From positions 45,446,001-45,510,000 of the forward strand of contig OZ024746.1 in NCBI GenBank assembly GCA_964016885.1: a stretch of DNA of 64,000 nucleotides, read 5' to 3'. Source of the DNA: Eledone cirrhosa. Lineage: Eukaryota. A model generated the notes under the pieces. That model was not told the origin of the DNA and ran no database searches. It worked only from the letters and a program-made list of their open reading frames with translations. Of the stretch, positions 1 to 64,000 are shown piece after piece; the first letter of the stretch is position 1, and each line of letters begins with the position of its first letter. Made by a program: the position numbers and the translations under genes.

Positions 1-845
1 CTAAAGTGGAAGGTCTCACCAACAACTGTTTGCTTTGACAGTCTTACTGTTGAGACTATGAAGGTATTAAATTGAAATTAACTCAGCACTAAAATAAGAA
101 ACATTTTGATATCTAACTTGTCCAACAAGACATACACATGTTTCATCTGCAAATGAAGCTGCCCATCAAGTATTAGGATGTACTGTCTGAAGAAAAAGAT
201 GAACAATTAATGGACAATCAATGGACAACAATAGGCATGTATGTATGTAAGATCGCTCTTCAGCGCTACTGGTAACATATAACCCAATATAACCTGTGCA
301 TGGTCAGGTCTTCAGTGACTAAACCAACAACCCTACCAAACTTGCTTAGTGAGGAGGGTGATTTTGGACACCCTGTGGGATTTAAAACAAGACCTGGCAA
401 AGAGCGGAGGAACTCAGGAGAGTCAACTGCCATCCAATAATGTTATGTTGTGCAGCGAGAGACTCCTAGTCTTCATTAAGACATCTCTCTATGAGAAGGT
501 CACTTCAATATAAAACCTTCGGACTTAATTTGCATCCAATGTAGACCAGTTCTTCTTTTTCAGTACAATTGGCCCCGTGCAAGCCTTTCCTTACTTTAAA
601 AATTTTCAGGCACAGGCATCGATTGATATGTGACATTTGTTTGCGATGCATAGTATTGCTGGCCATAGGCAGGTTCCTGGTGGGTCTGAAGGGCCACGTC
701 TGTGCTGCTGATGCTTGAGTGACAAGTGATGGCATTGCTTCAAGTCAAGTTGCAGCCATCATGTATGTATGATTATAACTATGTATTATGTATGGATGAG
801 TGTATGTGTGTATGCATGTATGAAAAAAAAAATATATATATATAT

Positions 846-1139
846 ATTATAGATAATGAGGAATCAGTGATGCATCAAAACACAATTTATTAACATATTA
901 CATATGTTTCTCTGATGATCAGCTCAAGGCAGGATCTGTTACAGATTGAACCTGACTCTGCATTCGCAAGGCCCTCAGATATGTTGTAAAACATCGTCGG
1001 AGAAACATATGTAAAATGTTAATAAATTGTGTTTTGATGCATCACTGATTCCTTGTTATCTATAATAATATACTCTGCTCTGCGCGAGTATCGAGTGCTC
1101 AAACGCCATACTGCCTTTGGACGCATTTATTGCAACCAT

Positions 1140-1148
<9 letters not shown>
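846..1148. mobile_element. Fold-back Penelope-like (PLE) remnant between (TA)n tracts
   Basis: ~70-bp inverted arms (846-~918 / ~993-1066), each carrying GAAAC-ATAT-GTA followed by AATAAA. Unique tail 1067-1148 with TCGAGTGCTC. (TA)n on both sides. Confidence 0.65.
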
Positions 1149-1198
<50 letters not shown>

Positions 1199-1740
1199 GT
1201 GTGTGATTTATTGATTAGGATGTTTTTATCTCACAACTGTAAAGTCAGGAGTTTGATTCTCTGAGTATATTGCTGAGTATATTCTCTGAGTATAGTCCAA
1301 CTCAGCTGGCAAATGAGTTATACCTGTAATTCAAAAGGACAGACTTTTCACTCAGTATCATTCTGAATCTCCCTTGAAGCTATGGTAAAGATATATGTGT
1401 CTGTTGAATGTTCCAACAGGTTGTTATGTTGTTTGAACAACAGAAATGTTAGTTGGCAGAACCAACAGAGGTCCAATAACAACAATGTATCAATATATGT
1501 ATAGTTTGAATGTATTAATATATGTATAGCATGAATATATTTGTGTGAAAGCATGGATGATATTGCATGTGTAGATCTGTGTTTTGTCAGGTATATGTGT
1601 ACATATATATGTGTTTGCTTTTTAAACATGTGTATATGTAATTAATTTGTACTAAAACTCTGGAATATTTGTTGGTATGTATGCAAGCACATATGTAAGC
1701 ACATGTGATATGTGTCAGTATGTATGCGTGGGTGGGTGCG

Positions 1741-2580
1741 GGTGAGAGAAAAAGAGAGAGAAGAGAAAAGAGAAAAATGGAGGGAAATAAAGTGAATGGA
1801 GGTTAAAAGGTGAGTGTGGAAGGAAAAGAAATAAAGAGGTATAAAGAAATGAGGATGGGGTGGGGTATGTTAGACAGTGAAAGAGGAGTAGTAAGTGAGA
1901 ATAAGAGAGATGAGTGTAATCAAGAGGAAAGACTTGATAGAGAAGGAAGAAGAGAAGTAGGAGATTGTAAGAAAGATAAAGAGAAATAGAAATATATAAA
2001 GGAACAAGTTGTGGATCAGTGAGTGGGATGAGCGTAAAGGTAAGAGTTAGAGATGAGTGAAAGAGAAAGGAGCATAAGAAGGTGGAGAGAGTGGAGGTGA
2101 CAGGAAAAAGAAGGTATATAGAAACACTGAGAGAGTGAGTGAGAACCAGAGAAAGGAATGAGAATCAGAGAGATATTGGGTGAAAAAGAGATGAGAAAGA
2201 GATTGAGTAAGATGAGGTTGGAAAATAAACAGAAAAAAGTGAAACAGTGATGGGTAGTGATGAAACAGAAAAGGGAGAAAATAGAGAGAAAGAAAAAGAC
2301 AGAGTGAGAAGAAGAGTGGAGAAAAACAGAAAAAGTGTGGAACAGATAGACAGAGAAAGCGAAGCCACACACACACACACACACACACACATATGGAGAG
2401 AGATAGGTACAGGGAGAGAGAAAAAGAGAGTGAGGCAAAGAGAGAGCTTGGGGACAGAGTAAGAGAGAGAAAGACAGAAAGTGAGAGGTTTGAAAATGTA
2501 ATATAAAATTAGTGAGAGAGAAAAATGACTGACAATGAGAGTGAAGATGAAAGAAATGGGTGATGAGGGAGGGAGGAGGG
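1741..2580. repeat. GA-rich low-complexity tract with (CA)n
   Basis: Polypurine sequence; explains ORFs 2016-2597, 2047-2388, 2165-2392 and 2247-2462. Confidence 0.85.
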
Positions 2581-2960
2581 GTCAATAATTCCAACATATC
2601 AACTGTTCCCTAATGGGGTCAAAGTACCATATGACATAAAGGAAATCCATTGTCATTAGATTCTGTTCAGATTATTAAATTTTGATCCAAATGAAATTAA
2701 ATGTTAAATATTTCAAATATTAAAATAAAAGATGTAATTTAACTCCTATGCAGATCCTGAAATGTATTAAAATGTGACAGAACCACTTTATTATACACAG
2801 CTTTTTGACATTTCATAGAATAAAAAAATAAATAAATAAATAAATAAATTATTATTGATTAAAACTAGTTTCTGTAAACTGAAGGACAAAATATCTATAC
2901 ACACACATACATGCACATATAGATACAGATATATGTGTATGTGTTTGTATATATAAGTAT

Positions 2961-3014
<54 letters not shown>

Positions 3015-3017
<3 letters not shown>

Positions 3018-3199
3018 TCCCGGGTTTAATCGGGGGTAATCACAGTAAGCAGGATTGTAAACATCATGTTTAATATAGAAATGGCTTCTACAGAACTAGA
3101 ACTGTTTCATTCAAGAGAAATCATCAGAGATTTCCTGATGAATTCTTTTGTATGAACCATTTCTAGTCCTGTAGAAACTATTTTTATATTAAGCATGAT
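3015..3199. mobile_element. Degenerate fold-back PLE-like remnant with hammerhead core
   Basis: Imperfect inverted arms 3063-~3128 / ~3132-3199. Minus strand reads CTGATGA-T-TTC-tctt-GAA-T-GAAAC (3127 to 3104). Follows a long (TA)n. Confidence 0.55.
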
Positions 3200-3399
3200 A
3201 CACAAACACACACACATACACACACATATATATATGAATGTTTCTATATCATCATCATCAGTCTACATCCATTATATGTATATATCTTTCTGATTTTATA
3301 CGTTAGACATATGCTGGTTTAGTTGGCCTCTTACAGAGTTGTATCTCATAGAAGGTGTCTTGGGTGTTTAATAATAAGGGCTCCCAATTATATCATGAA

Positions 3400-3590
3400 T
3401 GACATGCCAACCCATTGAAAGAGTTACCCTCTTGCTTCTACTAACACTCATTTTTTAACTACCTGGATAGGAGCAATGTGAAATGAAGTTGCCTGCTCAA
3501 AAATATAATGCTACACCTGATCCAGAAATTGGAGCCATGACTTTATGTTTGTGAGTCCAGTACCCTAACCACAAGGCTACATGCCTTCAC
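3400..3590 (-). mobile_element. tRNA-derived SINE (second family; related copy ~39610-39800)
   Basis: Minus-strand head GTGAAGGCATGTAGCCTTGTGGTTAGGG with A-box-like motif; similar degenerate copy near 39.7 kb. Confidence 0.5.
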
Positions 3591-3612
3591 TTTATTATAT
3601 ATATATAGATAG

Positions 3613-3643
<31 letters not shown>

Positions 3644-4700
3644 TGGCTGTCACATTATGATGTTAGACAGGTCAGGTGAGTTTCTATTGTTAGAGGCCCA
3701 TCCTCATGCCACTTACTTCACAGTATGTACAGAGAGCTTTTGTTGTAGCACCAGCACTATCACCTTGAACGGTGGTCTGAGTGTCTTTTACCATATCACC
3801 AGTGCTACATTATTAACATTGTGCTTATTGTGTACTTGGCTCAGCTAGGGAGGCATTGCTGAGAGTGAGATGTCACAACAATCTTCTAGCTATGTGCTGC
3901 TTGCTAATAGTGGTTACAGGTCATCCAACAGAGGGAGTACTAGCAACATGCCATGGGGATGTATTAAATAGAGTGAATTGCACTTGGTAGCATATTGTGA
4001 AGCATGTGTAAGTCTCCATGGATGGGGTGGACAGGAAAGATGTATTGGGGAAGTGGCATGCGTGTAGAGGAAGCACATCATCATCAGTGTTGTTAAATGT
4101 ATATTTTAGATGCTTGCCTGTGTCAAAGAGCCTGTCACTCTCTAAGACTAGGCTGGATAGCTGACCATGTATGGTTGATAAAATGCTGTTTTGGCACAGC
4201 TTCAATGATCAGGTGCCAGATTCAACCCTATCCAAGCATTTTATCAAGGTACCATCAACATTATATATATATTATTAGCACAAATTGAAAATTTAAGCAA
4301 ACAATTTCTGTTTTCACTCTTATATGGGATCTTCTGAAAATCCAGAATAAGGGTGAAAGCATAAATTGTTTGCATAAACTTTCAATCTGTGGTACTAATA
4401 AGTATTTCCTCTATGGGTTTATGCATATATATATATATATAATATACACACATATATTTCTTCTCAGATATATATATATTTCTTCTTTCCAATATAAAGT
4501 GTGAAACTAACAAGACATTTTCTACCTGTTTGTTGACTCCTTGAACTATATATATATATATATATATATCCATAATCAAAAGTCAGGGAATTGGCAGTCA
4601 TATGTTAGGATATCAAATAGAATAATTTGCAACATTTGTTCTGGCTCTCTGTACTCTGACTTCAAATCCCGCTGACGTCAACTTTGCTCTTGCTTCCTTT

Positions 4701-4825
<125 letters not shown>

Positions 4826-5045
4826 TCCCTTTCTCTCTGAAAGAAATCAGATATATGGTCAAGCCTAGGAAAGGATGAGCTCCATAGGGCATCATCAAAG
4901 CCACTTAACAAAATATGAGGAACATATAACCAAAGAGACAATCCTTATCAATAGAATAATGTCTTCAATAATCAGTAAATGTAAATTACATGAAGCTAAT
5001 TGGTTATTGCAATTATACCAGTCTATATTTTATTACATCTTTGAC

Positions 5046-6657
5046 CCTATATGTACAGCTTACCATCACCATCACCATCACTCTCCAATATATGTACAGC
5101 TTACCATCACCATCATTCTCCAATATATGTACAGCTTACCATCACCATCACTCTCCAATATATGTACAGCTTACCATCACCATCACTCTCCAATATATGT
5201 ACAGCTTACCATCACCATCACCATCATTCTCCAATATATGTACAGCTTACCATCACCATCATTCTCCAATATATGTACAGCTTACCATCACCATCACTGT
5301 CCAATATATGTACAGCTTACCATCACCATCACCATCACTCTCCAATATATGTACAGCTTACCATCACCATCACCATCACTCTCCAATATATGTACAGCTT
5401 ACCATCACCATCACTCTCCAATATATGTACAGCTTACCATCACCATCACTGTCCAATATATGTACAGCTTACCATCACCATCACTCTCCAATATATGTAC
5501 AGCTTACCATCACTCTCCAATATATGTACAGCTTACCATCACCATCACTCTCCAATATATGTACAGCTTACCATCACCATCACTGTCCAATATATGTACA
5601 GCTTACCATTACCATCACTCTCCAATATATGTACAGCTTACCATCACCATCACTCTCCAATATATGTACAGCTTACCATCACCATCACTGTCCAATATAT
5701 GTACAGCTTACCATTACCATCACTCTCCAATATATGTACAGCTTACCATCACCATCACTCTCCAATATATGTACAGCTTACCATCACTCTCCAATATATG
5801 TACAGCTTACCATCACTCTCCAATATATGTACAGCTTACCATCACCATCACTCTCCAATATATGTACAGCTTACCATCACCATCACTCTCCAATATATGT
5901 ACAGCTTACCATCACTCTCCAATATATGTACAGCTTACCATCACTGTCCAATATATGTACAGCTTACCATCACCATCACTCTCCAATATATGTACAGCTT
6001 ACCATCACCATCACTCTCCAATATATGTACAGCTTACCATCACCATCACCATCACTGTCCAATATATGTACAGCTTACCATCACTCTCCAATATATGTAC
6101 AGCTTACCATTACCATCACTCTCCAATATATATACAGCTTACCATCACTCTCCAATATATGTACAGCTTACCATCACCATCACTCTCCAATATATGTACA
6201 GCTTACCATCACCATCACTGTCCAATATATATACAGCTTACCATCACCATCACTCTCCAATATATGTACAGCTTACCATCACTCTCCAATATATGTACAG
6301 CTTACCATCACCATCACCATCACTGTCCAATATATGTACAGCTTACCATCACCATTACTGTCCAATATATGTACAGCTTACCATCACCATCACTGTCCAA
6401 TATATGTACAGCTTACCATCACTCTCCAATATATGTACAGCTTACCATCACTGTCCAATATATGTACAGCTTACCATCACCATCACTCTCCAATATATGT
6501 ACAGCTTACCATCACCATCACTCTCCAATATATGTACAGCTTACCATCACCATCACTCTCCAATATATGTACAGCTTACCATCACTCTCCAATATATGTA
6601 CAGCTTACCATCACTCTCCAATATATGTACAGCTTACCATCACCATCACTCTCCAAT
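5046..6657. repeat. Modular minisatellite: 23-bp core CTCTCCAATATATGTACAGCTTA + (CCATCA)1-3 (units of 29/35/41 bp)
   Basis: ~45 tandem units; produces the three stop-free + strand ORFs at 4875-6715. Confidence 0.97.
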
Positions 6658-6756
6658 TTCATTTTCTCCAGAAAAAGACATCTTAAACCTCAAATACCGT
6701 GAAATAAAAATGTAAGTTATTTTATTTTGTTTTGCTTAACTCCTATTTTGACTCCA

Positions 6757-6947
6757 GGTGGATTGGCAGTATCGGTAGAGGGTCGGACGCCATGTTTTGA
6801 CGCATAGAGTTACAGCCCTTGCCATTCTGAGTTCAAATCCCGCCGAGGTTTACTTTGCTTTTCATCCATACGGGGTCGATAAAATAAAGTACCAGTAATG
6901 CACTGGTTAATTGCTCGCCTTGTGCCAAACTAGAAACATGCATTATT
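6757..6947 (+). mobile_element. tRNA-derived SINE (main family of this window)
   Basis: Head GGTGGATTGGCAGTATCGGTAG (A box), GAGTTCAAATCC (B box), core TTTCATCC..GGGGTCGATAAAATAAAGTACCAG, tail GCCTTGTGCCAAA. More than 10 copies in the window. Confidence 0.85.
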
Positions 6948-7079
6948 GTGGTTTCCCCAAAATCAATTTTTACAACATCTCTCTCAATGTTTCATATAAT
7001 TGTGTGTGTGTATATCCAAAACTTGCTAATAGGAAAAACCTGTTAAATAATGATTGTATTTGTGTGTATATGTATATAT

Positions 7080-7111
<32 letters not shown>

Positions 7112-7119
7112 TTATATAC

Positions 7120-7634
7120 TTAGGGTAAACATTGATGCAATTCAATTCAAGCACTCAACGTACTTATTCCACTTAGGAGTGACGGAGTAAATATCGAATA
7201 AGGAAAAGTGAAGTAGTTTCGGATCTTCAAGTCTTTTAATAATAGTGCTGTGATATATATTTCAATGGCGACAGTGGCCACACTGTTCCGTGCGCCAGTG
7301 TCGCGACATCGTCATACAACTTGTTACATAATAAGGTTATGTTTCCGAAGCAATCCAAATTGAATCGACATGGGAACGGACGAAGTGTGTGCTCTTGGGT
7401 TCTTCCCTGGGGAATGGATGAAGAACCCAAGAGCACACACTTCGTCCGTCCCCATGTCGATTCAATTTGGATTGCCTCGGAAACATAACCTTATTATGTA
7501 ACAAGCTGTATGACGATGTCGCGACACTGGTGCACGGAAAAGTGTGGCCACAGTCGCCATTGAAATATATATCACAGCATTATTATTAAAAGACTTGAAC
7601 ATCTGAAACTACTTCGCTTTTCCTTATTCGATAT
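7120..7634. mobile_element. Fold-back PLE-like element with 215-bp near-perfect inverted arms
   Basis: Arms 7191-7405 / 7420-7634, 14-nt loop. Tail 7120-7190 with AGCACTCAAC. (TA)n on both flanks. Confidence 0.75.
7505..7578 (+). ncRNA. Variant minimal type I hammerhead ribozyme motif
   Basis: GCTGT-ATGACGA-T-GTCGCGAC..GTCGCCAT-T-GAAAT-ATAT-ATC-ACAGC. Stem I perfect, stem II 7/8, palindromic loop III. C3 is replaced by A. Mirrored on the minus strand of the left arm. Confidence 0.55.
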
Positions 7635-7659
7635 ATATATATATATATATTTATTTATG

Positions 7660-8306
7660 TAAAGTGCAGAGCGTATGTGCATAAACACCTACTCACCGTA
7701 CTGTATTATTGCAGTATTGTGTTAGCTCAATGTACATGGACAGAGCCGTTATATGCAAAAGAAACCAAAGAACGCTTACATACTTAAATAGTCTTTATTC
7801 ACTAACAATGTTTCATCCTCACCTTTTGGCAGGAATCATCAGAGCTTAATAAATACAGTGTAGAGTATAAGCTCCACAAAAACTTAGTCACACGAACAAT
7901 CAGAAAAAATAATAGGGGGATTATATAAAGAACATATCCTGTATTTCTTTATATTTTTTTAATGTATTTTTTATGTATTTATTATGCACTTTTTAATGCT
8001 TTCACACTTTTTGATTTTACATTCTGCATTTTTGAGTGCCATCTACTGTGTCTTCATCTTGTTGAATCCGATTGTGCCTTGGTATTTTGCAGTGATGCTT
8101 ATTAGCCCCAGCATGAACCTCTTTCTTAGATATATCCAATCCCCCTATTATTTTTTCTGATTGTTCGTGTGACTAAATTTTTGTAGAGCTCATACTCTAC
8201 ACTGTATTTATTAAGCTCTGATGATTCCTGCCAAAAGGTGAGGATGAAACATTGTTCGTGAATAAAGACTGAGTATGTAAGCGTTCTTTGGTTTCTTTTG
8301 CATATA
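7660..8306. mobile_element. PLE-like element with ~170-bp inverted arms and 215-bp spacer
   Basis: Arms 7750-7922 / 8138-8306. CTGATGA-T-TCCT..AGGA-T-GAAAC at 8218-8250, AATAAA at 8261. (TA)n flanks. Confidence 0.7.
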
Positions 8307-9195
8307 TATATATATATATATAGTATTTATATATTTGTAAATGTATTTATAAACAAACACACACCTAAGATATAGAAAAAACATTTTCAAATACAATTTT
8401 TGTTCTTTATTTTTTCCTCTCAGATTTCAACAATTACATATTCTCTTTCGTGACATCCGAATGAGATTGCTAATATCTTTAGATATGTACTTAATTTCAA
8501 TGCTATTGTCCTCTTCTTTTGCATAAACATGTTTAGAAGCAAGAAAATAATGTATTAGTATAATGGAAAGCATTAGTCTGTGAAGAAAACACTATCATTC
8601 TTGTAGGACATGCAATATGATGTGATGTGTTTACTTAAATATAAAGGGCTTGGAAAGCACCTCATTGATCATTGAATTTTAGACAGACACACACACATAC
8701 ACACAAATACACACCCACACAAACTCACACATACGCAGTTGCTTGTTCATATAATTGCCAGTGACATTTGGACTTAAGTCTCACCACCACCACTTTCACC
8801 ATAAACATTTATTGTTTGAAATAACAGGAAAATGAAAATATAAATATTACTTTCTATTAATAAAATGTGAAGAAACATTGAAAAGAATTACATACATTTA
8901 TGATGGGACGTTGTTATGAATCAATGATACACTAACCAATGCTGAGCAATCAGAAATGTAAAGCACATCATCGAATAAACAATACAAATGTAATAAAAGA
9001 GAAGAAGCTAATTTTAAATCAGGCCAAGGAAACCATGTTGCATTGATCTTTTCATTGTAACTCCTGGCAAAATTGTCACCATGTTTTAATATAAACTCTG
9101 CATGCTCAGAGACGGAAAAGATACCACAAGGGTCCCATCTTTAACAATTCCAAATGATGAAACAAAATACGTATATACTTATATGTACCAATATA

Positions 9196-9380
9196 CTGTA
9201 TATACTTAAGTATATGCCAACCCCACTATCTTATGTCTGAGAAATGGGCAGAAAACCAAACCTTATTTATATAGAATTTGAAGTTGGTGAAAATCGTCAA
9301 ACTATTGACCCTGAATATAAGCCAACCCCCATCGATTCTTTGCGTCACATATTCCTTGGCTTATATTCAAGTATATATGG
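9196..9380. mobile_element. Tc1/mariner-pogo-type MITE
   Basis: Degenerate TIRs CTGTATATACTTAAGTATATGCCAA / TTGGCTTATATTCAAGTATATATGG flanked by TA on both sides; internal subterminal copy at ~9310-9330. Confidence 0.6.
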
Positions 9381-11212
9381 TACATTGTTTATGTACTATT
9401 GTATTTTTGCAGTAAAAGCTTTATCTCACATATATATTTGGCTTATATCAAATCTATAAGATTTTTATATTATTTATTTTGAGAAGAATACCTTAACATC
9501 AGTATAAGTGGCCAGTTATGGCCAGTTTGAGCAGAAAGAGCTGAGAGAATTCTGGCCGGATATAGCCAGTTTAAATGCTAAAGGGTTAAGGTATAGCTTA
9601 ATTTACATTTTGTTATCAATCATTGTCAAATTATTTTCTAAAATATGTTTACTTGGTTCTAATAATGGGTACCTAATAGTAGTTTCTAATATTGGCATAA
9701 TGACACACCAACACAAAATTTGGGGAAGGGGGAATGCATGGCAAGGTTAGACCAACCAATGAAAATCAAAATTAATCATTTAAACTCAGGAACTCTGATT
9801 GTAATTTGACATAACTATGTACCTAAGCACATGGTTCTTATTCCATTTTTATCACATTTGTTACACCACTACTCTGTTTTACTGCTTTTTAAAATACAAA
9901 TAATTTCCAAAGAAATATGTGTCAAAATTAATCTATTTCTATTATTTCTCTCCTCTTTCCCTTATAACTTTATCTGTCTCTCTTCTTCAAACTATCTGCT
10001 TATAATTATCCTGTCCCTCAGTCTTATACTTTTTGTACTTGATTGTGGTTGTTTAGCCCTAATTTAGTAAACCTATGACAGAGATTATTCAAATAATGAC
10101 AATCCCACCTGTTTTTGTAGGTGTAATTTACCGGGGACTATATTATTCAATGTGTCCTTCCTTTTATTTAAGGTAAGTAATGTCTAGAGGAAGATTTTGA
10201 AGATGTACAGGCAGGTGAAGTAATCGCATAGAATCTCCCATTTTGATTTCTAGTTGTTGTTGTTGCTATTGCTGTTGCAGCTTAGGCTCAGATCAGCCTA
10301 GGAGCAGACCAGTGATAGTTTTCTAAACGTATTAAGGACTAACGTTCTAAGTGTATTAAGGACAAAGCTGTGCAATGGTTTACTCTTTTTTCGGATATTA
10401 GATGCAATTCTGATAAGATTTTAGCTGCTATTTTTAAGCATTAAAGCAAGCAATAATTTTGAGGCACCCTATCTCTTTCTGTCTCTTTCATAATCTATCA
10501 TTATTGCTACTCCACACTGCCACTCCCTTTCTCACCTTCTCTTTTTCTTTCTCTCTATATATATATGCATCTGTCTTTCTTGCTAGTAAATATTGATTTT
10601 GTCACTTTCTTTGACTATTTATTTTGGTCTTCCATACTACTTCTCTTTTGCAATCACATTTTTTTCCACATGTTCTCACAGACACATGAATAGCAGATTT
10701 TATAATATATAATAGATATGTTATGTGTGCTATATAATTTTTTTTATTGTATTCAAAGAGTTAGATTATTACTAATAACCCAAGGCAGCTCTTTTACATC
10801 AAAAGTTGTGAAAGAAACATATGAGATTGATATATGTTTGGAAAGTCACACAGAAGTTTTACAAAAAAGTGCACCTCAGAACGTAAAACTGTTTATATTG
10901 CTTGGTGTACGATATAATATAGGCATCCTCATCATCATATACTGTCCATTTTCCCTGTTAGCATATATATATATGGGTGGTGAGAAAGAGAAAATGGGTA
11001 GAAGAGTGTTTGTATGTATGTATGTATTTATATTAAATTGTTTGGTTACAAATTGTCGAATATCTTGTCAAACAACATAGTTGGTTGTTCCTAACACTTC
11101 AAATATATAGAAGCAGGCTATACCACAAAGCTAAATCTTCCACATATTTCTCACTCATCATTATCACCATCATCGGTGCACTCATCTTTCATTACTGGCT
11201 TGCACTTAACAG

Positions 11213-11299
11213 GTTTCCCTTGCCGTCTTCCGGGGAAACGCCTTCTCCATCCTGTCCGCCGGGGCTATGAGGAGGCACCGCGTATCATTCCATATTTAA
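11213..11299 (+). CDS. Candidate internal coding exon of an unidentified host gene: (G)FPCRLPGKRLLHPVRRGYEEAPRIIPYL
   Basis: GC/CpG-rich island in AT-rich DNA. Acceptor TTGCACTTAACAG|, donor AA|GTATGA. 87 nt, phase 1-1, stop-free, not recognisably repetitive. Confidence 0.5.
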   Translation, partial: VSLAVFRGNAFSILSAGAMRRHRVSFHI

Positions 11300-13136
11300 G
11301 TATGATCAATGAAGAATATGCGCCTGTCTACAAGCTATTAGACCATGTTTTTTTAAGTAATGGGATCAAATAGAGAGAGGTACACATTGACATGTGTTCA
11401 ATTATTGAATACATGTGTCTATGTGTACTTCTCTCTATATGCTGATATATACTTAACAGGTATGTTTCAATATGCCATGTACACAGAAAAAAATAATAAT
11501 TACATGATATACCACTAACACTTAAAGTAAATTAACTTTATAAACAAAATAAGGTTAAACTCTGATATCATCATCATCATCATCACCCTTTTACGTCCGC
11601 TTTTCCCTGCTTGCAAGGGTTGATATATGTATCCTTAACTGTTGCTATGGGGACATAGTTGTAGGATCTTACAAAAGACCTGTAGCCTTTAACTATGTAA
11701 AATCTAAATGAACACCAACAGGTTTGAAATTGCAATGCTTAGTTTTACGGGTCCACACATTCTGTCTAAAAAAAAATTAAAGAAATTTTGTTTTTAGTGC
11801 AACTTTAAAATATATGGCAGATTAAACATGTCACTGGTTAACTTAGTAATGGACAGTGAATAAAAGTTTACATTTTCAAACAAAGTGAAACGTGGTTATG
11901 TGGAGAAGTGTTCATATGAGGAAAAATAAAATTGTATCCACATTTTTATATTTTTTCATTGGAATACTTTTTTACATCGGCACGTTTCCTTAGTAATGTA
12001 TTATCACATTTGAACAAATATTTAAACATATCTTTAAATAAAATAAATAGATATATATGTGGAACAGGTGTATGTGTGTATGTACATAAATATACATATA
12101 TATACATACATGGACTTATACATAATTGTTGAACTAATATTGATTTTAAAGACATGTCATTATGTATCTTTTAAAGAGGTAGATACAACAAAGAATAACA
12201 TTTAAGTACGTATTATATATTTATATATACATAAAACACACACACACACACACACACACATACACACACAAAAGTTGCTCCTCTATTACTCCTTTCAACA
12301 TAGTCTCACTCCAATTCATTGTCTTTCCCAACCATGCTTTCACACCTATTTGCCTATTCCCTAGTCACATGTCGTGAATGAACAAAGAAACTCTCAGGTA
12401 GTAAATTCACCCCTACCCACCCCATTATCCTTAGTGATACATGATTCAAGGCAAACACACACTAGTTCTGGTTACATGATCAACTGCATTTAGTACACTC
12501 TGTAAAGTGACACAACATATAGTTTAAAAAGACCCTTTTATCCTGCAAATACATCTTTGCGTAAAGACTAGATCGTATGATGCCTGTGTACAAAGTACGT
12601 CACTGCGCTGTATTGAAATATAATTATTAAGCTTAGGGGATGTGAAAAAGCAATGTATAATGTTAGCATGGATGTAAAATGGAGCACAGAGGAGCTGAGA
12701 CAAAATAAGTACAAGGAGAAATAACAGCTCAAGAGAGAAGACTGCATTGGTGCTCAGATGATGTTGGATGAAGAAGTACTAAGCAATCCAAGTGGAAGAA
12801 ACATGCAAACAAGGAACATTATGTTAGATGTGTAGAATAATCATGAAAACTGATCTCAGAGTGCTGAACTTTAAAGTGATAACAAGTGTTGCAAAAATGT
12901 GTTAGAGAAAACTAATACAACCCTTACAGATATGTAAAATTAAACAGTAAATGTTGAGGATGAGGTGGGGGTAGTTAAATAAGAATAGGAGTATGATAAT
13001 GATGATTAGGAGGAGTAAGAGGAGCATGTACATGATGATGATGATGATGATGATAATGTAGTGGTGGGGTGACAAAATAAGAAGGGCATTGTGATGAGGA
13101 TGATGACAAAGTAGTGGTGGTGATTATCATGATAAT

Positions 13137-13325
13137 AATTTGTTTCTACTTTTGGCACAAAGCAGCAATTACCCCAGTGCATTACTGGTGCTTTATTTTA
13201 TCGACCCGGTAAGGATGAAAGGCAAAGCTAACCTTGAAAGGATTTGAACTCAGAACGTAAAGGGAAATAACTCTATGCTGCAAAGCATGGTGTTTGACAC
13301 TCTACTGATACTGCTAATCCACTGA
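13137..13325 (-). mobile_element. tRNA-derived SINE, main family
   Basis: Reverse complement of the 6757 SINE, diverged. Confidence 0.8.
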
Positions 13326-14570
13326 TACTCTTAAGTATCTCCTATTTGACACATTTTGTTTTATTTCTTCATTCTCCTGACCTAGCATCGCTCATAACAG
13401 GATAACTCGTCTAACACATGCCAACATGGAAAAATGGACTTTAAACTGTGATAATGATGATGATGATGATATATAGTATATATATATGCATATTCTTCAT
13501 TCATATTCCCTGGTCCTTCAAATGCGAAGCAGCTGGTCTTTCTGCCTTCCACCATCCTTTAGGTTCATTGTTCATTTCCACAGCCATGGAGGTGCACCAC
13601 TCTTGAAAAACACATTAATTTTCAGAGGTTATTAGAACTTGTTTCTCTATACTGATCCTATCAGCTACATATTTTAGACACTTTTTCACTCCCTACCCAT
13701 CCATATTTCATTAGAAAAGCTATAATATCACTACTAAAGCTATAATGTCACTGTCAATAGTTCAGACTGACTTTTTTATTTCACTTGCTGTATGAGAGTT
13801 TGTGCAGGTGTATGGCACAGTAATTCAGTCTGTTACCTTATTTACTCATTGTTTTTAAGACTAAGCAGACACTACCATGTATCCAGCTACAGTTAATGGA
13901 GATCACATCATTCCACACATTGGATAGGGCTTGTTCTAATAGTTCTTTTAAGGCTCACTGAATTAGTCTACACTTTTTGAGAAGAGGTACATCATTTTCT
14001 CCTTAGGCAGGTAGATACATACTTTTGTGATACATTTTTACAGTCACTCCGTTTCTGAATGAATTTATTCCATATCAAAAACTTGCCTTTGACTAGTAAT
14101 GTTGAAATAACTGCTTCCATTGCTATTAACACCATTTAAAATATTTTCATTTGTGAAAATATTTGTGTGAGTGTTGTTGTTATTGCCAAACATGTAGCTA
14201 AAATCTGTTGACACAAGTGCCATTGTCCATAGAAATGACACTCTTTATTTTTTCTTTTAGTGTCTTCTAAAATATTCTTGTTCATTTTTCTGATTTATTA
14301 GTATTTTTTTTTCTATGTAGTTTTATTCATATTTCATAATTTTTCTGTAAGAAGGCATTTTCTCTGTCTCATAAAAAATTTTCAAAATGGAAAAAATTAT
14401 TTTAATATTTTTCCTTCCACAAACGGGAAAAATGGGAGAACACATTTCTTTCCTCTGTGGCTATCAGGTCTACAAGACAATACAGAAATAAACATAAAAT
14501 TGTGAGAAAAATTGAACAAGTTGTAAATTCAATCAGGGCTACATGCAAGCATGTTTTTCAGGGCAAGATA

Positions 14571-14790
14571 TAATTGTTTCTACTTTAGGCACAAGGCTAG
14601 CACTGTTGGAGGAGGGGCAAATCGATTAAATCAACCCCAGTGCATTACTGGTGCTTTATTTTAACAACCCCATAAGGATGAAAGGCAAAGCTAATCTCAG
14701 CAGGATTTGAACTCAGAACATAAAGGTTCATAATTCTATCCCTGAAAGCATAGTGTCTGATGCTCTACTGATACTACCAATCCATTGCCA
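14571..14790 (-). mobile_element. tRNA-derived SINE, main family (long variant)
   Basis: Same core and B box; extra GGAGGAGGGGC..GATTAAATCAACCCC segment. Confidence 0.8.
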
Positions 14791-16113
14791 TTGAGATACC
14801 AAGTTGACTGTCACTGGAGCATAGTTATGTCTTATGGGCAGTTGAAGAGCTCTTTCATCTTGGTTGGTAATCTCTTTGTGGAGGAGGTTATTAGAGTAAT
14901 AATACTCACATCCTAAGGTATTAATCATGCTTAGACCTGGATGAACACAAGATAAGGCAAATGGTACCTGATCAGAAGTGGTGACCCATATCAAAAACAA
15001 TTTTGCTCAGAGAGCTGAGCAGCTTTGGGTGGGCTTCTGAATCCCTGCCTAACATAAAAATCTTTCATGGGTAAAAGATAAGTTATAACAGTATGCTAAA
15101 TCACTCATCATGTGATTAATCAGGACATGCATCCCCCAGGAAGGGACTAGCCTGAGGTTGAAAAGTCATCTAGTAGTACAAACTCTTCCTAAATATGGAG
15201 CTGGATGATTACTTGAATTGGTACTGCCTTAACTCAAATCATCCATTTCACCACCACAACCACCACAAAAAGAAAAAATAGGATTACATAATCCCAAAGC
15301 CATCTCACGAGAGACACACTGCAAACTTGTTTCAACTGGTAGGGCAGACATATTAAGATCATAATAGCTGTGAGAATGTTAACCTCATATGTAAATATTT
15401 TTTTGTACATAACTTTATTTGATTACTTCCATAATAATGCAAGTTGTAAATAATTAAGCACTTTTATATGATTGATTATCATTTTGTTGTAAATATGATC
15501 TTTACTAGATAATGTGCACATGTATAAAGCAAATGATGTACTCGTAAATGTGTAAAGTGCATGACATGAAAAATCTGGTGTGTTTATTTTTGTGGCTCTT
15601 CAATTTATGTAGTGAGTTTTTTCACCCTGTGTCGAGAAGACATTCAGCAAAAAATGGAAACAAAACTGAAGGAAGTGTAAAAAAAAAAAAAAAAAAATAG
15701 TAAGACTAGCAATGAATGCTGAGTGACAAGCAAATAGCCCCTGTAACTTTGTTGCTTTTTATATGATTAAAACGTTTGTTTGGATATAATGCTCTGCGAC
15801 AAACAAACCACTCTTGTAGAAATGTTGTTTTTTACATGTTTAAAATGCTTGTTTTGAAATAATTCTTGTTGCAAAGGGGATATCAGGCATAAACCATGGC
15901 CTGAAGAAGTGAGACACCATTGTTTTGGGGTCTTTGGCCCAAATACTTACTTTTTATTTGTAGCAAAAATAAATTTTTACAGATGGAGGCAGATGCTCTG
16001 CAGCCACAGAATGGAACAGCCAAAAATAATTGCAATGTCACCACCACCAATCCCTCTAACAACACGACAGATATTACAAATACAGCAACAACCACAACAG
16101 TAATAATAATAAT

Positions 16114-16321
16114 ATGACTTGAGAGGCTAGGAATTATCATCATGAAGGGATTATTGCAGAAAATAGCTTTGCTAGGAACAGCAAGGATTCTAAGGAGGGT
16201 GTTAGAAAGTTGAAGGAGAAGGAATGACCCAAAGGACTATGGCTCGCTATTTTGGTATAGTGTCGGTATATGCCAGAGAAAAAGAGTTATGAGTAATAAT
16301 AATTATAACAATAATAATAAT
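16114..16321 (+). mobile_element. 3' end of an R4/Dong-like non-LTR retrotransposon in (TAA)n
   Basis: Translates as ERLGI..LLQKIALLGTARILRRVLES*, typical of the R4-clade C-terminus; short UTR and (TAA)n on both sides. Confidence 0.75.
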
Positions 16322-17148
16322 AGCAGCCCTAGTAATTTCAAAGGAGAGACATCAATCTATTTATAGAGTGATGTTGCTGACCTTGAACCAGTCAAAACAA
16401 ACAGTCGGGAATATTAAACAAATCCCTCTGAACAACCTGATTTGAGTATCTCGGTTGAAACTCTTAAAAAGCAGGCTAATAAATTAACCAACTAGAAATC
16501 ACCAGGCCCTGAAGGTGTGCAAGGTTATTAAATTAAGACTATAATATCTCTCCACCCAAAACTGGCAGCCTTGTTCAATGACTGCTTGATATCTGGTGAA
16601 GTACCGCAGTGGTTGACAAAAGGTATCATGGTTCTAATAAGGAAAGACCAAGCTAAGTAAAATGACATTAGATAAACTATCTCCTTTATTGTTTGTCCAT
16701 ACCCTCATACTTTTGCCCACCTAATGCAGAAAGTGAAAGCTGGATATGAACTGCGAAGAGGAGAGCTTACCATCCTCTTCATGGATGACCTATAACACTT
16801 TGGGAAGAATGAGGAATTAGATGTACTTGGTAACATTGTCCGTATTTTCAGCAATGATATATGTATGGAATTTGGTAATAATAAGTGTGGAGTTCTAGTG
16901 ATGAGGAGAGGCACATTGAAGAGAAACAAAAGAATCAAGATACCAATGGATGAGGTGATAAAGGAAATCAGCACTGACGAAGAATATAAGTATTTGGGTG
17001 TTTTGGAGGCAGATAGCATCAAAGGCAATAAAATGAATGAGATGATAAGATTTAAAAACATAAGGAGAGCAAGAAAAATACTAAAACCACATCTGAATAG
17101 TAGGAATGTCATAAGTGCAATAAATTCTTGAGCTGTGTTGATTATTAG

Positions 17149-17341
17149 GGTGGTAGATTGGCAGTATCAGTAGCGGGTCAGATGCCATGCTTTGCAGCAT
17201 AGAGTTATGCCCCTTTACTGTCTGAGTTCAAATCTCGCCGAGGTTAACTTTGTCTTTCATCCTCATGGGGTCGATAAAATAAAGCACCAGTAATGCATTG
17301 GGATAATTGCTGGCCTTGTGCCAAAAGTAGAAACAATTATT
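17149..17341 (+). mobile_element. tRNA-derived SINE nested in the R4 element
   Basis: Full SINE; ATTATTAGG duplicated at both ends (TSD). Confidence 0.85.
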
Positions 17342-18044
17342 AGGTACATTGCAGGAATTCTTAAATGGAATGAACAAAAAGAACCAGATAGAAAGACAAG
17401 GAAATTAATGACCACCTACAATATGTTTCATAAAAAGAGCGATGTTGATAGACAATACTGAAGGCAGGAGAGGTTTATCAGCATGGAGGACTGTATTCAG
17501 ATGAAGAAGAGATGCTTGCATACATATGCATTTTAGAGTAATGAGCCAATACTTAAGGCTGTATTGAAGGAGGAGATAATAGACCATGGGAAGTCCAAGA
17601 AAGAAGTAATGACAAAAAGCAATAACAACCAGAATGAAAGAGCTCTTTAGCGTGACTTCTTGAAGGCAACAGAATTCAGACATCTGCATACATGAAACTG
17701 GTTAAGAAAGCTATAGAAGGTATGCTACTGATTGCACAGGAGCAAGTTCTTGGAACACAGTGGATGACACATCATATGGACAAGGAGGAAGCTATTCCAC
17801 TCTGTAGGGTCAGTGGAAAGAGAGGAAACTGTAACTCACATTGTATCCAAGTATAAACACCTAGATCAAACTCATTATAAAGAATCGAGGATGATATCAT
17901 AGGAAAAATGACCCGCTCGCATTTATACAAACTAAATTATTTGCCCCACTCTGAGAAGTGGTATGAGCATAAGCCAGAGCTGGTGAAAGTAAACAATTGA
18001 GTGAAGGTGTGGGATTTCATGATACAAACAGATAATAATTAGAA

Positions 18045-18262
18045 TTGTAAAGTGGACGTGTAGGCGCCACAGAAAAAAAAACCCAGCACTCACTGTAAAT
18101 GAGGTTGGTGTAAGGAAGCGAATCCAGCTGTAGCCATCAAGCCAGAATCAGTTCCCGTATGAGCAAGACAAGATCAGCCGACCGGACACTGCCCACAACA
18201 GGACAACCCGTCTAACCCATGCTAGAGTGGAAGAACAGACGTAAAACGGTGATGATGATGAT
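18045..18262 (+). mobile_element. RTE-LINE 3' UTR fragment with (GAT)n tail
   Basis: Matches 32630-32858. Similar fragments at ~13370-13470, 26238-26420(-), 32890-33112, 36945-37210, 39182-39380(-) and 54930-55230(-). Confidence 0.8.
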
Positions 18263-18602
18263 GAATAGACCTGACTTGGTGGTTTTTAACAAGGAAAAAA
18301 TATCTTGCTTGATTATAGATATGGCTTGCCCTTTTAACACAAGAGAGCAAGAAAAGGAAAAGGAGAAAACTAACTAGAACCAGCATCTAAAGTGAGAACA
18401 CTATGTACCGTCTCGAAGAGTTTCCAAGGCTGACTAAAGACCAATAGCCAAACCACCTTTTTTGAAACAAAAGGCATGCCCACTGGCAACAGCAATGACC
18501 TTCCGATATGCCCTAAATATCTAAGGCTGCGTGTGGTAGCTTGATGTACATTTGGGCAAATTGTCCAGTTAAATAACATCAATGACTGAGATATCAAATT
18601 CA

Positions 18603-18822
18603 TAATAATGGTTTCTTATATAGGCACAAGGCCAGCAATTTGGGGGGAGGGGGAAGTTGATTAAATCGACCCCAGTGTGTGACTGGTACTTTGTTTTATC
18701 GACCCCGTAAGGATGAAAGGCAAAGTTAACCTTGGTGGGATTTGAACTCAGACCGTGAAGGACGTAACTCTATGCTGCAAGAGATGGTGTCCGACTCTCT
18801 ACCGATACTGCCAATCCCCCGC
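18603..18822 (-). mobile_element. tRNA-derived SINE, main family
   Basis: Reverse complement of the SINE consensus. Confidence 0.85.
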
Positions 18823-19010
18823 CCTATCAAATTTATAATAATAATAACAATTGGAAGAAGGAGGAGGAGGGGGAAGATGATGGGGAGGAGGAGGAGGAGA
18901 AGACAGATTTTCACAATTTGGCACAACATACTTTTAATTTAAAATACATCATACACAGTAAATGTTCAGTGCATTACATACTCTATACAATCATTACCCA
19001 ATAAAATAAC

Positions 19011-19227
19011 GGTTTCTTATATAGGCACAAGGCCAGCAATTTGGAGGAAGGGGAAAGTTGATTAAGTCGAACCCCAGGTGCATTACTGGTACTTTACTTT
19101 ATCAACCCCGTAAGGATGAAAGGCAAAGTTAGCCTCAGCGCGATTTGAACTCAGATCATAAAGGGCCGTAACTCTATGCTGCAAAGCATGGCGTCCGACC
19201 CTCTACCGATACTGCCAATCCACCGCC
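19011..19227 (-). mobile_element. tRNA-derived SINE with 18-bp TSD
   Basis: ATTACCCAATAAAATAAC (18993-19010) / ATTGCCCAATAAAATAAC (19228-19245) flank a full-length copy. Confidence 0.9.
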
Positions 19228-19750
19228 ATTGCCCAATAAAATAACACAACTCACATAACACGTACACTACAAAACACTATTTACTAATATTATGCAATCT
19301 ACTCAATGCATACTTTTCACATTCACCACCCAATATTACAGCACATATTGTTACATAATTCCCACCTGATACTATAACACATCCCTCAACACACCGATCA
19401 ACAACTCACATCACTCACACTCACATCCTACATGATTCTCACTCAATGAGTCCCACCAGCAGCCCACACAACACATAAAAAAAACAATTACACAACAATA
19501 TCAGACAACTTACATTACATATATTCTACACAACATTCTGAGATGAAAATCTAAAACAATAATAACAGACAATTAATTAACCCACAATGAAGTAAAAATG
19601 ATGTAACATACAAACATGGCTCTACTTTTACAAAAGACAATATTCCACACACACATCTGTAATACCGAGTTGCACTTGGTGCTGCAATAGAGAAACTCAC
19701 ATGAAACAGTTGAAATCATAAAGATGCTGCTGCTGCTGCTGCTGCTGTTG

Positions 19751-19782
<32 letters not shown>

Positions 19783-19985
19783 TTCATTTATTTATTGACC
19801 ACAATGGCCGACATATAGGGGACAATAATAATAATAATGAAGATGATTTATTTGATAATAAAATTAACAATAATATTTCAATATAATACTATATATAACC
19901 ATCTCTCATGTAACTTACCCTTTCTTTTCTGCATTTAATATGATGTCTTCTCTCTATCTATCTCTCTATTATCTATCTATCTATC

Positions 19986-20353
19986 TTTAAGTATTACTTT
20001 AGAAGGAGAATCAGAGTGGAGAGAGAGGCAGTGCACTCCAGTAAATTAACTGAAAGGTGGGTGAATGAAGCGAAAATGGCCCAAGTGATTGGGCCTTCTC
20101 TGTTTATAAGCCTGTAGGTTGAAGAAGAGAGCAAAAGGAAGAAAGGAGCACTTGCACAACACGCCCCTGGAGTTGAGGGTTGTTCTATCGACAGGGTATT
20201 AAACAACCCATTTGAGGCGCCTCCCCCCTATTGGGGATTTCGATTGTTGTAATTGTTTGTTTTTATATTTTTTACATGACTGTATGTAAAATCCCCGGCA
20301 TGTCTTTGTATTGTCCCTTTTTCTTGTGCGCCCTTGTGGCAAATAAAGAAATA

Positions 20354-20408
<55 letters not shown>

Positions 20409-20616
20409 ATAACACTTGCACAACATGCTCCTGGAGTTGAGGGTTGTTCTATCGACGGGGTATTAAACAACCCACTTGTGGCACCTCCCCCCTATTGGGG
20501 ATTTCGATTGTTGTAATTGTTTGTTTTTATATTTTTTACACGACTGTATGTAAAATCCCCGGCATGTATTTGTATTGTCCCCTTTTCTTGTGCGCCCTTG
20601 TGGCTAATAAAGAAAT
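19986..20616 (+). mobile_element. 5'-truncated L1/Tx1-like LINE 3' end with tandemly duplicated 3' UTR, embedded in (TATC)n
   Basis: FKYYFRRRIRVERE..ERW..* (19986-20117) resembles the Tx1 ORF2 C-terminus. ~204-bp direct repeats 20149-20352 / 20413-20616, each ending AATAAAGAAAT + (TATC)n. Confidence 0.6.
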
Positions 20617-20891
20617 ATATCTATCTATCTGTCTATCTACCTACCTCTCTACCTACCTCTCTATTTGTCTCTATTTCTGCTGCACACACACACAAATATC
20701 AATACAAGTATGTCCATGCATGATGTTTTTTCTCTATACCATCTATTGCTATATTCTTCTCCTCCATAGCAGCCTCCTTTTTCAAGTATTCATCAAATAT
20801 TCTCTTGTCTCTCCTTCATATTTTTATCCATTTCACTTTTACCCTTGATCTCCTCTCTCTCGCTCTCTCTCTCTATATGATGATGATGATG

Positions 20892-20947
<56 letters not shown>

Positions 20948-20989
20948 TCATCATCATCATCGTTTAACGTCTATCTTCCATGCTAGCAT

Positions 20990-21028
<39 letters not shown>

Positions 21029-21096
21029 TATATCATCATCATCGTTTAACGTCAATCTTCCACATGGGTTATATATATATATCTATCTATGTATCT

Positions 21097-21165
<69 letters not shown>

Positions 21166-21515
21166 CTATCTCTATCTCTCTATCTATCTACCTACCTATC
21201 TCCCTTTCTTTCTCTCTATCTATCTATCTCTTGCACTCACTTTCTGTCTATTCTTCTTCATTCTGTCTATTTTCTTCTCTCTTCTTCTCATTATCTCAGT
21301 ATCACTTGCCTATTCTTCCTATGCCTCTCTCTTTTTTCATCATCCTACTCACTACTCTCATTCCCTCTCCTCCCTCACTCACTCACTGTCTCTCATTCTC
21401 TCATTCTCTCTTTCTCTCTCTCTCCCTCTCTCTATATATATACTCCATCCCTCAATACTTTCCTCCTGTGTTTCCCAGACATCTCTCCTCTTTCTCTCTC
21501 TTTCTATATATATAT

Positions 21516-21709
21516 AACAAAGGAATTGTGGTAAGGAACCAGATGGTCCATAACGCACCAGAGTACTCAATACTTAGGGTAGTAGAGTGGGAAAATAGGA
21601 AAAAAGTATGACCCCGATGGCAGAGCTCAAGCCGCTTCGACGGCTATTTCTGGACTCCAGAAATAGCCGTCGAAACGGCTTGAGCTCTGCCGTCGGGGTC
21701 ATACTTTTT

Positions 21710-21713
<4 letters not shown>
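21516..21713. mobile_element. Short fold-back element between (TA)n tracts
   Basis: ~59-bp near-perfect arms 21596-21654 / 21656-21713; tail with GAGTACTCAA at 21561-21570. Confidence 0.65.
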
Positions 21714-21745
<32 letters not shown>

Positions 21746-21747
<2 letters not shown>

Positions 21748-22047
21748 CAGAAGGGATATTCAATTTGTTGCTAATTCAACAAATATAACTGATTCAGAGC
21801 ACTCAACATGTTTTCTGGAGTATAATATACAATGATATTAAATAAATGGAAACTATATACCTTAACAGTTCAAGTTATCCTTGAATAACTTGAACCGTTA
21901 AGGTATATTCTCCTTCGTTATGTCAACATTTATAAAACACACTTCGTATTTTATCTGATGATAGCGTACCAACATTTTTGGTACCCTTGAAATATATATA
22001 ATAGAATAAATATGGTTTTACAAATATAGTTTCCATTTATTTAATAT

Positions 22048-22057
<10 letters not shown>
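21746..22057. mobile_element. PLE-like element with inverted ends, internal hairpin and hammerhead
   Basis: Inverted 34-bp ends 21825-21858 / 22024-22057; hairpin 21855-21908; tail motif GAGCACTCAAC 21797-21807; (TA)n flanks. Confidence 0.7.
21947..22008 (+). ncRNA. Minimal type I hammerhead ribozyme motif
   Basis: TATTTTAT-CTGATGA-T-AGCGTACC..GGTACCCT-T-GAAAT-ATAT-ATA-ATAGAATA. 8-bp stem I (one G.U), stem II 7/8, AUA cleavage triplet, overlapping AATAAA. Confidence 0.7.
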
Positions 22058-22083
<26 letters not shown>

Positions 22084-22124
22084 TCCATCCCTCAATTCTT
22101 TCCTCTCCAGTTTCCCAGACATCT

Positions 22125-22355
22125 TTCTCTCTATCTATCTATCTATCTCACTCTATCTCTCTCACTCTCTTTCACTCTCTCTCTCTATCTCTCTATCTCT
22201 CTATCTCTCTCACTCTCTCTCTCACTCTATCTCTCTCTTTCACTCTCTCTCTCTATCTCTCTATCTCTATCTCTCTCTCACTCTCTCTCTCTCTCACTCA
22301 CTCACTCACTCACTCACTCACTCACTCACTCACTCTCTCTTTATCCCTCACTCTT

Positions 22356-22401
<46 letters not shown>

Positions 22402-22790
22402 TCCCGTAACTCACATACTCTGTTCATGTTAATCCCCTCCTACTCTTACACTTAAATTTTTTCTCCTACTCCACTTTCACATCTATCCTATGTTCTTTTT
22501 CACCATCTTTTAGCCCCCCCCCCCACCTTCCAATCGATCCTCATTTCTATTTTATTCTCCTGTTACTTTTCTCTCACTTCTCTCTACCCCTCTCTCACTC
22601 CCCCTCTATTCTCCCTCACTCTCTCCTCCCTAACTTCTCTCTCACATCTCTCTACCCCTCTCTCACTCCCACTCTCTTCTCCCTCACTCTCTCCTCCCTA
22701 ACTTATCTCTCATGTCTCTCTACCCACAATCTCCCCCTCTCTCTCTCACTCCAACTATCTCCTCCCTCTCTCACTCCCACTCTCTCTCTG
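22125..22790. repeat. CT-rich microsatellite/low-complexity tract
   Basis: (CT)n, (CTCA)n and (CTAT)n runs. Confidence 0.9.
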
Positions 22791-23237
22791 GTGAGAATAT
22801 AGGGAATTTCTAATATGCTCCCTCTTACGCTTGTTCATTCTCTTTAATAACCTCCACCACTGCGTGGGGGAACTTAACTCAGAAGCACACAGATATAAAC
22901 CACCCACACACACTTATACATACACATGCACAAATAAACACACAGATAGATACACCCAGTCACATAAACATATGTGCATACATACACATATGCACACATA
23001 CATACACATGCACACATATACACACGCACACATAGATACCCCCCACAAACGCACATAGATATACCTCCCTCCCCCCCCCACACACACATAAATATTTGTG
23101 CACCCATACACATATGCACACACGCATTCATAAAAAAAATATATACATACACATATGCACATACTTGCATCATACACATGCATACATGCATTCATACAAA
23201 AATATGGACACACACTTACACATCTGCAAATACTTTC

Positions 23238-23582
23238 ACACATACACATATTCATCTAAAAATAAATACATACATACACATCTGCAAATACTTGCACACA
23301 TACACATATTCACACACATATTCATCTAAAAATAAATACATACATACACATCTGCAAATACTTGCACACATATTCACACACATATTCATCTAAAAATAAA
23401 TACATACATACACATCTGCAAATACTTGCACACATACACATATTCACACACATATTCATCTAAAAATAAATACATACATACACATCTGCAAATACTTGCA
23501 CACATATTCACACACATATTCATCTAAAAATAAATACATACATACACATCTGCAAATACTTGCACGCATACACATATTCACA
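23238..23582. repeat. Minisatellite, ~58-66-bp unit, ~5 copies
   Basis: Repeats of CACATATTCATCTAAAAATAAATACATACATACACATCTGCAAATACTTGCACAC. Confidence 0.9.
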
Positions 23583-23966
23583 CAAAAATATTTACACACA
23601 TATACACAAGCACATATGACATACTTTCACACAATTACATACTCACGCATGCACTCACACCAAGAGAAACATACACACACACGTATAGAGACGTGAAATC
23701 AACATAAAATAAATGCTGAGAGTTCGCAAACACACAGATCTTAATACTAATGCCTGAATGAATGAGACTGATAATCAAAGCACACACATACATTTTCTAA
23801 CATAAACATACTAATACATTCAATTACATACATACACATACACACCTCCATCCATCCATACATACATACATTTATATATATATATATATGTGTGTATATA
23901 TGTATATATGTGTGTATATATAAGTGTATATATACATATATATACACACACACATATATACATATA

Positions 23967-24022
<56 letters not shown>

Positions 24023-24700
24023 TATATGTATATATGTGTGTGTGTATATATATGTATATATACACTTATATATACACACATATATACATATATACACACA
24101 TAGATATATACACACACAAGCAGGGAAAAGCAGACGTAAAATGATGATGATGAAATGATGATGATGATGATATATATATATATATATATATACATATCTT
24201 TCATATATATATACACATATATGCCTATACACACACACACACACATATATATGTATATATGTGTATATATATATATATATATAAATATAAATGTATGCAC
24301 ATATTAATTCAGAATTCAACAAGCAGCACAATAAAAACAAACTGCCCACAAACAAACATTATGACTACTATCACCAATGCCACCATCCCCACCTCTAAAC
24401 AACAATAAGGATGGCAGAAACACCCACAACCACAACCGCAACAACAATTACAACCATTCAACAGTCGGAAAGGAATGCTCTGAATTCCAATATGCAGATA
24501 ATTGTTAAAACATCTCTATTTGCTGCAGAGAAAATTGAAGCTTTGAGAGTATTATTTGTGGAAGGTTAAATATATAAATGTGTGTATCAGTAAGAAGTAT
24601 GTCTCTGCATGTGTATATTTGCACCAACTTTGAGTGTGTTTGTGTGTGTATGTGTGTGTGTGTATACATAAATATATAAGTAAACACACATATATATATA

Positions 24701-26186
24701 TCATCATCATCATCGTTTAACGTCCATATTCCACGCGCGCATGGGTTTGGACGGGAGTTTTCCCACTTGAGGCAAGAGTGGTTGTCTTGCTCGCAGAGGA
24801 CTGTCTGGCGGGTTTTCTACGGTTGGATGCCCTTCCTAACACCAACCACATTTACAGTGTGGAACTGGGAGGTTTTTACCGTGTTACCTACACGGCCACA
24901 TTACAGCGTGGACTGTGTGTTTTTTTGTCGTGACACCTACACGACCTCATTTGTTTCGGGCTGGATGTTGTGGTACCAACATAACATAACATTGAAAGGG
25001 GTGGTGTGGATGGGGTGGGGGTAGTGGGACGGGGGTGTATTTTGTTAGAGGTGCCTACTGACTGTAGTAGGTTTCACTTTACACTTAGGTAAGGCGGGTC
25101 TTCTCTATTACAGTGTAGCGCCAAAGATCTCGGTCCAGTGACATTTTCTTGGAGAGGTGTAAGTGTGTGAGGTCGGAATTTATCAAGTCGTCCCAGGTTT
25201 TTCTGGGTCTGCCTACTCCGTGGCTACCGTCTATTTTTATTGCCCTGCACTTTTTTTATACAGCTGTCGTCTTTCAAGTGCATCACGTGACCATACCAAC
25301 GTAGTCTTCTCTCGAGTAAACAACATCTGATCCCTCTTATTTCTAATTTCTCCCTTAGTTCGTTTATGCTTTGCCGTTCACGTATATTACTATTACACAT
25401 CCAGCGGAGCATGCAAGCTTCGCTTCTCTCCAGTCTGCGTATATCCTCTGCACACAATGCCCAGGTCTCACTGCCATGTAACATTGCTGTTCGTATGCAG
25501 GCATTATACAGCCTGCCTTTCATTTTTAGAGAGAACCCTTTAGCGGCCAATAGTGGTATAAGCTCTCTGAACTTTTTTCATCCCGTTCTGACTCTAGCTA
25601 CTGTACTTTCAGAGCACCCTCTCCCACTGCTGATTTTGTCACCCAGGTAACGAAAGCTGTCCACTATTTCTATAGAACCATCTGTGCAATGGAATGAGTT
25701 AGTATTCAGTGGGCACTTGCTGCTACTTATTGCACCAGAGCACCGGCCACATGTAAAATCTATATTCTTAGTTAGCTTACCTGTGATCCCACTACATCTT
25801 TTATGTACCCATACTTTGCATTTGGGACATAAAATGGAGTTTCTACCTACTCCTTTCCTACACACTGAGCATGGCCATTTCCCAGATGGGACCGGTGCCC
25901 TATTTTCTTTCCTACAAACTAGAACTTTAGTCTTAGACAAGTTAACTTTAAGGCCTTTTGATTCTAGGCCATGCTTCCATGTTTTGAATTTCTTCTCTAG
26001 TTCAGCCATTGATTCAGCTATGAGTGTTAGATCATCTGCATATAGGAGTTCCCACGGGCAGCCGGTCTTGAACTCTTCTGTTATAGCCTGAAGGGCAATA
26101 ATAAATAGTAGGGGGCTAAGGACGGAGCCCTGATGAACACCAACTTTTACACTAAACTCTTCACTATATTCGTTGTTAATTCTAAC
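24701..26186 (-). mobile_element. 5'-truncated RTE-type LINE (RT C-terminal half with PHD finger, 3' UTR, (GAT)n tail)
   Basis: GVHQGSVLSPLLF, LLYADDL, FRYLGD, LHGSETW and RRLRWYGHV in ORFs 25578-26279 and 25224-25550; (TA)n at both ends. Confidence 0.92.
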
Positions 26187-26221
<35 letters not shown>

Positions 26222-26429
26222 AATATACACACACACTCATCATCATCATCATTTTACATCCGCTTTTCCCTGCTTGCAAGGGTGGGACGGGAACTGATTC
26301 TGGCTTGATTTCTACAGCTGGATGCCCTTCCTAACACCAACCTCATTTACAGTGAGTGGTGGGTGCTTTTTTTTCCCGTGGCACTACACGTCCATTTCAC
26401 AGTGTGGGCTGGGTGCTTTTTAAATACAT

Positions 26430-26463
<34 letters not shown>

Positions 26464-26472
<9 letters not shown>

Positions 26473-27276
26473 GAAACACACAGATACATGCGGACACACA
26501 CATATACATGAATGCATCCGCACCCAACCGTGAGTTAAGGGTGCCAACTTCACCGATGTTGCTCAATGAATGACTGGGACAGACCAATCCGGTTGAACCA
26601 GACTGAACCAGTATCAGAGTTAAAAATACATTATGAAGAGAGAAGAAACATTTAGATATAATTAGTAATAAAATGTATCATACCTAAACTGCTCCTAGAT
26701 TCCTCGACTACGTAGTTTCGTGGCATAAACAAAAACAATACATCATAAAGATATAGAGTCCTTGCGAGGTCTGCCGACTTATCAAGAGGATACCTCATTT
26801 TACTAGTCTCAAGAACGCGTCTACACGACGTGAGAAAGAATCCCAAAAGGCGGAGGGGGAGATAGTCACGCGATATAACGGTCGAGAAACAGAGCTAAGC
26901 CTCTTATAACCCCAAAGAAAATACCACGGAGGCGGAGGGGGTATTCATATCGAAGCCGTAGAAGAGGTGGTGAAGGAGGCGAGAAGTATGAGTAATGGAA
27001 GCTTTCCAGCAGTCCCCACACCTCAAAGATTGCTCGACCAGAGGGAGTTATTAACAATATATTTAGAAACACACAGATACATGCGGACACACACATATAC
27101 ATGAATGCATCCGCACCCAACCGTGAGTTAAGGGTGCCAACTTCACCGATGTTGCTCAATGAATGACTGGGACAGACCAATCCGGTTGAACCAGACTGAA
27201 CCAGTATCAGAGTTAAAAATACATTATGAAGAGAGAAGAAACATTTAGATATAATTAGTAATAAAATGTATCATAC
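26464..27276 (-). mobile_element. Partial-tandem hammerhead-bearing element (593-bp period; PLE pLTR/retrozyme-like)
   Basis: 220-bp direct repeats 26464-26683 / 27057-27276 that look identical; hammerhead just inside; no TG..CA termini; (TA)n flank. Confidence 0.75.
26701..26790 (-). ncRNA. Type I hammerhead ribozyme with U3-A8 core variant
   Basis: TCCTC-TTGATAA-GTCGGCA..TGCCAC-GAAAC-TACGTA-GTC-GAGGA. Perfect stem I, 6-bp stem II with one bulge, palindromic loop III, GUC cleavage triplet. Confidence 0.78.
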
Positions 27277-30232
27277 ATATAAAGTGAAGATAGGCATTGT
27301 TTGGTGTTCGGAACTTGCATGCTACACCGTTCATCCAATGTTCATGAAACTTCACACATATATAAAACTCAACGCGTAGAGTGGAATAGGCCACTTGAAA
27401 TTTTCGAAAAATCGATATTCGGGCCCTATGACAGAATGTTTTTCGATTCCAATGAAATTTTATGTGAATTCGAACACAAGAACTCTTAGTTTACATCTGG
27501 CGCAATAAAAATAAATTTCATATGCCCATATAAGGACGTGCGTTATTGATTGGACGGCCAGCTGTCTCAGTAAACGACCGACCATTAAAGAGTTTATCTT
27601 TTCATATTCCACCTTATTCAAGTGGAAATACAGTATTATCCCTATCTGAAAAGGGAACCAAATTTAATGGTGTCTTTTGTGATGCTAAAAGCTGTGAGTA
27701 AATTTTCAAACAGTCTTAAATAATCATGCTTTTTGAAAAAAAAATTACTAAATAATACGTTGACCAAGTTGTATTGTACACATACAAAGTTGTAAAAAAT
27801 GTTACGTCCGTATCCAATGTTTTCCTTTTTTAAACAAAAGGTTCTAAAAAATTACTTGGCGATATCCAATTTAAGTGGACTAAATGCTGCTTGCGTGCTG
27901 TAGTTGCTGCTTACTTCAATGTATGAGGCTATTCCAACAAATTTACATTCCCTTTTTTTTAGCCGTTAAAAGAAATATAGATTTATATATTGTTTTCTTT
28001 TTGCGATTTATTTGCCACTGGGGCATAGATTTCTTTATTTGCCACGTTTTTGTTTGTTTGTTTGTTTTTTTTGCGATTTATTATATAAAAAAATAAGTCC
28101 TCAATAGAGAGGCAGCCTTTTGGGGTCACCCCCCCCCCGTAGAAAGTGTACGACCTTTCTGCCAGGGAGCACAGAGAGAGGGGGGTGCTCCCTTCTTCTC
28201 TTACCTGTACAAGCCGATATAGAGAGATGGCCCACTTACACGGGACATTATTGCTACTTTCGCTACCCGCCTAATGCTCTAGTGGCAAATAAATCGCAAA
28301 AAAACAAACAAACAAACAAAAACGTGGCAAATAAAGAAATCTATGCCCCAGTGGCAAATAAATCGCAAAAAAAAAAACAATAAATAAATCTATATTTCTT
28401 TTAACGGCTAAAAAAAAGGGAATGTAAATTTGTTGGAATAGCCTCATACATTGAAGTAAGCAGCAACTACAGCACGTAAGCAGCATTTAGTCCACTAAAA
28501 TTGGATATCGCCAATTACTTAATTTATAATACTACTGTTACAGTCTTTTGCACAGGAAGTGAGTAACTTTTCGGGTGTTTAAACGTAAGTTCACCAGGGT
28601 TTGTGTCTTCATTATTAGCCCACCTCTAATGGCATTTTTTGTTCTGCTTACGACTAAATGTTATGAGCGTATTTGCAATTAATTGCGCACACGTGCACAC
28701 ATTTTGGCCGAGAAGCATCCTGTGCAGCATCGCGTCTTCTAAAGCGATCAACATGCCATCCACTGTCCTCACAATTGACTCACAACTCCTCATCTATTCC
28801 CTGCGACGCTCCTAAATATCATCAGCATGGCTTATTTTTCTGCCGCTTTTAACCGGCACTTATTCTAGGTCATAAACAACCAAACCGCATGTCTATTTAA
28901 ATTAATGGTCAAAATGTTCAGCAAAACAATTATACCAATTCTTCCCCTTCACCTCCAAGGCCTAGCCATTATATCTTATAGGTCGGGATTCGCAATTTCT
29001 ACGATTTCAATATTGACACAACAATCCGTCAGGTTTTTCGGCACATTTTGCTCCGATAGGAATATCAACGTGATTTTCACTTAATTCGTAAGTGTTCAAT
29101 CTTCCGTATGCTTTTATTTTTTTTATACAACACCGACTACAATCACCTAACTTCACTTTGGGAAACAATCCTGTGATATACAACACCACCAAATTCTTTG
29201 GTCTACCTAGATTTCAATGGCTATATCCTTTGCTTTTGTACGGTTGTACATTTGACAATGTCGCAAAACATTATTCCACTTGATTGTTACCTTTCAGCTA
29301 TGAATTGGGCAGTGCTTTAAAATCCCGTTTTATTTGCGTGCAATTTTTTTGTATCTTATGTATGGAGAATCGAAAACCCTTTTTCTCATAACCTGATACA
29401 TGCGTTACACATGCTCCATGGATGTTTGTGGACTATTTTTTTCAAAATACCAATATCACAGATTGGAGCACAAAAGGAAACGTTTGTTCTTCATTTATTT
29501 AAATCCAGCGCCTTATAAATCTGTGTGTATCCGGGTACACTAGCTAGAAAGAGAAATGGAAACATTGATTCCTCGGTCCGATTTGACGAAAGTAGATTTA
29601 GTTCCACAGCAAATTAACAAACCATACTTGAAGACACGTTGAGGCTGTTGCAAAGGGCAATAACCCTAGATACAATTTTGATCAACTTTTTTTCACCTAT
29701 AGCAAATTTACCGGGACAGGTTTTTAGCTACTCAAATCTACTTCAGAGATCACGCATTGATGTAAAAAAAATCAATAAAACTGAAGCGGGGCTCGACTTT
29801 GCGCAAAAAAAACAAGGCAAAGTTACCCATGGGAAAACTTTTTACAGGAACGTCCGATATTCTTGAAAACTGTCACAAAAGACACGCCATTTTAATTCTT
29901 CTTCAAAGGCCCTTTTAATTCTTCTTCTGCACATGTGAGCGCGAACATTGTAAAAAAAAAAAACCCTGAATAAAATCGACATTTTCACCCTGCTTTAAAT
30001 TAACTGAACATTCAATATCAAGCGATTTTGACTTCCGTCAGTCGTGCAGAGAACAATTTCAACGATACACTGTGTAACTACAATTAATAAATTACACACC
30101 TGCGTCTACTAACCTATTTTTTTTCATTGAAGTTCGAAGTTTTGAACCTGTGATGCGCGGGAAGTAACTTTCACACATTCTAACAGACCAAAGGTCGACT
30201 TACACCCATGCAACGCCGGTTACTTCTGCTAG
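27277..30232 (+). mobile_element. Non-autonomous composite Helitron
   Basis: 5' ATATAAAGTGAAG..ACCGTTCATCCAAT..AAACTTCACAC resembles Helitron-N heads. 3' CCCATGCAACGCCGGTTACTTCTG-CTAG|T. Internal 3'-end-like CCGGGTACACTAGCTAG near 29532-29548. No TSD. Confidence 0.7.
27858..28512. mobile_element. Long-TIR MITE (Merlin-like) nested in the Helitron
   Basis: ~225-bp TIRs starting GGCGATATCC; exact 8-bp TSD AATTACTT (27850-27857 / 28513-28520); tandem subrepeats within the TIRs. Confidence 0.8.
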
Positions 30233-30249
30233 TATAATATATATATATG

Positions 30250-32858
30250 GAAACAGAGGCCAACCTGCAGAAGAAAGATCTGGAAGCTGAAAGAGCCCTC
30301 AACCTCAACCAGTAACAGATTTAAAGATATTTTACTCAACGCCTACGACAGTAAAGAAGAACAGATAGAGACATTCAATGTAGAAGAGAACTGGGAGTTC
30401 CTAAAAAATAACTTACTAGAGGCGACGGATGAGGTCTGTGGCTGGAGTAAGACCTCAAGCAGGAGGAGAGTGACTTGGTGGTGGAACAATAAGGTAGATG
30501 AGGCAGTTAAGGCCAAGAGACAGGCATGAAAAGAATAGAAGAATGGGGGGAGCAGGGTACATTACATAGAGACCAAGAGGGAAGCTAGGCGACAAATATA
30601 CTTAGCTAGGAGGGAAGCAGAGGATAGAAAATTCAAGCATGTTTTGCAATGTGAGGACTAGAAATAGGAGGTGTTCAAGATTGCGAAGCAGTGTGTCAGA
30701 GAGAGTTGTGATGTCATTGGAGAGAAGTGTATCCGGAATGATAAAGGTGAGCTTGCCCTCACAAGTGCTGAGAAGAAAGAGGCATGGAAGAGTCATTATG
30801 ATAGATTACTAAATGAGGAGAATGCATGGGAAGAAGAGGCCCTACCCCAAGTAGACCCTATAGAGGGGCCAGCAGTAGCAGTCAGCAGCAACGTAGTAAG
30901 TAAGGCAATCAAAAATATGAAGATGGGGAAGGCAACCGGTCCATCGGGTATAGCTGCCGAGATGCTGAAGGCATCTGGGTCTGTAGGTCACACTATAACC
31001 ACACGTATTGTTAACCAGGTAATACTAGAAGGTGTCATACCAAAAGATTGGTGCAGTAGCATCATTGTCAACTGCTACAAAGGTAAAGGTGATGCACTAG
31101 ATAGAGGAAACTATAGAGGTATAAAGCTGATGGACCAGGTCATGAAAGTAACAGAAAGAGTTATAGCACAGTTGATTAGGGACCGGGTGAAACTAGACGA
31201 GATGCAATTTCGGTTTGTACCAGGAAGAGGCACCACTGATGCCCTCTTCCTTGTCAGGCAGTTACAGGAAAAGTACCTAGCTAAAAGTAAGCCACTCTAC
31301 CTGGCATTTGTCGACCTTGAGAAAGCCTTTGACAGAGTTCCACGTGCTGTAATCTGGTGGGCTCTTAGAAAACTAGGAGTAGATGAATGGCTTGTGAAAG
31401 CGGTACATGCCATGTATGGGGGAGCAGTCAGCAAAGTTAGGATTAGCAATGAGTATAGCGAGGAATTTAGCGTACAGGTTGGGGTCCACCAGGGCTCTGT
31501 TCTTAGCCGCCTCCTGTTCATCATAGTCCTGCAGGCAATAACGGAGGAGTTTAAGGCCGGATGCCCATGGGAACTCCTGTATGCTGATGACCTCGCACTT
31601 ATAGCTGAATCTATGGTAGAACTAGAGAATAAATTCCAAACTTGGAAGCAGGGACTAGAAAGAAAGGGTCTCAAAGTCAACATGACAAAGACTAAGGTCC
31701 TTGTAAGTAGATGAGAAAACAGAACCCAGATCCCCTCAGGGAAATGGCCTTGCTCAGTATGTAGGAAAGGTGTAGGTACGAACTCCATTCTCTGCCCCAA
31801 ATGCAAACAATGGGTACACAAGAGATGTAGCGGGATCTCAGGAAGCTTAATTAAGAATGTAGGCTTCACATGCAGCAGCTGTGCTGGGACAGCAAGCAGC
31901 AAACAGCCGCAGGAAACAAGTACCACCAATCTCTGGGAGGGCTCTGTAGAAACAGTAGACAGCTTCTGCTACCTAGGTGACCGAATTAGCAGCGGAGGTG
32001 GGTGTTCAGAAAGTACAATAACTAGGGTAAGAATGGGATGGAAGAAGTTTAGGGAACTACTACCACTGCTAGCTGCAAAAGGCTTCTCCCTCAGAATGAA
32101 AGGCAGACTGTATGATGCGTGTATCCGAACAGCGATGTTGCATGGTAGTGAGACCTGGGCGCTGAAGGTGGAAGACTTACGTAGATTAGAGAGAAACGAA
32201 GCCTGCATGCTCCGATGGATGTGTAACAGTAATATACGTGAACGACAAAGCATAAATGAATTGAGAGAGAGACTGAGCATAAGAGGAATCAAATGCTGTG
32301 TGCAGGAGAGGCGGTTGCGCTGGTATGGACATGTGATGCGTATGAAGGATGACAGCTGCATAAAAAGGTGCAGAGCACTAGAAGTCGATGGAAACCGCGG
32401 AGTGGGGAAACCCAAGATGACCTGGGATGAGGTGATAAAAGCCGACCTTACCCAATTACACCTCTCAAAGGCAATGACACACGACCGTGACCTCTGGCAT
32501 CACGCAGTAATACAGAGTACCCGACCTCCCATGGGTACAAGCTGAAGCATATAGACAATATGCCCCCACCCCCCACCCCCCACTGCAAGGTGGTCGTGGA
32601 GGTGCCACGGCAAAAAAGCACCCAGCCCACACTGTAAAGTGGACGTGTAGGCGCCACGAAAAAGCACCCAGCACTCACTGTAAATGAGGTTGGTGTTAGG
32701 AAGGGCATCCAGCTGTAGAAATCAAGCCAAATCAGTTCCTGTATGAGCAAGGCATGGTCAGCCGACCAGACACTGCCCACAACAGGACAACCCATCTAAC
32801 CCATGCAAGCGTGGAAGAACGGACGTAAAACGGTGATGATGATGATGATGATGATGAT
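30250..32858 (+). mobile_element. 5'-truncated RTE-type LINE (RT + PHD finger + 3' UTR), disabled by stops
   Basis: KATGPSG, NYRGIKL, FVDLEKAFDRVP, GVHQGSVL and YADDL in ORF 30671-31714; in-frame TGA at 31712, frame continues to 32545; (GAT)n tail. Confidence 0.95.
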
Positions 32859-33126
32859 ATACACACACACATACGTATATATATATCTAGCCCACACTAT
32901 AAAGTGGCCATGTAGATCTCACAACAAAAAGCACCCTGCACTCACTGTGTGATTGGCATTAGGAAGGGCATCCAACTGTAGAAACCAAGCCAAATGCAGT
33001 TCCGTATGAGCAAGGCATAGTCACCTGCCATGGCATTTTTCACAACAGGACAATTTGTTTAATCCCTGCTAGCATGGAAAAATGGTCATTAAACGATGAT
33101 GATGATGATGATATATATATAGACAT

Positions 33127-33553
33127 TGTAGTGACCTACATTCCGCTGGCTCATATACATTCTCTGCGCGTTATTTGGCTCAGATCAGCCAATGACTGCC
33201 AGTGGAGGAGAATGTATTTCTACGCGCCCTGCAGGGAAAATCTCCATGCCGATTCGAGAAATCTCTCTCTTGCTGCATGAACCATTCAAATGTAAACACC
33301 AGCTTTTCTTTAGCCGTGAAATCACTAGCCAATATGTAACACAACAACTTAACCACAGCCTGGCAACACCTTCAGCCAGTAGACTGTGCCTTTCTGACAT
33401 CTTAATTCGTTTGTTTTATTTCTCTTGGCATGTCAGCTATACTCAGCTCTTCACAGCTCAACCTTTGTTAATAAATAACATAAAACAAAATAAACATACA
33501 TTTCATCTCTTATTTCTGCTGTTGACATTATTATGCTTCACGTGGCGCTACTA
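33127..33553 (+). mobile_element. Possible solo LTR
   Basis: Starts TGTAGTGACC, ends GGCGCTACTA (imperfect inverted termini); AATAAA ~80 bp before the end; no clear TSD. Confidence 0.4.
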
Positions 33554-34910
33554 ACTATAACATATATTAACTGCTAAAACATTAAATCTTGATGATGACT
33601 AGATATATATACATATATTTTGCTGGCATTGTTTTGATTGCTGCAGTCTGAGTCAGTTTAATCTGGATTTATTGCCCTTGTAGATAGATTGTTCACCCAG
33701 TTTTTAATATAGCTTATAGAGTTGGATGCTATTATAAACACCAACCAATTAACAGTATACAAGGTGCATTTTACTGTGACACCAGCATTAGAGAGATTGT
33801 TATATCCTTGATAAACTTTCCTTTCTCTACATTGTCTCTGATTTGATTGCTAACCTGATTTGATAGCGGGTCATTTTATCTTGGCACCAACACTAAAGTA
33901 GTTGTATGATAAAAATGTTTTCCCTATGTTATGCCATTTGCAGAAGTCGACATGTGTGTAGTTTTGAGAGGGATGGATTGAACAAGAATTTACATGAGAA
34001 TAGATTATGTAAATGAATGTGGAAATAGAAAAAGTAATGTATGGTATGGGAGTGAGAGACAATGGTAGCTACATGTGCTTGTTAGTATGTGGTTGAACTA
34101 TAGCTGTGTATTGTGGTAGGACAGTACTGTATAGCAAGAGGGAAGAGTGATGGAGAGACACTAAGTGGATGAAAATATTAGAATATGAATAACAGTCTGA
34201 ATAGGGAACAGAGTGATAAGTTGGCTGAGAAGGGACAGCTATAGCTACATGTTGCCTATTGGTAGGGGTTTGAACAATAGGAGTGTTACATGGTAGTAGA
34301 GGACTCATGATAAATTACAATAGAGAAATGATTGTGGATGCTGGCTAAATCTCATGGAGGAGAAACTAATGATGATGGCTTGCAGTAGTAGGTGATAGCA
34401 TGTTATATGCCTGTGAATGATGGGTAAATGTCTATTTAGTCTTGATAGGATGAATAAAGAAAATGATTGATTATCAGTAGAGAATGATGTTCTCAAATAT
34501 GAAGAGATATCCCATTCCTTTGACCTTTGTAGAGGCAAATAGTTAGTGGTGAGAGAGAAGTAAAGTGATAATTGATAATTGTTGTGATAGGAATAATGGC
34601 TGATTGTGAAACAGTAGAGAGTTGAAGGTATGCTAATGATAATGGGTAAGATTATAGTAAAGAGTATAATGATAGTAGGTGCTTGTTTTATAAGATGTAC
34701 TTAAATACATTAAATATGCACCAAATAAAGAAGACAATGACAAATTTAGAGCCAAAATACTGTATATGTTATTAGTAACTGTTTAATTTAAAATTCTACC
34801 AAAGCATCTAAAAAGAATTGGTTTTCAAACACCAGTATCAGGAAAACTTTAAAATAAATAATCACTATTAATATAAATATCACACACGCATACAACCATG
34901 TATAAAATAT

Positions 34911-35929
34911 AATAATAATAATAATAATGAAATTATTGTGTAAAGTGCTCAGGTGCACTACAACTCATCAAAGGTGTATGTATAGTACATAGAATAATAC
35001 ACAAATGTCAGGGAAGTGAATAGTGTATGAGTCATGGTATACATGTGTGTATGTGTATGGAGGAGGAACGTTAGGTGTAGTGTTGGCGGATCTCGGGAAG
35101 CATGGAGGCCTTAAAGGATGCAGTGTCTCGACAGCTAACAACCGATGCAGGTAGTTTGTTCCATGCTTCAGCAACTCTGAGCGTGAAAAAATGTTTCTGA
35201 AAGTCATGGGAACTGTGCTGTTGTCTGACTTTGTGGGCATGCCCACGTGTGTTAGACACATGGAAATCAAAAAGGTACTCAGGGTTGTTGTTGGCAAGAT
35301 GGTTAACAATTTTGTGGGTGTTTACCAAGTCAGTTGCCAGACGTCGGAGCTTCAATGTATCCATGCCCAGGGAAGCAAGGCGCTCAGAGTATGGTAGATG
35401 CCTGATGGAGGGTATTCGCTTGGTTGCACATCTCTGAACAGTTTCCAGGCGGTCAATGTTCTGAGCAAGATAGGGGTTCGAGACTGGTTATGCAAATTCT
35501 AAGTGTAGCCGCACCATAGCCATGTACAGCCTTAAATAGATAGCTGGAGAGTGGCTGACAAAGGTCTTGCTGAGTGATGCTAAAACACCCTCGGCCCTCT
35601 TGACAATTTTAGAGACGTGCTTCATCCAATGTAAATCGCTGCTGACCGTAATGCCCAGGTCACGTTCACAAGAAGACTTCTTGATATTAGTGCTGTGGAG
35701 GGAGTATGTGGACGCTGGGTTTTTACTCCCAAAATGCATGGTGGTGCACTTGTCCACAGCTAGCTTGAGTTGTCAGTCTGAGATCCATTGTTGCATTGTG
35801 TCCAGGTCAGACTGCAAGCAAGATCTATAGTGTTCAGATCTGTCCTTTTTATCTCAAGGTACAGCTTGATGTCATCGGCGTACTTTAGTACCGTGGCATT
35901 CTTTAAGTTGGCATCTATGTCATTAATAT
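34911..35929 (-). mobile_element. 5'-truncated CR1-group LINE copy
   Basis: KYADDIKL, ERDLGI, HLEFA and FFTLRVAEAWNKLP; closely similar to 61130-62270; in-frame stops; (ATT)n tail. Confidence 0.93.
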
Positions 35930-35930
35930 A

Positions 35931-36223
35931 TAATTGTTTCTACTTTTGGCACAAGGCCAGCAATTACCCAGTACATTACTGGTACTTTATTTTATCGACC
36001 CCGTAAGGATGAAAGGCAAAGTTAACCTTGGCGGGATTTGAACTCAGACCATAAAGGGCCGTAACTCTTTGCTGCAAAGCATGGCGTCCGACCCTCTACC
36101 GATACTGCCAATCCACCGCCATGTATATATATAATTGTTTCTACTTTAGGCACAAGGCCAGCAATTACCCAGTGCATTACTGGTACTTTATTTTATCGAC
36201 CCCGTAAGGATGAAAGGCAAAGT
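35931..36223 (-). mobile_element. Full SINE (35931-36120) plus partial SINE (36132-36223)
   Basis: Reverse complement of the main SINE consensus. Confidence 0.88.
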
Positions 36224-36399
36224 CAATGTTTACAAAATATATTTGTACAATATGTAAAGCTTTTCCTTCTTAAAATATAAAAAGAATATATATATATATA
36301 TAGATTGCCAGATAAATTAACTATGGAGAAATAAAAGATACAGAAACAAAAACCAACCCAACCAAACAGTGAGTGTATTCTATTATTATTTCTAGCAAA

Positions 36400-36600
36400 G
36401 GCGGTAGATTGGCAGTATCGGTAGAGGATCGGACGCCATGCTTTGATGCATAGAGTTACAGCCCTTGCCATTCTGAGTTCAAATCCCGCCGAGGTTAACT
36501 TTGCCTTTCATCTTTACGGGGTCGATAAAATAAAGTACCAGTAATGCACTGGTGCACTGGGTAATTGCTGGCCTTGTGCCAAAAGTAGAAACAATTATTG
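36400..36600 (+). mobile_element. tRNA-derived SINE, main family, inverted relative to 35931-36223
   Basis: GGCGGTAGATTGGCAG head, B box, core and tail. Confidence 0.88.
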
Positions 36601-38633
36601 TTTCTAACAATATTATAACAATATGACCCTCCCCAAATATAACAATATATATATATGTATATATATATAGATATATTCATATCTCTATATACTGAGATAT
36701 ATGTACATAGAGGTACATATAATCATATTATGACTTTCAACTCATGTAGGAGGAAGATCATCACTAATTATTAAAGGGATAATTATTTTCCACAATATCT
36801 CTTGACAGATCTTATAATCAAGGTTGCATATGTATGCAGGAGTGTATTCTGATGATTGGCATTGTATTTTTTAATTCACTAATAGTATGCAGCACTCCCA
36901 TAAATCTCCCATGAGGACAAGCTGAAGTTACATCCAGTGAAGCCTCTAGCCCATGCTGTAAAGTGGTTGTGTCGGCGACACAACAAAATGTGCCCAGCCC
37001 ACGCTGTAAAGTGGTCATGTAGGTGTCATGACAAAAAGCACCCAGTACTCACTGTAAATGAGGTTGGCATTAGAAAGGTCATCCAGCTATAGAAACCAAG
37101 CCAAAATTGGTTCTGTATGAGTATTATGGTCACCAGACCATGGCATTGCTTAGAACAGGATAACTCGTCTAATCCATGCCGGATGTTAAACGGTGATGAT
37201 GAAGGTGATGATTTTCAGACCTTATAACATCAACTATTTAGTACACAATCTATTGTTATGAACTTACTGCAGTTAATTACCTGTCTGACTTTAGAAATTC
37301 ATTGGTGCCTTAATCAAGCCAGTCTCAAATTCTGCAGATCAAGGTTCTTCCCATCCAGTTTGCAAATTGTACATTTTTGTGTAGCTACATTCTGCCTGGG
37401 AAATATTTAGTTTTTCAAAATAATCTACCAAACTTATCCTTTTTTTCCATTGATGTGATAAAACATATTTCTTTCCCAGTTGCCCTTGGGTATTTCAAAT
37501 GAATTCAAAAAGGAATTTTCAGTCCTCCAATCACAGATTTGGTGGAGAGAGCACCAGGCAAACTCTTTCTGCATATAAATTCACTAAACAGTATCTGCTT
37601 CAGGACCCCCTGATTATTCATTTGTACAAGGCATCTGAGCCAACAAACACTGCTTGAGCATTATGCCTCAATACTCAAGTTTTCAGCTCTCTTCAATCTT
37701 GTGTTTGGATTTGGCAAAGACTAGTTAATATTTAGATGGACCCTGCCATATTCCTACTAACATTAACCCATTATTTCATTTAATTGTCAAATGATTTAAA
37801 TATCAATAAAATGTGATCTGGAGAACTGAGTTTTCAGAGTATTTTCCACAAGTATGCTCTGTTCACAATGTTGAAGACTTTGTTAGATCAATAAAAACTG
37901 GCCCAAGATCTATATTTTACTCATAGCATTGATCTTGCATACGTCTGAATGGGAAAATCCTATTTATTGTCCCTCTGCCAGAATGAAAACCACACTGAAA
38001 TTCTGGAAAGTAATCAACTGTAAAGGAATTATTCAGGTGGGTAAGAAGAATACTTGTTAAAACCTTACCAATGGTGACCACACTTTATTCTGACACCTAT
38101 TTAAGAATGATACATGATTGCATCATTCTAATCCTAGGGAACAGCACTACTTTTAGTAGAGATGTTGTGTGATAAGCCTGCCACCACATCATAAGTCCTC
38201 AGTGTGCATTCTACCTTAATCAGGAGACCTACTTAGATTCAGTACACTTATTGCCATTGGGTACAATGTCCAAGGAGTTGGTGACAGGTTTTCGTTTATT
38301 GCATCGTTTACAACAGTTATATTGTTTAAGAATTAAGAAAGAAAACAAGGAAGCTAATGCTGAACATTTAGACCATATGTTTGTCTCTTAAGTTGATAGA
38401 ATTTATTGCATTAATTAGCACCAGTAGAAATGTGAAAGCCACTGACAAGAATAAACAATTTGCATGTGTCTAAGTAATCATTCCAGTTGAGATTTTATAT
38501 TCTTGTAATGAATAAGTGCTGGGCTCCATTGCTCAACTGATAGCCTAATGTAGTAATACACTGTGGCATTGCTATTACCCATATCCATATACATATGCAC
38601 GTACATATATGTTTATGTATATATATATATATT

Positions 38634-38880
38634 GTTATACTTTGGGAGGGTCATGTTGCCAATAAGAAACACACGCACCAGTTGCTTTCAATTCAATTTA
38701 TTATAAATTAAATTTATAAATTTAGGAATTTATAAATTTCTGGTTGGTTGGTTGGTTCCACAACCAGACGATTGTTCATATATTGTCAAAGTTCTTTCGT
38801 CACACATTCTGTGACCTCTTCAGTGACTGGGGATTATTTTCTTTGTTTTTGTGCCTCTCCTTTGTTCTGTCCTACGCCAT
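38634..38880 (-). mobile_element. PLE pLTR fragment between (TA)n tracts
   Basis: Hammerhead, then AATAAA, then GGTGCGTGTGTTTCTTATT on the minus strand. Confidence 0.6.
38785..38827 (-). ncRNA. Minimal hammerhead ribozyme motif
   Basis: GTCA-CTGAAGA-G-GTCACA-gaatg-TGTGAC-GAAAG-AA-CTT-TGAC. Confidence 0.65.
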
Positions 38881-39834
38881 CTTATATATATATATATATA
38901 ATTATTTTTAATTATAGAAAATCTGTATTCTATGTCCATATAAATCATCTTCTTGAAGAAGGCAAATTGCCATTTATTGTTAGGTTAAGTTACAAACACT
39001 GTTGTTAAAATTCATGAATTATATATTTGTTTAATGTTGTTTTTTATCACATGATTATAATCTTGAATGATTACTATCTTATTTCATTTTATCAACATGA
39101 TGTAGAAATGGTATAATTTTTATTTAAAAATATATTACATTGTTCATATATATCCACACATACATTTATATATATATATATATCATCATCATGATCACTG
39201 TTCAACATCCATTTTTCCATGCTATCATGGGTTAGATGAGTTGTCCTTTTGTAAGCAATACCAGGTCAGGTGACCATGTCTTGCTCATACATAACTGATT
39301 CTGGCTTGGCTTTTACAGTTGGATGATCTTCCTAACACCTATCTCATTTGCAGTGAGTATTGGGTGCTTTACAGTGTGGAATATGTAATAAATAAATAGA
39401 GATAGATGGAAAGGGATTGAGAGATGGGTAAATGGACATCTGAAAAGGTGGTTTGCTTCTGGGTCTTTGCAGTTTACCTGGATTTGTAACTGGTTTAAGT
39501 TCATTGCGGTCAATGTTAAAAAGGTGTTACTGGAAGTCAAGACAGACTTTCATTGTTTTAAACATACAAATGGCAAAGCAGATGTTAAATGATGTATGTA
39601 TGTATTGTCCAAGAGAAAGGCAATGTCTGATACAGCTTGGCACCAGTGACGTTGCAATGCATTTCTACAGCTGAGTAAACTAGAACAACATGAAATAAAG
39701 TGTCTTGATCAAGGACACAATGCACCACTCGGTCTAAGAATCAAACTCACAACCTCATAATTTCAAGTCCAACGTTCTAACCATTAACCCATACATCTTC
39801 ACAATATAAATGAATATATATATATGTAAATTTG

Positions 39835-40070
39835 AATATGTGTTGGTTAGTTACCGATACTTCAGTATGCAAGGTAGAGCACTCAACGAAGTGCGCAGAT
39901 GGGTCTGTTTACTCAGGAGGAATTTAAAAACAAGAAGTGTAAGTCAACATGTTAAAATTAACTTCATTTATTCATATTAGCTATTATATATATTTAAGTG
40001 AAAACCATTATTCAACAGCTATGCCTTCATCAGACAGCTAGAACTTGAACAGAAAAAACAGAAAAACATA
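39835..40070 (-). mobile_element. PLE-like fragment with degenerate hammerhead (39978-40040) and tail motif
   Basis: TAGCTGT-CTGATGA..(T)AAAT-ATAT-ATA-ATAGCTA, then AATAAA, then the GCACTTCGTTGAGTGCTC stem-loop. G12 is lost. Confidence 0.55.
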
Positions 40071-40999
40071 ATGATGGAACAAAGTTTACCTCTGTTATTT
40101 CGATCTTTGATATGCCCAGTCCCAAAGTATGGTGTTGTTTTCTCAAAGAACTTGTGGCATAAGCATAACCACCACTACCATCACCCACACCAAAAGCAGA
40201 ACCACCACTGTTTGGATCTAGTTGTTGAAACAGCAGCAGCTCAGCTGTTGGGATCCCAAATGTTTCATATTACCCACTCTACTACCCCAAGTATCAAGTA
40301 CTCTGGTGGGTTATGGTCTAACTGGTTTTTACTGCATCCATTCTGATATATATATATATAACAAACACACACACACATATATATATATACATATTATGAG
40401 TGATGAGATGAAGCAGAAGATAGACAGAAGAAAACTTCTGTGAAAGAAAGTTGTGAGACAGACAGAGAAAAAGAAAGAAACTTATGTCCAATATCAATAA
40501 AGAGGAATAGGTTGTGTTGTTCAATCTATGATATTTTAATACCATCAGTATTTTCTTATACTTCTGTATCTTTTAGATATCTTTTTTCCTTTGCTCTCTC
40601 CCTCTTTCTCTTTCTTTCTGTGCTATGTTTCCCTCTGGATCTCTCATTTTCATCTTTTCTCTCTCTCACTCTCATACCTTTCACATCTCTTCCATTTTTT
40701 TTCTGCTCAATTAGCTTATGTTAGTTGGAAATAATATGGTAGTGGATGTTTCTGTTGTTGCAGAGAGAGAATAAGAGAGAGGTAGAGAAAGAGAGAGATG
40801 ATGATGTTTTGTGCAAGATGGCTGTAATAGATGTAATAAAGGTGGAGATGGTGATAGTGGCTGTGTGAGGGTGAGAACGCTGCTGGTGGTGGTTGTAATG
40901 AGAGTGATGGTGACAGTGTTAAGGATGAAGATGGAAGTGGTTATGTTGATGATGGGGATGGTAGTGGCTGTGGCAAGGGTAATGTTTGTGATGGATGTA

Positions 41000-42545
41000 G
41001 TGAAGGTGGTGATGGTAGTGGTGGTTGTGTTTATGGTCTGGTGATGGTTGTGTTGATGGTAGTGGTGGTTGTGTTTATGGTGTGGTGGTTGTGTTTATGG
41101 TGTGGTGATGGTAGTGGTGGTTGTGTTTATGGTGTGGTGATGGTAGTGGTGGTTGTGTTTATGGTGTGGTGATGGTTGTGGTGATGGTTGTGGTGGTTGT
41201 GTTTATGGTGTGGTGGTTGTGTTTATGGTGTGTTGATGGTAGTGGTGGTTGTATTTATGGTCTGGTGATGGTAGTGGTGGTTGTGTTTATGGTGTGGTGA
41301 TGGTTGTGGTGATGGTAGTGGTGGTTGTGTTTATGGTGTGGTGGTTATGTTTATGGTGTGTTGATGGTAGTGGTGGTTGTGTTTATGGTGTGTTGATGGT
41401 AGTGGTGGTTGTGTTTATGGTGTGGTGATGGTTGTGGTGATGGTAGTGGTGGTTGTGTTTATGGTGTGATGGTTGTGTTTATGGTGTGGTGATGGTAGTG
41501 GTGGTTGTGTTTATGGTGTGATGGTTGTGTTTATGGTGTGGTGATGGTTGTGGTGATGGTAGTGGTGGTTGTGTTTATGGTGTGGTGGTTGTGGTGATGG
41601 TAGTGGGGGTTGTTGTTATGGTGTGGTGATGGTAGTGGTGGTTGTGTTTATGGTGTGATGGTTGTGTTTATGGTGTGGTGATGGTAGTGGTGGTTGTGTT
41701 TATGGTGATGGTAGTGGTGGTTGTGTTTATGGTGTGGTGATGGTGGTTGTGGTTGTGTTTATGGTGTGGTGATGGTAGTGGTGGTTGTGGTGATGGTGGT
41801 GATGGTAGTGGTGGTTGTGTTTATGATCTGGGTGATGGTAGTGGTGGTTGTATTTATGGTGTGGTGATGGTAGTGGTGGTTGTGTTTATGGTGTGATGGT
41901 TGTGTTTATGGTGTGGTGATGGTAGTGGTGGTTGTGTTTATGGTGTTAAGGTTGTGTTTATGGTGCGGTGATGGTAGTGGTGGTTGTGTTTATGGTGTGA
42001 TGGTTGTGTTTATGGTGTGGTGATGGTAGTGGTGGTTGTGTTTATGGTGATGGTAGTGGTGGTTGTGTTTATGGTGTTAAGGTTGTGTTTATGGTGCGGT
42101 GATGGTAGTGGTGGTTGTGTTTATGGTGTGATGGTTGTGTTTATGGTGTGGTGATGGTAGTGGTGGTTGTGTTTATGGTGATGGTAGTGGTGGTTGTGTT
42201 TATGGTGTGGTGATGGTGGTTGTGGTTGTGTTTATGGTGTGGTGATGGTAGTGGTGGTTGTGGTGATGGTGGTGATGGTAGTGGTGGTTGTGTTTATGAT
42301 CTGGGTGATGGTAGTGGTGGTTGTATTTATGGTGTGGTGATGGTAGTGGTGGTTGTGTTTATGGTGTGATGGTTGTGTTTATGGTGTGGTGATGGTAGTG
42401 GTGGTTGTGTTTATGGTGTTAAGGTTGTGTTTATGGTGCGGTGATGGTAGTGGTGGTTGTGTTTATGGTGTGAAGGTTGTGTTTATGGTGTGGTGATGGT
42501 AGTGGTGGTTGTGTTTATGATGTGGTGATGGTGGTGGTGGTTGTG
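41000..42545. repeat. Degenerate GT-rich minisatellite (GGTTGTGTTTATGGTGTGGTGATGGTAGTGGT-like modules)
   Basis: Directly visible; higher-order duplications marked by rare variants (GATCTGGG, GTTAAGG, GTGCGG). Confidence 0.95.
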
Positions 42546-43017
42546 ATAAATCTGATGGTGCTGGTTATGATGAGGATGAGAGTGGTGATGGTTGTAGTCA
42601 AGAGAACTATGATGACAATGAGAAAAAAGAGGAAGAGAAGAATTATAATGTAGATAAGGATGAAATTAGTAGTGTTTGTGTAGTTATAGAGATGCTGGAC
42701 TGATGGTATAGGTAGCTGGTGTTGTTATTTAGCCCTAGGTCAGTTCTGGCCAAGCAAACCTCCAGTGAAAAGCATACTAGCCATGACTATCCCATTCTTT
42801 CTTATGTGCAGGGGACCCAATATCATATTATTTAACATATCCTTGTCTAAGGGAGTAAGGTGTGATTTAAGAGAAAACTAGCTGCTATTTCTAACATGGT
42901 GAACATCCACTTAGAGTCTCCTTCACTAGTACATAATGGTTAATGCTGGATGTGGATGTGATGTAATGTGTAGTTTTAAAGGTAGTAGTAATAGTGGTAG
43001 TGATGGTGATTGGTGGT

Positions 43018-44935
43018 TGTGGTAGTGATGGTAAGTGTAGGATGGCTGTAACAGTGGCATAGGGGTGGTGGTAGTGATGGTAAGTGTAGGATGGCTGTAA
43101 CAGTGGCATAGGGGTGGTGGTAGTGATGGTAAGTGTAGGATGGCTGTAACAGTGGCATAGGGGTGGTGGTAGTGATGGTAAGTGTAGGATGGCTGTAACA
43201 GTGGCATAGGGGTGGTGGTAGTGATGGTAAGTGTAGGATGGCTGTAACAGTGGCATAGGGGTGGTGGTAGTGATGGTAAGTGTATGATGGCTGTATCAGT
43301 GGCATAGGGGTGGTGGTAGTGATGGTAAGTGTAGGATGGCTGTAACAGTGGCATAGGGGTGGTGGTAGTGATGGTAAGTGTAGGATGGCTGTAACAGTGG
43401 CATAGGGGTGGTGGTAGTGATGGTAAGTGTATGATGGCTGTATCAGTGGCATAGGGGTGGTGGTAGTGATGGTAAGTGTAGGATGGCTGTAACAGTGGCA
43501 TAGGGGTGGTGGTAGTGATGGTAAGTGTAGGATGGCTGTAACAGTGGCATAGGGGTGGTGGTAGTGATGGTAAGTGTAGGATGGCTGTATCAGTGGCATA
43601 GGGGTGGTGGTAGTGATGGTAAGTGTAGGATGGCTGTAACAGTGGCATAGGGGTGGTGGTAGTGATGGTAAGTGTAGGATGGCTGTAACAGTGGCATAGG
43701 GGTGGTGGTAGTGATGGTAAGTGTAGGATGGCTGTATCAGTGGCATAGGGGTGGTGGTAGTGATGGTAAGTGTAGGATGGCTGTATCAGTGGCATAGGGG
43801 TGGTGGTAGTGATGGTAAGTGTAGGATGGCTGTAACAGTGGCATAGGGGTGGTGGTAGTGATGGTAAGTGTAGGATGGCTGTAACAGTGGCATAGGGGTG
43901 GTGGTAGTGATGGTAAGTGTAGGATGGCTGTATCAGTGGCATAGGGGTGGTGGTAGTGATGGTAAGTGTAGGATGGCTGTAACAGTGGCATAGGGGTGGT
44001 GGTAGTGATGGTAAGTGTAGGATGGCTGTAACAGTGGCATAGGGGTGGTGGTAGTGATGGTAAGTGTAGGATGGCTGTAACAGTGGCATAGGGGTGGTGG
44101 TAGTGATGGTAAGTGTAGGATGGCTGTAACAGTGGCATAGGGGTGGTGGTAGTGATGGTAAGTGTAGGATGGCTGTAACAGTGGCATAGGGGTGGTGGTA
44201 GTGATGGTAAGTGTAGGATGGCTGTAACAGTGGCATAGGGGTGGTGGTAGTGATGGTAAGTGTAGGATGGCTGTAACAGTGGCATAGGGGTGGTGGTAGT
44301 GATGGTAAGTGTAGGATGGCTGTAACAGTGGCATAGGGGTGGTGGTAGTGATGGTAAGTGTAGGATGGCTGTATCAGTGGCATAGGGGTGGTGGTAGTGA
44401 TGGTAAGTGTAGGATGGCTGTAACAGTGGCATAGGGGTGGTGGTAGTGATGGTAAGTGTAGGATGGCTGTAACAGTGGCATAGGGGTGGTGGTAGTGATG
44501 GTAAGTGTAGGATGGCTGTAACAGTGGCATAGGGGTGGTGGTAGTGATGGTAAGTGTAGGATGGCTGTATCAGTGGCATAGGGGTGGTGGTAGTGATGGT
44601 AAGTGTATGATGGCTGTAACAGTGGCATAGGGGTGGTGGTAGTGATGGTAAGTGTATGATGGCTGTATCAGTGGCATAGGGGTGGTGGTAGTGATGGTAA
44701 GTGTAGGATGGCTGTATCAGTGGCATAGGGGTGGTGGTAGTGATGGTAAGTGTAGGATGGCTGTATCAGTGGCATAGGGGTGGTGGTAGTGATGGTAAGT
44801 GTAGGATGGCTGTAACAGTGGCATAGGGGTGGTGGTAGTGATGGTAAGTGTAGGATGGCTGTAACAGTGGCATAGGGGTGGTGGTAGTGATGGTAAGTGT
44901 AGGATGGCTGTAACAGTGGCATAGGGGTGGTGGTG
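43018..44935. repeat. 49-bp minisatellite, ~39 copies
   Basis: Unit GGTGGTAGTGATGGTAAGTGTAGGATGGCTGTAACAGTGGCATAGGGGT with two variant positions; explains the minus-strand ORFs 42891-44922. Confidence 0.98.
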
Positions 44936-45469
44936 TTTTCTGGTGGTTATGGTGACAGTAATGATTGCAGAAATAAATAAATAGATAATGAAGGTGGTGG
45001 TGGTGGTGGTGGTAGTGGCAGTGATGATGATGATGGTAGTGGTGGTGGTGGTGGTGATGATGTTAGTGGTGGTGGTAGTGATGATGATGATAATGGTGGT
45101 AGTGATGATGATGATGGTGGTGGTGGTGGTGTTTGTGTCGGTGGTGGTTGTATTTCCAGTGATGGTGATGGTTGTGTTTCCAGTGATGATGATGATGGTG
45201 GTGGTGGTGAATAAAAAAGGGGATTGGTGTTACATCAGAGATGGGTGGCGTTAAAAACGATTGAAATTTCATTTTTAGACATTGATAATTATCTGAAATT
45301 GTCTTCTGCTTCATTACCTTAAAGTTAGATGAGAGATAGATTGTCAGAAAGCAATCCCTGAATACACACTTTCATAAAATTTTCTTTGGATGAATCATAA
45401 ACTATTTCCAGTGCATTTTGGAAGGAGTAGGCTGAATAATGATAGTAATAACAACATAAATGTTAATAA

Positions 45470-45890
45470 TTGTTTCTAACATTGGTTCTAGGCTAACAAT
45501 TTGGAAGAAGGGTAAAGTCAATTATATCAACCCCAGTACTTGACTGGTACTTTATTTTATCAACCCCAGAGGGATAAAAGGCAAAATTAATCTCATCAGG
45601 ATTTGAATTCAGAATGTAGAAAGTTCTAACTAAATATGACAAAGTATTTTGTTTGGTGGTTTACCAATGCTGCTAGTTAATAACAATAATGGTTTCTGGC
45701 TTAGGCACAAGGCCAGTAACTTTTGGTAGAGGTGATTAGGGTAAGGTCAATAAAATTGACCCAAATACTCAACTGGTAATTTATTTTGTTGACCCCAACA
45801 AGATAAATGACTAATATTACCTAGGTGAGATTTGAACTCAGAACGTAATGTCTTAACTCTATGTCATAAAATATTTTGACTAATGCTCTA
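45470..45890 (-). mobile_element. Two older tandem SINE copies
   Basis: Degenerate core GACTGGTACTTTATTTTATCAACCCC and GATTTGAA(C/T)TCAGAA, each present twice. Confidence 0.7.
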
Positions 45891-45968
45891 AAGGGTTTCT
45901 GTTCTTAATACATAGAGCCATCCGGTGGGGAACATTACAAAGACAAAATGATTATGGTGCCAATTTTG

Positions 45969-47086
45969 CATTGAGTATGAAAAGATATATAAGTAACTTT
46001 TAAAAAATTGGAATAAAGAAATCATACATGGCAATATTTCTAAATGGAGAGCAGTCACTTATGACCAATCAGTCACCTCCTCATTGAGATCCTGTATTAA
46101 CTTCACTACCAAAAGCAAATGCCTTCTTCCAGTTGAGGTTGCCAACCTTCTGTTACATGATTAGAACAAGCTCATTCAAACAAAGCACACTTGCCACTTC
46201 TAGCCCCTTTTTCAGCATACTTATTTCAAGTTCTTGAAGTGATACTTGAAGACGTTTATAAAGGATGGGCTGGGATGATGGAGTCCTCTCAATCTTGTCC
46301 ATGACACTATCTCTTTTGACAGAAGAAACTGCTAGCTCATCTCTACCAAAGAATGCTGGTGTGGCAGTATTTATGATGGATGCAAGTGGCTGAGAGCATC
46401 ATGACATAATTCCACATACTTGCTATGTTCAGACATTGAACATGTGGAGAACAGTTTTAAAATAGCTTCCACACATCTCAATGTGGTCTCATTGAAAGTA
46501 TTGTGTGATTGTAGAGATTATCCTAAATTAGTAATGGCTCCTCCAGTAACATTACAAAGTAAAGAACTTTTAGTGTGTTGTTCATAATAATATCTTTTAA
46601 TATAAGTACAAGGTCACGAATTTGAGGAAATATTTAGTTGATTAGAGCAAAACTCGTACTTGATTAGTACTTTTCCTTTATCAACCTTGGAAGTGTGAAG
46701 AACAATGTTGTCTCTAGAGTGATTTGATTTCAAAATATAAAGAGCCATTATTAAATATTGGAAAGCCTTTTTTCTGTTTTCCAACAATTCTGTCAATCCA
46801 CTTCCTTGGAAATGTTCATAATAATGAACATTTTGAGAAAGAATATAGTCAATCAAATCAGTCTCATTACCTGACTGGTACTTATATTATAGATGCAAGA
46901 AAGGTGTAACACAACATCAACCTTGATAGGATATAACTTCATTGAGTATGAAAAGATATACAAGAAACTTTTAAAAAATTGGAATAAAGAAATCATACAT
47001 GGCAATATTTCTAAATGGAGAGCAGTCACTTATGACCAATCAGTCACCTCCTCATTGAGATCCTGTATTAACTTCACTACCAAAAG
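45969..47086. repeat. 147-bp direct repeat pair (45969-46115 / 46940-47086)
   Basis: Offset 971 bp; two mismatches seen. Confidence 0.9.
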
Positions 47087-47269
47087 TATAAGTCATTTTG
47101 TCTGTAGCTCATAGAACTTCAGTTGGTATATTTAACTTCTGCAAGAGATTTTCCCCAGTATTTTACTGATTCAGTCATTCACCACTCTATTAATAATAAT
47201 AAGCTATGTCCCCTGGGCAATTTGCCAACATTTTGACATGAAAATGTATATGAAGTAGTCCAAATATCT

Positions 47270-47645
47270 ACCAAACACATTACATGTCAATGATCTGACC
47301 ACAACCATCTGGGACATACCTGTCAAGGCTGACATTGATATCAAGACAAACCAAGCAGATATAATTATCAATAGCTGGAATGAATATGTCTATAAATAAA
47401 TATCTCAATCCTTTCTGATTAAAAATTTGCCTTGAAGGGTGTCAAGAAATTGTCACTATACTTGGATCTTCAAACTGAAATAAAAAAAAAAGTGAAAACA
47501 GTACCAATAAGGGAGCTCTGTATATGAATAAAATAAAAGAACATGAGCAAAAACCTATGAAGCATACCAGGGATCACAAACTACATACTGTTCAAAAGTT
47601 TGCTCAGCTAAGGACACCATACATCTTTTGAAAGGTACTTTTGCA
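47270..47645 (+). pseudogene. Highly decayed R4-like endonuclease/C-terminal fragment
   Basis: IWDIPVKADIDIKTNQADII and VQKFAQLRTPYI-like remnants. Confidence 0.45.
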
Positions 47646-50600
47646 CAACCCATACAGTAAAGTTTGATTGCAACACAATTTATACTCATTTATTCTCAAT
47701 AAACAAAATAATGTAATGCTTATTGAACACAATCACCACCCAATGAAGTGATATACCTGCTGGGTACACCAGCCAAGTCTCCTTCAAATCACACCTACCG
47801 ACTTAAAAAGGAACACATAGGATAATATAATTTTAGGTACACAGCATCTGAAAAATAAAACAAAAATCAAGAGGATCACATCTGGAATGTGTTTTGATTA
47901 TAGATATGCTTGATCAGAGCTTACTTGAGGCTAAATAATGACAATATAAAGAATGCAAAGTGGAGCAGGAGCCCCCAACATAGCTGTTTAATTTGTTAGA
48001 AATATTATGCAAGTCTCTTTCAAATTACACTTTACCATTTTGACATATTAAATAATGTAATTCTAGCACTTAATACAGTGATAGAATGGATAGTCATAAC
48101 TGGAATCCCTTTCATATATGTGTGCTCAGTCAGTGCTGACATGAGGTTTTAAAAAACAATGACATAAAGAAATATCAGATGTATCTCTACTTTAGTTATT
48201 CTTCTCACTATTGGAATGAATAACAGATTTCATTTGCACGTACATTTCTAGGAAAAGAAGTTGTGTAGTTCAGCTGTTCCCCAAAGCATCAACAATGTAA
48301 ATTAATTGATATAATTCCTACCAGGGGTTAAAACCAAATCACAGATTGAACTAATAATATTCTAAGTGGTAGGGGCAGAGTAAGCAAAATTAGATCTACT
48401 GCAAACCAACATCTATCATTGCATATTGTGAGACAAATTACTATTTTGATCAACCTAATATGCATGACCACCTTTGTTTGCTGCTATCAACATGATCGGT
48501 GCCATTAACATGGTCAACATCATTACCATTATCATTCTTATTAGCTGCTACTAAGTTAAGTAGAGCAGTCATAGCAGACTTCAATTAGCAGTTCCCATGG
48601 TGCGTCGCCATTTGCTATCGCTGATAACTGAAGTAACATTTCAGCCTCACCTGTGATGTGTTTATGAAGCTATTTTGGTAAATTTAGCACAATGGAAACA
48701 TCACATTGCAACAGAGATTTCACTGATTATCGATCTAGTGTCTGATCATTATCTGGACTGCAAAGTGGATGGGGAAATAATAACACACACTACCAAATCA
48801 CATGGCTTTCAGATATTTTAACCTGATGCTCACTACTGACCTTCTACGTAAATATCTGCCAAAGGTCAAACTTCCGTGATGCTGTCCTCAGAATCCTTCA
48901 TCATTTACCATTTTTCCTTGCAGCCAGTTTGTGTTGAAAGCATCTATTCATGGCAGATTATCAATGGCAAGCAATACAAAGGCAGGCTGGCTGGTACATA
49001 AATAAGATGAACATTAGAGAAACTTATCTGTATATTAATGAACATAGGGTTACCTGAGTGGGTAGAAAGACGAAAATGTACTTGAATTTTAAATATCACC
49101 CTGCAAAGTCATTGAGTTAGAAAAAAATAAAATAAAGAAAATTGTAATCCAAAAGCTAGCAAAGAAATTGTGTATGTTTAATAACAATAAGCATGACAAA
49201 TTTCTTTTTATAGCTTTTAAATGCTTAGCCCTGGGAAATGTATGAGCTGTCACCTCCAGTGAAAACCATTAATAGCAAAGAATTGTTCTCTTCTTAAATG
49301 TTGAAAAGTCAGAATATTCTACTCAAACATAAAAATTGTATATGAAAACTGTAAAACTTCAGATTTTCTGCAAACAATTGTTACTAATATTGAAATACAT
49401 TTTGAAAATTCATTGGCATTTTAACTTTCATTCACATGCCATCACTATATATATTAAAAAGAGTATATCAGCAGCTGCTATATCTCAGTTATGTCAAACA
49501 TGTTATTGTATCCTCTCATAAATCTGGATTACACTATTCATATTTAATTTTTCACATCTTTATGGCTTTTCAAAGATATTACTTAAAACACCTGAGCAAA
49601 TAAAAACAACTGAAGTTGGAAAAATAGTTAAAATCATAGATATAATCTTTATTTTGTTTTACCAGCCCTTTACATTCTAATTGGATTTATTCTATCTCAT
49701 ACATATTGCATTGTTAACTCTAGAGGGTTAAAGAATAAGGTATGACCCTAATGTTTTGTATGTTGACTACTGTAAAAGTGAGTACATTGTAAAGCACTAA
49801 GTGTTATTTTATACACCAGATTTCTCAAGAAATCAATTGATTTAGATTACATTGCCATAACGAGCCAGAGTGTTGTTAAGATTGAGATGTTAGACTATTG
49901 AGCCCACATTCATGAGTTCAAATCCTAATAAAGTGTTTGTATTGCTGCCTAATGCTCTGAATAGTTCTGGAGATTTACAATTAGATGTCTACAGATGCCC
50001 CTACATACAGTAATTGAACAATGGAATGTATGAAGATTACATACTTAAATTAAAATCATAGCCAAAATATGGGTTCACTAAACCAGCAGCCTATTTATTT
50101 ACATACATACTACATAGTAATAGATATCTGGGTCAATTTTGAAAAATCACAAGAATGTACTTGTTACATTCTTATAACTTTGTTATTCAGAGTTCATGCC
50201 CTTACTCACTGACACAGACTTATCAGAGTAAATTTTATATATTCATATGGCATTTTTATTCTTGCTCTTTCACAGCAGCCCAAATGCTTTGCATGAACCA
50301 CAATCATATCCTATATACTTATAATTAAGAAAAATTAATATAAGCTTCAAATTAAAATATGAACACAAGGGAATAATTCTATATAATTAATCCACCTATG
50401 TAAATGATTTTCCCTCAACAAAACATTTTGTAATGTCTTTAAAATGAGGACCACATTTCTTTTATTGAATCCTAGAATCGTGTTTCTACTGTGCAGACGA
50501 GAAGTTAGCTGGAAAATTCCATTTCAAACATTCGTTGCTGAGCTACTGGTCTTAATAATAACAAGAACATTCATTGATTAATATCTTTCGGTGTATCTAA

Positions 50601-51929
50601 ACACAGTCTATAAACATAAGGTTAACTAGAATTAAGTGCAACAATGCCTAGAGAAATTCTGATCAAAAGTGAAACAAAGAGATATCCAGTAGCCCCAAGC
50701 CCTTTCTCTGTGTGTGTGTGTGTGTGTGCTTGAATATGTATAACCCAAGACATCATAATTAAGGAACATACATGTTAACAACTCATCCATACCTCCTGCA
50801 GCCATGAATTACAAATACAATCCATCTTACTGACTTCCACACAATTTCTATCTACCTAATTTCACTTATGAGTGAAGCCTTGTGAGTGAAATTAGATAGG
50901 AAAAAAACTGGAATCCCATTGAATGAACTGGATTTGTAATTGAAAGTACCAAGCTTGTTACACACTGCCTAAATGTTACATTAAGAATACGGGTGTTTGT
51001 GGAATGCCCAACCACTTTCATTATAACTCAATGAGTAGATAGTTCAGTTCATTGAACAATTGCAACAATGATCATTAAGACCAGTCATTCACGAAATAAA
51101 AGGATGCCTCTAGATTAAAGCCCTGTCTTTCCTAATTAAGAAATGGAAAGCAGATTATTTTGAGAGGTTGGTTTATAAAAATGCATATAACTTATACATA
51201 CAATCTAAGAAACTCTGAAAATTAACGAGAACAGTTCACCAAAAATTATTTAATGATAGAGCCAAATTGCATAGTCGTAATCATTTTCCATTTTAGTTTG
51301 CTTTAAAGATTTTTCCTTATTCCATATAACTGCTCAGAATATAGAAAACTATTTTCATATATAATAAATTATCTCAAACAGATCAGAGGCAAAATAGAAC
51401 AATGTTATGCTGATAAGTCCAAACTAAGGCTGAGATGCCTTGCCTCTGAAATAAAGATGAGTTTGTTCTTTTTACTAAGAATGTGAATCAAACTTAAATT
51501 ATGCTTAATTGCTCGACATTATCTCACCTTTTCAGTCAAAGTTTCAAACAATTACTACTAGTTTCTTCAATTCTTCTTCCACAGAGAAAATGTTTGTTAA
51601 ACTGATGAATTCAAACCACTGGCATCTTCTCTTAACACATTTTGCTTTTTTTTTTATTGTGCAAATTATAATCAGCCAAGAATTTCCTGAACCCTTTGTA
51701 GATATGTTAAATTGTTTAAAATTGATTGGAGGTGAGATAGAAGAACACTATGCTGATTTGACTAAATCCAGGCTAAAACAGTACATCCCTCTTGACTTAT
51801 ATATATATATATAAAGATTTACATATACATAAAGTCACAGATATATATGTGGCAACCGGTCACAATGTGGCTCAATGAAGAATTAATAAATTAAATAATC
51901 AATGAGAAATTAATGTTATGCCATTTCCA

Positions 51930-53900
51930 ACTGCAAAAAATAGGTTTCATGTTGGTAACATCTGTGGATTCTCCAACAAGGGATAGTTTGGGTGATGCTA
52001 ATGATTACTTTTATTCCAGCCTCATAGTAGACATGCAAAGTACCCTGGCAGTATACAAACACATGATATTAAGCAACCTCAATGCCAGAATTCACTCAGA
52101 TGCATGTGTCCTAGGGTTATTTGCAGAAATGATCAGTAGAATGCATGGACTATTATTACTGCAGCTATGCATGCAAAGGTATCAACTCACTATATCAAAT
52201 AGTGTCTTTGAACAGCTCATGTCGAAGGTCACTTGGCTACACCTACTGTCTAAAACATGTCATCAAATAGACTTCATGATCATTAATCAAAGTGACATCA
52301 AAGATGTTCATTGACTTCTGCAATCAGAGGTTGGAGATCTGAACATGACATACATCATATGGTTTGCACAAAGACAAAACTACTCACTGACTGAAAGCAC
52401 AGAAAAACAGGTTGATGGTTATTTTTATGGCAACATTTTTGGATGTAAATATTACATCAAGGAACAGCAATCTGAGGCTGAACTAGAGAGTGACACACTT
52501 ATTTTATTTTAATAACTGTTGATTAGGTGAACCATGCAGGGTTAGTTGAGGGCTAATCAAGCATGCCTTATCCAATACAACTAAAACAACTCTAGGATAT
52601 AAATAACAAAAGATACATAAAAATTGGTTTGAGGAGAACAAGGAAGTTATTGTAACTCTCATCACTGAAAAAATAAAATTTAAATTTCAGTTCTAGTCTT
52701 GAATCACAAGAGAAAAATACAAACATACCATAAGCTACCTAGAATGAGAATTCCCTATCTGACTAAAAAAAAATGAATAACACATAAGGGAAAGCTAAAA
52801 TCAACAAATTGAAAATGTTATTGTCAAATATGATGCTGAATGTGTGTTTACTTGCAATCTATTATATACCCAAATATTATTCAAGGAATATGTGACCAAA
52901 AGGATAGAAGGTAAAATGGGGGGCTTAAATATGCCATCTAAACAATGTGTTGATTAGCTGCCTCGGCTTATAAATGGTGTTTAGATTTTTTGCCCATTTC
53001 TCGGACATAAAATTGGGATAGAGATTATATTCACAACAGCTAATATTTGAGTATATACAGTAACTGCACTGCTACATAATGATAGAATTACCTCCATTAT
53101 AATGAATCAGATGGGTGCTGATGGATTCCAAACAAGCAATGGAGTGTAAAAGGAATGTATTTAGAAGCCTCTATTTTTTTTGTTTTTGTATTTTTTTTTA
53201 GTGCTATATCTGAAGAACGTTTCAGGAGTGCTCAACATTATATTCCACGTAAATTGTAAACTATTCAATATCAGAAGACTGAAAGGCAACAGAAAAGCCA
53301 AAACAACCACCAAAATATGTTAATTATTTAATATTGAAAATTGCACCTTTGTTCAATTCAACAAATCAACAATTAATTATGGCCTTTTGACAAACACCAG
53401 CATGACAGAAGTTATATTATAGAACATCTTAGACTAGCCTGCTGCTACGCCAGCCATCAGAATCAGCTGCACCACACTGCAATCCCCTAAATATTATAAA
53501 TACCGAGAAAGTAACAACATATTTGAGATTAAAAAAATAATAGCGAACAGACTGTCCAAAACCAACACCAATTATGGTTCTCTATGAAATTATGTCTTCA
53601 ACAATGACGATATTTCTGTCAATATCAAACTGGCTGTACACAAGACAGTGTTGATGCCTATTACTTCATCTATGTGGAATCTGAACTTTATTCTGGAGAC
53701 CACCTATAACAACATAAAAACCCCTCTACCAAAGAAAACTACTGCACATACTAAGAAGCCAGTGGTTCTACTGTAAAGAAAGAGCATCAGTATTGAAGAC
53801 ATGAGAATCAAAACCCTATTGCAGAGGGTGTGACACCTTATATGTGTGTTTGACACCTGACTTTCATATACCCTCTTTCACTCTGAGATAGAAACAGAAT
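51930..53900 (+). pseudogene. Ancient RTE/BovB-like LINE remnant
   Basis: ORF 51913-52314 retains APE-like motifs (FYSSL, NLNARI, LTISNSVF, TWLH..HQIDF); a GV(K)xGC-like RT remnant near 53140. Confidence 0.6.
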
Positions 53901-56900
53901 CCCATGACAGGGATAGCAAAAGAGACTCAGAGATCGATTCAAGCATACACAGAAATAGTACAAGATATTCAATACCTTCAATTAGGAAAAAATGACTTGC
54001 TAAATTTCCCAATGGTGCAAAAGCCATACAAACCCATTGACTATAGATCCATATTAAGAAAATCTAGTGGCAATCATCAACTGCCAGTAGAACCATGTAT
54101 TTGCTTTCCATGTGTGGTTCCAATAATGTTTTTCATAGCTACATGTATACTTACTCCCAAGCAACTAAGTGGTGTAGTGATGCATGCGTGTGTGAATGTG
54201 TGTGGGTATGTTTGGGTGTGTTGTCATGTGTCTGTGTACATGTGTGTGTACATATACATGCATGTATCAAACCTAGTATGCCATAATTAGGGATAAAACT
54301 TCTGAAACACCTAGTCATACCTGCACCTATGAATTAAAGATTTAGTTCATCTGATTGCTGTCCGTTGATCCAAGCATTGTAATGATATTTGTTTGAGAAA
54401 AATTGTGAGGAAACCCCTCAGAGGAACTGTTGTGGTAATTCAAAATGCCTGACCGTGTTGAACATAATCCAATGGGGATTCTGTCTGAGTATTACATATA
54501 GGGTACACACATCTGTGAAATACTTAAACAATTATTCAATGTATATGCAATGCAGTTGATTGAACAACTAGAACATTTGTCGTCAAAACTGATAGATGAT
54601 TTATATATAGATAGATAGTGAGTTAACCAGATAGATAGATGTATGCCTTTTGATTTACAATTTGTTTTTTCTTTACTATATTTCCTTTACTACATCTTTA
54701 CCTGTAAAATAATTCCATTTTAATGTATTAAAGTAAGATTTTTCAAAAAATACATTTATATATCTTAAATGTAAATTAAGCCATAAACTTGAAAAATGTA
54801 AAGAAAAGGAAAAAGATTGAAATAAAGATCAAATATTTTTATGGCTTAGTCAAGATAAACCTCAGTGCCCATGATGTTGACAAGAACTTCAAGACTGGTA
54901 AGTTTGATATGGTTAGTGTTCAGTTTGAACATCATCATCATCATTCAATATCCATTTTCCCTGCTAGCAAAGGTTAGACATGTCACCATAGACCAAGTCA
55001 GTAATAAAGCAGAGCTAGTGACCTCTCAGATGAATTGGTGGGCTGCATCTCATTCCTGTTACTGCACTAAATTAGGTGCTGAAGTAGGCAGGATGCATTT
55101 TATTGTAAGCAGCTGCACTAGAGAGGTTGCCATGTGTTTGATGCAGCTGAAGAGGCCTCTCAATCCTTTGTTTGGCAGGTTTTCTATGCCTAGATGCCCT
55201 TTCTATCACCAACCACATTACAGAGTGTATGCATGAGACTTGAGTTTGATCCCTCAATATGGCATCTTTGGCAAATGGCTTTACAATACTCTGAGTAAAA
55301 TTTGGTAGACCAAAACTCAATGGAAATATGTTGGATTTATTGAACCAGCAATTCAAACATCCAGTCTTGATAGATAGTCATATATTGATACAGCTTAGAA
55401 ATTAGTGTACGAGTACACATGTTTGTGGAACAGTCAACTGCCTACATATTAATTCATGAGTTGGGCATTCAGTTGTTTGAAATCACTTGAGGACGTATCA
55501 TCATGATATGAATTAATGGTTTACTCTGTTTTAAGATGATGCCATTACAGATATTATAAGAAAACAAAGAACTAATTAAAAAAACTGTGAGATGTTATAG
55601 AAGATAAGATAAAGAACTATTTTTCAGTTATGGAATATTTCATTGTTATTCAGAAATATTCTAAAATAGGAGGTAAAAATAGAAAATGTAAATGTGAAAA
55701 TATGTATTGCAATAGAAAAATATTTAACATGGTGAAATGAATATATGTCTGGAAGTTAGAAATATCGAAATTAAATTGCCTTCAAGTAAGAGAAGATAGC
55801 TGTATTAGAATATTTTTCTTTTTTACAATTATTTTGATATTGTAGGTGTTTCACAATGCAGAGCATGTAAAAAGTGTGATGACAGACAAAATAAAAATTA
55901 TATTTTCTTTAATGCATATGTAATTCTTTGTTTGCACTTCATATTTTCAATCTTTAAAATCATCCTGCTTTATATTGCCTCTGGTTCTTTGATACAAAAT
56001 CTTTGTTTTTAAAGTGTCCATATTTAAATTAAAATGTTCCTTCCATCATAATTCCAAATAAAAGCCTTCTACTAAATTATATTCTGAACACCAACCTAAT
56101 ATACTAATGAAGCAAAAAGGTTTATTATCTTACTAAATCTCCATCCAAATCTTTCATTGTTTTCAAAATTATCTAAAATACAGTCAGTGTATTTTTTTAA
56201 AAAAAACTGGTTACAAAAGGATTAATCATTGAAGTAAATTTGATAAAAGTAAAAAAAAAGGGAGAGAGTACAAAAGAAGTTTCACACAAAACAAAAACAA
56301 AACACAAAAGTTGTTTCACATTGAATCAAATAAAACAAGATGGAGTAGATTTCTTCTGACTTAAAAAAAAAAAATGTTTTCCCATAATTACATTTATTCA
56401 GTTATAATTGCTGTTGTTACCTTATTTTTTCATTACTACAGTTAATTTTTTCATTACTAAAATTGTGGAAGGCAGAATCAGCCACACAAGAACAGAAATA
56501 AATTATATTGCAGTGTTTAGTCTTGTCCCTTTAAAATCTGGCTGTTTCTCATGGATAGGTTGATAAAGGAATTCAGTATTTTTAGGCTCATTGTAAGTTT
56601 GAACACATTATATGCATCTGAAAAAACATTTACAATAGTTTGCAACAGGCTACTTGGACAAAAGTCTTTGTTTTTGCTTTAAATTGTTGTTCAAAACTCA
56701 AAAGCAAAGGAACTTCCTCATTGGTATCTTGAAAAATGTCTTAAGCAGGAGTAGCATTGGAAAGATTAAGAAAGACATATGAAAAGTGATAAGCATTTAA
56801 AGAGAATGGAACACATAGAAGAGGAAGGGCAAGAAAGACAGAGGAAGTTGTGAAGAATAAAATGAGCTTACTGGCAATGTACTATAATACATAGCATGAC

Positions 56901-57544
56901 CACATTAAAAGTAAATGTGATGAGAAATCGGAGGCAACACTGTAGAGACAATATAGTGTTTGAAAGAACTCTCCAGTCAAGTCAAGTACACAGACTACTC
57001 TGTATAGTGTTAATGGCTAGAGGCATCTATGAGGTAACAAAGCCCAAGCTATATAGTATAGCAGCACAAAAATATGTACACCCTATTAGGTTAGGAAGGG
57101 CATCCAGCAGTAGAAACTATACCAAATGTGGAAAGTAATGAACAAGGTTGATCTTAGAGTTAACATCTATTAAATAATATACATATGTGAGTTTTTCTTT
57201 CAGGGCATGCATTTATAAATATGTTTGTATGGAGGGTGAGTGTGTGAGTATTTATATGCATATAGATATATCCCTGTGAGTGTAATGAAAAAAAAAAGAT
57301 CCAAAATTCAACAGTTCAACACAAGTTCATAATTGCAAGTCAACAAATGTCTCATTCATTCTCTTGTGCATGCAAACACACAATATACATACACAGACAT
57401 ATACATATATATATTTCTTAACATTGACCTCGCTTCTAACCCACATACACCTTTTAATTATATATATATACTAGCAGCTGAAAGTTAATAATTTGAAAAA
57501 AAAAATATTATTGAAAGTTTACTATAAAGAAGCAGTATCAGGAC

Positions 57545-57576
<32 letters not shown>

Positions 57577-57790
57577 ATTTCGCTGTTAATAAACAACTGC
57601 CTTCTACAGTACGTTTCATTTAACTTACGCAGCATATTTATTTGTTTACATGTAATGTAATTCAGACTCTTCTGTACACACACAACATTTAGGAAAACGG
57701 AAACAAAATACACAAAAAAACAGTCATTTTATTTCTATCGTAATCAAGTGCGCTAAACCTATATTGTTTACATTCTGTGTTTTTCTACGG

Positions 57791-59170
57791 ATGGGTAGAA
57801 ATAACAAAATTACCATGGTGATATCCATCGATGAAATATGCGACAAAACCGGCCGATGTCCCAAGATAGAACATTGCCCAGAAGATCACATCTGCCATAT
57901 CTGTGCGGAACCCGAAAACTCGTTCCGTAATCGCTGGGTCGAATGTGGAACCTGTCGCATCTCTGTCTGCCTTCAATGCGCCACAGGCTTCCGGAGGATC
58001 CCAGGCCAAAAAAAGAGACATCATAATGCTATGATGGATGGAATATGGGAGATGGTCCAGCTAAAATCCTGGTCCTTTCAGTGTCTGGCCTGTGTGCCTG
58101 CCTCCACGAATGTTATTGATGTTATTGAAAAACAACAACAACAACAAAAACCAATGACTGTGTCTTCCTCTACCATTGTTACTGAACAACGGCAAAAACC
58201 TATGACACTGGCTTCTACTGTTATTCCTGTGGGAGAACATCAGAAACAACAACAACCCATGTCTTCCACTCCCAGTACATTTCGACACCAACAACTGGTG
58301 ACTGTGTCTTCCCCTACCATTCCCGTGGAGGAACATCATCATCACCAACAACAACAACAGCAACAACCTGCGACTGTGTCCTCCCCTGCCATTCCCTTGG
58401 AGGAACATCATCATCACCAACAACAACAACAACAACAGCAACAACCTGCGACTGTGTCCTCCCCTGCCATTCCCGTGGAGGAACATCATCATCACCAACA
58501 ACGACAGCAGCAGCAGCAACAACAACAACAACAACAACCGACCAGTACAGATTTTGCGGAACTGCAACTAATGATTTCTGCTCTGAGAAGGGAAGTTGCA
58601 GGAATAGAGGCAAGCATTCGGGTAGGACCCCACAATGAGGGGTCTTATCGGAATGCCTTGCTAAAGAATCTCCCTGTACCTCTTGCTGGAAAGACTGAAA
58701 AGACTGCGGAATCTGCTACCCATGAAGTGATTGCCATTGGGGTACCAGAGGACAAGGCCGATCTTCAGGCATTTGCTGCCAGCTCGGCCAAAGACCTAGG
58801 CTGTGTTCCCCCAAAGGGTGCCCTCTGCCTTGGTCGACCTGGTCCAAAACCCAGACTCATCAGGCTGTCTTTCTCGGACCCCGCAGAGGCAACCTCATAT
58901 CATCTGGCCTCTGCTAAAGCTGGGCGTGAAAATCGGATTACCTTCCGAACACGCCCAGGCCTACCACCCCATGTACGTCCAAAACTACGTGCTGCAGCTT
59001 CCTTGAATCGGAACTCAGCACAAGATGAAAGTTTCAGTCTGCGTGATGATGGGCAGATCTGGAGGTTTGTCAAGGCTGGTGAAACGTGGAAGAGAGATAC
59101 CAGCTGGTCTGAGTGTGATCTACCCACAATAACTGGCAATGTAAAAACTGCTACAACTCTGGGAAACTAA
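57791..59170 (+). CDS. LINE ORF1p: N-terminal PHD-like Cys finger, Q/H-rich repeats, coiled coil, L1-like RNA-binding region
   Basis: CHIC..CGTC..CLQC..CLAC; (PATVSSPAIPxEEHHHHQn)x3; LGRPGPKPRLIRLSF. First ATG at 57791. Confidence 0.85.
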   Translation: MGRNNKITMVISIDEICDKTGRCPKIEHCPEDHICHICAEPENSFRNRWVECGTCRISVCLQCATGFRRIPGQKKRHHNAMMDGIWEMVQLKSWSFQCLACVPASTNVIDVIEKQQQQQKPMTVSSSTIVTEQRQKPMTLASTVIPVGEHQKQQQPMSSTPSTFRHQQLVTVSSPTIPVEEHHHHQQQQQQQPATVSSPAIPLEEHHHHQQQQQQQQQPATVSSPAIPVEEHHHHQQRQQQQQQQQQQQPTSTDFAELQLMISALRREVAGIEASIRVGPHNEGSYRNALLKNLPVPLAGKTEKTAESATHEVIAIGVPEDKADLQAFAASSAKDLGCVPPKGALCLGRPGPKPRLIRLSFSDPAEATSYHLASAKAGRENRITFRTRPGLPPHVRPKLRAAASLNRNSAQDESFSLRDDGQIWRFVKAGETWKRDTSWSECDLPTITGNVKTATTLGN

Positions 59171-59255
59171 ACCAGAACAACCTGCCACCCTCTACACACC
59201 ATCATAAACTGCGAGCAGGGTTCAAATTGTTGTCCTTAAATGCTCGCAGTTTATG
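59161..59255 (+). promoter_or_regulatory. Putative -1 programmed ribosomal frameshift signal (slippery heptamer + pseudoknot)
   Basis: G_GGA_AAC (59161-59167) in ORF1 phase immediately before TAA. Stem 1 59175-59185 / 59215-59223; stem 2 59203-59214 / 59244-59255. Confidence 0.72.
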
Positions 59256-61992
59256 CAACAAGATACATCTGTTCGAATCCTACGTCAGAAGCATCGACCC
59301 TGACTTCATCACAGTCACGGAAACATGGGCACATTCCTTACTCTGTGATAGGGTTTTCACCATTACTGGGTACAACCTTTTCCGCAAGGACCGCATTAAC
59401 CGCCGTGGTGGTGGTGTGATGGTCTACGTTCGTTCAAACTTTTCGGTAATTCCTTGCGTTGATTTGAACGAATCACAGGAAGAAGTTTTTTTCTGTGACA
59501 TACGTATGACCATGTCAACACTTCTGCTTGGTGTTGTTTATCGCCCCCCAAACTACCATCAGGACACACAGCTTTGCGATATCCTCAGAGTTGCTGCCAA
59601 GAAAACAGCCACTTATGTGTTTATTGCAGGTGACTTCAATCATCCTGAGATCGATTGGGAAACCTTTCGTTGGCCACAGGGTGCAAACGATTTCCTTGAA
59701 CTAGTGCTGGACTCAAACTGGTCACAAGTAGTCACCTCTCCAACAAGAGGTGACAACACTTTGGACCTGATCTTCACCACTACTCCTGAAGTGGTTATCA
59801 GTTGTACTACTGAGGAACCTCTAGGCGACTCTGATCATGCTATGATCATTGCCAATCTGGCACTTGAGGGCAGCAACAAAAACCAGAGCCATCTCCAATC
59901 TGCTTGCTTTGATTGGAAGAGGGCGGATTGGAACTTGTACTGCACTGAGCTACAGCGCCCAAACTGGCATGAGATGTATAACTCTGGAGATGTGAACTCT
60001 ATACTCCAGAGCATCCTGGACTCAATATGGATAGCGTGTGCAGCATCAGTGCCACGGAAGCGGAAAAATAACCACCCCAAAAGTGCAATCTGGGAAACTT
60101 CAGCAGTCCGACTTGCCAGGAAAGAACGTCGGAACGCTGAACGGGAATATAAACTGCATAGATCAGATGCCAACAGAAAAAAGCGGAATAAATCTTCTAA
60201 CCATCTCAAGCAAGTGACAAAGAAGGCAGTGCTTGAATTTGAACAGTGCATCGCAACCAATCCTGACAGTAAGGTGTTCTGGAAATATGTTCATTCAAAG
60301 CAGAGACCTCACTCTCCAGTTGGTCCTCTTCGCAATCCCCACACAAGCCAGATCACTGACGATCCCAAGGAATGCGCAGAACTCATTGCTGAGTGCTATG
60401 CAAGTATTTTTACTGTTGAAAACCAGAATGTACCATCTCCACCATCTCTAACATCAAATTCCATAACAACTATGGAATTTACACCTGCAATGTTGCGACG
60501 TCACCTTAAGAATAAGCGCAACTATGCCTCCCCTGGTCTTGATGGTGTGACATACCTGCTTCTCAAACGTGGCGGGGATTTCCTTTTGCGCCAGCTTTCT
60601 TTTTTCTTTCAATACTGTCTCAGCAATGGTGCTACTCCGGAGCAGTGGAAAACTGCCAGTGTCATTCCCCTGTTCAAAAAGGGCAACCGCATGTCACCTG
60701 TCAACTATCGTCCAGTCAGTCTTACTAGCTGTATGGCCAAACTGATGGAATCCTGTGTCAGAGAAACACTTTGGAACTTCTGGAGCTCTCACAGCCTCAT
60801 CCGGCCCTCACAGTTTGGATTTATCCCTAACTCCAGCTGCTGTGATCAGCTTATCGAGTTCCTTGAGGACATCACCCGGATCACTGACAGCGGCTCATGG
60901 GTTGATGTTGTTTACCTTGACTTTGCTAAGGCTTTTAATTCTGTGCCACACAAAAGACTTATGGCAAAACTCTCTGCAATGGGTGTGAGGGATGATCTTT
61001 TCGACTGGCTGAAATCCTTCATTCTCAGCCGAAAGGAAGTAGTCACGGTTCTAGGACAGCATTCTTCACCATATGAGATGTCATCTGGTGTACCACAGGG
61101 ATCTGTTCTTGGTCCTCTTTTGTTTGTGGCATATATTAATGACATAGATGCCAACTTACAGAATGCCACGGTACTAAAATATGCAGATGACATCAAGCTG
61201 TACCTTGAAATCAAAAGGACTGATCCTGAAATTTACAACTCTTTCCTACAATCAGACCTGGACACAATGCAGCAATGGATCACAGACTGGCAACTGAAGC
61301 TGGCTGTGGACAAGTGTACCACCATGCATTTTGGAAGGAAAAATCCAGCGTCCACATACTCCCTCCACAACACTGACATCAAAAAGTCCTCTTGTGAACG
61401 TGACCTGGGCATTACTGTCAGCAACGATTTGCGTTGGACAAAGCATGTCTCTAAGATTGTCAAGAAGGCCGAGGGTGTCTTGGCATCACTCAGCAAGACC
61501 TTTGTTAGCCGCTCTCCAGCCATCTATTTAAAACTGTATACAGCTATGGTGCGACCACACTTGGAATTCGCATCATCAGTCTGGAACCCCTATCTTGCTC
61601 GGAACATTGACCTCCTGGAAACTGTTCAGGGACGTGCAACCAAGCGCATACCCTCCGTCAGACACCTACCATACTCTGAACGCCTTGCTTCCCTGGGCAT
61701 GGATTCATTGAAGCTCCGACGTCTGGCAATGGACTTGGTGAATACCCACAAAGTTTTTAACCATCTCGCCAACTGCAACCCTGAGCGCCTCTTTGATCTC
61801 CATGTGTCTAACACACGTGGACATGCCTACAAGATAAGAAAACAGCACAGCTCCCATGACTTTCGCAGACATTTTTTCACGCTCAGAGTTGCTGAAACAT
61901 GGAACAAACTGCCTGCGTCAATTGTTAGCTGCCGAGACACTGCATCCTTTAAGACACTCATGCTTCCCGAAATACGCCAAAACTACACCTGA
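59161..61992 (+). CDS. LINE ORF2p: apurinic-like endonuclease + reverse transcriptase (CR1 group)
   Basis: NARSL, TETW, GDFN, LDLIF, SDH; SPGLDG, NYRPVSL, YLDFAKAF, GVPQGSVLGP, YADD. Frame open from 59119 with no stops to 61992; no ATG before the APE motifs. Confidence 0.95.
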   Translation, partial: GKLNQNNLPPSTHHHKLRAGFKLLSLNARSLCNKIHLFESYVRSIDPDFITVTETWAHSLLCDRVFTITGYNLFRKDRINRRGGGVMVYVRSNFSVIPCVDLNESQEEVFFCDIRMTMSTLLLGVVYRPPNYHQDTQLCDILRVAAKKTATYVFIAGDFNHPEIDWETFRWPQGANDFLELVLDSNWSQVVTSPTRGDNTLDLIFTTTPEVVISCTTEEPLGDSDHAMIIANLALEGSNKNQSHLQSACFDWKRADWNLYCTELQRPNWHEMYNSGDVNSILQSILDSIWIACAASVPRKRKNNHPKSAIWETSAVRLARKERRNAEREYKLHRSDANRKKRNKSSNHLKQVTKKAVLEFEQCIATNPDSKVFWKYVHSKQRPHSPVGPLRNPHTSQITDDPKECAELIAECYASIFTVENQNVPSPPSLTSNSITTMEFTPAMLRRHLKNKRNYASPGLDGVTYLLLKRGGDFLLRQLSFFFQYCLSNGATPEQWKTASVIPLFKKGNRMSPVNYRPVSLTSCMAKLMESCVRETLWNFWSSHSLIRPSQFGFIPNSSCCDQLIEFLEDITRITDSGSWVDVVYLDFAKAFNSVPHKRLMAKLSAMGVRDDLFDWLKSFILSRKEVVTVLGQHSSPYEMSSGVPQGSVLGPLLFVAYINDIDANLQNATVLKYADDIKLYLEIKRTDPEIYNSFLQSDLDTMQQWITDWQLKLAVDKCTTMHFGRKNPASTYSLHNTDIKKSSCERDLGITVSNDLRWTKHVSKIVKKAEGVLASLSKTFVSRSPAIYLKLYTAMVRPHLEFASSVWNPYLARNIDLLETVQGRATKRIPSVRHLPYSERLASLGMDSLKLRRLAMDLVNTHKVFNHLANCNPERLFDLHVSNTRGHAYKIRKQHSSHDFRRHFFTLRVAETWNKLPASIVSCRDTASFKTLMLPEIRQNYT

Positions 61993-63134
61993 TGTGCCCC
62001 TTCCATACACATGCACACATGTGTGCACTGTTCATTTTACTGATGTTTGTGCATTGCCCTATGTACTGTACATGCACTTTTTTGATGGGTTGTGGTGCAC
62101 CTGGGCACTGTGCACAATATTTCATTATTGTTATTGTTATTATATCATGACTCATACACTGTTTATTTTCCTGACATTTGTACATTATTCTATGTACTAT
62201 ACATGCACCTTTGATGAGTTGTAGTGCACCTGAGCACTGTACACAATAATTTCATTATTATTATTATTATATGTATATATATATATAAGAGAAAAAACTT
62301 AATTCAAGGGTAAAGTGATATATCTTTTATAATATCTGTGAAACTATACCAGTAACTCTATGATTAGAAGTTTCATGCTTAAGGGAACTTGTCAAACTGG
62401 TATATATATATATACACACACACATACGTGCACACTCTCACACCCATGCACATAGATCTTTGTATCTTTCTTCATATCTTTCACTTTAGTTATCATCATC
62501 ATTTTCCTATTGTAAATTTTTTTTCTCTCTTCTTACAACTATTTTGGTTTACAATATTCATTGAAGAATGTTTTCACTTTCTAACCCCTCTCACCACCTT
62601 GCTTTCTCTCATTACATTCACTTTTATAACCTTGCTGCCATGATTTTGAACTTTGCAATGCACTATAGCTTATTCTTATACAATCTCATTACCATTTTCT
62701 TCATGCTCTTATCATCCCATATTACCACCATTAGCATTCTTTACTATTCTCACCCTTGCACTAACCACCTCCACCATGACTGCACCACTATCAAAACCAT
62801 ATTCCCCACTAACACCTAAACTGATATTATCACCATTAACTACTACTTCTATGACTACTTTCACCACCTTTACCACAACAAAAACAAAAACAAGTTAACA
62901 CCAAAACAAAAATACAAATATTTACTATCTGGAACACCCACTACAACCATCCCCACTACCCAGATCGACACATTAAGCTACTATTTTGCAGTAAACAACT
63001 ACCACAACGACCAACAATTGGCTACAACCACTACCATTTCAACAGTAACATCAATAGAGCTATGGAATCCCACACCAACACTATTATCGCATCACCATAT
63101 TAAGTATTTCCTCCAGCACAAACACCAACATTAT

Positions 63135-63340
63135 TGAGGATTGGTAGAACCAGTAGAGTGTCGGACACCATGCTTAGCCATATAGTTAAGCCCCTTTATG
63201 TTCTGAGTTCAAATCCCACCCAGGTTAGCTTTGTCTTTCATCCTTATAAAGTACCAGTAATGCACTGAGGTTGATTTAATCAACTTTACCCTTTCCACAA
63301 AAATTGTGGGCCTTGTGCCAAAATGAGAAACCATTATTTA
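63135..63340 (+). mobile_element. tRNA-derived SINE, main family (diverged)
   Basis: GGATTGGTAGAACC head, GAGTTCAAATCC B box, GCCTTGTGCCAAAA tail. Confidence 0.75.
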
Positions 63341-63649
63341 CTATAACTACCATTCACTACCTTCATCCACTACCACCAATACCACATCCTACTCTACTCT
63401 ACACCCTAAAAACCAATGACAATACGACCATCACCCACAACATGCTAGAAATAACAGCCAAATCTCCACTATATCACACTATCTTGTTTTGAGAAAGGGA
63501 AGGACAAATGAGATAATTTAGGGCTAGAAAGCTAAAATGCATGAAAATAATCTCTAATATTTTTCTGCATATGGGTGAATAGTTAAAATTGTTTACACTT
63601 CTTGCTTCATTCTTTGCCCAGAAAAGACGTCTAGTTAAAAAGTGTTATA

Positions 63650-64000
63650 CTAGCTGAGTAGCCCATCGTTGCTGGGCAATAATCACAATAGTATGCCTTT
63701 ATTCCATCAGACCATGTTTCCCTCAAAAGATAGTCCTCTTGATGAGGAAGGATTTCTTTATTAATTGGATCAATCTAATGTTTGTAGAAACGATGTTTGT
63801 TGTTTTTCCACCTGGTGCATAGATGTAAACATTTTTGTGACAATCTCACAGTCACATTTTTCAAGGCCAATATAGCACTTTCACTGAGCTACTTATGACT
63901 TGCAAACTGATATTCAAGATTAGGAAACATTTTTTCTGTGAGATGGAATAATGATTCCACCATTATGCCTATGAGACTTATATCAATAGTTCCCTTGCTA
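63650..64000 (-). mobile_element. Helitron 3' end (extent uncertain; may run off the window)
   Basis: Minus strand GCCCA-GCAACGA-TGGGC hairpin + TACTCAG-CTAG|T. Confidence 0.6.

Follow-up and report, generated by a model that had tools for sequence, protein, structure and literature searches.

The window, a stretch of 64,000 nt, carries a LINE copy whose ORF2 overlaps ORF1 in the -1 frame and has no AUG ahead of its first endonuclease motifs, which raises the question of how ORF2 is translated. We propose that -1 frameshifting at the heptamer G_GGA_AAC would yield an ORF1-ORF2 fusion of ~1,400 aa and, based on comparative sequence evidence, give this reading a probability of about 0.75.

The element and its two reading frames

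We delimited a near full-length LINE copy of subfamily A at positions 57411..62270 of the plus strand. Both ends are approximate: the 5' limit is the point from which sister copies align, and 10 subfamily A copies share a common 3' end with an (ATT)n tail at ~62250-62270. No target-site duplication was seen around the copy. A junction search of its own 3.0-Gb genome yielded a total of 1,343 candidates, the best 40 of which were scored and were all 99-100% identical; judged on these sequences, the LINE family (subfamily A) is young and abundant. Using diverged queries, we recovered a sister subfamily B with 83% identity to A across a colinear 1,230 nt. Searches for a third subfamily in the same genome using P0001, part of P0003, P0123, P0146 and three patterns returned A, B or nothing among the top-scored candidates. 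About 28 same-strand copies with an intact 957-aa ORF2 were found at G000:C28:124.7-126.4 Mb with a spacing of roughly 30-40 kb, an arrangement which suggests that the LINE is part of a large tandem array or segmental repeat. Comparison of copies resolved the 3' UTR (61993..62270, plus strand) into a duplicated terminal unit, a small stem-loop and the (ATT)n tail. The terminal unit (stem-loop and ATT-repeat end) is duplicated in 10/10 A copies and single in the nine B copies read, and copies of both subfamilies end in the (ATT)n short-repeat tail rather than in poly(A). The element likely belongs to the CR1 group.

ORF1 (57791..59170, plus strand) encodes 459 aa from the first ATG and comprises, in order, a Cys/His-rich PHD-like N-terminus, Gln/His-rich repeats, an RRM-CTD-like C-terminal half and a variable tail ending in Gly-Asn-stop. 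A profile of its relatives matched PHD fingers weakly at the N-terminus (E-value 1e-3; Pfam PHD in 3/41), and the model of the C-terminal half (pLDDT 90) had the RRM-CTD of human L1 ORF1p as best match (E-value 1.2e-3, TM 0.4). From these weak PHD and fold matches, the predicted architecture would be compatible with type IIC among the ORF1 proteins of CR1/L2 lineages, described as a PHD followed by a transposase-22-like RRM-CTD in CR1 subgroup 5 and L2 subgroup 6 (PMC4120745). The Gln/His-rich repeats are encoded at 58285-58540 by three tandem units of ~75 nt, which do not appear in the alignments of subfamily B and vary from one A copy to another.

ORF2 (59161..61992, plus strand) was delimited by its domains and open frame and encodes an N-terminal APE endonuclease and a reverse transcriptase (PF03372, PF14529 and PF00078). 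As the original prediction had stated, it occupies the -1 frame relative to ORF1 and stays open to 61992, the full open frame spanning 59119-61992 and 957 aa. Its claim that ORF2 has no ATG until ~59419 also held: the earliest in-frame ATG is at 59419, inside the endonuclease and past its NARSL and TETW motifs.

The shift site in the genome and in relatives

ORF1 ends in CTG GGA AAC TAA (59159-59170). The slippery heptamer G_GGA_AAC predicted at this end of ORF1 lies at 59161..59167 (plus strand) with its X_XXY_YYZ pattern in ORF1 phase, and the stop codon TAA (59168..59170), a possible stimulator, adjoins it on the 3' side. From the layout, the phase, the missing AUG and the conservation of the site, all directly seen, we infer the slip, the fusion and the protein ratio. 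A minority of ribosomes, carrying tRNA-Gly and tRNA-Asn at GGA AAC, would re-pair one base back, bypass the TAA and read CTA AAC CAG and onwards. The predicted product is an ORF1-endonuclease-RT fusion of ~1,400 aa with the joint ...TTLGN|LNQNN..., in which the AUG-less ORF2 would form the C-terminal part. The remaining ribosomes, which would be most of them, would terminate and leave ORF1p in excess.

To assess the conservation of the site, we collected 121 distinct junction stretches from subfamilies A and B (a number that does not exactly equal copy numbers), and set aside nine that were out of register for the stem counts given below. Heptamer and stop were intact in 117/121 stretches. At the DNA level, they lie within a conserved block (59155..59187, plus strand) in which A and B differ at 1 of 33 nt; the mean is 5.7 per 33-nt window, and the two flanks have 15/45 and 12/36 differences (33% divergence). 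Only 9 of the 1,197 overlapping windows, falling in three places, were as conserved as this block, two endonuclease stretches being equally conserved. Variants listed for eight sequencing runs, away from contig ends, include none between 59154 and 59187. No RNA run was among the sequencing runs listed as containing the sequence, which says nothing about its expression. Where codons are known (A, B and the distant loci L255 and L222 described below), the conservation of the shift site exceeds protein constraint.

Two B copies (L085/L174 at G000:C4:367.25 Mb and L164 at G000:C3:19.22 Mb) have ORF1 and ORF2 fused in one frame of 1,381 aa, and the fusing indels lie in the A-run immediately upstream of the heptamer. 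We ruled out a single-ORF form of the family, as only 2/109 matches were fused.

We then searched the C-terminal half of ORF1 against 1.84 billion protein representatives and obtained 47 relatives, of which 40 with a domain end and a tail were kept; the other seven were excluded as being fragmentary or lacking the closing motif. A G-N dipeptide was present in the tail of 31/40 relatives (5.0 in shuffles, with a maximum of 14 in 10,000), G-N or K-N in 36/40 (7.6 in shuffles, maximum 18) and [G/K/E]-N in 40/40 (12.7 in shuffles, maximum 24), the E-N class having been added post hoc, once the data had been seen. These relatives are divergent (median pairwise identity 38%, with 5/820 pairs above 60%) and non-independent, sharing ancestry throughout. 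The dipeptide lies 3-33 residues past the domain and 0-18 codons (median 2) ahead of the stop, in a tail predicted to be disordered (pLDDT under 50). In 32/32 sequences, including that of the window, the residue preceding G-N has a codon that can end in G; the Asn never varies, and S-G-N is the most frequent form (17/32). We regard this protein signature as the strongest evidence for the shift site, with the codons of the 40 relatives inferred from protein and DNA carrying the site seen for two distant families only. Scans for the relatives' DNA returned nothing from viral contigs, a first scan of prokaryote bins and plasmids, and distant families only from metagenomes.

These two distant families came from an endonuclease-only scan of genome bins, which yielded 43 LINE-bearing contigs (L222-L264), 27 of which were examined. 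The contigs carry eukaryotic LINE endonucleases in bacterial and archaeal genome bins and are most likely host or environmental contamination. In 4/27 loci the ORFs overlap in -1 and in one (L252) in +1; the remainder are gapped or without an upstream ORF, besides seven loci interrupted by TGA. At L255, ORF1 ends in ..QGN* with an in-phase G_GGA_AAC, and ORF2 lies in -1 without a Met. At L222, ORF1 has S-K-N with an in-phase A_AAA_AAC, and ORF2 overlaps it by 52 nt in -1, again without a Met. The other two -1 loci (L235 and L237) have no strict in-phase heptamer. In an endonuclease tree of unnamed relatives, from which three loci were dropped for stops, L222 was placed close to the group of the window's element, though weakly supported (89/26), and L255 was a long branch outside it.

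In the seven TGA loci, representing six families, ORF1 and ORF2 are in frame across a single TGA that is followed by C in 7/7 cases (L225:353-358, L226:1230-1235, L231:338-343, L232:1701-1706, L234:1355-1360, L236:1228-1233 and L243:1475-1480). The context variants are CAA, CTA and CTC, and the TGA lies 18-120 nt ahead of the endonuclease start. Inspection by eye showed no in-frame Met ahead of the endonuclease in L231, L232, L236 and L243. UGA-C is described as a leaky stop context (PMC3542737), and these junctions suggest candidate programmed stop-codon readthrough as a parallel route to a fusion; they point to selection for fusion via a second route. The same TGA-C arrangement was observed at L238 and L242, without a long upstream ORF.

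The metagenome scan found 37 loci, 18 of which were examined; the upstream ORF overlaps in -1 in 12/18 and in +1 in 0/18. Seven of them (L036-L042) have an in-phase heptamer ~200 nt ahead of the endonuclease, with weak structure and, in five, an in-frame Met upstream of the endonuclease, so that their evidence is ambiguous. At L036-L039, an in-phase A_AAA_AAC stands at the start of a -1 overlap of 136-184 nt, within the conserved ORF1 C-terminal domain. Counting against our reading, the called start of P0005, a related ORF2, is a Met located 27 aa ahead of NARS.

Downstream RNA structure and other routes to ORF2

We folded the 93 nt after the heptamer and obtained z = -5.2 against shuffles in the window copy, and only -1.0 to -2.2 in subfamily B. 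Among 27 control windows in ORF2, one reached z -5.9. A perfect 10-bp hairpin lies within ORF2 at 60456-60480, its 95-nt window (z -5.9) matching the junction hairpin by z-score. For both A and B, the energy minimum is a plain stem-loop, long and irregular, at 59203..59255 (plus strand), 35 nt past the heptamer, with -27.0 kcal/mol in the window copy and -29.3 in the common A form. Its 9-bp core (59203-11/59247-55) is common to A and B and is their strongest shared short-range helix; within it, the subfamilies differ by one A-U to G-C change (compensatory) and one G-C to G-U change (wobble). The form with 15 perfect base pairs is found in subfamily A only. The hairpin is weaker in older B copies, 6/57 B stretches having U.C at the covarying pair, and copies of another organism (run X10) carry the changes C59209A (79% of depth) and G59213A within it. 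Covariation scores over five A/B rows were no better than those of shuffles (57-63 of 500). Loose contig ends from other organisms' sequencing runs are short, and the 5' hairpin arm appears different in them, which gives a hint of further families in those organisms.

Ribosomes could alternatively terminate at the TAA (59168) and begin ORF2 anew from a near-cognate CUG (59182..59184, or the second CUG at 59209-11), aided by this hairpin and yielding a free ORF2p. The two CUGs, which are in frame, occur in A as well as in B, and the conserved hairpin begins 21 nt past the first one, so that it sits downstream of a CUG rather than of the heptamer. There are precedents, SART1 using a downstream structure and L1 restarting unconventionally (PMC5972666, PMC2881922), and the missing AUG does not force frameshifting, because human L1 ORF2 is described as tolerating loss of its AUG (PMC1965478). 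However, such a restart would leave unexplained the G/K/E-Asn of 40/40 tails as well as the heptamers of L255 and L222, and in run X10 the CUG at 59209 is altered at 79% of depth. The UAAUG of SART1-type coupling is also missing: the stop is followed by ACC, and no ORF2-frame AUG occurs before 59419. We consider reinitiation improbable, while ranking it first among the explanations that compete with frameshifting.

The original prediction had frameshifting driven by an H-type pseudoknot, a sub-case of our main reading. The 15-nt complementarity on which it relied is exact (59203-17 is the reverse complement of 59241-55), and the window copy can form nine pairs of stem 1 and 12 of stem 2 with a 7-nt spacer, although the two stems as drawn cannot both be completed because 59215-17 serves both. 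Comparison of copies did not support stem 1 (5' arm 59175..59185, partner 59215-59223). Its lower part requires T59222, which is private to the window copy (A in 29/29 other copies), and the stem is lost in B without a compensatory change. Nine of nine pairs form in 1/55 A stretches, the window's own, against eight of nine in the other 54 and five to seven of nine in all 57 B stretches, that is, a complete stem in 1/112 in-register stretches. Overall, stem 1 is 73% paired, with no compensatory pair among the A and B rows. A crude estimate of the pseudoknot energy gave -21.0 kcal/mol in the window copy, -16.5 in the common A form and about 0 in B, the nested hairpin being lower by 6-13 kcal/mol in A. 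Aligning genomic copies thus upheld the heptamer and went against stem 1, which showed no covariation, and we judge this pseudoknot quite unlikely to be the stimulator. The frameshift itself was strengthened by the two subfamilies, the clade-wide signature and the DNA of two distant families; what fell was its proposed pseudoknot trigger.

In both subfamilies, the best H-type candidate is instead a weak stem of seven pairs with a 6-nt spacer (5' arm 59174..59181, partner 59229-59236), whose predicted stability is below that of the nested hairpin. It is invariant in A and B, hence without covariation, and this invariance is no evidence in its favor; we regard a stimulatory role for it as doubtful, if less so than for the pseudoknot first drawn. 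In neither A nor B was a stable structure found 5-9 nt past the heptamer, the pairing probability at +5..+20 averaging 0.27-0.31. A BYDV-like, long-distance contact between the sequence that follows the shift site and the 3' end of the element reached about -10 kcal/mol and is unsupported, given an element-wide median of -7.9 kcal/mol and internal windows down to -23.8. A search of Rfam gave no family at gathering score and two chance-level matches, and in a simple pseudoknot search of L255 and L222, 34 and 58 of 100 shuffles, respectively, were equally good.

Our best guess for the stimulator of the frameshift would be the adjacent stop acting with a downstream structure, namely the hairpin at 59203-59255, perhaps refolding so that 59174-81 pairs with 59229-36. 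A stop near the heptamer is described as a stimulator in pea enation mosaic virus. Alternatively, a protein might bind the 20 conserved nt that follow the site; for protein-stimulated frameshifts, spacers of 11-14 nt are described, a distance that the 35 nt to the hairpin exceeds. We tentatively propose, at somewhat less than even odds, that the fusion would keep the enzyme tethered to the RNP of ORF1p and would fix the ratio of the two proteins. Its trigger would be non-canonical, either the stop next to the heptamer together with a hairpin that is distant or refolds, or ORF1p itself.

The Gly-Asn could also be a terminal protein motif of ORF1p, with the heptamer and the -1 overlap as by-products and ORF2 translated either through internal initiation or from an RNA that is shorter or spliced. 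The invariance of the Asn and the frequency of S-G-N (17/32) agree with this, codons being inferred for most relatives, and IRES-type initiation has been proposed for LINEs (PMC3894237). Yet the motif has no fixed place in its disordered tail, lying 3-33 residues past the domain, and alternates between G, K and E, and slippery codons are used in all four cases with DNA (A, B, L255 and L222), making this explanation very unlikely. Finally, we give hardly any weight to a frame change at the nucleic-acid level, by polymerase or reverse-transcriptase slippage in A-runs with rare fused copies as active masters: 2/109 matches do have one 1,381-aa frame via A-run indels, but these fused copies are single and their indels differ, whereas the two-frame layout multiplied in both subfamilies.

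Comparison with known systems

Because the family is young and has many copies, its conserved shift site would allow a direct test of a fixed, low-ratio ORF1-ORF2 fusion, unlike the reinitiation of L1 and SART1. If frameshifting is true, many elements would have ORF2 starts wrongly annotated at internal AUGs (here within the endonuclease), the endonuclease would be accompanied by ORF1 domains such as the PHD finger, and LINE-based gene-writing constructs of this group would require an intact junction. The floating G/K/E-Asn signature would further make shift sites detectable from protein databases alone.

LINE ORF2 initiation is described as an open question (PMC3894237, PMC2881922), and frameshifting is not among the options given in the available text of PMC3894237. 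Our literature search found no description of -1 frameshifting in CR1-group LINEs, and an overlap may already be mentioned in Repbase or in papers of the 1990s on chicken and turtle CR1. The words "frameshift" and "overlap" are absent from the available text of PMC4120745 and of a 2026 survey of the vertebrate CR1 group (PMC13343379). CR1/L2 LINEs of type IIC resemble this LINE in their ORF2 with APE and RT, in their short-repeat tail and, judging from the weak matches above, in a PHD-like N-terminus and an L1-ORF1p-like fold.

The original prediction had seen no precedent among well-studied LINEs, which stands for the CR1 group and does not extend to TRE5-A and TRE3-A, APE-type non-LTR elements of Dictyostelium for which a -1 frameshift is stated to be necessary for ORF2 (PMC5911963). 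That statement gives neither a heptamer nor a stimulator. These elements differ from this LINE in their host group, in the C-terminal zinc finger of ORF2 and in targeting tRNA genes. HeT-A is the sole frameshifting non-LTR element named in the available text of PMC5009743. In the Drosophila R1B lineage, ORFs are described as overlapping by 14-59 bp in -1 (PMC2718515), and for Paramecium non-LTR elements of groups 1-3, +1 frameshifting, reinitiation or readthrough has been suggested (PMC5405496); both belong to other clades, and the available texts report no slippery site or mechanism for them.

L1 and SART1 are described as making ORF2 by reinitiation (PMC2881922, PMC5972666), L1 with a 63-nt spacer and SART1 with UAAUG coupling. 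They share with this LINE a bicistronic RNA and the dependence of ORF2 on ORF1 translation, and SART1 also a downstream structure. In contrast, this LINE has no UAAUG, spacer or AUG, its ORFs overlap, and its predicted product is a fusion rather than a free ORF2p.

The canonical -1 signal of retroviruses, LTR elements and RNA viruses is described as an X_XXY_YYZ heptamer, a spacer of 5-9 nt and a 3' structure (PMC3542737, PMC5009743). This LINE differs from the elements that carry such signals in being a non-LTR element without a protease, in having its conserved hairpin at 35 nt, with no conserved structure found at 5-9 nt, and in having its stop codon directly adjoining the heptamer. Like them, it has an in-phase heptamer, among the shiftiest known, a polymerase ORF that lies in -1 and lacks a start of its own and, as predicted here, a structural protein in excess. 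Judged by the sequence features of such signals, all seen here apart from a conserved structure at 5-9 nt, the junction likely acts like a viral -1 site.
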